This document shows, piece after piece, positions 1 through 30,130 of a stretch of 30,130 bases of DNA. Each line of letters opens with the position of its first letter. Positions within the stretch are counted from its first letter, which is position 1. Source of the DNA: a virus; the IMG/VR virus record IMGVR_UViG_3300027886_000012, one strand, 5' to 3'. The notes beneath the pieces were generated by a model that did not search any database, was not told where the DNA came from, and saw only the letters and a list, made by a program, of their open reading frames with translations. The translations under genes were made by a program, and so were the position numbers.

Positions 1-59
1 ATATCGCTAGCGATATAGCAACAATAGCTTTTTTTATTCTCTCGCTTTGTAAAAAAACA

Positions 60-875
60 ATGACCCAACTAATTGAAGAAGAACCTAAATTACTTGTACT
101 CAGTGAAAGATGGACAAAGATTGCAAACATATTACCTGCCAGTGGTGGACTATCATTTGGCCATGTAGATAACCCGCATCTGTTAATTAATCCAAAACAA
201 TTTCTTGCTGTAGTACAAAAGAGCCTCAAGACTTGTGAAGAATTTTTGACAACTTTACAGGATATTGAAGACGGACTAGAAAAAAGAATTAGAGGTATTA
301 CTAGCTATTATTCGATAGTAGTGGCTATTGAAAGAGATACTTCTTATCAACAATATGGTGGCCTTCCAGTAAGTGTTAGTGGTGCAACTGTATCATTAAA
401 TTTAGCCAGTACTAATGATGGAGCATATGCCATGGTGGCGAACTCTGACTACGAACGTCCACAAAGAAAACCACAAACAAAAAAACAGGTAACTAAAACA
501 GAATCAGCTATCTTTGAAAGACATGGTGACGCAATAATATACAATCATAGAATGCTATCCGACCCAGAAATCATATCCTTCAATATGGCGCTGAATATTC
601 TGACAAAGCTATACAGCATGCGCAAAATAATAATGGAATCAATTGCAAAATTTGGTTCCGTTGAAGAAGTATTATCGGCTGGTGATGTCTTTAGCACTAC
701 AACAAAAATTGACTATTATGAAGAACATGCATTACAAACAAGTGTTACACGAGAATTAATACCAATTGACTCATATTGGTCGACTTTGTCTTCAGTAAAT
801 CGTATGAGAGCGCTCAATGATAAACTAAAGCCACACTTACAGAACTTGCTTCCAAAAACAAAAAAGAAGAATTAA
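60..875 (+). CDS. Hypothetical protein, 271 aa
   Basis: Long ATG ORF with typical composition; no motif recognised. Confidence 0.75.
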   Translation: MTQLIEEEPKLLVLSERWTKIANILPASGGLSFGHVDNPHLLINPKQFLAVVQKSLKTCEEFLTTLQDIEDGLEKRIRGITSYYSIVVAIERDTSYQQYGGLPVSVSGATVSLNLASTNDGAYAMVANSDYERPQRKPQTKKQVTKTESAIFERHGDAIIYNHRMLSDPEIISFNMALNILTKLYSMRKIIMESIAKFGSVEEVLSAGDVFSTTTKIDYYEEHALQTSVTRELIPIDSYWSTLSSVNRMRALNDKLKPHLQNLLPKTKKKN

Positions 876-876
876 G

Positions 877-892
877 GGAACGGCAACGTTCC
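877..892 (+). terminator. Short hairpin GGAACG-GCAA-CGTTCC (GNRA tetraloop) right after a stop codon
   Basis: Perfect 6-bp stem with GCAA loop, 2 nt after the stop of 60..875 and followed by AT-rich sequence. Confidence 0.4.
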
Positions 893-905
893 ATTTATAT
901 ACAAT

Positions 906-1124
906 GTGATAGAAAGTACTAGTAGATTGATTGCGCTTATAATTCTCGGTGTCGTATTGCTCGTACTTGGTATTGTCTTAGGACATTTCTTCCCTAACCG
1001 ATATTGGATAGCTTTAATCGCTTTGGGTATAGTATTAATGATAATAGGAGTTATATTTTTGCTTTTACCATCGGTAGGCTCACTTGATGTAGATATGATA
1101 CTGCCACGTGCATTATCAAACTAA
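906..1124 (+). CDS. Small membrane protein with two predicted TM helices
   Basis: Two long hydrophobic stretches (LIALIILGVVLLVLGIVLGHFF; WIALIALGIVLMIIGVIFLLL); GTG start. Confidence 0.7.
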   Translation: MIESTSRLIALIILGVVLLVLGIVLGHFFPNRYWIALIALGIVLMIIGVIFLLLPSVGSLDVDMILPRALSN

Positions 1125-1225
1125 ACTATTTTATTTTTTAAAAACTCTGGAAAAATACCATTCTTCATACACCAGACCCATAGTATTCTATCAACCTCTT
1201 TTTTCTGTTTGTTAGTTAATTTCAT
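1121..1225 (-). CDS. Microprotein, 34 aa (MKLTNKQKKEVDRILWVWCMKNGIFPEFLKNKIV)
   Basis: Translated by hand; ATGA overlap with the upstream ORF. Confidence 0.5.
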   Translation of the reverse strand: MKLTNKQKKEVDRILWVWCMKNGIFPEFLKNKIV

Positions 1226-1305
1226 TTCTTATGACACCCGCACTTACATTTTGATGTCCAGAATTGATTTTCTGACTCGTGTCCACACTTATCACACTTA
1301 GACAA
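1222..1305 (-). CDS. Cys-rich microprotein, 27 aa (MSKCDKCGHESENQFWTSKCKCGCHKK)
   Basis: Translated by hand; TTG start overlapping the end of the SLOG gene; CxxC plus CxCxCH. Confidence 0.5.
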   Translation of the reverse strand: MSKCDKCGHESENQFWTSKCKCGCHKK

Positions 1306-1675
1306 TTATCACTTCAGCTTTGGGATGATATTCTTTAAACTTTCTTATAGTATAATTTGTGCCACCTGTTTGGTGTGTTACAGTCATCGGGTCAACACAG
1401 GCTATTAGAATATCAGCGTCTTTAGCTATTCTATCATTTCTTTCTCGATACAACCAAGGATTGTATCCATTTGAAAAATCAGGAGTGTAGCTTTTATCAT
1501 CAAATTCCACGCCGTATTTTTCAGCTATCCTCTTTGCAAATTTATCACCGCCTTTTTTGGCGCCACCTGAAATTATCTTAGCGTCTGGACTTTGTAGATT
1601 AAGAAACGCATTTTCTACTAGAAGATAGTCTTCATGAGAATTTCTAGTTCTAGCTCCGACTATTGCTACTATCAT
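1298..1675 (-). CDS. SLOG-superfamily protein (YspA/DUF2493-like)
   Basis: IVAIVGART, IISGGAKKGGDKFAK, RERNDRIAKDADILIA, GGTNYTI match the SLOG/DprA-like Rossmannoid pattern; start placed at ATG 1675 (ATGA coupling). Confidence 0.7.
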   Translation of the reverse strand: MIVAIVGARTRNSHEDYLLVENAFLNLQSPDAKIISGGAKKGGDKFAKRIAEKYGVEFDDKSYTPDFSNGYNPWLYRERNDRIAKDADILIACVDPMTVTHQTGGTNYTIRKFKEYHPKAEVIIV

Positions 1676-1809
1676 TTTTTCTCTTTCCATAATCTTACTA
1701 TCTCTAATTTTAAATCATTCAATTCTTTTATAACAGAGAATTTTATTTCTGGATTTTCTTGGATTTTACTTATCATGCCCATTAGATACCCAGCTTCAAA
1801 GGCATTCAT
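1672..1809 (-). CDS. Microprotein, 45 aa (MNAFEAGYLMGMISKIQENPEIKFSVIKELNDLKLEIVRLWKEKK)
   Basis: Translated by hand; 4-nt ATGA overlaps at both ends. Confidence 0.6.
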   Translation of the reverse strand: MNAFEAGYLMGMISKIQENPEIKFSVIKELNDLKLEIVRLWKEKK

Positions 1810-2477
1810 TTTTTCTTAGGAAACTCCGCTTCAGTGTACACCTTTTGTTTAGCTTCGGGATACTTTACTTTATCCCAGTGTTCTCCATGCTTGCCCCGCT
1901 TTACACTTCTTAGCGCGTAATTACAAAAACTACAATACTTTAACGGAGAATCTATTGGAAATACAGCCCTGCATCCATTACAGTATTTTGTTTTTGTATA
2001 CACTGGTCTTCCATGATGGTCTTCATATTTTCTTCGATTCTCAAATTTTAGTATTTCAGTATGACACTTTGGACATAATCTTGGTATATGGCCAGGATTT
2101 CTAGTAATCCACTGATGGTCACAAACATTGCATTTTAACATATAATGTTTTGTTGGTTCTAGCTGGAACTCTTGCTTTGGCTCTGACTTCTTTTCTAAAT
2201 CTAAATAAGTCGGGCCACAGGGAACGTAATCATCTTTATTATAAAGCGCGCGCATTTTTCTAACCCTAGCTCCATGTAAAACGGCATCTTGCCCGTAGTC
2301 TGGCTTTGGTATATCACTTGGTACATCATTCCATCTTCTTGATTTACATTTAGCGCAGTGAAGTGGCGGGCTTTCTGCTGTGCGATTATTTCCTTTATCT
2401 GGAACCCAAATATGCCCGCACCTATTGCACATAAAGGCATAGTCGTAAGACTTGATGTAGTTAGTGATTATGGCCAT
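1806..2477 (-). CDS. Multi-zinc-finger protein (three CxxC...CxxC units)
   Basis: CNRCGHIW...CAKCKSRRW, CNVCDHQW...CPKCH, CNGC...CSFC; the first two units are repeats of one motif. Confidence 0.75.
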   Translation of the reverse strand: MAIITNYIKSYDYAFMCNRCGHIWVPDKGNNRTAESPPLHCAKCKSRRWNDVPSDIPKPDYGQDAVLHGARVRKMRALYNKDDYVPCGPTYLDLEKKSEPKQEFQLEPTKHYMLKCNVCDHQWITRNPGHIPRLCPKCHTEILKFENRRKYEDHHGRPVYTKTKYCNGCRAVFPIDSPLKYCSFCNYALRSVKRGKHGEHWDKVKYPEAKQKVYTEAEFPKKK

Positions 2478-2484
2478 ACTTCAT

Positions 2485-3174
2485 CTAAATCTGCCCAGTA
2501 ATCTTTTTGATTATCTTGTCTCTGTCATTTCCACACATTCTGGCAATCTGGACGCAGTCTCTTATGTTCGGGTTGCTTATTGTATCAAAGACACATTCTC
2601 CGATAAACTCTGCAATCTCTTCTGTCACATTCTCTGTCTTTAGCTTTAACACTGTGATGTCCACAAATTCATCTCTTTGATATTCTTTCATCCTGATTAT
2701 CCAGAATCTTGATAGTAGTGCTGGTAGAATCCCTTTTGTGTTATTGGATGTAGCAATTACAGTTGTCTTAATCTCCATAGTTCCTCTCTTCTTTTTGTAC
2801 AGAGTTTCTGATACCATGCCACCTTCACATATGGATAGTAACAAAGTCTGGTCTTTTCTTGGCATCGTTTCAAGCTCATCAATTCCCAGAAATTCCAAGT
2901 TCGGGTTTTTGATTAACATATCACCAAGTCCAGCTCTTGATGTTCTACCACCTATGGCCAAGTGAAATTGTTTGCCATAGAATCTCTGCATATCTAACAG
3001 GAACTGTGTCTTTGCTATTGATACGGGTCCGACTAACAGTATATGTACTGGCTTTGGTGCATTGATAGCATCCATTATAGTTTCCTTTATTGCGTCGTGA
3101 CCAATTATGTTGTCAAACAGTTTTGCTTTTGGCTCTCCACCAAACGCATTTTTCACAAGTTGTCTTAGATTCAT
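2485..3174 (-). CDS. Stand-alone MCM-like AAA+ ATPase lacking the N-terminal domain
   Basis: HILLVGPVSIAKTQ (MCM-type Walker A with AK[ST]Q), TSRAGL, LGIDE (Walker B), VIATSN (sensor I), LLSRF (Arg finger). Confidence 0.7.
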   Translation of the reverse strand: MNLRQLVKNAFGGEPKAKLFDNIIGHDAIKETIMDAINAPKPVHILLVGPVSIAKTQFLLDMQRFYGKQFHLAIGGRTSRAGLGDMLIKNPNLEFLGIDELETMPRKDQTLLLSICEGGMVSETLYKKKRGTMEIKTTVIATSNNTKGILPALLSRFWIIRMKEYQRDEFVDITVLKLKTENVTEEIAEFIGECVFDTISNPNIRDCVQIARMCGNDRDKIIKKITGQI

Positions 3175-3318
3175 ATTCTATTCTACAGCTCCTCTCTCTT
3201 CGAAATACTTAAGGTGTTGGTAAAATTGTTCTGTGTCAATTCTCCATGTGTGGATTTAGACGGGGATATATTATGCATGATGAGACGACCGATTATTCTG
3301 CAAGAAACAATGGCCAAT

Positions 3319-3471
3319 TCATATATCCCCATTGTCTACCACCTTCATCGTATAGTACTCGGTCGTTCTTAGCTCAAACAGATGTTTGTTACAAACAGCT
3401 TTGCCCTTGTAAGATGAATCAGCTTTGCGCTTGCATCTCTGTCCACTCTCTGCAAACTTGCAAGTTGTCAT
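3319..3471 (-). CDS. Microprotein, 50 aa, C-C-C-H zinc-binding pattern (MTTCKF...RCKR...VCNKH)
   Basis: Translated by hand; ATGA overlap with the stop of the Cas4-like gene. Confidence 0.55.
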   Translation of the reverse strand: MTTCKFAESGQRCKRKADSSYKGKAVCNKHLFELRTTEYYTMKVVDNGDI

Positions 3472-4184
3472 TTTGGAAACATGCCCTCCCTTTCTTTTGT
3501 CCTAAGTGCTTCACATTCCTTAGCATATGGACAGTATCTGCACTGCCAGTTGTATTCTTCTTCATAGGCAATATGTCTTGCAATATTCGGGTCTTTGCGT
3601 TCGATAGCTTGCTTTAGTAATATTGCATCAGCCGTTAGCTTTGCTAACGTCTGTTCTCTCTGTGCCTTTGTCATTGTATGATTAAACTCTAAGAACGGTG
3701 TGTCACCAAAGTGTAACAAGCACTGTACGAGTATCTTACCCTTATCGCTGTCTGTCATTGCCATGTAAGCTTCAAGCTGACGAACGAAGTGAATCTTGGA
3801 CTTCTTTTTATCTGGATTTCGACCGAATAAGTCTTCTTCCTTCAAGTCTGCAATCCTGGCCGATTTGGCTTCAATTGGCATCCCTAATTCTTTATCGAAG
3901 ATATCAATGTGAGCTTCAAGTTCTCCAAGTTTTACTTCTTTCTCAATTTCAAACCTGTGCGGATATTTTTTAACCAAAGTCTGTAAAGCTCCATGTATAG
4001 CCTTTCCACTGGTAAAGAAGTTCAACTGTACATTATTCAACGGTAGCGGGTCAATCTTTTCATAGCATTTTTTCCTTGGACATAATAGTACATCTGATAC
4101 ATGAGTACCCTCTCTCGGTCTGTCGTACTCTTCATAAAGAGCATTGTACAGAATATTTAATAATTCCATTTGTGTTTCTTGCAT
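3468..4184 (-). CDS. cas4: Solo Cas4-like PD-(D/E)XK nuclease with 4Fe-4S cysteines
   Basis: THVSDVLLCPRK, GKAIH, HIDIFD, IEAKS, RQLEAY, CRYCPYAKEC; no cas1/cas2 or array nearby. Confidence 0.8.
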   Translation of the reverse strand: MQETQMELLNILYNALYEEYDRPREGTHVSDVLLCPRKKCYEKIDPLPLNNVQLNFFTSGKAIHGALQTLVKKYPHRFEIEKEVKLGELEAHIDIFDKELGMPIEAKSARIADLKEEDLFGRNPDKKKSKIHFVRQLEAYMAMTDSDKGKILVQCLLHFGDTPFLEFNHTMTKAQREQTLAKLTADAILLKQAIERKDPNIARHIAYEEEYNWQCRYCPYAKECEALRTKEREGMFPK

Positions 4185-4249
4185 TATTCTCTATAACCCC
4201 GCACTAATAAATAGGATTTTTGTAAGATTGTTCTAGTACTGTGTTTCAT
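4184..4249 (-). CDS. Possible 21-aa micro-ORF (MKHSTRTILQKSYLLVRGYRE)
   Basis: ATGA and TAATG coupling at both ends, but it also contains an operator-like half-site (4221-4236). Confidence 0.3.
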   Translation of the reverse strand: MKHSTRTILQKSYLLVRGYRE

Positions 4250-4323
4250 AGCCAGACACCAATTCCAATTCCCAACATTATACCTGATAGCATGTACAGT
4301 ATTCTCATTCTATACTCTGTCAA
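4246..4323 (-). CDS. 25-aa single-TM microprotein (MTEYRMRILYMLSGIMLGIGIGVWL)
   Basis: TTGA-coupled start with GGAGG SD upstream; hydrophobic helix. Confidence 0.5.
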   Translation of the reverse strand: MTEYRMRILYMLSGIMLGIGIGVWL

Positions 4324-4448
4324 TATTTAACAGCCTCCGCATAGCAATAACGGCATAAGGGTTTTCCCTTTTTGTCGTATAATGCTTCATTTTTTCCTAC
4401 TTCTGTTTCAAGCTCAATCTTGCATTTAGAGCATTTTGTCTTTGTCAT
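4320..4448 (-). CDS. 42-aa zinc-finger microprotein (CSKC...CRYC)
   Basis: Translated by hand; TAATG coupling; GGGAG SD. Confidence 0.65.
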   Translation of the reverse strand: MTKTKCSKCKIELETEVGKNEALYDKKGKPLCRYCYAEAVKY

Positions 4449-4615
4449 TATTCCCAAATCTCCCAAGTTTCATTCACGCCATCCCATCTCATAACTATGG
4501 TATTGTGACCATCCAAGATGATTTTCTCAAGTGCTGTGCCACACCAGTTACATGCTGTTTGATACTGTTCGTATAGTTTTGAGCAGTGTTGGCATCTATA
4601 AAATGTTAAAGTCAT
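4448..4615 (-). CDS. 55-aa zinc-ribbon microprotein (CQHC...CNWCG)
   Basis: Translated by hand; ATGA coupling; GAGGGG SD. Confidence 0.65.
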   Translation of the reverse strand: MTLTFYRCQHCSKLYEQYQTACNWCGTALEKIILDGHNTIVMRWDGVNETWEIWE

Positions 4616-4758
4616 TCTATAACATTCCCCTCTTCATCAGTAAACGTTCCCTGACAAGTCATTATTTTTTGCCATTGCTCCCAGCATGAGGCCCACATTT
4701 CGTTTGTATGTTCATCGGCTGGTCTATCACAATTTGCACAAGTAGGTATAGCGTTCAT
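4612..4758 (-). CDS. 48-aa Cys/His microprotein (CANC..H..C)
   Basis: Translated by hand; ATGA overlaps at both ends. Confidence 0.6.
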   Translation of the reverse strand: MNAIPTCANCDRPADEHTNEMWASCWEQWQKIMTCQGTFTDEEGNVIE

Positions 4759-4913
4759 AGCAATTCACTTTTCTCCAACAAGAATGTTTCTTCTGTTTGT
4801 GCATCATCAATAAACAAGCCCCAAGCTAATCTTATGTGTCTGTACGCTTCTCTCTTGCCTTCTATTTTCTCGCCACAACACTTACAGGTAAATATTGAAT
4901 CTTCTTTACTCAT
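4755..4913 (-). CDS. 52-aa microprotein with CxCC...H motif
   Basis: Translated by hand (MSKEDSIFTCKCCGEK...); GGGGGAG SD upstream. Confidence 0.6.
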   Translation of the reverse strand: MSKEDSIFTCKCCGEKIEGKREAYRHIRLAWGLFIDDAQTEETFLLEKSELL

Positions 4914-4914
4914 T

Positions 4915-5079
4915 TTATTCTCCCCCTACCTTAAAGCCGTGTTTTGTGATGTTAATACTCAAAGTCGCTGTAAACTCACACTGACACTGTGTACAAATAA
5001 AGTCCTGACCGACATTGTCGTCAAGCTTTGTGGGCCAGAAACACAAGTTCTCGCACTCTGGACAAGGTAATGTTGTCAT
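4915..5079 (-). CDS. 54-aa zinc-ribbon microprotein (CPEC...CTQC)
   Basis: Translated by hand; starts 24 nt after the PCNA stop. Confidence 0.65.
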   Translation of the reverse strand: MTTLPCPECENLCFWPTKLDDNVGQDFICTQCQCEFTATLSINITKHGFKVGGE

Positions 5080-5102
5080 CTATCTTATCACCAAAAGAAA
5101 GT

Positions 5103-5915
5103 TTAGTCCTGCACTCTCGGTGCTAGGTAGAAGTGTATTGTGCCGACATTGTTGTATCTTACTTCTATTTTCATTGGCATCTTTGTGCTGTATTCTATGG
5201 CAAGTGTGTCATATTTGTGGCTCATTACTGGCTTTATTGCTGTTATGAACTTCTTTAGATATTCATTTGAGTAGGTAGACATTGAGTTTTCTTTTATCTG
5301 CAACTGGTCTAGATAATTATAGGTTTCAAATTTGTTTTCTACTTCTCCTGAATCATCTTTTGAGCTTAGAGTCACTACGTTTTCGTTTGTGTCAATACGA
5401 ACATAGTCCTTAAGTGCTAGGAATTTCAGTATTTTCTTGATTCCTTCAGCGTTCAAGTTCATTTTGGCATTAAAGTTCAATTTTGGCAGTGGTGTCGTAC
5501 CTCCCATAGCTTCAAGTAATCTTATACTTGCTTTTTGACCTTCTTGCTTCAAGTGAAGCATGCCTTGTTCAAATACGAATTTTATTTCTTGTTTTTGCTC
5601 AAAGGTTCTTAGAATCTTACAAAGTTCGTCGAGATTGATTCCAAATTTTAATTCTCTGTCTACTTGTGTATAGTCATAAAAGGCATTGTATGGTATAGAC
5701 ACGTCAATTAAAGCAACGTGACTTGGGTCCATAGTCCTTATGTGCATTCCTTCGCTGTCAATTACGATGGTAGCTTCTTCGACCAGTGTACTTGTGGCTT
5801 GAAAAACGGCAAGTATTTCACTTGTGGTCTTTGCTACGAACATAGGTACCTGAATTATACAAGCTGAACTATTTTGTGCTTGTAGTTGTTGGTCATTGTT
5901 GTTTATTTCTTGCAT
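5103..5915 (-). CDS. pcn: Proliferating cell nuclear antigen (DNA sliding clamp)
   Basis: LVEEATIVIDSEGMHIRTMDPSHVALIDVSIP...FGINL and C-terminal FYLAPRV are canonical PCNA motifs; about 24-aa polar N-terminal extension. Confidence 0.95.
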   Translation of the reverse strand: MQEINNNDQQLQAQNSSACIIQVPMFVAKTTSEILAVFQATSTLVEEATIVIDSEGMHIRTMDPSHVALIDVSIPYNAFYDYTQVDRELKFGINLDELCKILRTFEQKQEIKFVFEQGMLHLKQEGQKASIRLLEAMGGTTPLPKLNFNAKMNLNAEGIKKILKFLALKDYVRIDTNENVVTLSSKDDSGEVENKFETYNYLDQLQIKENSMSTYSNEYLKKFITAIKPVMSHKYDTLAIEYSTKMPMKIEVRYNNVGTIHFYLAPRVQD

Positions 5916-5956
5916 TAACTAGTTATGAACTAGTTTAAAATATAAAGTTTGTGGAG
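5916..5956 (-). promoter_or_regulatory. Archaeal promoter of the PCNA gene
   Basis: Minus strand CTCCACAAA-CTTTATATTTT-AAACTAGT...ATG; shares CTCCACAAA and AAACTAGT with the promoter at 11313-11339. Confidence 0.65.
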
Positions 5957-5981
5957 TTTAACCCTGTATCATTTTTCTGTA

Positions 5982-6161
5982 TCATTCTTCTAGTATTGTG
6001 ACTCTGACTTTTTTTCCAATTAAGGCTTTTGGAGCTGGTATATAGCCACTTGTCGACAATTTTCTAACTCTGGACAGATATTCCATTCCTTTAAATTTTA
6101 TAAGAAATTCTATAGGTTTTTCCTGTCCTTTTTCTTTCACTGTTTTACTGTTTATCTGCAT
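5982..6161 (-). CDS. DUF2080 / AbrB-like small DNA-binding protein, 59 aa
   Basis: Translated by hand: MQINSKTVKEKGQEKPIEFLIKFKGMEYLSRVRKLSTSGYIPAPKALIGKKVRVTILEE; the C-terminal half fits the swapped-hairpin pattern; own TATA at about 6198-6205. Confidence 0.6.
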   Translation of the reverse strand: MQINSKTVKEKGQEKPIEFLIKFKGMEYLSRVRKLSTSGYIPAPKALIGKKVRVTILEE

Positions 6162-6167
6162 TTTTAT

Positions 6168-6298
6168 TTTATCACTGATATAAATAACGACTAGGTTAAA
6201 TATAAATAACTATGGAAGAATCTTCTATATGATGTAATTTGACTTTATCACTGCGCAATTGAACTTTATCACTGCCGTTCATAGTAGTTTATCACTGC
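6168..6298. repeat. Direct-repeat array A: TTTATCACTG x4
   Basis: Copies start at 6168, 6244, 6265 and 6288; the last three are TTTATCACTGC. Confidence 0.85.
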
Positions 6299-6461
6299 GG
6301 GCCTTGTCTATCAGTGTCAATATCTCGCATAAACCGTCCATTCTACCAAGTTCGTAAGCCGTGGCGGGGTTGGTGTCTGCATCTTTGAATGTACTAAGTC
6401 GTTTATATCGCTCTATCTTGTCTGCAACTAGCTTTCTTAACGTCTTTTTGGTATTTGTCAA
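6279..6461 (-). CDS. Hypothetical protein, 60 aa
   Basis: TTGA-coupled start; last gene of the leftward chain. Confidence 0.6.
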   Translation of the reverse strand: MTNTKKTLRKLVADKIERYKRLSTFKDADTNPATAYELGRMDGLCEILTLIDKARSDKLL

Positions 6462-6823
6462 AGTCTTTTCATGCGCTCCAGCACCTTTTGATAAGCCTCA
6501 AGCCGTGCTTTTGGTATCAAACAAGCCTCTCCGACTTCAAATTCAATATCACTTTTTGCGTCTTCGACTTGTTTTTCTAACCATTCTTCTAAATCTTTCA
6601 ACACTAGCATCATATCTTTTATAATATTTCTAAGTCCTACCGAATTAATAAAGACTAAGTCTGTATATACTGAAAGATTATCCAGGTACCTGGATATAGA
6701 ACAATGTTCTATATTGCGATATAGGGCAGTACGACAAGTTCTACTCGCCTGAATACAATAAGAGCGGTAGATTAATGTCTTATCGTACTGTTTCCCTTCG
6801 CTTTGCGGGGCGGACTTTGTCAT
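6458..6823 (-). CDS. Hypothetical protein (121 aa; possibly only the last 51 aa from ATG 6613 are translated)
   Basis: ATGA-coupled start, but the central part consists of palindromic, promoter-like DNA. Confidence 0.5.
   Translation of the reverse strand: MTKSAPQSEGKQYDKTLIYRSYCIQASRTCRTALYRNIEHCSISRYLDNLSVYTDLVFINSVGLRNIIKDMMLVLKDLEEWLEKQVEDAKSDIEFEVGEACLIPKARLEAYQKVLERMKRL
6679..6714. promoter_or_regulatory. Two overlapping perfect palindromes (operator-like)
   Basis: TATCCAGGTACCTGGATA (6679-6696) and ATATAGAACA-A-TGTTCTATAT (6694-6714). Confidence 0.65.
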
Positions 6824-6972
6824 TTTTCGAATAGTTCCTCTATTGTCGGCGCTTCTCTTACACTTCTTATCAATATAGACAAGTAGCGCATCTTAAACAA
6901 GTCTGGATTTTTTTTCCTAGCTTCGTTTTTTAGTTGTCTTTCTAAGTCACATAAAGGTATCCATCTAGTCAT
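6820..6972 (-). CDS. Microprotein, 50 aa (MTRWIPLCDLERQLK...)
   Basis: Translated by hand; GAGGG SD; ATGA coupling downstream. Confidence 0.6.
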   Translation of the reverse strand: MTRWIPLCDLERQLKNEARKKNPDLFKMRYLSILIRSVREAPTIEELFEK

Positions 6973-6974
6973 TT

Positions 6975-7559
6975 TTATTCCAAGCCCTCAAACTCTAATG
7001 ACTTTGACAAATTTACTTCAATGTTCTTTGGTGTCGAAAAATCTACATCTGCATAAGATTCTACTCTGTGTGCTACTACTGACTTTAAACAGTCTTTGCA
7101 AATTGGTGTGCGTCCGACATAATCGAAGGATAAATCTACTAAGTGAGTAAATACGTCGTTCTTTCCTTTTTGATTCTCTAGACACCAAATACAGTGCTTA
7201 TGATAGCAATTTTTACAGAGGTTTTCTTCTGTTTTTCCAATTATGACCAGCTCAAAGCCCAGTTCTTTATTGTCAAAGTCACCATGTGCCCCGCACTCTA
7301 CGCAAGTACAAGTCGCTTTTATTACGTGCTTGACCGTTTTTTCTTCAAATATCTGGTATTGGTCAATTCCCTGTATCATATCCAAAGTACTGCCTGAATC
7401 CCATTGTACTGCTATATTGATACTGTCTAAGTTTCTGTATCTAAAGCGTACTGTGCCCAAGTCACCTTCCCTTAGCTTTGTGTATTTGTCGTTAGTATGG
7501 ATAAGTCTTATTCGCTTACCTGCTAGCGAATAATCAAATCCTTCAAATCTATCTGTCAA
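6975..7559 (-). CDS. DUF4314-like SH3-fold domain plus C-terminal CxxC zinc-binding region
   Basis: GKRIRLIHTND...GDLGTV...VQWDSGSTLDMIQGID; then CVEC, CKNC, CIWC, CKDC. Confidence 0.6.
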   Translation of the reverse strand: MTDRFEGFDYSLAGKRIRLIHTNDKYTKLREGDLGTVRFRYRNLDSINIAVQWDSGSTLDMIQGIDQYQIFEEKTVKHVIKATCTCVECGAHGDFDNKELGFELVIIGKTEENLCKNCYHKHCIWCLENQKGKNDVFTHLVDLSFDYVGRTPICKDCLKSVVAHRVESYADVDFSTPKNIEVNLSKSLEFEGLE

Positions 7560-7891
7560 TTTTCATCAAGCCCCAAATCTGATAATATTACTTCGGTTGT
7601 AGGGAACCCAGCTCTTATATCTGGATATTGTGTACAGTCTTCGTATTTTACTATGACATCTTTTGGAATTTCTTTTAGCCCGAATCTTGCTTTTACTTTG
7701 TCAGTCACATATTTGGTATAGTCTTTTGAGCTCATTTCATCGGCATAATGAGGATAAAATTCCTCACTAATTGAATCCTGTACATATTTTCCGTCAATTT
7801 CGACTATTACGTAACCTGTGTACTCGGCTTCTCCGTCAAAATCTACATAGCGCTTATCGACTTTAATTCCTACTAGTTTTTTGTCTGTCAT
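7556..7891 (-). CDS. Hypothetical protein
   Basis: Start placed at ATG 7891 (MTDKK) because of the ATGA overlap. Confidence 0.65.
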   Translation of the reverse strand: MTDKKLVGIKVDKRYVDFDGEAEYTGYVIVEIDGKYVQDSISEEFYPHYADEMSSKDYTKYVTDKVKARFGLKEIPKDVIVKYEDCTQYPDIRAGFPTTEVILSDLGLDEN

Positions 7892-8217
7892 TTTTGTGCT
7901 ATCTCCCATTCAATTATAGGTATTTGAACTGCCGTTATGGTGGAATTGATTCTACGAACGGCGGGGCTGGCTATCCCGTATTTTTGTTCAAGCTCTTCCT
8001 TATGTTTTTCTAGCTTTGCTTCCACTTCCTTAAGTGTTTCAATGTCTGTGTCTTTATTGACTCTGTAAAAGTATCTAAATTGCTTATCTCCGAGTAGTGA
8101 TGTATATTTAGTCTTGTGGCTTCCTTCCATATGGACGGCTAAATCTATGTATTGACCGTTTATTCCTACTGGTATTTCCATCAGACACTTTTTACAGATA
8201 AAAATCTCTTCTGTCAA
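7888..8217 (-). CDS. Protein with N-terminal C2H2-type zinc finger and coiled coil
   Basis: FICKKC...HMEGSH; TTGA coupling; GGAGGA SD. Confidence 0.65.
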   Translation of the reverse strand: MTEEIFICKKCLMEIPVGINGQYIDLAVHMEGSHKTKYTSLLGDKQFRYFYRVNKDTDIETLKEVEAKLEKHKEELEQKYGIASPAVRRINSTITAVQIPIIEWEIAQK

Positions 8218-8393
8218 TTTCTAAGGTCCTCCAATATTTCCAAGCCTTTTTTCAATCCATCCAATTTTGCGACTGCTAGCTGATATGTCAGTGTCTGTTT
8301 TTCTTCTTTAGTGCACAAGTTCAAAAATGTGCTTATGTCTAATGCTATTTGTCCAAGTCTGTAATACGCTATTTCTATTTTCTCTTGCTTCAT
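8214..8393 (-). CDS. Helical microprotein, 59 aa (MKQEKIEIAYYRLGQ...)
   Basis: Translated by hand; 4-nt overlaps at both ends. Confidence 0.65.
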   Translation of the reverse strand: MKQEKIEIAYYRLGQIALDISTFLNLCTKEEKQTLTYQLAVAKLDGLKKGLEILEDLRN

Positions 8394-8803
8394 TTCTGTT
8401 CTAGCTCTCCCTTATTTGCTCCAAGTTCTGATTCTATTGTTTCGGGCATTGATTCTTTAGTACTTACATAAGTCTGTACCAAAAATCCTTCGTAGCTCTC
8501 GTTAGTATGCCCAAAGTATAGATAATCTCCCTTCTCTGATTCAAAATTAAGCCCGCACCATAAAGCGCACTCAACTTTATTTTGAATGTCTATATGTTCG
8601 ATTAGATTATTTGGATTTTTTGAGTCCAGTATGTTGTAGAGCACGTCGACGGCTCGGCTAATTTTGACATTATTTTCTAATTCTTTGTAACATTCTTTGC
8701 ATATTGCGACGTCTTCATTATCTTGCTCTGTATAAGTTACAAAGTCTTTTGAACACTCTCGGCAGATATAGTTAAATCTGTTTTTCGGACCCGCTTTTGT
8801 CAA
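8390..8803 (-). CDS. Hypothetical protein with N-terminal zinc finger (CREC...CKEC)
   Basis: ORF track; TTGA coupling; GGGGT SD. Confidence 0.65.
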   Translation of the reverse strand: MTKAGPKNRFNYICRECSKDFVTYTEQDNEDVAICKECYKELENNVKISRAVDVLYNILDSKNPNNLIEHIDIQNKVECALWCGLNFESEKGDYLYFGHTNESYEGFLVQTYVSTKESMPETIESELGANKGELEQK

Positions 8804-8970
8804 TTCTTAACCCCCATTCTTATTCTATGCCATTGTGAGCACTTGTTGCACCAAAATTCACTAATGAAATAAGACGGCTCTATATGTGGCGTGCCTTTTG
8901 TTGTATGTATGTATAGATAAGCCAAGATTTTCTTCATATATGGACATCTAATCGGAATTTTTACTGCCAA
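8800..8970 (-). CDS. 56-aa Com/zinc-ribbon-like microprotein
   Basis: Translated by hand: MAVKIPIRCPYMKKILA...FWCNKCSQWHRI; resembles IRCxxCxKLLA...CxxC but one Cys is missing. Confidence 0.5.
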   Translation of the reverse strand: MAVKIPIRCPYMKKILAYLYIHTTKGTPHIEPSYFISEFWCNKCSQWHRIRMGVKN

Positions 8971-9330
8971 TTATAATCCAAGCTCCTCTTTTAGTATCTG
9001 TCCTAGCTGGTCACAATAGACGTCGTTTATTTCCTTCACTTGCTTTGAATATATGTACGGCTCTTTGTCGTAGACTCCAACAATCCAGAATTCTATGTCG
9101 TACAAGTCCATTCCATTGAGTTTTATTATCACTTTCCCGTCTAGCTTTGGTGTCTGGACTCTGAACATTATACTATTTTCGTCGTAGACATATTGACTTG
9201 CGTTTGCTATCTGAAAGAAGTTAAGTTTTTTATCACCGTACTTGACTGCTTCGTCTAAACTTAGTTCTTCACTGAATGTATAGAGTACTTGCTCCATTAT
9301 TGTCTGTGCTACTTCTGGACTAGCTGTCAT
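8971..9330 (-). CDS. Conserved phage/MGE-type hypothetical protein
   Basis: VAQTIMEQ...DLYDIEF...DVYCDQL..I...LGL pattern recalled from an uncharacterised viral family; function unknown. Confidence 0.7.
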   Translation of the reverse strand: MTASPEVAQTIMEQVLYTFSEELSLDEAVKYGDKKLNFFQIANASQYVYDENSIMFRVQTPKLDGKVIIKLNGMDLYDIEFWIVGVYDKEPYIYSKQVKEINDVYCDQLGQILKEELGL

Positions 9331-9515
9331 TATTTATCACGCTCTCCTGATTCTTCGACAATTTCAGACATCGCTCGAATAATCATCGCATCATTAACGA
9401 TGTATTCCCGTCTTAGCTGTGTCATGAAATCTTTAAAGAGTCGTTTTAATACTTCGTTCGCACTTTTTTTATCACGGATCCTGCCCGTAGGGGCAGATAT
9501 TTGTGACTTTGTCAA
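9330..9515 (-). CDS. Hypothetical protein, 61 aa
   Basis: TTGA start, TAATG stop-start coupling. Confidence 0.6.
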   Translation of the reverse strand: MTKSQISAPTGRIRDKKSANEVLKRLFKDFMTQLRREYIVNDAMIIRAMSEIVEESGERDK

Positions 9516-9643
9516 ATCTTATAGCCCTCCTGTCGTGCTCCCGTCTTCTTACTTCTAAAGTAAAGCCAATAGTCACCGTTATTGTCTTGGACTAAGTACC
9601 TTATCGACTTGTCGAAGTACTCACGAGCTAATAACTTAGTCAA
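9512..9643 (-). CDS. Microprotein, 43 aa (MTKLLAREYFDKSIRYLVQDNNGDYWLYFRSKKTGARQEGYKI)
   Basis: Translated by hand; TTGA overlaps at both ends. Confidence 0.6.
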   Translation of the reverse strand: MTKLLAREYFDKSIRYLVQDNNGDYWLYFRSKKTGARQEGYKI

Positions 9644-9726
9644 TTTTGAACGCTCCTATTGAATAGCTTTATGAGCTCGTGCTTTTCTCGGACTTTGTCA
9701 TAAAATGAAGTGTTGGACTTAGTCAA
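9640..9726 (-). CDS. Microprotein, 28 aa (MTKSNTSFYDKVREKHELIKLFNRSVQN)
   Basis: Translated by hand; GGGGGAG SD; TTGA overlaps at both ends. Confidence 0.55.
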   Translation of the reverse strand: MTKSNTSFYDKVREKHELIKLFNRSVQN

Positions 9727-10016
9727 TTTCTAGCTCCCCCTATCTTCATTAATTCGGCTACTAGTCCAAGGATAGTTATGCGCTCGGCTAGTGTTGTATC
9801 GCTCCAGTCTTTTAGGCTATTGTACATATATTGACTTGTGTTTAAGTCAATAATTTGACTAGCAAACCACAGACTATTTTTTGTTAAAAGTTGTGTTTGG
9901 TCAAAAAATCCCAAGTCTAACTTTTTGTATAGCTCGGCTTTGTCGGCTTCGGACTTGTCTAATAATTTGGCTTTTGTGCGCTCGATAGCGTCTAAGAAGG
10001 TTTTAAATTCCATCAT
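9723..10016 (-). CDS. Hypothetical protein, 97 aa
   Basis: ATG start with GAAGGGGG SD; coupled stop. Confidence 0.7.
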   Translation of the reverse strand: MMEFKTFLDAIERTKAKLLDKSEADKAELYKKLDLGFFDQTQLLTKNSLWFASQIIDLNTSQYMYNSLKDWSDTTLAERITILGLVAELMKIGGARN

Positions 10017-10017
10017 T

Positions 10018-10635
10018 TTAAAACCCCCCTTCGTTAAGCTTTGATTCTAACAATTCGAACGCTTCGGTACCTTGACGGAATTTTAAGACGGCTTCGGCTT
10101 TTTGTGCTTCGGTAGCTTGTGGATTTTTTGCGTTAAATCTGTCGGGGTGAAATAACAAAGCTATTTCACGATATGCTTTTTTGATAGCTTGGAACTTCTC
10201 GGCTTTTGGTAGCTCGTGTATTGAATCATAGTTTAAGTTCAATCTTGCGAGCGCTTCGACTACGCTTAACGACTCGTTATAATATTGGTGTTTGTACTCT
10301 TCACGTCGTTTATTATTTTCTTTCCATCTTTCGTCGTACTCACGTCTATTGTATTTGTTATAACTGTCTTTATAGCCGTACTTGTATCTATAGCGTCCGT
10401 AGCCAAACCACCATCGGCGGGCTTTGTCACTTCGGGCTTTTCTGTACTCGTCACTTTGTTTATATCCTTCACGTGCTCCCTTATCGCAAATATGCGCCGT
10501 ACCGTCTACATTAAAGCGCTTAGGAACCTTTTTGCCTTTTTTGTTTGTTTCGTACTCGTTAGTCTTAAAAATAATCTCGGCGCCACAAGTATAACACTTA
10601 AACACTTTTGGCGCTTTGACTTGAATTGTAGACAA
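10018..10635 (-). CDS. Zinc-ribbon plus C-terminal J-domain (DnaJ-like) protein
   Basis: CYTCG...HIC at the N-terminus; IKKAYREIALLFHPDRF...KFRQGTEAFELL with an intact HPD motif. Confidence 0.85.
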   Translation of the reverse strand: MSTIQVKAPKVFKCYTCGAEIIFKTNEYETNKKGKKVPKRFNVDGTAHICDKGAREGYKQSDEYRKARSDKARRWWFGYGRYRYKYGYKDSYNKYNRREYDERWKENNKRREEYKHQYYNESLSVVEALARLNLNYDSIHELPKAEKFQAIKKAYREIALLFHPDRFNAKNPQATEAQKAEAVLKFRQGTEAFELLESKLNEGGF

Positions 10636-10902
10636 TTAAGCTAAGCTCTCCCTAGCTTCTATCGGTTCCGAGTCAATAAGTAGCTCCACAATTGGCATCA
10701 TAAAGACGGCAGTACTGACGGTATGAAATAGTTCCTTGGCTGGTATTGTGTCCACTAGCTTATAATTCTCGAAGACTTTGACGGTTTCCTTATCTTTATT
10801 TTTAATGAAGCCTAGCGTTAAGCCACTAAGTGCGTCGTGAACTTGAACGGCACTAGCGCACTCAACTTTAATCCTAAGCTCTTCGACTTGTTGAGAGTTC
10901 AA
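10636..10902 (-). CDS. Hypothetical protein, 88 aa
   Basis: TTG start with GAAGGGGG SD. Confidence 0.65.
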   Translation of the reverse strand: MNSQQVEELRIKVECASAVQVHDALSGLTLGFIKNKDKETVKVFENYKLVDTIPAKELFHTVSTAVFMMPIVELLIDSEPIEARESLA

Positions 10903-11000
10903 GCTGAAACCCCCTTCACGACTAGTCTAGTACTGTTGTTTAAAAAATCCAGTACTCGGCTAGTGCGTCTATTTTTTCTAAGTACATAGTTTGTATTCAT
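10899..11000 (-). CDS. 33-aa first ORF of the leftward operon (MNTNYVLRKNRRTSRVLDFLNNSTRLVVKGVSA)
   Basis: ATG sits at the mirror position of the rightward ATG 11356; its TGA overlaps the next TTG. Confidence 0.5.
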   Translation of the reverse strand: MNTNYVLRKNRRTSRVLDFLNNSTRLVVKGVSA

Positions 11001-11058
11001 TCTAACCTATTTTACAACTAGTTTTTATTTAAATATTATGCAAGGGTACACTAGAAGA
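10991..11058 (-). promoter_or_regulatory. Leftward early-type promoter (copy 1 of a 68-bp inverted duplication)
   Basis: TCTTCTAGT-N22 (with TTTAAATA box)-TAAAAACTAGT-N11-TTAGAATGAATACAA. Confidence 0.75.
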
Positions 11059-11297
11059 AGGTATAGTATACAATCTTCTAGTACCTGGATATTAGTATAA
11101 GGATATAGTAGAATCGCCAGGTACAGTATACTAGGTCCATGAACTAGAACATTATTCTAGTAGAATGTTCAGGCCCGCAGTAGAAATGGTGGTGGTGGGG
11201 CCTTGTCTTCCACTCCAATAGTTCTATAGTATTATTCTGTATCAAACACTAGGTACTATCTACTAGTTCAATCTACTAGTACTAGAACCTAGAACAA
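11059..11297. other. Non-coding core rich in CTAG/GTAC palindromes with a central GC-rich island; possible origin or enhancer
   Basis: 16 CTAG counted in 10921-11340; AGGCCC...GGGCCT with GGTGGTGGTGGGG near the midpoint; ATCTACTAGT repeated at 11258 and 11271. Confidence 0.5.
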
Positions 11298-11365
11298 TCT
11301 TCTAGTATTCCTCTCCACAAAATATATATAAAAACTAGTCCTAATCTATATTAGAATGAATACAA
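11298..11365 (+). promoter_or_regulatory. Rightward early-type promoter (copy 2 of the inverted duplication)
   Basis: TCTTCTAGT-N22 (with TATATATA box)-TAAAAACTAGT-N11-TTAGAATGAATACAA. Confidence 0.75.
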
Positions 11366-11601
11366 CACACTACGAAGACGTAGATATTAAAGTAACTAGC
11401 TGGACTAACGTAGAGCTAGGAACTACGCACGGTTATAGATTCCCGTGCGGTGCGTGCTTTCCTTCGGAATTTTTCACAAGAACCGAAGCCGTGGAGCGCC
11501 ACAATACGAATAAGTGCTTAAGGTGCGACAAGATAAACCGAGACTTAAGACAAGCAAATAACGCATTTAATGGATTATCTGGAGATTTTAGGAGCGCTTA
11601 A
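11356..11601 (+). CDS. Hypothetical Cys/His-containing protein, 81 aa
   Basis: CGAC...H...CLRC; first gene after the promoter. Confidence 0.65.
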   Translation: MNTTHYEDVDIKVTSWTNVELGTTHGYRFPCGACFPSEFFTRTEAVERHNTNKCLRCDKINRDLRQANNAFNGLSGDFRSA

Positions 11602-11602
11602 A

Positions 11603-11788
11603 ATGACTTATACAATATCTCTTAAGTTCGACATCGTATTAAACGCCGAGGATAGCGCCGAAGCACTAGACAAAGCTAACGCGTACATTAACGCTATAAC
11701 CTACGGAAACCCACAAAGTAAAACGCTAGTCGAGCGCTTCGACATTGAGGATATAGACGTGGACGTTATAGACTCGGAGAGCGCTTAA
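11603..11788 (+). CDS. Small acidic protein, 61 aa
   Basis: Start placed at ATG 11603 after GGAGCGCTTAAAATG. Confidence 0.65.
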   Translation: MTYTISLKFDIVLNAEDSAEALDKANAYINAITYGNPQSKTLVERFDIEDIDVDVIDSESA

Positions 11789-11789
11789 A

Positions 11790-12290
11790 ATGTCCGAAGA
11801 CAAGATTTTATTAGATATGTTAAAGTGCGCGGGAGCTAATAAGCCACATCACGCCGTCGATTTTTCTAGTGTGATGTGTCCTCAATGTGGTGACTTTATG
11901 AATAGCGCTAACTGTGACAACAATAAGCCAAGCTTTCAAGACTGGTTTAAGTGCGTTAACTGCTATAACGAAGCTAAGCGCTTTGATTTATTCAAACAAA
12001 CCTTAGACTTAGAGAATAACTACGACGTAGTACGCGCTATTCTATTTACTGAAGATTCAGAGATTAACCCAAGCGCCGAACTAACTACACGGATTAATAA
12101 CGCCGTCGACGCTTTGATTAATCGGGGTTTAAGTGAAGACAAAGCCGAAGACATCGTATTAAGTGAAGCTAGGTGCTACACGTGCGGGCTTGACAACACA
12201 CTAGACAATTTAACGCTAACTTTTGACTACACGAGCTTAAAACCCTTCTATGTCTGCAAGCACGACGTTTGGATGATAGGGGGATTTTAA
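11790..12290 (+). CDS. Hypothetical protein with multiple CxxC motifs
   Basis: CPQC, CVNC, CYTC, CKH. Confidence 0.7.
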   Translation: MSEDKILLDMLKCAGANKPHHAVDFSSVMCPQCGDFMNSANCDNNKPSFQDWFKCVNCYNEAKRFDLFKQTLDLENNYDVVRAILFTEDSEINPSAELTTRINNAVDALINRGLSEDKAEDIVLSEARCYTCGLDNTLDNLTLTFDYTSLKPFYVCKHDVWMIGGF

Positions 12291-12291
12291 A

Positions 12292-12504
12292 ATGGCAGAC
12301 AAGATTATTCAAGTTACGGCTTACGAAGTCTTTACGTGTTGTGAGTGCAACAAGAATTTTAAGCTTGAAGAATTGTGCTCTCATGCTCCAGACATAATTA
12401 AGCGCAATATAGAATTAAGCTTCGATGGATTCTATGCCAAGGACATAAATGTTATGTGCGTCAACTGTTGCGATAATCCTAAAACTTGGGAGATTGAAGA
12501 ATAA
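12292..12504 (+). CDS. Small zinc-finger protein, 70 aa
   Basis: CCEC...CVNC; GGGGGA SD. Confidence 0.65.
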   Translation: MADKIIQVTAYEVFTCCECNKNFKLEELCSHAPDIIKRNIELSFDGFYAKDINVMCVNCCDNPKTWEIEE

Positions 12505-12720
12505 ATGAATCAGGAAATTATAGACAAAGCCGAACAATTCCCATATATGGAGAGCGTCCAAGACTACGGCGAAACTTTGACAATACGGCTTAAAGATTTT
12601 TGCCGAGTCGTGGATATTGACGCACTTAGAGAATTTTGGACTATAGATTCAAAGCTTACAATATCCTACAATAGAAGTACTAATTCAATAGTTATCGGCT
12701 CGGACTTTGTTAGTAGGTGA
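12505..12720 (+). CDS. Hypothetical protein, 71 aa
   Basis: Abuts the upstream stop codon. Confidence 0.6.
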   Translation: MNQEIIDKAEQFPYMESVQDYGETLTIRLKDFCRVVDIDALREFWTIDSKLTISYNRSTNSIVIGSDFVSR

Positions 12721-12730
12721 ATAATGAAAT

Positions 12731-13000
12731 ATGACAAAGTCAGCCCCGCCGAACTTAGAAGGTTATTGCCCGAAGTGCGGGGAGCTCTTAGAGTTAATAG
12801 AGCGTGATGTCGTTCATAGATATTATGTCTATAATCCAAGTCTGGAAATATGGGAAGACTCGGATAATTCCCAAGTCAACACGTCTTTAAGCTCTGACTT
12901 TAAATGTACTAAATGCAATTTCTTTAAGCATAATAATACTATGCGTCCACAAGATAAACGAGCACTTAGACGCTTCATTAATGGAGCGCCGTTAAAATGA
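12731..13000 (+). CDS. Zinc-ribbon protein, 89 aa
   Basis: YCPKCG...FKCTKC. Confidence 0.65.
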   Translation: MTKSAPPNLEGYCPKCGELLELIERDVVHRYYVYNPSLEIWEDSDNSQVNTSLSSDFKCTKCNFFKHNNTMRPQDKRALRRFINGAPLK

Positions 13001-13128
13001 CAAAGCCAAAATATTGCAAAGCTTGCGATATGTACGTATCTAATCCCGAACTACATTTTAAAACAAAAGTACATCAAAAAAATATGCTTAGGGGTTTAAG
13101 AGCTCACAATTTCTTTTTTAGTTCTTAA
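12997..13128 (+). CDS. 43-aa C2H2 (U1/matrin-like) zinc-finger microprotein
   Basis: Translated by hand: MTKPKYCKACDMYVSNPELHFKTKVHQKNMLRGLRAHNFFFSS; ATGA coupling. Confidence 0.65.
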   Translation: MTKPKYCKACDMYVSNPELHFKTKVHQKNMLRGLRAHNFFFSS

Positions 13129-13406
13129 TTTATTATCGGCGCCGTAACTAGCGCTATTTTTGTAATTTTTTCCATAAGCTCATTATATCGGCGTGCATAT
13201 AAGCCGTTAAAGGTATCTTGCAATATTCCAAGTAATTCCTTTTTAGAAATATTTTTTAAAATCACTTCGTTATTATTAGCACAGACAAGATTAAAGCGTC
13301 TTTGATAACTATTACTTTGTTTTACTACTCTTAACTTTAAGCCGTACTTATCGTATAGCTTACCTAATTCCCAGAATAATAACAAGTCGAGCTTTAATAG
13401 ATTCAA
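13125..13406 (-). CDS. Hypothetical protein, 93 aa, convergent on the rightward operon
   Basis: TTG start with a TTTATATA box about 30 nt upstream. Confidence 0.55.
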   Translation of the reverse strand: MNLLKLDLLLFWELGKLYDKYGLKLRVVKQSNSYQRRFNLVCANNNEVILKNISKKELLGILQDTFNGLYARRYNELMEKITKIALVTAPIIN

Positions 13407-13510
13407 TACTAGATATTTTATAGCATAATTATTATATAAATTACTAAGTAAGATTTAGCTGTAACAATATTCTATATCTATCTCCCGGGATTTTCTACTA
13501 GTACCTGGCA

Positions 13511-13912
13511 CTAGTATAATCTTTTTATTGCCGAGCGTCGGCGTCTGTCGTGTCTTCTGTGTTGACTAAATGAGTAGTTCATAACGGCTTCAAAGATATT
13601 GCGTCCATCACTTCCAAAGTAATTAACTAATTCGTCCGAAATCATATCTTCAATGTCGTGCAAGAACATAGCCTGTATTCCTTTAGAGCCCGCCATTTGA
13701 TAGCCGAGAATCACGTTAGAAAACGCGTCATGGTTATATTTGCGGTGTCCGTAGGGGCGTGGAATTGTTTTTGCGCGTAGGGCCCGTGATAAAGTCTTAT
13801 CGCTCGTTGTAGGGTTATCCTTTCGTTGATTAATTTGGTCAACTATTGTATAAGGTAAGCTATTTCCCATTAACATCCTTGTTAAATTGTTGTGACTCTT
13901 ACGAAATAGCAC
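13511..13912 (-). CDS. Hypothetical protein with basic C-terminal tail
   Basis: GTG start; ends HRRHDRRRRSAIKRLY. Confidence 0.55.
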   Translation of the reverse strand: MLFRKSHNNLTRMLMGNSLPYTIVDQINQRKDNPTTSDKTLSRALRAKTIPRPYGHRKYNHDAFSNVILGYQMAGSKGIQAMFLHDIEDMISDELVNYFGSDGRNIFEAVMNYSFSQHRRHDRRRRSAIKRLY

Positions 13913-13924
13913 TAACTTATCACC

Positions 13925-14161
13925 TTACCAGCATTGATTCCTGTATTGTTTTTTCTTTGTACCGTCTGGATTACAGTATTGCCGTCCTACTGCTGTTCCG
14001 TAATGTGTTCGACAAAAAGAACCGCACCTGTGGAACCTGTGAACGTCTGCATTATCATGCCCGCACCACTTACAAGTCTTCCGTACCTTCTCATGAGTTC
14101 TTTTGGAACCGATGTATTTATTGACTCTGCGTCTAGAACCTGATAAACTTCTATTTGCCAA
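13925..14161 (-). CDS. Small basic Cys/His-rich protein, 78 aa
   Basis: RRRVNKYIGSKRTHEKVRKTCKWCGH...CGSFCRTH...YC. Confidence 0.55.
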   Translation of the reverse strand: MANRSLSGSRRRVNKYIGSKRTHEKVRKTCKWCGHDNADVHRFHRCGSFCRTHYGTAVGRQYCNPDGTKKKQYRNQCW

Positions 14162-14210
14162 TCTACTAAAACAATTTATACTAACATTGTTTTATAGTTT
14201 ATGAATAGTA

Positions 14211-14351
14211 TTGGCTAAAAAAGGAAATCCGTTTGCATTATGTAATTGGCTTGCAAAAAAACACCACTGGAAGAAGGCAAAGAAAGAAAGATGTATTCTA
14301 AATGTCAAAAAAGCACAGAGACGCAGACATCATAAAGCCAAGCGTCGATAA
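14211..14351 (+). CDS. 46-aa highly basic microprotein
   Basis: Translated by hand: MAKKGNPFALCNWLAKKHHWKKAKKERCILNVKKAQRRRHHKAKRR; TTG start, divergent from 14161. Confidence 0.55.
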   Translation: MAKKGNPFALCNWLAKKHHWKKAKKERCILNVKKAQRRRHHKAKRR

Positions 14352-14366
14352 TCAGGTCCGAAATGC

Positions 14367-14519
14367 GTGATAAGGTACGCAATTTTTTCTATATTATTCA
14401 CAAAACTAGTGATAAAGTCCTAATATCTTAGTAATACTAGTGATAAAGTACATCTGTCTTTAATATTATTGTGATAAGTACAAAATTATAGTGATAAGTA
14501 ATAAAAAAGAGTGATAAGT
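14367..14519. repeat. Direct-repeat array B: GTGATAA(A/G)GT x6
   Basis: Copies at 14367, 14409, 14440, 14471, 14491 and 14511, in AT-rich DNA between convergent genes. Confidence 0.85.
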
Positions 14520-14926
14520 TAGTTTGGCATTCGTAAAAATACTTCTTTGTCGTATTCGTACGCATCAATGCAAACTTTTCTTAATGAATCTAGGTTCTGT
14601 ACACATACTTCTGACTCATACGGTGCATCTCCTCTAAAATAATAGTCGAAGTATAGGATATTATCACGTGTACTAGCCTTCTGTGCCCACTTAGATACAT
14701 CAAACTTCAGTTTTACATCATTAACGCTCACTTTTCCATCGTCAAAGTAACTAAGTGGCTTTGAACCGTAGTAAACATAGATGTCCAGTTGCGGTCTCCC
14801 TTCGTATTTTTCCTTAACGCTCGTTTTTTCATGATTATGTTCATGACTCTTTGCCAGTACTGGGCTAACGCTAGCCAAAATAGCCATAGTGGCTAAGATT
14901 CCTACCAAAGTTAACATTTTGTTCAT
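14519..14926 (-). CDS. Secreted protein with signal peptide
   Basis: MNKMLTLVGILATMAILASVSPVLA-K; His-rich mature N-terminus. Confidence 0.75.
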   Translation of the reverse strand: MNKMLTLVGILATMAILASVSPVLAKSHEHNHEKTSVKEKYEGRPQLDIYVYYGSKPLSYFDDGKVSVNDVKLKFDVSKWAQKASTRDNILYFDYYFRGDAPYESEVCVQNLDSLRKVCIDAYEYDKEVFLRMPN

Positions 14927-15146
14927 TAATTTACAATGTTTGTTGAAATATTTAAGGTGAAAGTAAGAATTTGATAGAACTTTTTACTAGTAGATTTATC
15001 GATGACCCTAACCGTAGATGAGTTTGCTTGTTCTGGGAATTTTAGCCTTTAAAAACCCTGATTTACAGAGCTTTAAAAAATAAAATCAATTATTCAAAAT
15101 TGAGGGGTCGGTTTATAAAATCGCACAAAGTCGGTTCAATTATACC

Positions 15147-17738
15147 TTGGAACTATATACTAGAGATATGTTAATTAATATTGATATAGAAGATAGTTCC
15201 ATGGTTAGAGAAGACGCTGGAACTACCGAAGGCAGAGAAGTTATCCAGACTGAAGAGCAACGACTTGATGCAGAATTCTTTCTTAAACAACTTGTCAAAG
15301 AGCCAAATATTCCTATTGAAACGTTAGCAAGTGAGATAGACCCACCTATACCCGTAAAGACGGCTGAAGGTATACTTGAGGACTGTGCAAAATTACTGGT
15401 AGGAACTGTTAAAGACGCTGATTATCCTGAACGTGTTAGAAGTTTTTATAATAATGGCGCTAATCCTGAAGACCAGCTTACGCCACAGGATATGATGACT
15501 TTGCTTGATGTCGTGGCCAACAAGTATCATTCGAAATTAATGACAAAGAAACATGCTGATAGAGTAGGCGCCAAAATGAGAAAAATGGGATTACCTACAA
15601 CTAGAGAACCCTCAGAAGAAGCTATGCAAGAAGTGCCCCCTAACTCTGGTGTAATACCCCCTGCTCCTACTCCAGTGACAGCTTCAGGACAGCCTTTTCC
15701 ACCTCAAACTACAGCATCAGGACAGCCATCTAATACTGTATGGGTAGCCACAGATAATCGAGCGTCGGTTCCCTATACTCCGCCACAACCACAACAATCA
15801 GGACCTCAAGCACAGCAAATATACGAAAATGAAGACTCTTTGATGAAATTCCTACTTGAAGTAAATCATGCCATAAATCCACAGCAATTATCAAAGATAC
15901 CCTACTTTATGATGATGTTCAGAACTACTAAATGGCAGTGGATGAAAAACCCATCGAAATTACTTATGTTTCTAAAGAGTACTTTCGGTCCTGTGCCTGG
16001 CGAAACAATATACGTTCAGTTTATGGATATGAAGTCTCAGGTATCATCCGACCCTCAGAATCTATATAGGTTAACTGGAGCGTCTGAATATACCCCGTTA
16101 AATCCAGTAGAAAACCTCATGCCCAATATGGGTGGAATGAACCCAATGCAGGGTATGATGAACATGATGAATGAGTCACAAGAAGGTTACGATGGATATG
16201 AAAGTGCTCGCGAAAGACGGATGGACAGACTCATGGAACGCATGCTCAAAGCCAAATATATGACTATAATGGAGCAAATGGGTACAAACCAGAACGCCAA
16301 TGGTAACAATCAAAATCAGTTCTTTAATCCCTATGAATATGATGTCTTTGAAGACTACGATAAAGACGGCCGAGTAATCGCCAAGCGATATGTAAGAAAG
16401 CTCAATCCCTACGGTCAACCAATGACGAACGGTGAAAACAATGGAGGTGGTATGACTCAGACAATGCTCGAACTATTCAAACTAATGCACGGCCAGAGTC
16501 AAGCACAAAACAACCTCTTACTGGAGAAGGTGTTAACCAATAGCAGTGGAAGTAATAACGGTATCAATGACCTGTTACAGACGGTTCTAAAGCAGACCAT
16601 GGGAGCTATTACCCAGCAAACCGACCCGTTAGCACAGTTCAATAGAACACTTGACTTGGGTGAGCGTATATACCAGATAAGAAACCAGAATCAGCGTCCA
16701 CAGTCAATAGAAGAAAAGAAGCTCGAGCTTGACTTCTTATTGGCCAAAAAGGAGTTAGAATCAGCCGAAGGTAAGGAGCAAAGAGAATGGACACGACAGC
16801 AACAAGAGTCAGAGAATGCTAATAGAAATGTTGACACCGTAATAAAAGAAGTAGGTGGCGCTGTTAAAGAAATAGCTGGACCAATACTTAACACAGTTGC
16901 GGCCGCCTATGGTAGAGGGTTAGCTGGAACGGGTGGTGCACCTCAGATGGACCCAAGAATGCAGAGACCGCCGCAACCTCAACAGGTAATCATACAGCAA
17001 CAACCACAGCCACAAGGTCAACCATCAACAATATCAGAGATGATGGCCGAAGAAGATAGAAGGGCAGAAGCAAGCAGACGTGCAGAAGAAGAATACAGGG
17101 CAAGACAGAATATGCCACAAGGTCAACCACAGCAAGAATACATAGACAACCGACCCGTTGAAGAACAATTGAAAGATTATGATGATGACCAGTTAGATGA
17201 AATGGCTTACCGTGGTGAAGTCACATTACAAGAACATGAACGTATATTTAATCAGGTAATGAAAGAGCGTGCAAGAAGAAAAGGTATGGGAGTTCCAGTG
17301 CCACAGAGAAAATACATAAGTCCTGTGGTTAATGAAATAGCCCAGCACGAACAACAAAGGTATGCACAGCAACCGACCCCAGAGTCAATCGAGTCAAAAT
17401 ATGATGTATTTGCCCCAGAAGAGCAAGATGTTAACATGAGTGAACCAAAGCCATCAGCACTCGACACATCAATACCAGATGATGAACGTATCTCAATGAG
17501 CACACAGGAACGAGAAGCAATGCAGTTATCTGGTGAAATTGAAACACGTAGAGAGGGTTCAAGCTTCGGTACACCAGCAACCGAGAATATAGCACCAGAA
17601 GCCAGAGACGATGTGGAAGAACAACTAGAGGAAGTACATGAAGAATCTCAACCTGAGCCAGAAAAAGCCGTGGTTGAAGTAATCGAAGACGAAGCTATCG
17701 AAGAACCAGTATACGAAGAAGTAGTCGACGAATCATAG
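15147..17738 (+). CDS. Large low-complexity protein (P/Q/N/M-rich, coiled coil, acidic tail); real start may be ATG 15200
   Basis: 863-codon ORF; TASGQP and PQGQP repeats; E/D-rich C-terminus. Confidence 0.85.
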   Translation: MELYTRDMLINIDIEDSSMVREDAGTTEGREVIQTEEQRLDAEFFLKQLVKEPNIPIETLASEIDPPIPVKTAEGILEDCAKLLVGTVKDADYPERVRSFYNNGANPEDQLTPQDMMTLLDVVANKYHSKLMTKKHADRVGAKMRKMGLPTTREPSEEAMQEVPPNSGVIPPAPTPVTASGQPFPPQTTASGQPSNTVWVATDNRASVPYTPPQPQQSGPQAQQIYENEDSLMKFLLEVNHAINPQQLSKIPYFMMMFRTTKWQWMKNPSKLLMFLKSTFGPVPGETIYVQFMDMKSQVSSDPQNLYRLTGASEYTPLNPVENLMPNMGGMNPMQGMMNMMNESQEGYDGYESARERRMDRLMERMLKAKYMTIMEQMGTNQNANGNNQNQFFNPYEYDVFEDYDKDGRVIAKRYVRKLNPYGQPMTNGENNGGGMTQTMLELFKLMHGQSQAQNNLLLEKVLTNSSGSNNGINDLLQTVLKQTMGAITQQTDPLAQFNRTLDLGERIYQIRNQNQRPQSIEEKKLELDFLLAKKELESAEGKEQREWTRQQQESENANRNVDTVIKEVGGAVKEIAGPILNTVAAAYGRGLAGTGGAPQMDPRMQRPPQPQQVIIQQQPQPQGQPSTISEMMAEEDRRAEASRRAEEEYRARQNMPQGQPQQEYIDNRPVEEQLKDYDDDQLDEMAYRGEVTLQEHERIFNQVMKERARRKGMGVPVPQRKYISPVVNEIAQHEQQRYAQQPTPESIESKYDVFAPEEQDVNMSEPKPSALDTSIPDDERISMSTQEREAMQLSGEIETRREGSSFGTPATENIAPEARDDVEEQLEEVHEESQPEPEKAVVEVIEDEAIEEPVYEEVVDES

Positions 17739-18125
17739 TAAGTGCGGTCGTTCTATCTCTCCGTTCATATAGCACCTGAATATCAAGTCACTTGACTTTG
17801 ATATGTTTATTACCTTATGAAAGTCACCTTTATCGACAAAAACAAAGTCACCAGCTTTCACAAATAAAGAGAGCTTTCTTACAATCATGATTCCCTGACC
17901 TTCGACAAACTCGTATACTTCTGTCTCATTTCCGTGCATATGCCCTGAAGTCTGCATTGCTGGATGTAAAACTGTGACACTGACGGTAAATACGATACGA
18001 CCCTTTGTATTTTGTATATTCAAGTCAGTTATCTGATAGGTCTTGTCATTTCTCTTTAGTTTAGCTTCATCAAATGTGAATACCCTAGGGTCTGGGTTAA
18101 TCTTCTTTTGAACGGGCACGGACAT
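17733..18125 (-). CDS. Cupin-domain protein (possible sugar isomerase)
   Basis: GHMHGNETEVYEFVEGQG and GDFVFVDKGDFHKVIN cupin motifs. Confidence 0.85.
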   Translation of the reverse strand: MSVPVQKKINPDPRVFTFDEAKLKRNDKTYQITDLNIQNTKGRIVFTVSVTVLHPAMQTSGHMHGNETEVYEFVEGQGIMIVRKLSLFVKAGDFVFVDKGDFHKVINISKSSDLIFRCYMNGEIERPHLL

Positions 18126-18204
18126 ATAGTTACAGTAAAGTTTTCTATAAAAAAAGGTAATGTTAATGATATGTTTTTTAATTCTATCTTAATCTCATAG
18201 AACT

Positions 18205-19368
18205 ATGTCCGATAACACTGGGAAGACAGTATTACTTGTAGGTGCAGGGTTCCTTGGCAAGTTCTTTTTATCCGAATGGCTCGGTAATCCCTATAACAAG
18301 CTAATAGTGATGGATAAGCAAAGAAAGGGAGACTTCTTTGGCCATCCTCTTTTACAAAACTATGAGAAAGACGATAGGATAACATATGTCTGGGGTTCAT
18401 CAGGTGACCCGCAACAGTTAGAGAAATTCTTTAAAGAAGACAAGATAGACCATATTGTCTATACTGCGGCCATTGCTGACGTGCCATATGCAAGAACAAA
18501 CCCTAGAGATACACAGATAACAAATATTGACAATCTGGGTATATTTCTCAACTACATCGGCGACCAGCATTTTACAGGTAAAATTGTGCTAATGAGCTCT
18601 GAATCAGTATATGCCAAAAAGCCAGAAGGCACACCAGAAGAAGATATCCCGTTTAAAGAAACCGACTCGACTGAAGGACATTCTATATACGGTAAGAGCA
18701 AGCTTGGACAGGAAGAACAGGTGCATTTGGCCGAAAAGAAGTACGAGTTCCTTAATGCCACAATCATAAGAAGTGCTACCATGTATGGCATGTTTGCCCG
18801 TGCCGAACAGGTTATTCCTACTTTCATAAGACAGGTACTGACAAAAGAGCAGATAACGTTATTCGGCGATGGTAAGCAAACATCACGAGACTTTATTCAT
18901 GTAACAGATACGGTTAACGGTATTATAGCGATTCTAAACGCTAATGACTCTGTAACAAGTGGACAGACATTTAATATAGCCTCTGGACGCGAAACATTCC
19001 TTCTAAATCTGGCCAATGCGATTAAAACACTTGTAGGACAGCCCACAGAAGCATTTGACGCAAAGAAAGGAATTCCAGCAAGTGGATTTGTGCCGATAAA
19101 GTTCTTAGACTTTCTGCCTGGCGAAAAAGGCGCGCGTATGGTTCTGAATATTGAAAAAGCCAAAAAGAATCTAAAGATGATAGACCATGGTAAGGAAGTT
19201 GCGTGGGAACCGCAGGTAGACCTGATAAACGGCCTGCGAAGTACAATATTCTGGACTTGTAGTGTAATAGGCTATGATGAACAACAGATGGAAGAAGTAG
19301 AGCGCGTAATATACCCTGAGCACTTTAAAGGACGTTCAGAAACAAATCCGCTTGGCAATAGAGCGTAG
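18205..19368 (+). CDS. NAD-dependent nucleotide-sugar epimerase/dehydratase (extended SDR)
   Basis: VLLVGAGFLG, YTAAIADV, SSESVY, YGKSK, TMYG, RDFIHVTD, FNIASG. Confidence 0.9.
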   Translation: MSDNTGKTVLLVGAGFLGKFFLSEWLGNPYNKLIVMDKQRKGDFFGHPLLQNYEKDDRITYVWGSSGDPQQLEKFFKEDKIDHIVYTAAIADVPYARTNPRDTQITNIDNLGIFLNYIGDQHFTGKIVLMSSESVYAKKPEGTPEEDIPFKETDSTEGHSIYGKSKLGQEEQVHLAEKKYEFLNATIIRSATMYGMFARAEQVIPTFIRQVLTKEQITLFGDGKQTSRDFIHVTDTVNGIIAILNANDSVTSGQTFNIASGRETFLLNLANAIKTLVGQPTEAFDAKKGIPASGFVPIKFLDFLPGEKGARMVLNIEKAKKNLKMIDHGKEVAWEPQVDLINGLRSTIFWTCSVIGYDEQQMEEVERVIYPEHFKGRSETNPLGNRA

Positions 19369-19377
19369 GTAACGTCT

Positions 19378-20208
19378 ATGGCGTGGGAATTCCGTGGCTA
19401 CAGAAATCCAGATGAAACTGATATTGTTATCTGTATTCCACATACTGGGAATGTAAGATTTGACTGGGCTTTATCGTACAAACATTTGGATATGCCACCA
19501 AATCATCATTTTATCTCCAGTGGAAATCAAGGTCAGCCAATACATATAGCAAGGAATATCTTTGTGACGCAAGCCTTACAGAGAAAAGCAAAGTACATTT
19601 TCTTCTTGGACTCTGACGTGGAAATGCCACATGATGGACTCGTAAGGTTACAGCAATCAAAAAAACCTATCATAGCTGGTATCTATTCTACAAGAAGTCC
19701 GCCGTACGGACTATCGGCCAATATTAACAGAAGACCATTAATGCCAGATATCCTAGAGAAATATCCAGACAGAAATATTGATGTTCATGAGATAGGTATG
19801 GGATGCGCTCTTATCGATATGAGAGTTATAGAGCGAATAGCACGGGATTTAAAACTACAGTGGTATTGTATGAAGCCACATGGTAAGGAATTAGGATTAA
19901 AGACAGAGAACCAAACAACGCCAAAGGAAATAATGGTATATACCAACGACGAAGCAGTAAATCAACAATGGCACTGTAAAATCTGCAATTCATCGATTAT
20001 AGCCGACTTTTTCAAATATACTGTAGGCACTGGCCTATCGGCAATAGAAGGCGCATATTCTGAGGACTATTATTTTTGCCATCTTGCCAAAAAGGTTGGC
20101 TTTCCTATTTTCATTCACACAGGTGTATTCTGTACTCACGAGTTATCGAACATGAAGATTACCAGAGAAGGACTGGTTAATCCAGTAGCGAGTGCGATGG
20201 AGATATGA
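19378..20208 (+). CDS. GT-A fold glycosyltransferase (family 2-like)
   Basis: VICIP, IARN, FFLDSD (DxD), GMGCALI, SEDYYFC. Confidence 0.8.
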   Translation: MAWEFRGYRNPDETDIVICIPHTGNVRFDWALSYKHLDMPPNHHFISSGNQGQPIHIARNIFVTQALQRKAKYIFFLDSDVEMPHDGLVRLQQSKKPIIAGIYSTRSPPYGLSANINRRPLMPDILEKYPDRNIDVHEIGMGCALIDMRVIERIARDLKLQWYCMKPHGKELGLKTENQTTPKEIMVYTNDEAVNQQWHCKICNSSIIADFFKYTVGTGLSAIEGAYSEDYYFCHLAKKVGFPIFIHTGVFCTHELSNMKITREGLVNPVASAMEI

Positions 20209-20399
20209 GTTTTTCAATAGATGAACCAGAAAAGAAACTACTAACAGAGTTAGAACACTGGCTAGACAAAAGGCGGTACAAGTACGTGGAGCGCTGGAAT
20301 TTCAATCAGGATGACTTGGTAAACGAAGCAAAACTAGCTGAGGATGTTGCAATTCTAAGTAAAATTGACAAGTTGAGAAGGGAGTTTAGGATAAAATGA
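20205..20399 (+). CDS. Hypothetical protein, 64 aa
   Basis: ATGA overlaps at both ends within the glycosylation operon. Confidence 0.65.
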   Translation: MSFSIDEPEKKLLTELEHWLDKRRYKYVERWNFNQDDLVNEAKLAEDVAILSKIDKLRREFRIK

Positions 20400-21553
20400 A
20401 AATCTGTATTATATCAAGTTCTGCAATTCCAGCATTTCCAGACCCGAACTTATATAGCGGACTTGAAGTGGTCGTTTCTAATCTGGCGGCCGAACTTGCT
20501 AAAAGAAAACATCAGGTATATCTTATTTCATCGAAAGGAACAACGATGCCTGGCACTTGGGAATATGAAGACGAAGCTACAAAAGAAAAACTCGGAACAC
20601 TCGAAGTAAGAGAAACAGTTGACTCAACATGGGATGGCATGGGAGAGATAAATCATTTCATTGCATACAAAGACTGGGTTATAGAAAACTTCGGCGATGG
20701 TGACGGAATAGTATTAGATTCTACATGGCAGATGTTTGGTTACTTGCTGGTCAGTGGATATGATGATAAAATACTTAGTGGAAAACTAACGGTTAAACCA
20801 AATCCGAAAATGAAGATATTACACTTACATCATGGCGTACCTAACGCGACTTCAAAGCCACCAGTAAAATGGCCACGCATGTTAGGACTGTCAAAAACAC
20901 ATGCTTTGTGGCTATCATCAATAATGAGAACTCCAGCACGCTATCAATGGAACGGAATTCCATTACCCGATATAAAACCAGAAGAGATAGTGGATGATGG
21001 ATATTTCCTATCACTAAACAGAATCACAGAAGAAAAGGGTATACATGACTCAATTGATGTGGCCGTCCAAAACAACATGCCGATAATAGTAGCAGGTGAC
21101 GATATTCATGTCAGCAGTCAGGATTATGTTTCACAGATATTAGAGCAATGTCGTAATTCTGGCGGACTTGCAAAATACGTCGGTTCAATTGACAATCATA
21201 CAAAGGCTGATTTACTAAGACGCTGTCATGCGGTTATATCATGTCCTGTTAATCAGGGGCCAAGAGCATGGATAGAAGGATTTGGACTCAATGTAGTTGA
21301 AGGATTATCATACTACAAGCCGTTTATCGGCACTGCTAACGGTGGACATCTGGACATTATAGAACATGGTAAACAGGGGTTCTTGGGTATGACACCTGCC
21401 GAAGTAGCCACATTTGTGCCGAAAATCGGCGAAATAGACCCAAATGAATGCAGAAAACGGGTAGAGGCTGAGTTCACGATAGAGCGTATGGGTGAACGGT
21501 ATGAAACAATGTTTCAAAAAATTGCAAATGACGACTTAGATTCACGCTGGTAG
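20396..21553 (+). CDS. GT-B glycosyltransferase (family 4)
   Basis: YSGLEVVVSNLAAELAKRKHQV; LNRITEEKG; EGFGLNVVE; GGHLDIIEHG. Confidence 0.9.
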   Translation: MKICIISSSAIPAFPDPNLYSGLEVVVSNLAAELAKRKHQVYLISSKGTTMPGTWEYEDEATKEKLGTLEVRETVDSTWDGMGEINHFIAYKDWVIENFGDGDGIVLDSTWQMFGYLLVSGYDDKILSGKLTVKPNPKMKILHLHHGVPNATSKPPVKWPRMLGLSKTHALWLSSIMRTPARYQWNGIPLPDIKPEEIVDDGYFLSLNRITEEKGIHDSIDVAVQNNMPIIVAGDDIHVSSQDYVSQILEQCRNSGGLAKYVGSIDNHTKADLLRRCHAVISCPVNQGPRAWIEGFGLNVVEGLSYYKPFIGTANGGHLDIIEHGKQGFLGMTPAEVATFVPKIGEIDPNECRKRVEAEFTIERMGERYETMFQKIANDDLDSRW

Positions 21554-21593
21554 ACGCAAAGTAAATAAGCGATGTTATGCATTTCATGCTTAA

Positions 21594-21923
21594 ATGGCAA
21601 AGAAAAAAAGTACCAAAAGTAAGAGCAAAACAGAAAAAGCAGAGTCAAAAGAACAAGAGAGATATGAAACATCCACAGAAAAAGGAGACCAAACACATGC
21701 CGAACAGGAAAGAGCAGAAGCCAGAGTACATGATAAAAGTGAACCAGAAGATGTTAAGGAAGTCGTATTAGATGCAATAAATGATACATCAGTTCCATTT
21801 TCCGACCTTGGTCATTCAGTATCGCAGTTGTTCACAATGACCTATGACGAAAGGCTAGCAATATTAGGTCCAGAAAGAAACAAGACGTTTGAAAAGAAGT
21901 ACATGAGCCAAAAAGTCAGCTAA
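21594..21923 (+). CDS. Hypothetical charged protein with basic N-terminus
   Basis: MAKKKSTKSKSK...; ATG ORF. Confidence 0.6.
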   Translation: MAKKKSTKSKSKTEKAESKEQERYETSTEKGDQTHAEQERAEARVHDKSEPEDVKEVVLDAINDTSVPFSDLGHSVSQLFTMTYDERLAILGPERNKTFEKKYMSQKVS

Positions 21924-22416
21924 GAAAATCCACAATACACTTTTTCACCATAGCTCGGACGTACTTGTAGACTTCGCTAGGTGAATCCTTTCTTTTTATT
22001 ATTTCTTCTTTATTAATTCTGATTAAGACGGCGTCGGGTTTTGTGAATCTTAACCACTTCTCAAATTCTTGGTCATTGCCTTTTTGTTTCTTGTAAACAT
22101 ACTTAGAGGAATTCAACGGTGGATGTTTTGAACCGTCTACATCAACATATTCATGACGTGTATCTTCCCCATCAAACTCGATGAATATTTCTTCTGTAAG
22201 TCCAGTGCTATGTCGTTTTCTACACCATAAATCGCATTCATGATAGTATTCTTCACCGATGTCTGAGTTTAGCATCTTGGCTGGTTGCCTACCGTAATTC
22301 CATTTTATCCGCAAGTAATATCCAGCTTCGACTTCATATCCTTCTTCAATCATTACATCTGTCGTGATAATACGTGCATTAAGATGACTAACGGACTCTA
22401 TCTCTTCCGATAACAT
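21916..22416 (-). CDS. Vsr/DUF559-like PD-(D/E)XK endonuclease
   Basis: ECDLWC...IFIEFDGEDTRH...ND....WL...VLIRI...EI pattern. Confidence 0.55.
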   Translation of the reverse strand: MLSEEIESVSHLNARIITTDVMIEEGYEVEAGYYLRIKWNYGRQPAKMLNSDIGEEYYHECDLWCRKRHSTGLTEEIFIEFDGEDTRHEYVDVDGSKHPPLNSSKYVYKKQKGNDQEFEKWLRFTKPDAVLIRINKEEIIKRKDSPSEVYKYVRAMVKKCIVDFLS

Positions 22417-22453
22417 ACCCTAGAACATTCTTCCTAAGAATTTATAACTATCG

Positions 22454-22930
22454 GTGTCAATTCAAAATTTGACATATATGTCACAACAAACATCATATTG
22501 GAGACAATCCAAAAAAGACCCAAACAAATGGTTTGCCAGTCCAAAGGACTTTTTAGCGGACTCAACCATTCCACAAAACATCAGGAACTCATATCAAGAA
22601 TTCATCAACAATACCAACCCTGCAAACCTAAAGAAGAATCCAAAATCAGGGTGGTATACAACAGGATGGACAGAAGAAGACAAAGGAATCAATTCAATGT
22701 ATACGTGCACATACGACGAGAAGTTTTACTGGGGAATAATGAAAGACCCACTGAAGAAACAATCACAACCAAAGGTAGATGAAGGACAAACAGTGATACC
22801 AGCCTCAGCCGATTACACAGAAGTTGTAAACGAGCTTAGAGAAATTAAGGGCTTGCTTGAAGCACTTGTGCAAATACAGGGTGGACCGATGCCCATAAAC
22901 ACACCGCAAGTAGAAGACCGTGTATACTAA
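22454..22930 (+). CDS. Hypothetical protein, aromatic-rich N-terminal domain plus short coiled coil
   Basis: GTG ORF, 158 aa; no motif recognised. Confidence 0.7.
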   Translation: MSIQNLTYMSQQTSYWRQSKKDPNKWFASPKDFLADSTIPQNIRNSYQEFINNTNPANLKKNPKSGWYTTGWTEEDKGINSMYTCTYDEKFYWGIMKDPLKKQSQPKVDEGQTVIPASADYTEVVNELREIKGLLEALVQIQGGPMPINTPQVEDRVY

Positions 22931-22972
22931 ATTCTGGAATTCTAAGAATCTAAGAATCTGGGAATTACAGAA

Positions 22973-23977
22973 TCACTTTATTTTTTTTCCGATAAATTCT
23001 ATAATTCCAGGAATTACAGAATTACCAAGCATTTTGTATCTTTGAGTGTCACTAATATCTCCAACCTTAGTCCAGTTATCTGGAAAACCCATAAGTCTTT
23101 CACATTCTAATGGTGTGAGTTTTCTAATCTTTTCATGCTCAATTATCTTTGGCTGTGCGCGTCCGCCCGCGGGTGTGACTAGAGAAGGTGATAATCCGTT
23201 CTTATCGTAGACTCTATCACGTGAAGAACCACAATCAACAATCGCCATTAGGTCACCACTTGTATCAAGTGACCAAGTGCTATCTCTATCCTGAATTCTT
23301 TTTTTAATATTTGCTTTTGAATGTGACATTAGAATCATTGTTCTGGAACCGCCACCTTTCCAGTAGTTGTAATCGATTGTTCGAGTATATGGACTCCGAA
23401 TCCGTGACCCATCTGTTTGTGTTTGTGATAATGTGCTATCATCGACTTGATAGCCGTCGGTGATAGGAAATACTGGCGCGGTGGGTTTTTCTCTAAGATG
23501 TCCAATAATGAAGACTCTCTCACGGCTCTGCGGAACAAAATATTTCCCGTTGATAACTTGCCATTCGACATCGTACCCCAAGTCATAAAGCGTATTGAGG
23601 ATTGTTCCGAATGTTTTTCCGTTATCGTGTCCAAGTAATCCTTTAACGTTTTCAAGGAATAGGATGCTAGGTCGTTTTTCTCGCGCAATCCTAGCAATCT
23701 CAAAAAATAACGTTCCTCTCGTGTCATTGAAGCCCAGTCTTTGTCCAGCAACAGAGAAAGATTGACAGGGGAATCCAGCGGTGAGGATGTCGAATTCTGG
23801 CAAACTTGTGGCATCCAGTTTTCTAACGTCGTTTGGTCTGTTACTCTCTCTGAAGTTGTGATTGTAAACACCTACGCAATATCTATCTATTTCACAACTA
23901 GAAATACATTTGTGTCCGCATCTTTCTAACCCTAATCTAAAACCACCAATACCAGCAAAAAGGTCAAAGAACTTCAT
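22973..23977 (-). CDS. dcm: C5-cytosine DNA methyltransferase (orphan)
   Basis: Motif I FDLFAGIGGF, IV GFPCQSFS, VI ENVKG, VIII QSRERVFIIG, IX LTPLECERLMGFP, X KMLGNSV. Confidence 0.95.
   Translation of the reverse strand: MKFFDLFAGIGGFRLGLERCGHKCISSCEIDRYCVGVYNHNFRESNRPNDVRKLDATSLPEFDILTAGFPCQSFSVAGQRLGFNDTRGTLFFEIARIAREKRPSILFLENVKGLLGHDNGKTFGTILNTLYDLGYDVEWQVINGKYFVPQSRERVFIIGHLREKPTAPVFPITDGYQVDDSTLSQTQTDGSRIRSPYTRTIDYNYWKGGGSRTMILMSHSKANIKKRIQDRDSTWSLDTSGDLMAIVDCGSSRDRVYDKNGLSPSLVTPAGGRAQPKIIEHEKIRKLTPLECERLMGFPDNWTKVGDISDTQRYKMLGNSVIPGIIEFIGKKIK
23335..23871 (-). CDS. Overprinted +1-frame ORF inside the MTase gene; resembles the beta polypeptide of two-frame C5-MTases (M.EcoHK31I type)
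   Basis: 178 stop-free codons; SLKT...WGTMSNGKLST...SSLLDILEKNPPRQYFLSPTAIKSMI; GTG start directly after TAG. Confidence 0.65.
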   Translation of the reverse strand: MFTITTSERVTDQTTLENWMPQVCQNSTSSPLDSPVNLSLLLDKDWASMTREERYFLRLLGLREKNDLASYSLKTLKDYLDTITEKHSEQSSIRFMTWGTMSNGKLSTGNILFRRAVRESSLLDILEKNPPRQYFLSPTAIKSMIAHYHKHKQMGHGFGVHILEQSITTTGKVAVPEQ

Positions 23978-24555
23978 AACTTCGTGTAAATATTCAAAGC
24001 TCTTATCTCATTATTTGGAACCACTGTTATCAGTATGAGACCAATTCTTTTCAGTGTTGGCGGACAGTGTTGATAATTCTGCGTGCATAGTAAGAATAAC
24101 AAAGATTTTCGTTTAACAACACGGGCTCCAGCTTTTAGTAATTTCATAAGAGAAGGTAATTCACATTGATAGTATTCTTTGGCAGTCTTTTCATTATATG
24201 GTGGGTCACATCTCCATCTTTTGAAACTGTTATCGTCTATATGTTCTAGAATTTGGGCATCTCCCAGTAATAGAGGACTGTTATTTGCTTCACTATCTAC
24301 AGTGAAAGCTCCGTCTTTAACAGTACCACTGCATACTTCTATTACATCAGAAGCTGGAAGTTTTCCGAATACCGCATCAATCATTTCCAGATATTTGTGT
24401 GGATAAGCGCCACCGCGTCTTCCCAAAAGACGAACATGACCGCTGATAAAATTATTAATTACATAGATGATACCAATTGCTGGCTCAGCTCTTATTACAT
24501 AATATTCAGTAATTGGTATTGGTGTCTTTTTAATAAAATCTAATACTTGCACCAA
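23974..24555 (-). CDS. N6-adenine/N4-cytosine DNA methyltransferase (orphan)
   Basis: GAYP, VIEVCSGT (motif I-like), GDA, DPPY; overlaps the dcm start by 4 nt. Confidence 0.8.
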   Translation of the reverse strand: MVQVLDFIKKTPIPITEYYVIRAEPAIGIIYVINNFISGHVRLLGRRGGAYPHKYLEMIDAVFGKLPASDVIEVCSGTVKDGAFTVDSEANNSPLLLGDAQILEHIDDNSFKRWRCDPPYNEKTAKEYYQCELPSLMKLLKAGARVVKRKSLLFLLCTQNYQHCPPTLKRIGLILITVVPNNEIRALNIYTKL

Positions 24556-24584
24556 ATAAAGAAAAAAGGGTTAGTATTTAGCTT

Positions 24585-25745
24585 TTACGGCTTTGGTAGT
24601 ATAGCTATTCCTGCATCAACTGCTACAGTTACGTTTGCACTTTGGTTCTGGTTTGCTGGTGCGAATATCGCTGTGCCATTTCCTACTGGTACACTGAATG
24701 TTTGATTAACTGTTGTTGGCCCACAGTCTTCATCAATTAGACCATCCAAGTCGTCATCTATGTCATTACCACATATTTCTACTGGTGGAGGTGGCGGAGG
24801 TGGACAGTTTTCATCTATCTGACCGTTTCCATTATCATCTATTCCGTTACCACATACTTCATTTGCTGGCGGTGGAATTGGAGCAGTTATCTCAAAGCTG
24901 TATTGCTTTGATTTAGCATCAGTGTAAATATCTGCTTTAATGTGTTTCTTTGTCATATCTAGTGTGAGAATCATAAAGCCGTTTACGCTATCATTTCCGA
25001 ACAATAGAGGATAAGTCTTGAATGAATTACCATCTATTTCATAGAGATTGCTTCCTTCGTCATGATGTCCTCTACCGCTTATAGTGTAATATACGCCGTC
25101 AATTTTGAAAACCTGTTCGTTGTGGTTATGTGCCTGCAGTACCATTGATACATTGTTCTTTGCAATTATTGGATGATATGTCTCAAAGAATCCATTAGCT
25201 CCATGTTCTGACCTTGCAGTTACAAAAGGCTGATGAATTATTACGAATTTATACATGGCTTTTGAGGTTTCAGCCCAAGTCTTGAATGCCTTGTATTGGT
25301 TTGAAGTTGTGCTTAAACTAGTATCTCCTTGAAGTAAGAATGCTTCTATCTTACCATTAAAGAATGATTTTACACCCCAACAGTTAGACATTTTCATAAA
25401 GTTCTTTGTTGTATCACATGAATCGTGATTTCCATCGGCAATTGCACTGTTATTAGCCTTAAAACCCCGTGCTGTTAAATCGTTAAGAACACATGAAGCG
25501 CCGTTATATGCATAGTCTCCAGGAACGAAAAACAATTGAATCAAAAATGATTTCATAGCGTTATACTGTGTAGTTTGTTTCGGTCTGTCAGTCTTACAAT
25601 CAATATCGCCGACTACGCCGATTACAACTTTCGATGGTACCTGCTGTGCATTAATATTTTGATTTTGTAGAGCGAAAGTACCTACTGATAAAATTAAAGT
25701 TACTGCCATGAATGTCGTTAAGAGAATCATTCTATCGTGATTCAT
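24585..25745 (-). CDS. Secreted/anchored calcineurin-like metallophosphoesterase with two C-terminal Asp/Cys metal-binding repeats
   Basis: N-terminal hydrophobic signal; GDID, PGDYAY, GNHD, HQP, AHNH; EVCGNGIDDNGNGQIDENC and EICGNDIDDDLDGLIDEDC with poly-Pro linkers. Confidence 0.85.
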   Translation of the reverse strand: MNHDRMILLTTFMAVTLILSVGTFALQNQNINAQQVPSKVVIGVVGDIDCKTDRPKQTTQYNAMKSFLIQLFFVPGDYAYNGASCVLNDLTARGFKANNSAIADGNHDSCDTTKNFMKMSNCWGVKSFFNGKIEAFLLQGDTSLSTTSNQYKAFKTWAETSKAMYKFVIIHQPFVTARSEHGANGFFETYHPIIAKNNVSMVLQAHNHNEQVFKIDGVYYTISGRGHHDEGSNLYEIDGNSFKTYPLLFGNDSVNGFMILTLDMTKKHIKADIYTDAKSKQYSFEITAPIPPPANEVCGNGIDDNGNGQIDENCPPPPPPPVEICGNDIDDDLDGLIDEDCGPTTVNQTFSVPVGNGTAIFAPANQNQSANVTVAVDAGIAILPKP

Positions 25746-25811
25746 TATATTATACTAAAATGTCCTCACTAAAAAAGTATAAGGTAAAATATCAGTAAGA
25801 ATGTTCTATAT

Positions 25812-27530
25812 ATGATGGCCACAACGCTTGACTATGAAGATAAAAACATTATTGGAAATGCTAGCTGGAAGGTATTACACGCATATTCAAAACAATACCC
25901 AGAGAATCCAGCTCAAGCGGATAAGAAAGAGTTCCATACACTATTGAAGTCAGTATTAAGAACAATACCAGACGATGATTGTAAATGTCGAACTCATGCC
26001 GTAAATTATATTCAAAAATACCCGCCAAAGATAGCCAATAGAGATGACTTGGTACAATGGGTCTGTTCATTTCATAATGACGTTAATAGAAGGTTAGGAA
26101 AACATGAATTTGACTGCAAGATTCTCTTTGAAAAGAAGCCGTGTAAGACATGTAAACCAACACAAGTAATTCAGGATAAAGACGCCCAGTTGAAAACCGT
26201 TATGGGTGATTATAAATCACTATCAATAAAAGTCTTCGAAGAAATATGTAAGAGGGAAGCTCTTCCTACGCCTACAATAGTTTTTGCGCCGTGTCCTACC
26301 GCCACTCATACATCATGTACAACTATGGTCGTAAATAAAAACACACAGGATGTTAACCTAAAACAAAAACCAGTAGTATACATCAATCCATCTAATTTTG
26401 GCTTACGCGTACTTGGTCACGAAGCATTCCATTATATCAAAAAAATGAAGAATGAAAATCATCTGGCCATCGACGAAGACGAAATTGAAAAGCTCACACA
26501 AGAGATTATTACAAAATATTTCCCTGCCGATACTTACGATAAAAACACGAAACAACTGATTCAACCAATGGTGATGAAAGATAGTCTACTAGTAGCAAAG
26601 CAAGAAAAGCCCACAGTTGAACCTATGCATAATTTCGAAAAGAGCTTTAACACCAAGAACTTTAGACGCAGATATAGAGAAGCAATTCCAGAAACATTTC
26701 CAATGTACAGCAAATTCAGACAAAAACATGGTAATAATATCGGCGATGAACCTGACGAAGAAGGCACTCATGATGATACAAGTGTTCCTAGAGGCGGAAT
26801 ACTATCTTATTTTGACGGAATATTCGAACCATTTGCAAAATTATTACACATCCCTGCGCGAGAAGTTAACATAGCAAATACACCTAACATATTTTCAGGT
26901 GGTGTAAATGTTTTCATAAATGGCAATATGAGTCCATTTGGTTCGGTAGTAACTACAACATTACTGGGTCTGGGTTTGTTTACAGCAATTGCAATTAACA
27001 AAGAAGGAATTGGTTTTGAAGACAGACGTCTGTTAACAGAATTGGGTGGATTATTCCTATGGTCAGGATTAGCACATGTAAATGATAAAACCGTACAACA
27101 AGATGCACGAACAGCGGGTAGTGCACTTGCAGTGATGGACTTTGATACTGTAAAACAATTGATGGGTAAACAAAGCATGGTGACTCAGGCAGAAGCTGGA
27201 ATACAAGCACGACAGCAACAAAGAAGTAGCATAGGTGCTGGTAGAAGCAGTGGAGGTACAGTAGGTGGTATTGGCCGTGCAGTTGCACAAAGACAGTTAG
27301 AAAAAGACGCTGGTGTGAGTACAAGACCAGAAGGTGGCGGAATATACAAAAACTTTGGCAGTGGCGCAGGTGTAGCAACACCAAGAAATAGTGGTACTGG
27401 TGGAGTAGGATTTAGTTATTCTCCAATAATTGATAACATTGGATTATCGCCAGAAGAAAAAGAATTGTTAGAGAGTCAGGGTTCACCCACTGAATCTCTG
27501 TATTACGGTGATGCAGAAGATTTAGTCTAA
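25812..27530 (+). CDS. Erv1/ALR FAD sulfhydryl oxidase domain + zincin (HExxH) domain + membrane/Gly-rich C-terminus
   Basis: GNASWKVLH, PDDDCKCRTH, WVCSFHNDVNRRLGKHEFDC; CKTC; VLGHEAFH; two hydrophobic segments; Gly-rich tail. Confidence 0.8.
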   Translation: MMATTLDYEDKNIIGNASWKVLHAYSKQYPENPAQADKKEFHTLLKSVLRTIPDDDCKCRTHAVNYIQKYPPKIANRDDLVQWVCSFHNDVNRRLGKHEFDCKILFEKKPCKTCKPTQVIQDKDAQLKTVMGDYKSLSIKVFEEICKREALPTPTIVFAPCPTATHTSCTTMVVNKNTQDVNLKQKPVVYINPSNFGLRVLGHEAFHYIKKMKNENHLAIDEDEIEKLTQEIITKYFPADTYDKNTKQLIQPMVMKDSLLVAKQEKPTVEPMHNFEKSFNTKNFRRRYREAIPETFPMYSKFRQKHGNNIGDEPDEEGTHDDTSVPRGGILSYFDGIFEPFAKLLHIPAREVNIANTPNIFSGGVNVFINGNMSPFGSVVTTTLLGLGLFTAIAINKEGIGFEDRRLLTELGGLFLWSGLAHVNDKTVQQDARTAGSALAVMDFDTVKQLMGKQSMVTQAEAGIQARQQQRSSIGAGRSSGGTVGGIGRAVAQRQLEKDAGVSTRPEGGGIYKNFGSGAGVATPRNSGTGGVGFSYSPIIDNIGLSPEEKELLESQGSPTESLYYGDAEDLV

Positions 27531-27937
27531 TAATCTCCTGTGGCACACTTTTGTATCTCGTAGTCGGCTAGGTGTTCGTCTCCATCATCATCTGGGAGTT
27601 CAAATCTATCTTTTAGACAATCTTGGACGTTTTCAGTTGTTCCGAGATATACAGTGGTTTCTTTAAAGTCAGACCAGTCATCTACAGAACCCGTTACTTC
27701 CATATGGTCTATTGCTTCTGCTAACTTACAGATTCCTACTGAATCATCATTTAGCATTTTTTTGAATTTCTTTTCAGATGGGTCGTTGTCTCCATGAGAT
27801 TCTGACCCCCACTTCTCTACACCTGTTATGTCTTCACATCTTTCTGCATTTGCAGTGTTACTATTACCTGCTACTAGTAATATACTAGTCATTAGTATAG
27901 ACAATGCAATTACCTTCATAGTTGATTTCATAAACAT
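27527..27937 (-). CDS. Secreted acidic protein with four Cys
   Basis: Signal peptide MKVIALSILMTSILLVAG...ANA; D/E-rich mature part. Confidence 0.75.
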   Translation of the reverse strand: MFMKSTMKVIALSILMTSILLVAGNSNTANAERCEDITGVEKWGSESHGDNDPSEKKFKKMLNDDSVGICKLAEAIDHMEVTGSVDDWSDFKETTVYLGTTENVQDCLKDRFELPDDDGDEHLADYEIQKCATGDY

Positions 27938-28097
27938 TAGTTTAAGAACTTAATCCATCTATTATAAATGTTAAGATTTACAACAAATCGATTATCTTTA
28001 TATAAATTTTATATTTCTGATATATCAAAAAATATGCTAATTTTATTAAGAGAGTCTTGGCGATATCTTTTTTAAGTAAGAATTTTAGATAATAAAT

Positions 28098-28442
28098 GTG
28101 AAAAGAAGGTCTACTAAGAACAAGAAAAAGGCTCAACCAGCTCCAATTCCACCACAGCAAGTAGATGAAGCAGATACTATGAGTTATCAAATAGGCTCAG
28201 TAATCAAAGACAAAAGACACAGAATTACTCATGTAAGAATTGGTAACAATATCTATGATACGCCGACATTATACAAACTACATAAAGACTCTGGATACAA
28301 ATTCTATACGAGTGATGACGGAGTAATCAAACGTGATGTTTTGAGAATTGAGAAGAAAAGTGGTAAATATCACTTTGCTACAGAAGCTGACTGGAAGAAA
28401 GAAAATAATCTAGATTATCTACCTACCGCACAGTTAGATTAA
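28098..28442 (+). CDS. Hypothetical basic protein, 114 aa
   Basis: GTG start; KRRSTKNKKK N-terminus. Confidence 0.6.
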   Translation: MKRRSTKNKKKAQPAPIPPQQVDEADTMSYQIGSVIKDKRHRITHVRIGNNIYDTPTLYKLHKDSGYKFYTSDDGVIKRDVLRIEKKSGKYHFATEADWKKENNLDYLPTAQLD

Positions 28443-29512
28443 TCTGAACGTACTTGTTCTTCAACCATACGTCGGCCGTCCTGTACTGCGAGTACTAGAA
28501 CATGATTTTTAGGTATTTCTAACTCAGTCTTTTGATGTTCTGGATGATGGATTACTACTTTATTGGCTATTACAGACCAGTAGTTTGTTCTGAAAGATAC
28601 AGTTGGGTCAACCTGATGAGTAGCTATCACACCCCTTGCGGCCAAACGATGTCTACCTAAATCTTCTAGGCTTAATTCTATAGAGTCTGAATCTGGATTC
28701 TGAATTTTATCAAATTCTTCCTTTTGAATTAGATGTGGGCTACTAAATCTACTCACGTTGTATGTATAATATGTAGCACTGTCTTTTTCAAGTGGAATCA
28801 TCTTGTACAGAATATCACCCTGTAATCTGCCGTAGAATCCATCATATTTACGATTGACCCAGTCAACAATATTTCTAAGACTTTCTTTCGAAGCATCGCC
28901 AACGAAGGTTTCAAGTGGATGAACAAAGTAAAATCCCTCATCATTGATTCCAGCAAGCGCGTATGTCGCGGTATAGCTTAATGATTGTCTTGTTCTACGA
29001 TTATCATCTATCTTATTCAAACGATTCTTTTTTACAAGTGCGTACATCCTACCCTCTATTTCTTGCACGTCAAGTACTTCCCACGGTTCTTTTCTCAATT
29101 CAACTGCTAACGCTTTTTGTGCTTCAGCCAAAGGGCCACTTACTTTAACACTGTTTACATCATCATGCAGAAATTCTGCGACTTCTTGTTGTGCTTCACC
29201 AGAAGTGTGAAGATGCATTTCATTAAAGATTTGTTTACCTGTCATTCCTTTTCTAAGTTTAAAATCATCCCATATCGGACTCATTCTATGTTGCGGACCA
29301 AATGCCCATCTAAATCCATATGGTTGTATTACCAATGGTATAAAGAAAGCTAATCCCGCTATCAGAAATACTAAAGATGTTCTACCGCCACCGAATTTAA
29401 GTACAAGAATAGCGAACATGAAACACAATGCCGAAAAGAACAGACCTGACCAAAACATCACACCTCTATCTTGTTCTCTACCGTTAATCCACGCACTCCA
29501 ATCATTTACCAT
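28439..29512 (-). CDS. Membrane protein (2 N-terminal TM helices) with soluble C-terminal domain
   Basis: Two hydrophobic helices at aa 18-62; QGD...HPEH motifs near the C-terminus. Confidence 0.75.
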   Translation of the reverse strand: MVNDWSAWINGREQDRGVMFWSGLFFSALCFMFAILVLKFGGGRTSLVFLIAGLAFFIPLVIQPYGFRWAFGPQHRMSPIWDDFKLRKGMTGKQIFNEMHLHTSGEAQQEVAEFLHDDVNSVKVSGPLAEAQKALAVELRKEPWEVLDVQEIEGRMYALVKKNRLNKIDDNRRTRQSLSYTATYALAGINDEGFYFVHPLETFVGDASKESLRNIVDWVNRKYDGFYGRLQGDILYKMIPLEKDSATYYTYNVSRFSSPHLIQKEEFDKIQNPDSDSIELSLEDLGRHRLAARGVIATHQVDPTVSFRTNYWSVIANKVVIHHPEHQKTELEIPKNHVLVLAVQDGRRMVEEQVRSD

Positions 29513-29572
29513 GGTTTAATTTACAATAAAGCGTATTATTAAACACATAGGAAAAGTGTAATAGAACAATAT

Positions 29573-30130
29573 TCACGGAATATCAGCACCTGAATTGTAC
29601 AGCTCTGCCAGCTCTTCATATTTTCTAGCATAATCGTCTACACTAAATTTATTCTCTGGTTTTAGTTCAGAATAAGAATCAAAGTGTTCTACCGTGCGTT
29701 TGAGTGAATAATATCCGTCAATATAGATAGCGTCTTTATTTTCTATCCATAATTCTCGAGTACTTGGTGAATCTGTGATAATAAGTGGGGTTCCTACAGC
29801 GCAAGCAATTCCATTAAGCACTCCCCATCCTTCTATGTAGTTTGGGTAATCAAATGGTGAAAGAAACGCGGTTGCACCTCTTACTAATTCTCTGAGATAT
29901 TCATGATGTTGTGGATTTAGTGGAATATCTACAAATTGCAGATTGTTAAGACCAAGCCCCGCTCTTTTAGCTTCGATTAATGACCTCTGATGTTCTGCTA
30001 TTGTCGCGTTACCAGCAATGACTATTTTTTTATCTGGCAATTCTTTTGCCAGTCTGATTATCTTATCTATACCCTTATCCTTTGTGGGTCTGTGTAAAAA
30101 TAAGAAATATTCTTTTGGGCTTAGGTTATA
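29573..30130 (-). CDS. GT-B glycosyltransferase (family 4), C-terminal part; gene runs off the window
   Basis: Frame open to the window end (YFLFLHRPTKDKGIDKII...); EGWG and GTPLIITD motifs. Confidence 0.8.
   Translation of the reverse strand, partial: YNLSPKEYFLFLHRPTKDKGIDKIIRLAKELPDKKIVIAGNATIAEHQRSLIEAKRAGLGLNNLQFVDIPLNPQHHEYLRELVRGATAFLSPFDYPNYIEGWGVLNGIACAVGTPLIITDSPSTRELWIENKDAIYIDGYYSLKRTVEHFDSYSELKPENKFSVDDYARKYEELAELYNSGADIP

Follow-up and report, generated by a model that had tools for sequence, protein, structure and literature searches.

A viral cytosine methyltransferase gene with a conserved overlapping frame that likely encodes a second subunit

The 1-kb gene of a viral C5 cytosine DNA methyltransferase is likely to encode two proteins, alpha and, from an overlapping gene nested within it, beta, which together would form an alpha/beta heterodimeric methyltransferase. 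C5 methyltransferases are textbook single-chain enzymes. We show here that the +1 frame of this gene is conserved and under purifying selection at the protein level. We infer that beta is initiated separately, binds alpha and is required for activity. The gene lies in a 30,130-nt stretch of viral DNA from soil metagenomes (IMG/VR virus record IMGVR_UViG_3300027886_000012), called the window below, with the following features:

22973-23977, minus strand: alpha gene, a 334-aa C5 cytosine DNA methyltransferase
23335-23871, minus strand: beta ORF, 178 codons from stop to stop, in the +1 frame of alpha (stop codon 23335-23337)
23974-24555, minus strand: gene of a DPPY-type DNA methyltransferase, 193 aa

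The alpha gene and the frame nested in it

Alpha matches the C5 methyltransferase family PF00145 over its full length (residues 1-334, E 1.7e-84). Its motifs occur in order: I (FxGxG, residues 7-12), IV (PCQ, 68-72), VI (ENV, 109-111), VIII (QxRxR, 150-159), IX (255-272) and X (GN[AS]V, 284-321). An earlier note, made from the letters of the window, held that the main frame retains motif IX. This is borne out, since alpha carries RVYDKNGLSPSLVTPAGG at residues 255-272, and motif X is also kept in the main frame. In a structural model of alpha alone, the catalytic domain is predicted with pLDDT above 90 and residues 176-273, the small domain, with pLDDT below 50. The TGA stop of the DPPY-type methyltransferase gene directly upstream (phrog_3816 'DNA methyltransferase', 3.2e-16; no recognition by Pfam) overlaps the ATG of alpha (ATGA), so the virus has two coupled methylases.

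The beta ORF is nested wholly inside 22973-23977 and ends in ..VPEQ*. It covers alpha residues 36-214, from ahead of motif IV (PCQ), past motifs VI and VIII, into the variable region. The dual-coding stretch exceeds 170 codons and alpha is not truncated. The same note had reported a 537-nt stop-free alternative frame, which we found at exactly its coordinates in the +1 frame, and translation agrees that main-frame KPTAPVFPI reads KNPPRQYFLS there. The sequence is identical, with no variants, in contigs of three soil metagenome DNA runs, two of which may be its source, showing that the stretch is not an assembly frameshift. No RNA run is listed among the public sequencing runs that carry it.

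A +1 run of at least 178 codons was observed in 5e-5 of synonymous shuffles and in 6.5e-4 of codon-order shuffles (20,000 each). In the shuffled gene, the longest run averaged 63-69 codons for the +1 frame and 36 for the +2 frame. Since a scan of great size could turn up a single such gene by luck, the comparative evidence is decisive.

Conservation of the +1 frame and selection on it

The earlier note had proposed a database search with the product of the alternative frame, and this search returned many relatives: a profile of the product collected 1030 proteins at E <=1e-3 from 1.84 billion cluster representatives. A search with the product itself gave one database protein (P0001), 63% identical and encoded on a 721-nt contig where the gene caller chose the +1 frame. 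By tblastn, 138 phage records and 65 plasmids were matched, mostly from Firmicutes and including one Methanomethylovorans plasmid. These matches fall under annotated cytosine-methylase genes. For Streptococcus phages IPP14 and Javan6, for instance, the annotation shows a single gene there, which is matched in its +1 frame. Beta residues 30-139 are also matched by phrog_16143 ('DNA methyltransferase', 139 positions, E 3e-14), indicating that products of this frame are occasionally called as phage genes; its label is only generic, whereas the records of IPP14 and Javan6 that were inspected list the main-frame gene alone.

A +1 run of at least 120 codons is present in 75 of 80 related loci, as counted with a looser motif search that included loci fetched later. 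In nearly all viral loci that encode main-frame homologs and in which motif VIII was located, the open +1 stretch across this motif measures 130-267 codons, as against about 19 for the +2 frame. The +1 frame remains open at the matching place in relatives with as little as about 40% identity, among them methylase genes annotated in Streptococcus phages. Stops in this frame in homologs, which the earlier note had named as evidence against its reading, were found in neither close nor distant ones. In L082-L085, whose main-frame identity to the window is 58-65%, the +1 frame is open over the same span with an identical stop position, and the ORF end is shared by five relatives in this identity range. 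When 32 diverse relatives were shuffled synonymously, the observed length was reached in 0 of 3000 trials for 20 of them, and P was at most 0.005 for all except four GC-rich members (P 0.01-0.03), P values which overstate independence since the sequences are related. Both the ORF and its motif persist over GC contents of 0.33-0.61. The window fits a viral clade defined by a +1 frame open for at least about 130 codons across motifs IV-VIII and by '..WG...NG..lT......SLSDILE..v..KYFLS'. The feature is not peculiar to the window gene but belongs to a large viral clade.

Two other observations were made on these relatives. In the close relative L081, a 721-nt ENA contig, the +1 frame is intact but the main frame has TAA at the Glu codon of LFLENVKG; this TAA may be a sequencing error or mark a decayed copy. 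Compared with window positions 23078-23332, the C-terminal alpha modules of L082-L085 are shuffled: the motif IX module and the 'LMSH..NIK.RIQ..W.LDTSG' module vary from relative to relative in presence and can be reversed in order.

Synonymous variation across homologs, which the earlier note had suggested examining, is suppressed in the overlap. We compared sequence pairs at residues with an identical main-frame amino acid and scored the fraction that also share the codon. By divergence class, this fraction was 0.47, 0.51, 0.60 and 0.83 in the overlap against 0.33, 0.36, 0.45 and 0.57 outside it. The excess holds within each amino acid (e.g. Gly, 0.52 vs 0.27; Val, 0.48 vs 0.26). Along the gene (the index of this profile being alpha numbering + 2), the same-codon fraction ranges from 0.25 to 0.42 in the C-terminal part outside the overlap and from 0.42 to 0.59 through most of the overlap itself, and it peaks at 0.87-0.89 at alpha 159-178, under the +1-frame DILE..KYFLS.

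To measure protein-level conservation in the second frame, +1-frame identity among 37 sequences of less than 65% identity was compared with that in synonymous-shuffled versions of the same genes, a null which removes the built-in shadow of main-frame conservation. The excess is largest in one segment:

23438-23587, minus strand: strongly constrained dual-coding core, alpha 131-180 and beta 96-144

The values for each region are given below; the compared sequences are related, so the z-scores overstate independence, which leaves the contrast between regions within genes unaffected.

Core, alpha 131-180: observed 0.472, null 0.272, z 41
Alpha 36-95: observed 0.284, null 0.233, z 15
Alpha 96-130: observed 0.289, null 0.236, z 11
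Motifs I-II: observed 0.242, null 0.234, z 1.4
C-terminal control: observed 0.200, null 0.202, z -0.7

The recognition-domain element and its place in C5 methyltransferases

In ordinary enzymes, the conserved start of the target-recognition (small) domain, 'L.DILE..KYyLS', is located about 17 residues past motif VIII. This element is absent after motif VIII from the main frame of the window. At its site alpha has the unrelated TDGYQVDDSTLSQTQTDGSRIRSPY, followed by the next canonical piece, TIDYNYWKGGGSRTMI. As judged from its sequence, then, alpha is without the conserved small-domain start. A counterpart is found in the +1 frame:

23461-23514, minus strand: beta 120-137, SSLLDILEKNPPRQYFLS, putative start of the target-recognition domain, on the nucleotides of alpha 155-173 (VFIIGHLREKPTAPVFPIT)
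23395-23457, minus strand: beta 139-159, predicted long helix TAIKSMIAHYHKHKQMG then GHGFG, resembling the Dcm-like '..KH.a.GNGFG'

The earlier note had pointed out a resemblance to the LxDILE..YYLS element of C5 methyltransferases. Profile-profile comparison of the +1 family (A3) with single-frame enzymes (A4) upholds it, with a probability of 84% and an E of 7.5e-6, and aligns beta RESSLLDILEKNPPRQYFLS.. and RESSLLDILEKNPPRQYFLSPTAIKSM.. opposite canonical RKPRLQDILEKNVHKKYTLS.. and RKPRLQDILEKNVHKKYTLSDHLWKYL.., respectively. Single-chain Dcm-type enzymes of PF00145, such as L064, have the same catalytic motifs as the window. In the loci of this type (L064, L068, L071, L072, L076 and L078), which are without the +1 ORF, the +1 frame is instead full of stops and the element is in the main frame, about 17 residues past motif VIII. 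These single chains share 'L.DILE..v..KYyLS', which in the Dcm-like ones is followed by '..KH.a.GNGFG', a main-frame element in the Dcm-like canonical relative L076. Conservation of the corresponding '..KHK..G.GFG' of beta is confined to the window's own subclade. Among the 120 closest main-frame homologs of alpha, none has the 'L.DILE..KYyLS' element in the main frame; among homologs it occurs in the main frame or in the +1 frame, never in both. By these comparisons the core of beta is homologous to the canonical small-domain element, and beta appears to carry the start of the recognition domain that alpha lacks.

Part of the resemblance to SLLDILE is built in, because AT-rich codons for FIIGHLR automatically spell SLLDILE when read in the +1 frame. 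The shuffle null of the identity test corrects for this contribution. Such codons may have been the seed of the element now written over motif VIII.

Searches with beta in other resources were uninformative. Pfam returned only Arm_2 (0.011) and Ta1207 (0.095), both below cut-off and neither meaningful, and a beta profile had no match at E up to 10 among the sequences of solved structures. In a model of beta alone, residues 1-95 have pLDDT below 50, a hairpin is predicted at 97-110 and helices at 121-154 reach 82-89.

Several proteins retrieved with the beta profile continue in frame into C5 methyltransferase motifs IX-X. For three of them the DNA was checked: motifs I-VIII are encoded one frame back, with a stop soon past motif VIII. 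In these split-type proteins the Pfam C5 methyltransferase model starts matching at '..SLLDILE..KYYLS'. The split-type relatives L069, L086 (773-1747), L087 (275-1540) and L088 (450-1652) have a main frame ending shortly past motif VIII and a +1 frame that runs through the whole recognition domain and motifs IX-X, so that their overlapping frame is half of the enzyme. For six proteins that combine beta-like sequence with motifs IX-X (P0133, P0134, P0143, P0179, P0233 and P0239), we also considered frameshift errors of assembly; these were judged unlikely, collectively rather than protein by protein, since these sequences have diverged, stem from separate samples and do not switch frame at a common place. 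A further protein, P0175 (611 aa), has, all in one frame, an N6/N4 methyltransferase domain, C5 methyltransferase motif I and beta-like sequence, and represents either a fusion or an assembly with a frameshift.

In the literature covered here, only two natural exceptions to the single-chain rule are named, M.AquI and M.EcoHK31I (PMC3404938). In M.EcoHK31I, from E. coli HK31 (YGGCCR), beta is encoded wholly within the alpha gene in a different frame, and the enzyme requires both chains (PMC2836561). Its alpha contains motifs I-VIII and X as well as the TRD, with motif IX left to beta (PMC3404938). The chains must associate for activity, and the N-terminal part of beta has a role in this association and not in catalysis (PMC2836561, PMC3404938). 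The analogy with this enzyme drawn in the earlier note is correct in kind, beta being nested in an alternate frame of alpha in both (PMC2836561). As compared with the published layout, the window likewise has a beta ORF nested entirely in the alpha gene. The motifs are distributed differently, however: alpha of the window keeps motifs IX and X, and its beta, which has no motif IX, would supply the TRD start. No enterobacterial record was obtained when plasmids were searched with beta by tblastn.

M.AquI (CYCGRG) also consists of two chains, divided within the variable region (PMC3404938). A division of this kind, with motifs I-VIII in alpha and the TRD and motifs IX-X in beta, is seen in the relatives L069 and L086-L088 and not in the window. 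No long dual-coded stretch is reported in the description of M.AquI (PMC3404938), in contrast to the more than 170 dual-coding codons of the window. A literature search of incomplete coverage found no general description of overlapping genes in C5 methyltransferase genes.

Initiation and docking of beta, alternative readings and viral context

We propose that beta, of about 159-178 aa, would be translated separately from a start located between motifs II and IV. Among relatives, 55 of 73 have a +1-frame ATG preceded by an SD-like motif, as against 27.5±4.0 in synonymous shuffles. Of 66 SD + ATG sites, 33 lie 100-109 codons upstream of motif VIII, most of them at 100-105; motifs II and IV flank the variable stretch in which this cluster sits. 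The methylase genes annotated in the cultured Streptococcus phages IPP14 (L089) and Javan6 (L090) share a conserved AAGGAG-N12-ATG in their +1 frame, a candidate start of the second protein there, and GAGGAG-N10-ATG occurs in other loci. The shortest +1 ORFs begin just upstream of the SD + ATG cluster, which accounts for about 100 weakly constrained codons staying open. The conserved ATG in '..KSTNM..' was also considered as a start signal and rejected, as it alternates with ACG via the wobble base of a main-frame Tyr codon.

In the window, two of the three candidate starts are:

23869-23871, minus strand: GTG, first codon after the upstream TAG, the candidate start proposed in the earlier note
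23812-23814, minus strand: ATG, codon 20 of the ORF, candidate beta start 94 codons upstream of motif VIII and near the SD + ATG of relatives

The third is an ATG at 23727. The ATG at 23814 is at least as likely a start as the GTG at 23871; no SD-like motif was found at a +1-frame start in the window. Beta residues 13-20 (QTTLENWM; 23812-23835, minus strand) are a candidate PCNA-binding (PIP) box, whose Gln is not kept in the closest relatives (..SDMTLDMYM.., ..NQMVTLDNFM..). This segment ends at the likeliest ATG start and lies upstream of it, and thus may never be translated.

The first 95 or so residues of beta, weakly constrained, are probably floppy. Its core would comprise two parts, a beta-hairpin (WG.MSNGK..T) and the missing element SLLDILE..YFLS with its helix. 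Beta would dock on alpha beside the motif VII/VIII strand and the start of motif X, completing the hinge and the small domain, and the active enzyme would be the alpha/beta heterodimer. A model of the alpha + beta complex scored 0.83, against 0.30 for the best control, and passed a mark reached by 58 of 80 solved complexes and by 2 of 110 mismatched pairs; the alignments for the two chains came from the same DNA in the same row order, so that shared codons could mimic co-variation. Model runs agreed in at least 57% of contacts, with a beta pLDDT of 61-63. Three segments of beta contact alpha in the model: residues 92-104 pair with alpha 136-143, residues 125-136 pack on both the start of motif X (alpha 283-295) and alpha 168-176, and residues 160-167 lie beside alpha 213-218. 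The strongest contacts, between alpha 136-141 and beta 97-101, are close to the shared-codon diagonal. The contacts of beta with motif X resemble solved single-chain C5 methyltransferases, and this portion of the score may stem from similarity to known structures. The modelled interface (beta 92-136) falls on the constrained core, whose identification did not draw on the model.

The alternative that survives best, although we consider it unlikely, is that beta is real and conserved without being a methyltransferase subunit, acting instead as a regulator of the methylase or in an unrelated overprinted viral function. Selection on the frame shows that it codes for something and no more, and alpha, having all ten motifs, could be active alone; residues 1-95 of beta, moreover, have no recognisable fold. 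The constrained core is nevertheless homologous, by profile comparison, to a structural element of C5 methyltransferases, which is present in the main or the +1 frame and never in both. The same frame runs into motifs IX and X in L069 and L086-L088, and the complex model passes its controls; all of this argues for a subunit.

Somewhat less probable again is programmed ribosomal frameshifting into the +1 frame, yielding an isoform with the N-terminus of alpha and the C-terminus of beta. It would fit the many relatives whose +1 frame is open almost from the alpha start and the window with no SD-like start, and in split-type relatives one shift would be enough to place motifs I-VIII, the TRD and motifs IX-X in a single chain. 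The positions of the motifs argue against it: the FIIG strand of motif VIII and SLLDILE share nucleotides, and no single chain can hold both. A single frameshift rebuilding the canonical chain was ruled out on this ground, FIIGHLR..FP and SLLDILE..YFLS being on the same nucleotides. The enrichment of SD + ATG sites in the +1 frame at a homologous place also speaks for separate initiation, and beta of M.EcoHK31I has its own start codons (PMC2836561).

It is highly improbable that the ORF is a non-functional shadow of main-frame conservation and codon bias, since, despite a naturally stop-poor +1 frame, the SLLDILE that AT-rich FIIGHLR codons yield and an openness of weak significance in GC-rich relatives, shuffles keeping protein and codon usage almost never reproduce the ORF and miss the similarity of the core, the non-overlapped control has no excess, and ORF and motif persist across the whole GC range.

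Returning to the heterodimer, a broader proposal, to which we give slightly better than even chances, is that such overprinted-beta enzymes are the rule in a very large viral and plasmid clade, nested beta being a detachable hinge/recognition module. The clade would span bacteria and archaea. Production of beta would act as a switch or fine control on an enzyme that otherwise looks complete, and its location over motif VIII would ensure joint inheritance and production of both chains. Should the second gene be genuine, many viral and plasmid 'dcm' genes, those of well-studied Streptococcus, Clostridioides and Bacillus elements included, are mis-annotated as one gene. Cloning from the annotated protein sequence alone, as in a codon-optimised gene, would destroy beta, and the resulting enzyme might be inactive or altered in specificity. 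The locus would also represent a clean natural case of long and ancient dual coding with both products in one enzyme, useful for studying the origins of overprinting.

The feature would moreover extend to viruses with archaeal-type replication genes. The largest ORF of the window (15147-17738, 863 aa) has no Pfam match. Besides the methylases, the window encodes PCNA, an MCM-like P-loop ATPase, a PD-(D/E)XK nuclease, an Erv1/Alr oxidase, an epimerase and a glycosyltransferase, in three blocks:

2485-5915, 18205-21553 and 25812-27530: gene set listed above

This gene content suggests an archaeal-type virus, and one main-frame homolog of alpha comes from a Nitrososphaeria virus.

Follow-up and report, generated by a model that had tools for sequence, protein, structure and literature searches.

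A gene of a probable archaeal soil virus encodes an Erv/ALR sulfhydryl oxidase homologue with a CxC site fused to a putative gluzincin-type domain and a hydrophobic-helix bundle

Sulfhydryl oxidases of the Erv/ALR type are known from textbooks as enzymes of eukaryotes; large eukaryotic DNA viruses have borrowed them to form disulfides in the reducing cytoplasm, and Erv belongs to the core genes of these viruses. The vaccinia virus oxidase E10R works with two separate partners, A2.5L and G4L. Enzymes of the ERV/ALR family are defined by a canonical CxxC motif proximal to FAD and by a structural disulfide of the Cx16C type (PMC4019985). Among minigluzincin-like proteases, Wss1 is regulated by a cysteine switch (PMC4559962).

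The gene described here lies at 25812..27530 of a 30,130-nucleotide virus record (IMGVR_UViG_3300027886_000012; "the window" refers to this whole stretch), on the + strand, as do all features given below. It encodes a 572-aa Erv-zincin-hydrophobic-helix fusion (P0001), as defined by the open reading frame, its full-length homologues, and a family of 114 clusters. An initial annotation, made from the sequence alone, had proposed an Erv oxidase with a CxC site, a zincin, and a membrane part in one chain at these coordinates. The coordinates and the positions of the listed motifs were all exact, and this observation was confirmed as a whole. The interpretation attached to it, a single-chain oxidase-protease that matures virion or surface proteins of an archaeal virus, was supported in part: the Erv domain, CxC site, zincin, and hydrophobic helix stood, and an archaeal origin is likely, but the suggestion that flanking gene products are substrates found no support. 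The proposed virion-protein maturation, like HExxH-dependent self-cleavage, is conjectural. The full-length homologues first found (n = 12; ENA, Logan, and JGI assemblies) were 37 to 64% identical to the protein. A full-length AF2 model from a 13-sequence alignment had a pLDDT of 48, with the Erv part alone usable, and a second AF2 model, of the non-Erv part and from a 79-sequence alignment, had a pLDDT of 85. A promoter and terminator scan returned nothing above chance. The analysis itself shows the homology, the conserved motifs, the fold predictions, the size of the family, and the viral setting. Under the explanation that we favor, at a little better than even confidence for the whole, the gene product consists of three modules: an Erv oxidase homologue, a gluzincin-type domain, and a hydrophobic-helix bundle with a disordered tail.

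The first module is an Erv/ALR FAD-binding core (aa ~10 to 108; 25839..26135), recognized by Pfam, PDB sequence matches, Foldseek, and conserved residues. The Pfam profile Evr1_Alr (PF04777), which the initial annotation had named as a check, matched aa 17 to 107 significantly, with an E value of 2.2e-22 and 79.7 bits against a cut-off of 27.6. In the PDB, the Erv part matched Erv2, Arabidopsis Erv1 (AtErv1), Erv1, and ALR by sequence at E values of 5e-15 to 1e-11, and a profile of the family matched ALR and Erv1 chains at 1e-29. Foldseek returned 2hj3, 1jr8, 3w4y, and 3gwl with a probability of 1.00, target-normalised TM scores of 0.68 to 0.83, and rmsd values of 1.6 to 3.5 over ~95 to 100 residues, using a model whose Erv part had a pLDDT of just 66 to 82 over most of its length. 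By the Pfam and PDB sequence matches, the Erv/ALR identity is far beyond chance.

This assignment extends to individual residues. The Erv part contains the motifs S18-W-K-V-L-H23 and W83-V-C85-S-F-H-N-D-V-N-R-R-L-G-K97...F-D-C102, and the residues of its flavin-contact signature (W and H in helix 1, H-N-x-x-N in helix 4, and K) align with the same ones of Erv2 and AtErv1. Within the CxC clade to which the protein belongs, conservation of the residues concerned (W19, H23, H88, N89, N92, and K97) is at least 90%; across 68 family members, N89 never varies and W19 again reaches at least 90%. C85...C102 (26064..26117) forms the Cx16C pair, its cysteines matching the structural ones of Erv2 and AtErv1 in the alignment. 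Just past the core, as first annotated, is C111-K-T-C114 (26142..26153), a candidate shuttle disulfide by alignment and conservation. Each of its cysteines is at least 90% conserved in the 68 members, and the CxxC lies 8 to 13 residues after the structural cysteine in most of the family. In the PDB sequence match, C111 aligns with the first cysteine at the C-terminal end of the Erv2 match, which we take to be the CGC shuttle of Erv2.

The redox-active site reads P53-D-D-D-C57-K-C59-R-T-H62 (25968..25997), a CxC rather than a CxxC by sequence, alignments, and tree, and its P-to-H spacing is two residues longer than the canonical one. The pattern D-C-x-C-x-x-H was kept in 12/12 of the full-length homologues first found and in 14 distinct members in all, down to 36% identity. 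Because it is conserved in homologues from independent ENA, Logan, and JGI assemblies, the CxC is not a sequencing artefact, an error that the initial annotation had allowed for. In a FastTree phylogeny with SH-like support, 13 of the 14 CxC sequences formed one clade (support, 99), and the fourteenth, P0023, fell in a neighboring clade. C59 occupies a near-invariant cysteine column of the family, that of the second Cys of CxxC. By this alignment, C59 stands for the putative flavin-proximal cysteine, with the exchange cysteine shifted from i-3 to i-2. For the CxC loop, whose structure prediction the initial annotation had proposed, the low-confidence first AF2 model places coil at residues 52 to 58 and the start of a helix at residue 59, and this predicted boundary suits a CxC at the helix N-cap.

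The spacing of the redox pair differs within the family, with CxxC in 46 members, CxxxC in 17, CxC in 14, and loss in 4. Since the window's protein has D56-C57-K58-C59 where its fusion-family relatives carry CxxC or CxxxC, its site is a family variant, and judged by sequence its Erv domain is, in catalytic terms, a variant rather than a canonical family member. The first redox cysteine is wholly lost in the 4 members, which indicates that constraint on the site is in places relaxed or shifting. No characterized Erv enzyme with a CxC proximal pair was found in the literature searched; because of this, and because the canonical CxxC is absent, oxidase activity is an assumption. The Erv domain of the CxC clade might instead be a degenerate flavin or scaffold domain, or its CxC, with C111xxC114, might bind a metal or Fe-S cluster, in which case the protein would be mainly a membrane-tethered protease or a structural protein. 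In other proteins, CxC motifs are known to bind metals or Fe-S clusters, and this precedent, the missing CxxC, and the drift and occasional loss of the pair all favor such a reading. However, the FAD-signature residues and the shuttle CxxC are all kept, which is unexpected for a dead domain. Both redox cysteines and the acidic residue before them are strictly kept in the 14 sequences, even at 36% identity, and C59 falls in the flavin-proximal column. We judge a non-oxidase Erv domain to be unlikely and retain the oxidase reading.

The second module (aa ~125 to 240; 26184..26531) is predicted by the AF2 model and its structural neighbors to be a minigluzincin-like zincin domain. In the 79-sequence model, the zincin part has a pLDDT mostly of 88 to 98, and its elements run in the order backing helix, three strands, HExxH helix, and Glu helix. 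VIA-align matched it to SPRTN 6mdx (Z 6.9; 96 aa; rmsd, 4.3), selecase 4qhj (Z 6.1; 84 aa; rmsd, 3.2), jannalysin 4jix (Z 6.0), abylysin (Z 5.5), the HtpX domain 3cqb (Z 5.5), and IrrE (Z 4.8), the range of 5.5 to 6.9 being middling on the tool's own scale. The best Foldseek matches were jannalysin, abylysin, and selecase (E values of 0.3 to 3); the best BFVD matches were SprT-like and IrrE-like; and the Atlas structural neighbors were SprT-like, M48, and YgjP-like. Every structural neighbor found for this segment was a zincin. At the sequence level, the profile search suggested at the outset did not bear the assignment out: no peptidase HMM of Pfam, NCBIfam, or PHROGs matched the middle domain, and the PDB profile search returned Erv chains only and no zincin. 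For the non-Erv part as a whole, Pfam gave just sub-threshold DUF956 and Peptidase_A24, PHROGs and NCBIfam gave nothing, and the Atlas feature search reached 0.75 to 0.76 at best.

The HEAFH sequence at aa 203 to 207 (26418..26432) lies within the predicted active-site helix (model residues 83 to 97). Conservation there is high, with H203 present in 75/76 members, E204 in 76/76, Y208 in 68/76, and H207 in 70/76, Glu replacing it in the other 6. Fifteen residues past H207, at the start of the next predicted helix (model residues 107 to 121), is E222 (26475..26477), a candidate third metal ligand conserved in 74/79 members. H203, E204, and E222 are near-invariant although overall column identity is ~11% (76 to 79 sequences). 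The zincin of the initial annotation is upheld by these residues and by the minigluzincin-like model. In the CxC clade, 6 of 14 members carry HExxE, so that not every member can be counted on to be an active protease; the window's copy keeps HEAFH. One possibility is that the middle domain is a zincin-fold relic that does not cleave proteins; it could, for instance, be a binding module, dependent on a metal or not, that offers clients to the oxidase. The HExxE members, the lack of a peptidase HMM match, and the middling Z scores are consistent with a relic. Yet the near-invariance of H203, E222, and the catalytic base E204 argues against it, and a His-to-Glu exchange still leaves a metal ligand. 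A relic seems to us improbable, and we favor, again at slightly better than even confidence in the whole explanation, a minimal gluzincin-type putative metalloprotease domain.

The domain also has a conserved cysteine pair, C161...C169 (C-P-x4-T-S-C; 26292..26318), located between its strands 1 and 2, with C161 found in 75/76 family members and C169 in 76/76. The pair may serve as a disulfide, a metal site, or a switch. The protein could, on one account, be a redox-gated viral protease: the O2-dependent Erv domain, via its CxxC shuttle, would oxidize or reduce C161 and C169, switching proteolysis on by redox, oxygen, or assembly state, and the CxC, CxxC, and CxxxC spacings would tune the redox potential of the switch from one virus lineage to another. 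We regard this as a fairly long shot.

A poorly conserved linker (aa ~250 to 328; 26559..26795) follows the putative protease; it is gappy in the alignment, contains the conserved F296-P297, and is in part predicted to be disordered (pLDDT of <50 at model residues 145 to 165 and 196 to 209). The third module begins with a conserved bundle of six helices (aa 330 to 451; 26799..27164), for which AF2 gave a pLDDT of 93 to 98 and column counts identified D335, N353, T357-P358, G377, D404-R405, and W417 as conserved residues. Many family hits matched the bundle alone. Its structural matches were generic helical bundles only; RseP/S2P, at Z 7.4 and 6.0, were rejected as relatives on the same ground. 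Within the bundle is a hydrophobic helix of transmembrane type (aa 377 to 395; 26940..26996), with a Kyte-Doolittle value of 1.8 in this protein, 1.3 to 2.1 in all homologues checked, and 1.64 as the family mean. It is the sole strongly hydrophobic helix and lies ~135 residues past the zincin domain. The proposed membrane domain is borne out to the extent of this one conserved helix, which sits inside a compact helical bundle; the helix probably ties the protein to a membrane. The remainder (aa 455 to 572; 27174..27527) is the Gly-rich tail of the initial annotation, rich in both Gly and Gln and predicted to be disordered (pLDDT of <50). It carries the short conserved motifs QQR, F-K-N-F, and G-F-x-Y-x-P and an acidic C terminus, and in the close clade columns R467, Q470, R471, R494, E507, F515, F534, Y536, and P538 are invariant.

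The genes on both sides encode products that have a hydrophobic, signal-like stretch at the N terminus and contain several cysteines, in agreement with the initial annotation. The upstream, divergent gene encodes a secreted metallophosphatase with acidic double-disulfide repeats and is kept in related contigs L003 and L005; the downstream gene encodes a small secreted 4-Cys protein and is kept in L005. In more distant contigs these genes are not conserved, and PAPS reductase or other genes take their place. Nothing ties the two products to the oxidase as its substrates. In ~80 members, the Erv domain is preceded by no signal peptide, Tat motif, or transmembrane segment, so that it need not share a membrane side with the secreted proteins.

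The charges around the hydrophobic helix bear on this question. On average, the 15 residues preceding the helix include 0.4 K and R residues and the 15 following it include 2.7; the following stretch has the higher number in 78/79 members. If the helix spans the membrane once, the positive-inside rule would place the N-terminal enzymes outside. The oxidase and protease might accordingly be exposed beyond the cytoplasmic membrane, or at the outer surface of a virion envelope, with secreted or surface proteins as their clients; the flanking Cys proteins and the host S-layer would be examples. The retention of the two flanking genes in close contigs fits such a location, but their replacement in distant ones does not, and export of a 376-residue, flavin-loaded N-terminal part without any signal would be unusual. 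We consider an outside location rather unlikely.

The source is most likely an uncultivated soil virus infecting archaea, as its gene content suggests. The PCNA encoded in the window matched archaeal sliding-clamp models at 2e-41 and a eukaryotic one at 6e-25; its best PDB matches were of Pyrococcus/Thermococcus type (1e-26 to 1e-24; eukaryotic, ~1e-13), and in the phage collection it was matched by haloarchaeal viruses only. Also encoded are a Cas4-like nuclease, DUF3892, DUF4314, and an overlapping two-subunit C5 methyltransferase, among genes that are small, dense, and prokaryote-like. A related contig type of ~45.7 kb, which recurs in 44 blocks, carries Hjc together with PCNA, and the related contigs, of 45 to 99 kb, are composed of small ORFans. 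The archaeal-virus origin first proposed is likely on the strength of the PCNA, the Cas4-like nuclease, and these ORFan-rich contigs. No capsid, portal, or terminase gene was identified, including by PHROGs searches of the large neighboring ORFs of related contigs L002 and L003, and the 863-aa ORF of the window gave nothing usable in Atlas. As no virion hallmark gene was identified, it is by its gene content that the element counts as a virus. A host link in the form of a CRISPR spacer, tRNA, or integration site was not found either, and the window contains no tRNA.

The element could also be a bacteriophage, or it could be a small virus that infects a soil eukaryote; an Erv gene would then be less unexpected. 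In keeping with this are the missing virion genes and host link, the fact that large eukaryotic DNA viruses have Erv as a core gene, and the sole IMG/VR match to the Erv domain, which is an Erv with a canonical C-G-K-C site from a giant-virus MAG. Against it stand the archaeal affinities of the PCNA in models, PDB, and phage collection, the Hjc of the related contig, and the prokaryote-like gene complement. A host other than an archaeon appears quite improbable, and we continue with an archaeal virus.

With a profile of the non-Erv part, at least 114 metagenomic clusters (50% identity) were found, and the N-terminal Erv domain is also present in most of them. One family member is on the NCBI assembly GCA_037025305.1. 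No relative of the fusion protein was found in INPHARED phages by tblastn, and no copy was found among 185,579 prokaryote species, one genome each, in a pattern-based scan that copies may escape. The wider search that the initial annotation had proposed recovered the same architecture across metagenomes, and the prokaryote-genome scan gave no sign of a common cellular protein. No paper describing an Erv-zincin-membrane family was found in the literature searched, and the combination of an Erv domain, a protease-like domain, and a hydrophobic anchor in one chain appears to be undescribed.

The explanation that best accommodates these data, and that we hold with slightly more confidence than doubt, mechanism included, is a membrane-tied Erv oxidase and gluzincin-type protease of an archaeal virus. 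For the fusion protein we infer FAD binding, oxidase activity, protease activity, topology, and clients, which could combine as follows. By analogy with poxvirus E10R and ASFV pB119L, the oxidase would form disulfides de novo: the CxC pair would take electrons from client or shuttle thiols and hand them to FAD, from which O2 would receive them. Oxidation would take place at a membrane where viral proteins mature. The tethered protease may act on the same clients, or its own activity may be controlled through the conserved cysteines, and the short motifs of the disordered tail could serve in docking. No thioredoxin- or glutaredoxin-type match was found among the ORFs of the window, which is part of a genome and includes small ORFans.

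If the hosts are indeed archaea, virus-encoded disulfide formation would extend to archaeal hosts. The architecture is new in pairing an oxidase with a protease-like domain in a single chain, and the CxC, CxxC, and CxxxC series on one orthologous scaffold constitutes a natural experiment on cysteine spacing in Erv chemistry. The fusion gene can serve as a marker for an uncharacterized group of ORFan-rich soil viruses of 45 to 99 kb. The family also bears on the origin of eukaryotic and giant-virus Erv genes, for which the present data give no direction of transfer.

Compared with described zincins, the middle domain has the same predicted fold order, HExxH helix, and later Glu as selecase (4QHJ), projannalysin (4JIX), proabylysin (4JIU), SPRTN (6MDX; SprT/WLM), HtpX/M48, and IrrE. 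It differs from the minigluzincins in having no detectable sequence similarity to them (with Z just 5.5 to 6.9), in the invariant Cys pair before strand 2, in its placement between an oxidase and a helical bundle, and in the HExxE subclade of its family. In the M48/M56 proteins HtpX, Ste24, and BlaR1, the zincin domain lies between transmembrane helices, whereas in the window's protein no hydrophobic segment precedes it.

The Erv domain is closest to the single-domain enzymes yeast Erv2 (1JR8), Arabidopsis Erv1 (2HJ3), yeast Erv1 (3W4Y/4E0H), and human ALR (3O55), with which it shares a homologous FAD-binding helical core of ~100 aa at 30 to 33% identity, the W/H, H-N-x-x-N, and K signature, and the Cx16C pair. 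As in Erv2 and AtErv1, a shuttle Cys pair lies just C-terminal of the core. Unlike these enzymes of eukaryotes, the protein has a CxC and a P-to-H segment two residues longer, combines its Erv domain in one chain with a zincin domain, a hydrophobic-helix bundle, and a long disordered tail, and comes from a probable archaeal virus. ASFV pB119L (3GWL), mimivirus R596 (3GWN/3TD7), vaccinia E10R, and baculovirus P33 are likewise virus-encoded Erv proteins, and pB119L matches the window's protein both by sequence (E value of 3e-9) and by fold (target-normalised TM score of 0.76). The oxidases of these large eukaryotic DNA viruses keep the CxxC, have no protease fusion, and belong to viruses of eukaryotic hosts, and no counterpart of the separate partners of E10R was found within the window. 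In common with the oxidases of eukaryotic viruses, the window's protein has a probable association with a membrane and a likely role in supplying disulfides to viral proteins in a reducing cytoplasm.

The gene at 25812-27530 (+ strand) of the window encodes a 572-residue protein, P0001, in which the reading frame and every motif named by the initial annotation were found where that annotation had placed them. Residues 17 to 107 match the Pfam family Evr1_Alr (PF04777; E value, 2.2e-22; 79.7 bits against a cutoff of 27.6), confirming the proposed Erv/ALR domain. In a phmmer search of PDB sequences, Erv2, Arabidopsis Erv1, yeast Erv1, ALR, and ASFV pB119L were matched at E values of 5e-15 to 3e-9. 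A first AlphaFold model, built from a shallow alignment, was poor overall (pLDDT 48), with an Erv part at about 70 to 80 that gave target-normalised TM scores of 0.68 to 0.83 against Erv structures. Three elements define ERV/ALR enzymes (PMC4019985): an FAD-binding core of about 100 amino acids whose CXXC disulfide adjoins the flavin, a structural disulfide of the CX16C type, and a distal shuttle pair that varies between enzymes (CXC at the C terminus of Erv2, CX4C in AtErv1). P0001 retains the flavin-signature residues W19, H23, H88, N89, N92, and K97 as well as the Cx16C pair (C85/C102). Directly C-terminal of the Erv core, C111-K-T-C114 is a candidate shuttle; C111 aligned with the first cysteine at the C-terminal end of the Erv2 match, a position that we take to be the CGC shuttle of that enzyme.

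The proximal redox pair of P0001 reads P53-D-D-D-C57-K-C59-R-T-H62, so that the segment from proline to histidine is two residues longer than P-C-x-x-C-x-x-H. Since C59 lies in a near-invariant column that holds the second cysteine of CxxC in relatives (68-sequence family alignment), it is likely the flavin-proximal cysteine, and we infer that the exchange cysteine has moved from i-3 to i-2. The motif [DE]-C-x-C-x-x-H occurs in 12 of 12 full-length homologues (37 to 64% identity) from ENA, Logan, and JGI assemblies. We built a profile, from the window and five loci, that covered only the protein outside the Erv domain and searched it against 1.84 billion cluster representatives; it matched 114 proteins at an E value of ≤0.001, of which 42 scored below 1e-30. 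The Erv domain was detected by its own HMM in 83 of 125 family proteins, and many of the remainder are evidently fragments. Of the 81 distinct members that carry an Erv domain, 46 have a CxxC redox pair, 17 have CxxxC (chiefly C-x-D-P-C), 14 have CxC, and 4 lack the pair. In a FastTree phylogeny of 74 full-length members, the window belongs to a clade of 13 rows, all CxC (support, 99), embedded among clades with CxxC and CxxxC, and one additional CxC member, P0023, was placed in the neighboring clade. Two readings that would have undercut the initial annotation, a sequencing artefact and a common cellular protein, both fail: the CxC is conserved across distinct family members from several assemblies, and no copy of the fusion protein turned up when one genome per species, for 185,579 prokaryote species, was scanned twice by pattern. 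Judged from these alignments, CxC is a conserved trait of a lineage. Some family members (P0029, P0038, and P0042) have lost the first active-site cysteine (P-F-D-x-C) or the whole pair and yet retain HExxH, which suggests that certain lineages can do without the oxidase site.

The zincin motif looked shaky when judged from the close clade alone, since HExxE replaces HExxH in 6 of the 14 members of the window's CxC clade, but the wider family is clear. In the wider alignment, H203 is conserved in 75 of 76 sequences, E204 in 76/76, H207 in 70/76 (glutamate in the other 6), Y208 in 68/76, E222 in 74/79, C161 in 75/76, and C169 in 76/76, while overall column identity in this alignment is only about 11%. 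AlphaFold with a 79-sequence alignment modeled residues 116 to 460 confidently (mean pLDDT 85, mostly 88 to 98 over both folded parts). The predicted elements are a helix (125-148), three strands (155-157, 169-171, and 188-190), a helix carrying HEAFH (198-212), and a helix starting at E222 (222-236); in this model, the order of backing helix, three-strand sheet, active-site helix, and glutamate helix is the minigluzincin layout. All structural neighbors of the domain are zincins. A wide VIA-align comparison returned SPRTN (6mdx; Z 6.9), jannalysin (4jix; Z 6.0), M32 carboxypeptidase (Z 5.8), YbeY (Z 5.5), and the VgrG2b effector (Z 5.4), and VIA-align on the top Foldseek chains gave selecase (4qhj; Z 6.1, rmsd 3.2 over 84 aa), abylysin (Z 5.5), an HtpX domain (Z 5.5), and IrrE/PprI (Z 4.8). 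Foldseek matched jannalysin, abylysin, and selecase in the PDB (E values, 0.3 to 3) and SprT-like and IrrE-like phage proteins in BFVD (about 0.1 to 0.4); a structural search of the ESM Atlas gave SprT-like, M48, YgjP-like, and Zn_peptidase_2 proteins. Given middling scores and the lack of any match by sequence HMM (Pfam; PDB profile search), we consider the modeled zincin fold highly probable and protease activity only somewhat favored. The near-invariant H203/E204, the minigluzincin-like model, and the zincin-only neighbors thus bear out the zincin domain first proposed.

A poorly conserved, partly disordered linker (about 250-328) leads to a compact six-helix bundle (330-451; pLDDT 93 to 98) with conserved positions D335, N353, T357-P358, G377, D404-R405, and W417; many family proteins match this module alone, and VIA-align found no specific structural relative of it. 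Residues 455 to 572 form a disordered Gly/Gln-rich tail with short conserved motifs. The membrane domain of the initial annotation held up in part: helix 377-395 is conserved and hydrophobic (Kyte-Doolittle, 1.8 in P0001 and 1.3 to 2.1 in 16 of 16 homologues checked; family mean, 1.64), but it is the only clearly hydrophobic helix and lies inside the bundle, with helix 407-423 mildly so (0.76). No signal peptide or transmembrane segment precedes the Erv domain in any family member examined, an argument for synthesis and retention of the enzymes in the cytoplasm. On average, K+R is 2.7 in the 15 residues following the hydrophobic helix and 0.4 in those preceding it, and the C-terminal flank is the richer one in 78 of 79 members; by the positive-inside rule, a single-span protein would have its N-terminal side outside. 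These two signals point to opposite topologies, and a hairpin, or a soluble bundle burying the helix, is also possible.

In six related contexts, a retropepsin-like aspartic protease gene lies 1 to 3 kb downstream of the fusion gene (L002:14161-14625, L003:13454-13933, L004:3748-4182, L008:8424-9035, and the contigs of family members P0010 and P0043; Pfam Asp_protease_2 / gag-asp_proteas matches, mostly weak). The two genes may form a conserved maturation module; the window, which extends 2.6 kb past the fusion gene, showed no such protease gene. The divergent upstream gene (24585-25745, - strand) encodes a signal-bearing metallophosphatase-like protein ending in two acidic C-G-N-x-I-D-D...D-E-x-C repeats joined by seven prolines, with weak matches to MopE and acidic double-disulfide repeats, and a homologue keeps this position in L003 and L005. 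The convergent gene (27527-27937, - strand), whose end overlaps the fusion gene by 4 bp (27527-27530), encodes a signal-bearing 136-aa protein with four cysteines that is conserved only in L005, the closest relative (46% identity). The suggestion that these flanking secreted proteins are oxidase substrates gained no support, as nothing was found tying either to the oxidase. Antisense reading frames of 123 and 129 aa within the fusion gene (26807-27178 and 26995-27384, - strand) are most plausibly frame shadows cast by the coding region opposite, which is conserved and biased in composition; one has BLAST matches on the strand opposite the homologous genes of L002 and L003. An A-rich G-T-A-T-A-A element (25771-25784) about 30 nt ahead of the ATG, with no clear ribosome-binding spacing, would suit a candidate archaeal TATA box of a leaderless or short-leader mRNA; a sigma-70 scan around it remained at chance level.

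Three soil-metagenome runs contain the window's DNA and may be where it came from. The window's PCNA is of the archaeal type (NCBIfam archaeal sliding clamp, 2e-41, versus 6e-25 for the eukaryotic model); its best PDB matches are of the Pyrococcus/Thermococcus type (1e-26 to 1e-24, versus about 1e-13 for eukaryotic ones), and its matches within the phage collection are haloarchaeal viruses only. Also encoded are a small AAA+ ATPase, a Cas4-like nuclease, a J-domain protein, and two DNA methyltransferases. A glycan-synthesis block (17733-21553) comprises a cupin (17733-18125, - strand), an NAD-dependent sugar epimerase/dehydratase (18205-19368), an Anp1-like protein (19378-20208), and a GT4 glycosyltransferase (20396-21553). 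Another GT1-family gene lies at the right end of the window (29573-30130). Surface components, either the virus's own or those of its host, are probably glycosylated by the virus. Fusion-gene homologues lie on 45- to 99-kb contigs composed of small ORFans with occasional genes for PAPS reductase, ribonucleotide reductase, HNH, a LysW-type zinc ribbon, Hjc, and PCNA. No capsid gene, packaging gene, or direct host link was found, and we regard an archaeal virus as the probable source. A distant family branch with CxxC and HEWYH (P0136; L009/L010) is carried on contigs of about 45.6 to 45.9 kb; because this type recurs in 44 blocks of the collection and in NCBI assembly GCA_037025305.1, it is probably a complete, widespread viral genome. 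These contigs encode Hjc, PCNA, a 1375-aa protein with a sedolisin pro-domain, and an epimerase-glycosyltransferase pair resembling that of the window.

The analysis establishes the homology of P0001, its conserved motifs and predicted folds, the size of its family, and its viral setting; the mechanism that follows is proposed. The Erv module would bind FAD, with electrons passing from client thiols through C111/C114 and C57/C59 to FAD and then O2, and, by analogy with poxvirus E10R and ASFV pB119L, oxidation might take place at a membrane at which viral proteins undergo maturation. The attached zincin could trim the same clients or be controlled via its own invariant cysteines. Since the minigluzincin-like protease Wss1 is regulated by a cysteine switch (PMC4559962), a redox-gated protease is a concrete, testable idea. 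Full-text literature searches turned up no publication on Erv enzymes of viruses that infect archaea or other prokaryotes, none on a fusion of Erv with a protease, and none on CxC as a proximal site. P0001 shares the CX16C disulfide and flavin signature of ERV/ALR enzymes, whereas its proximal site is CxC where theirs is CXXC; it belongs by homology to a known enzyme family but has an altered catalytic motif, and both its domain architecture and its host range are new.
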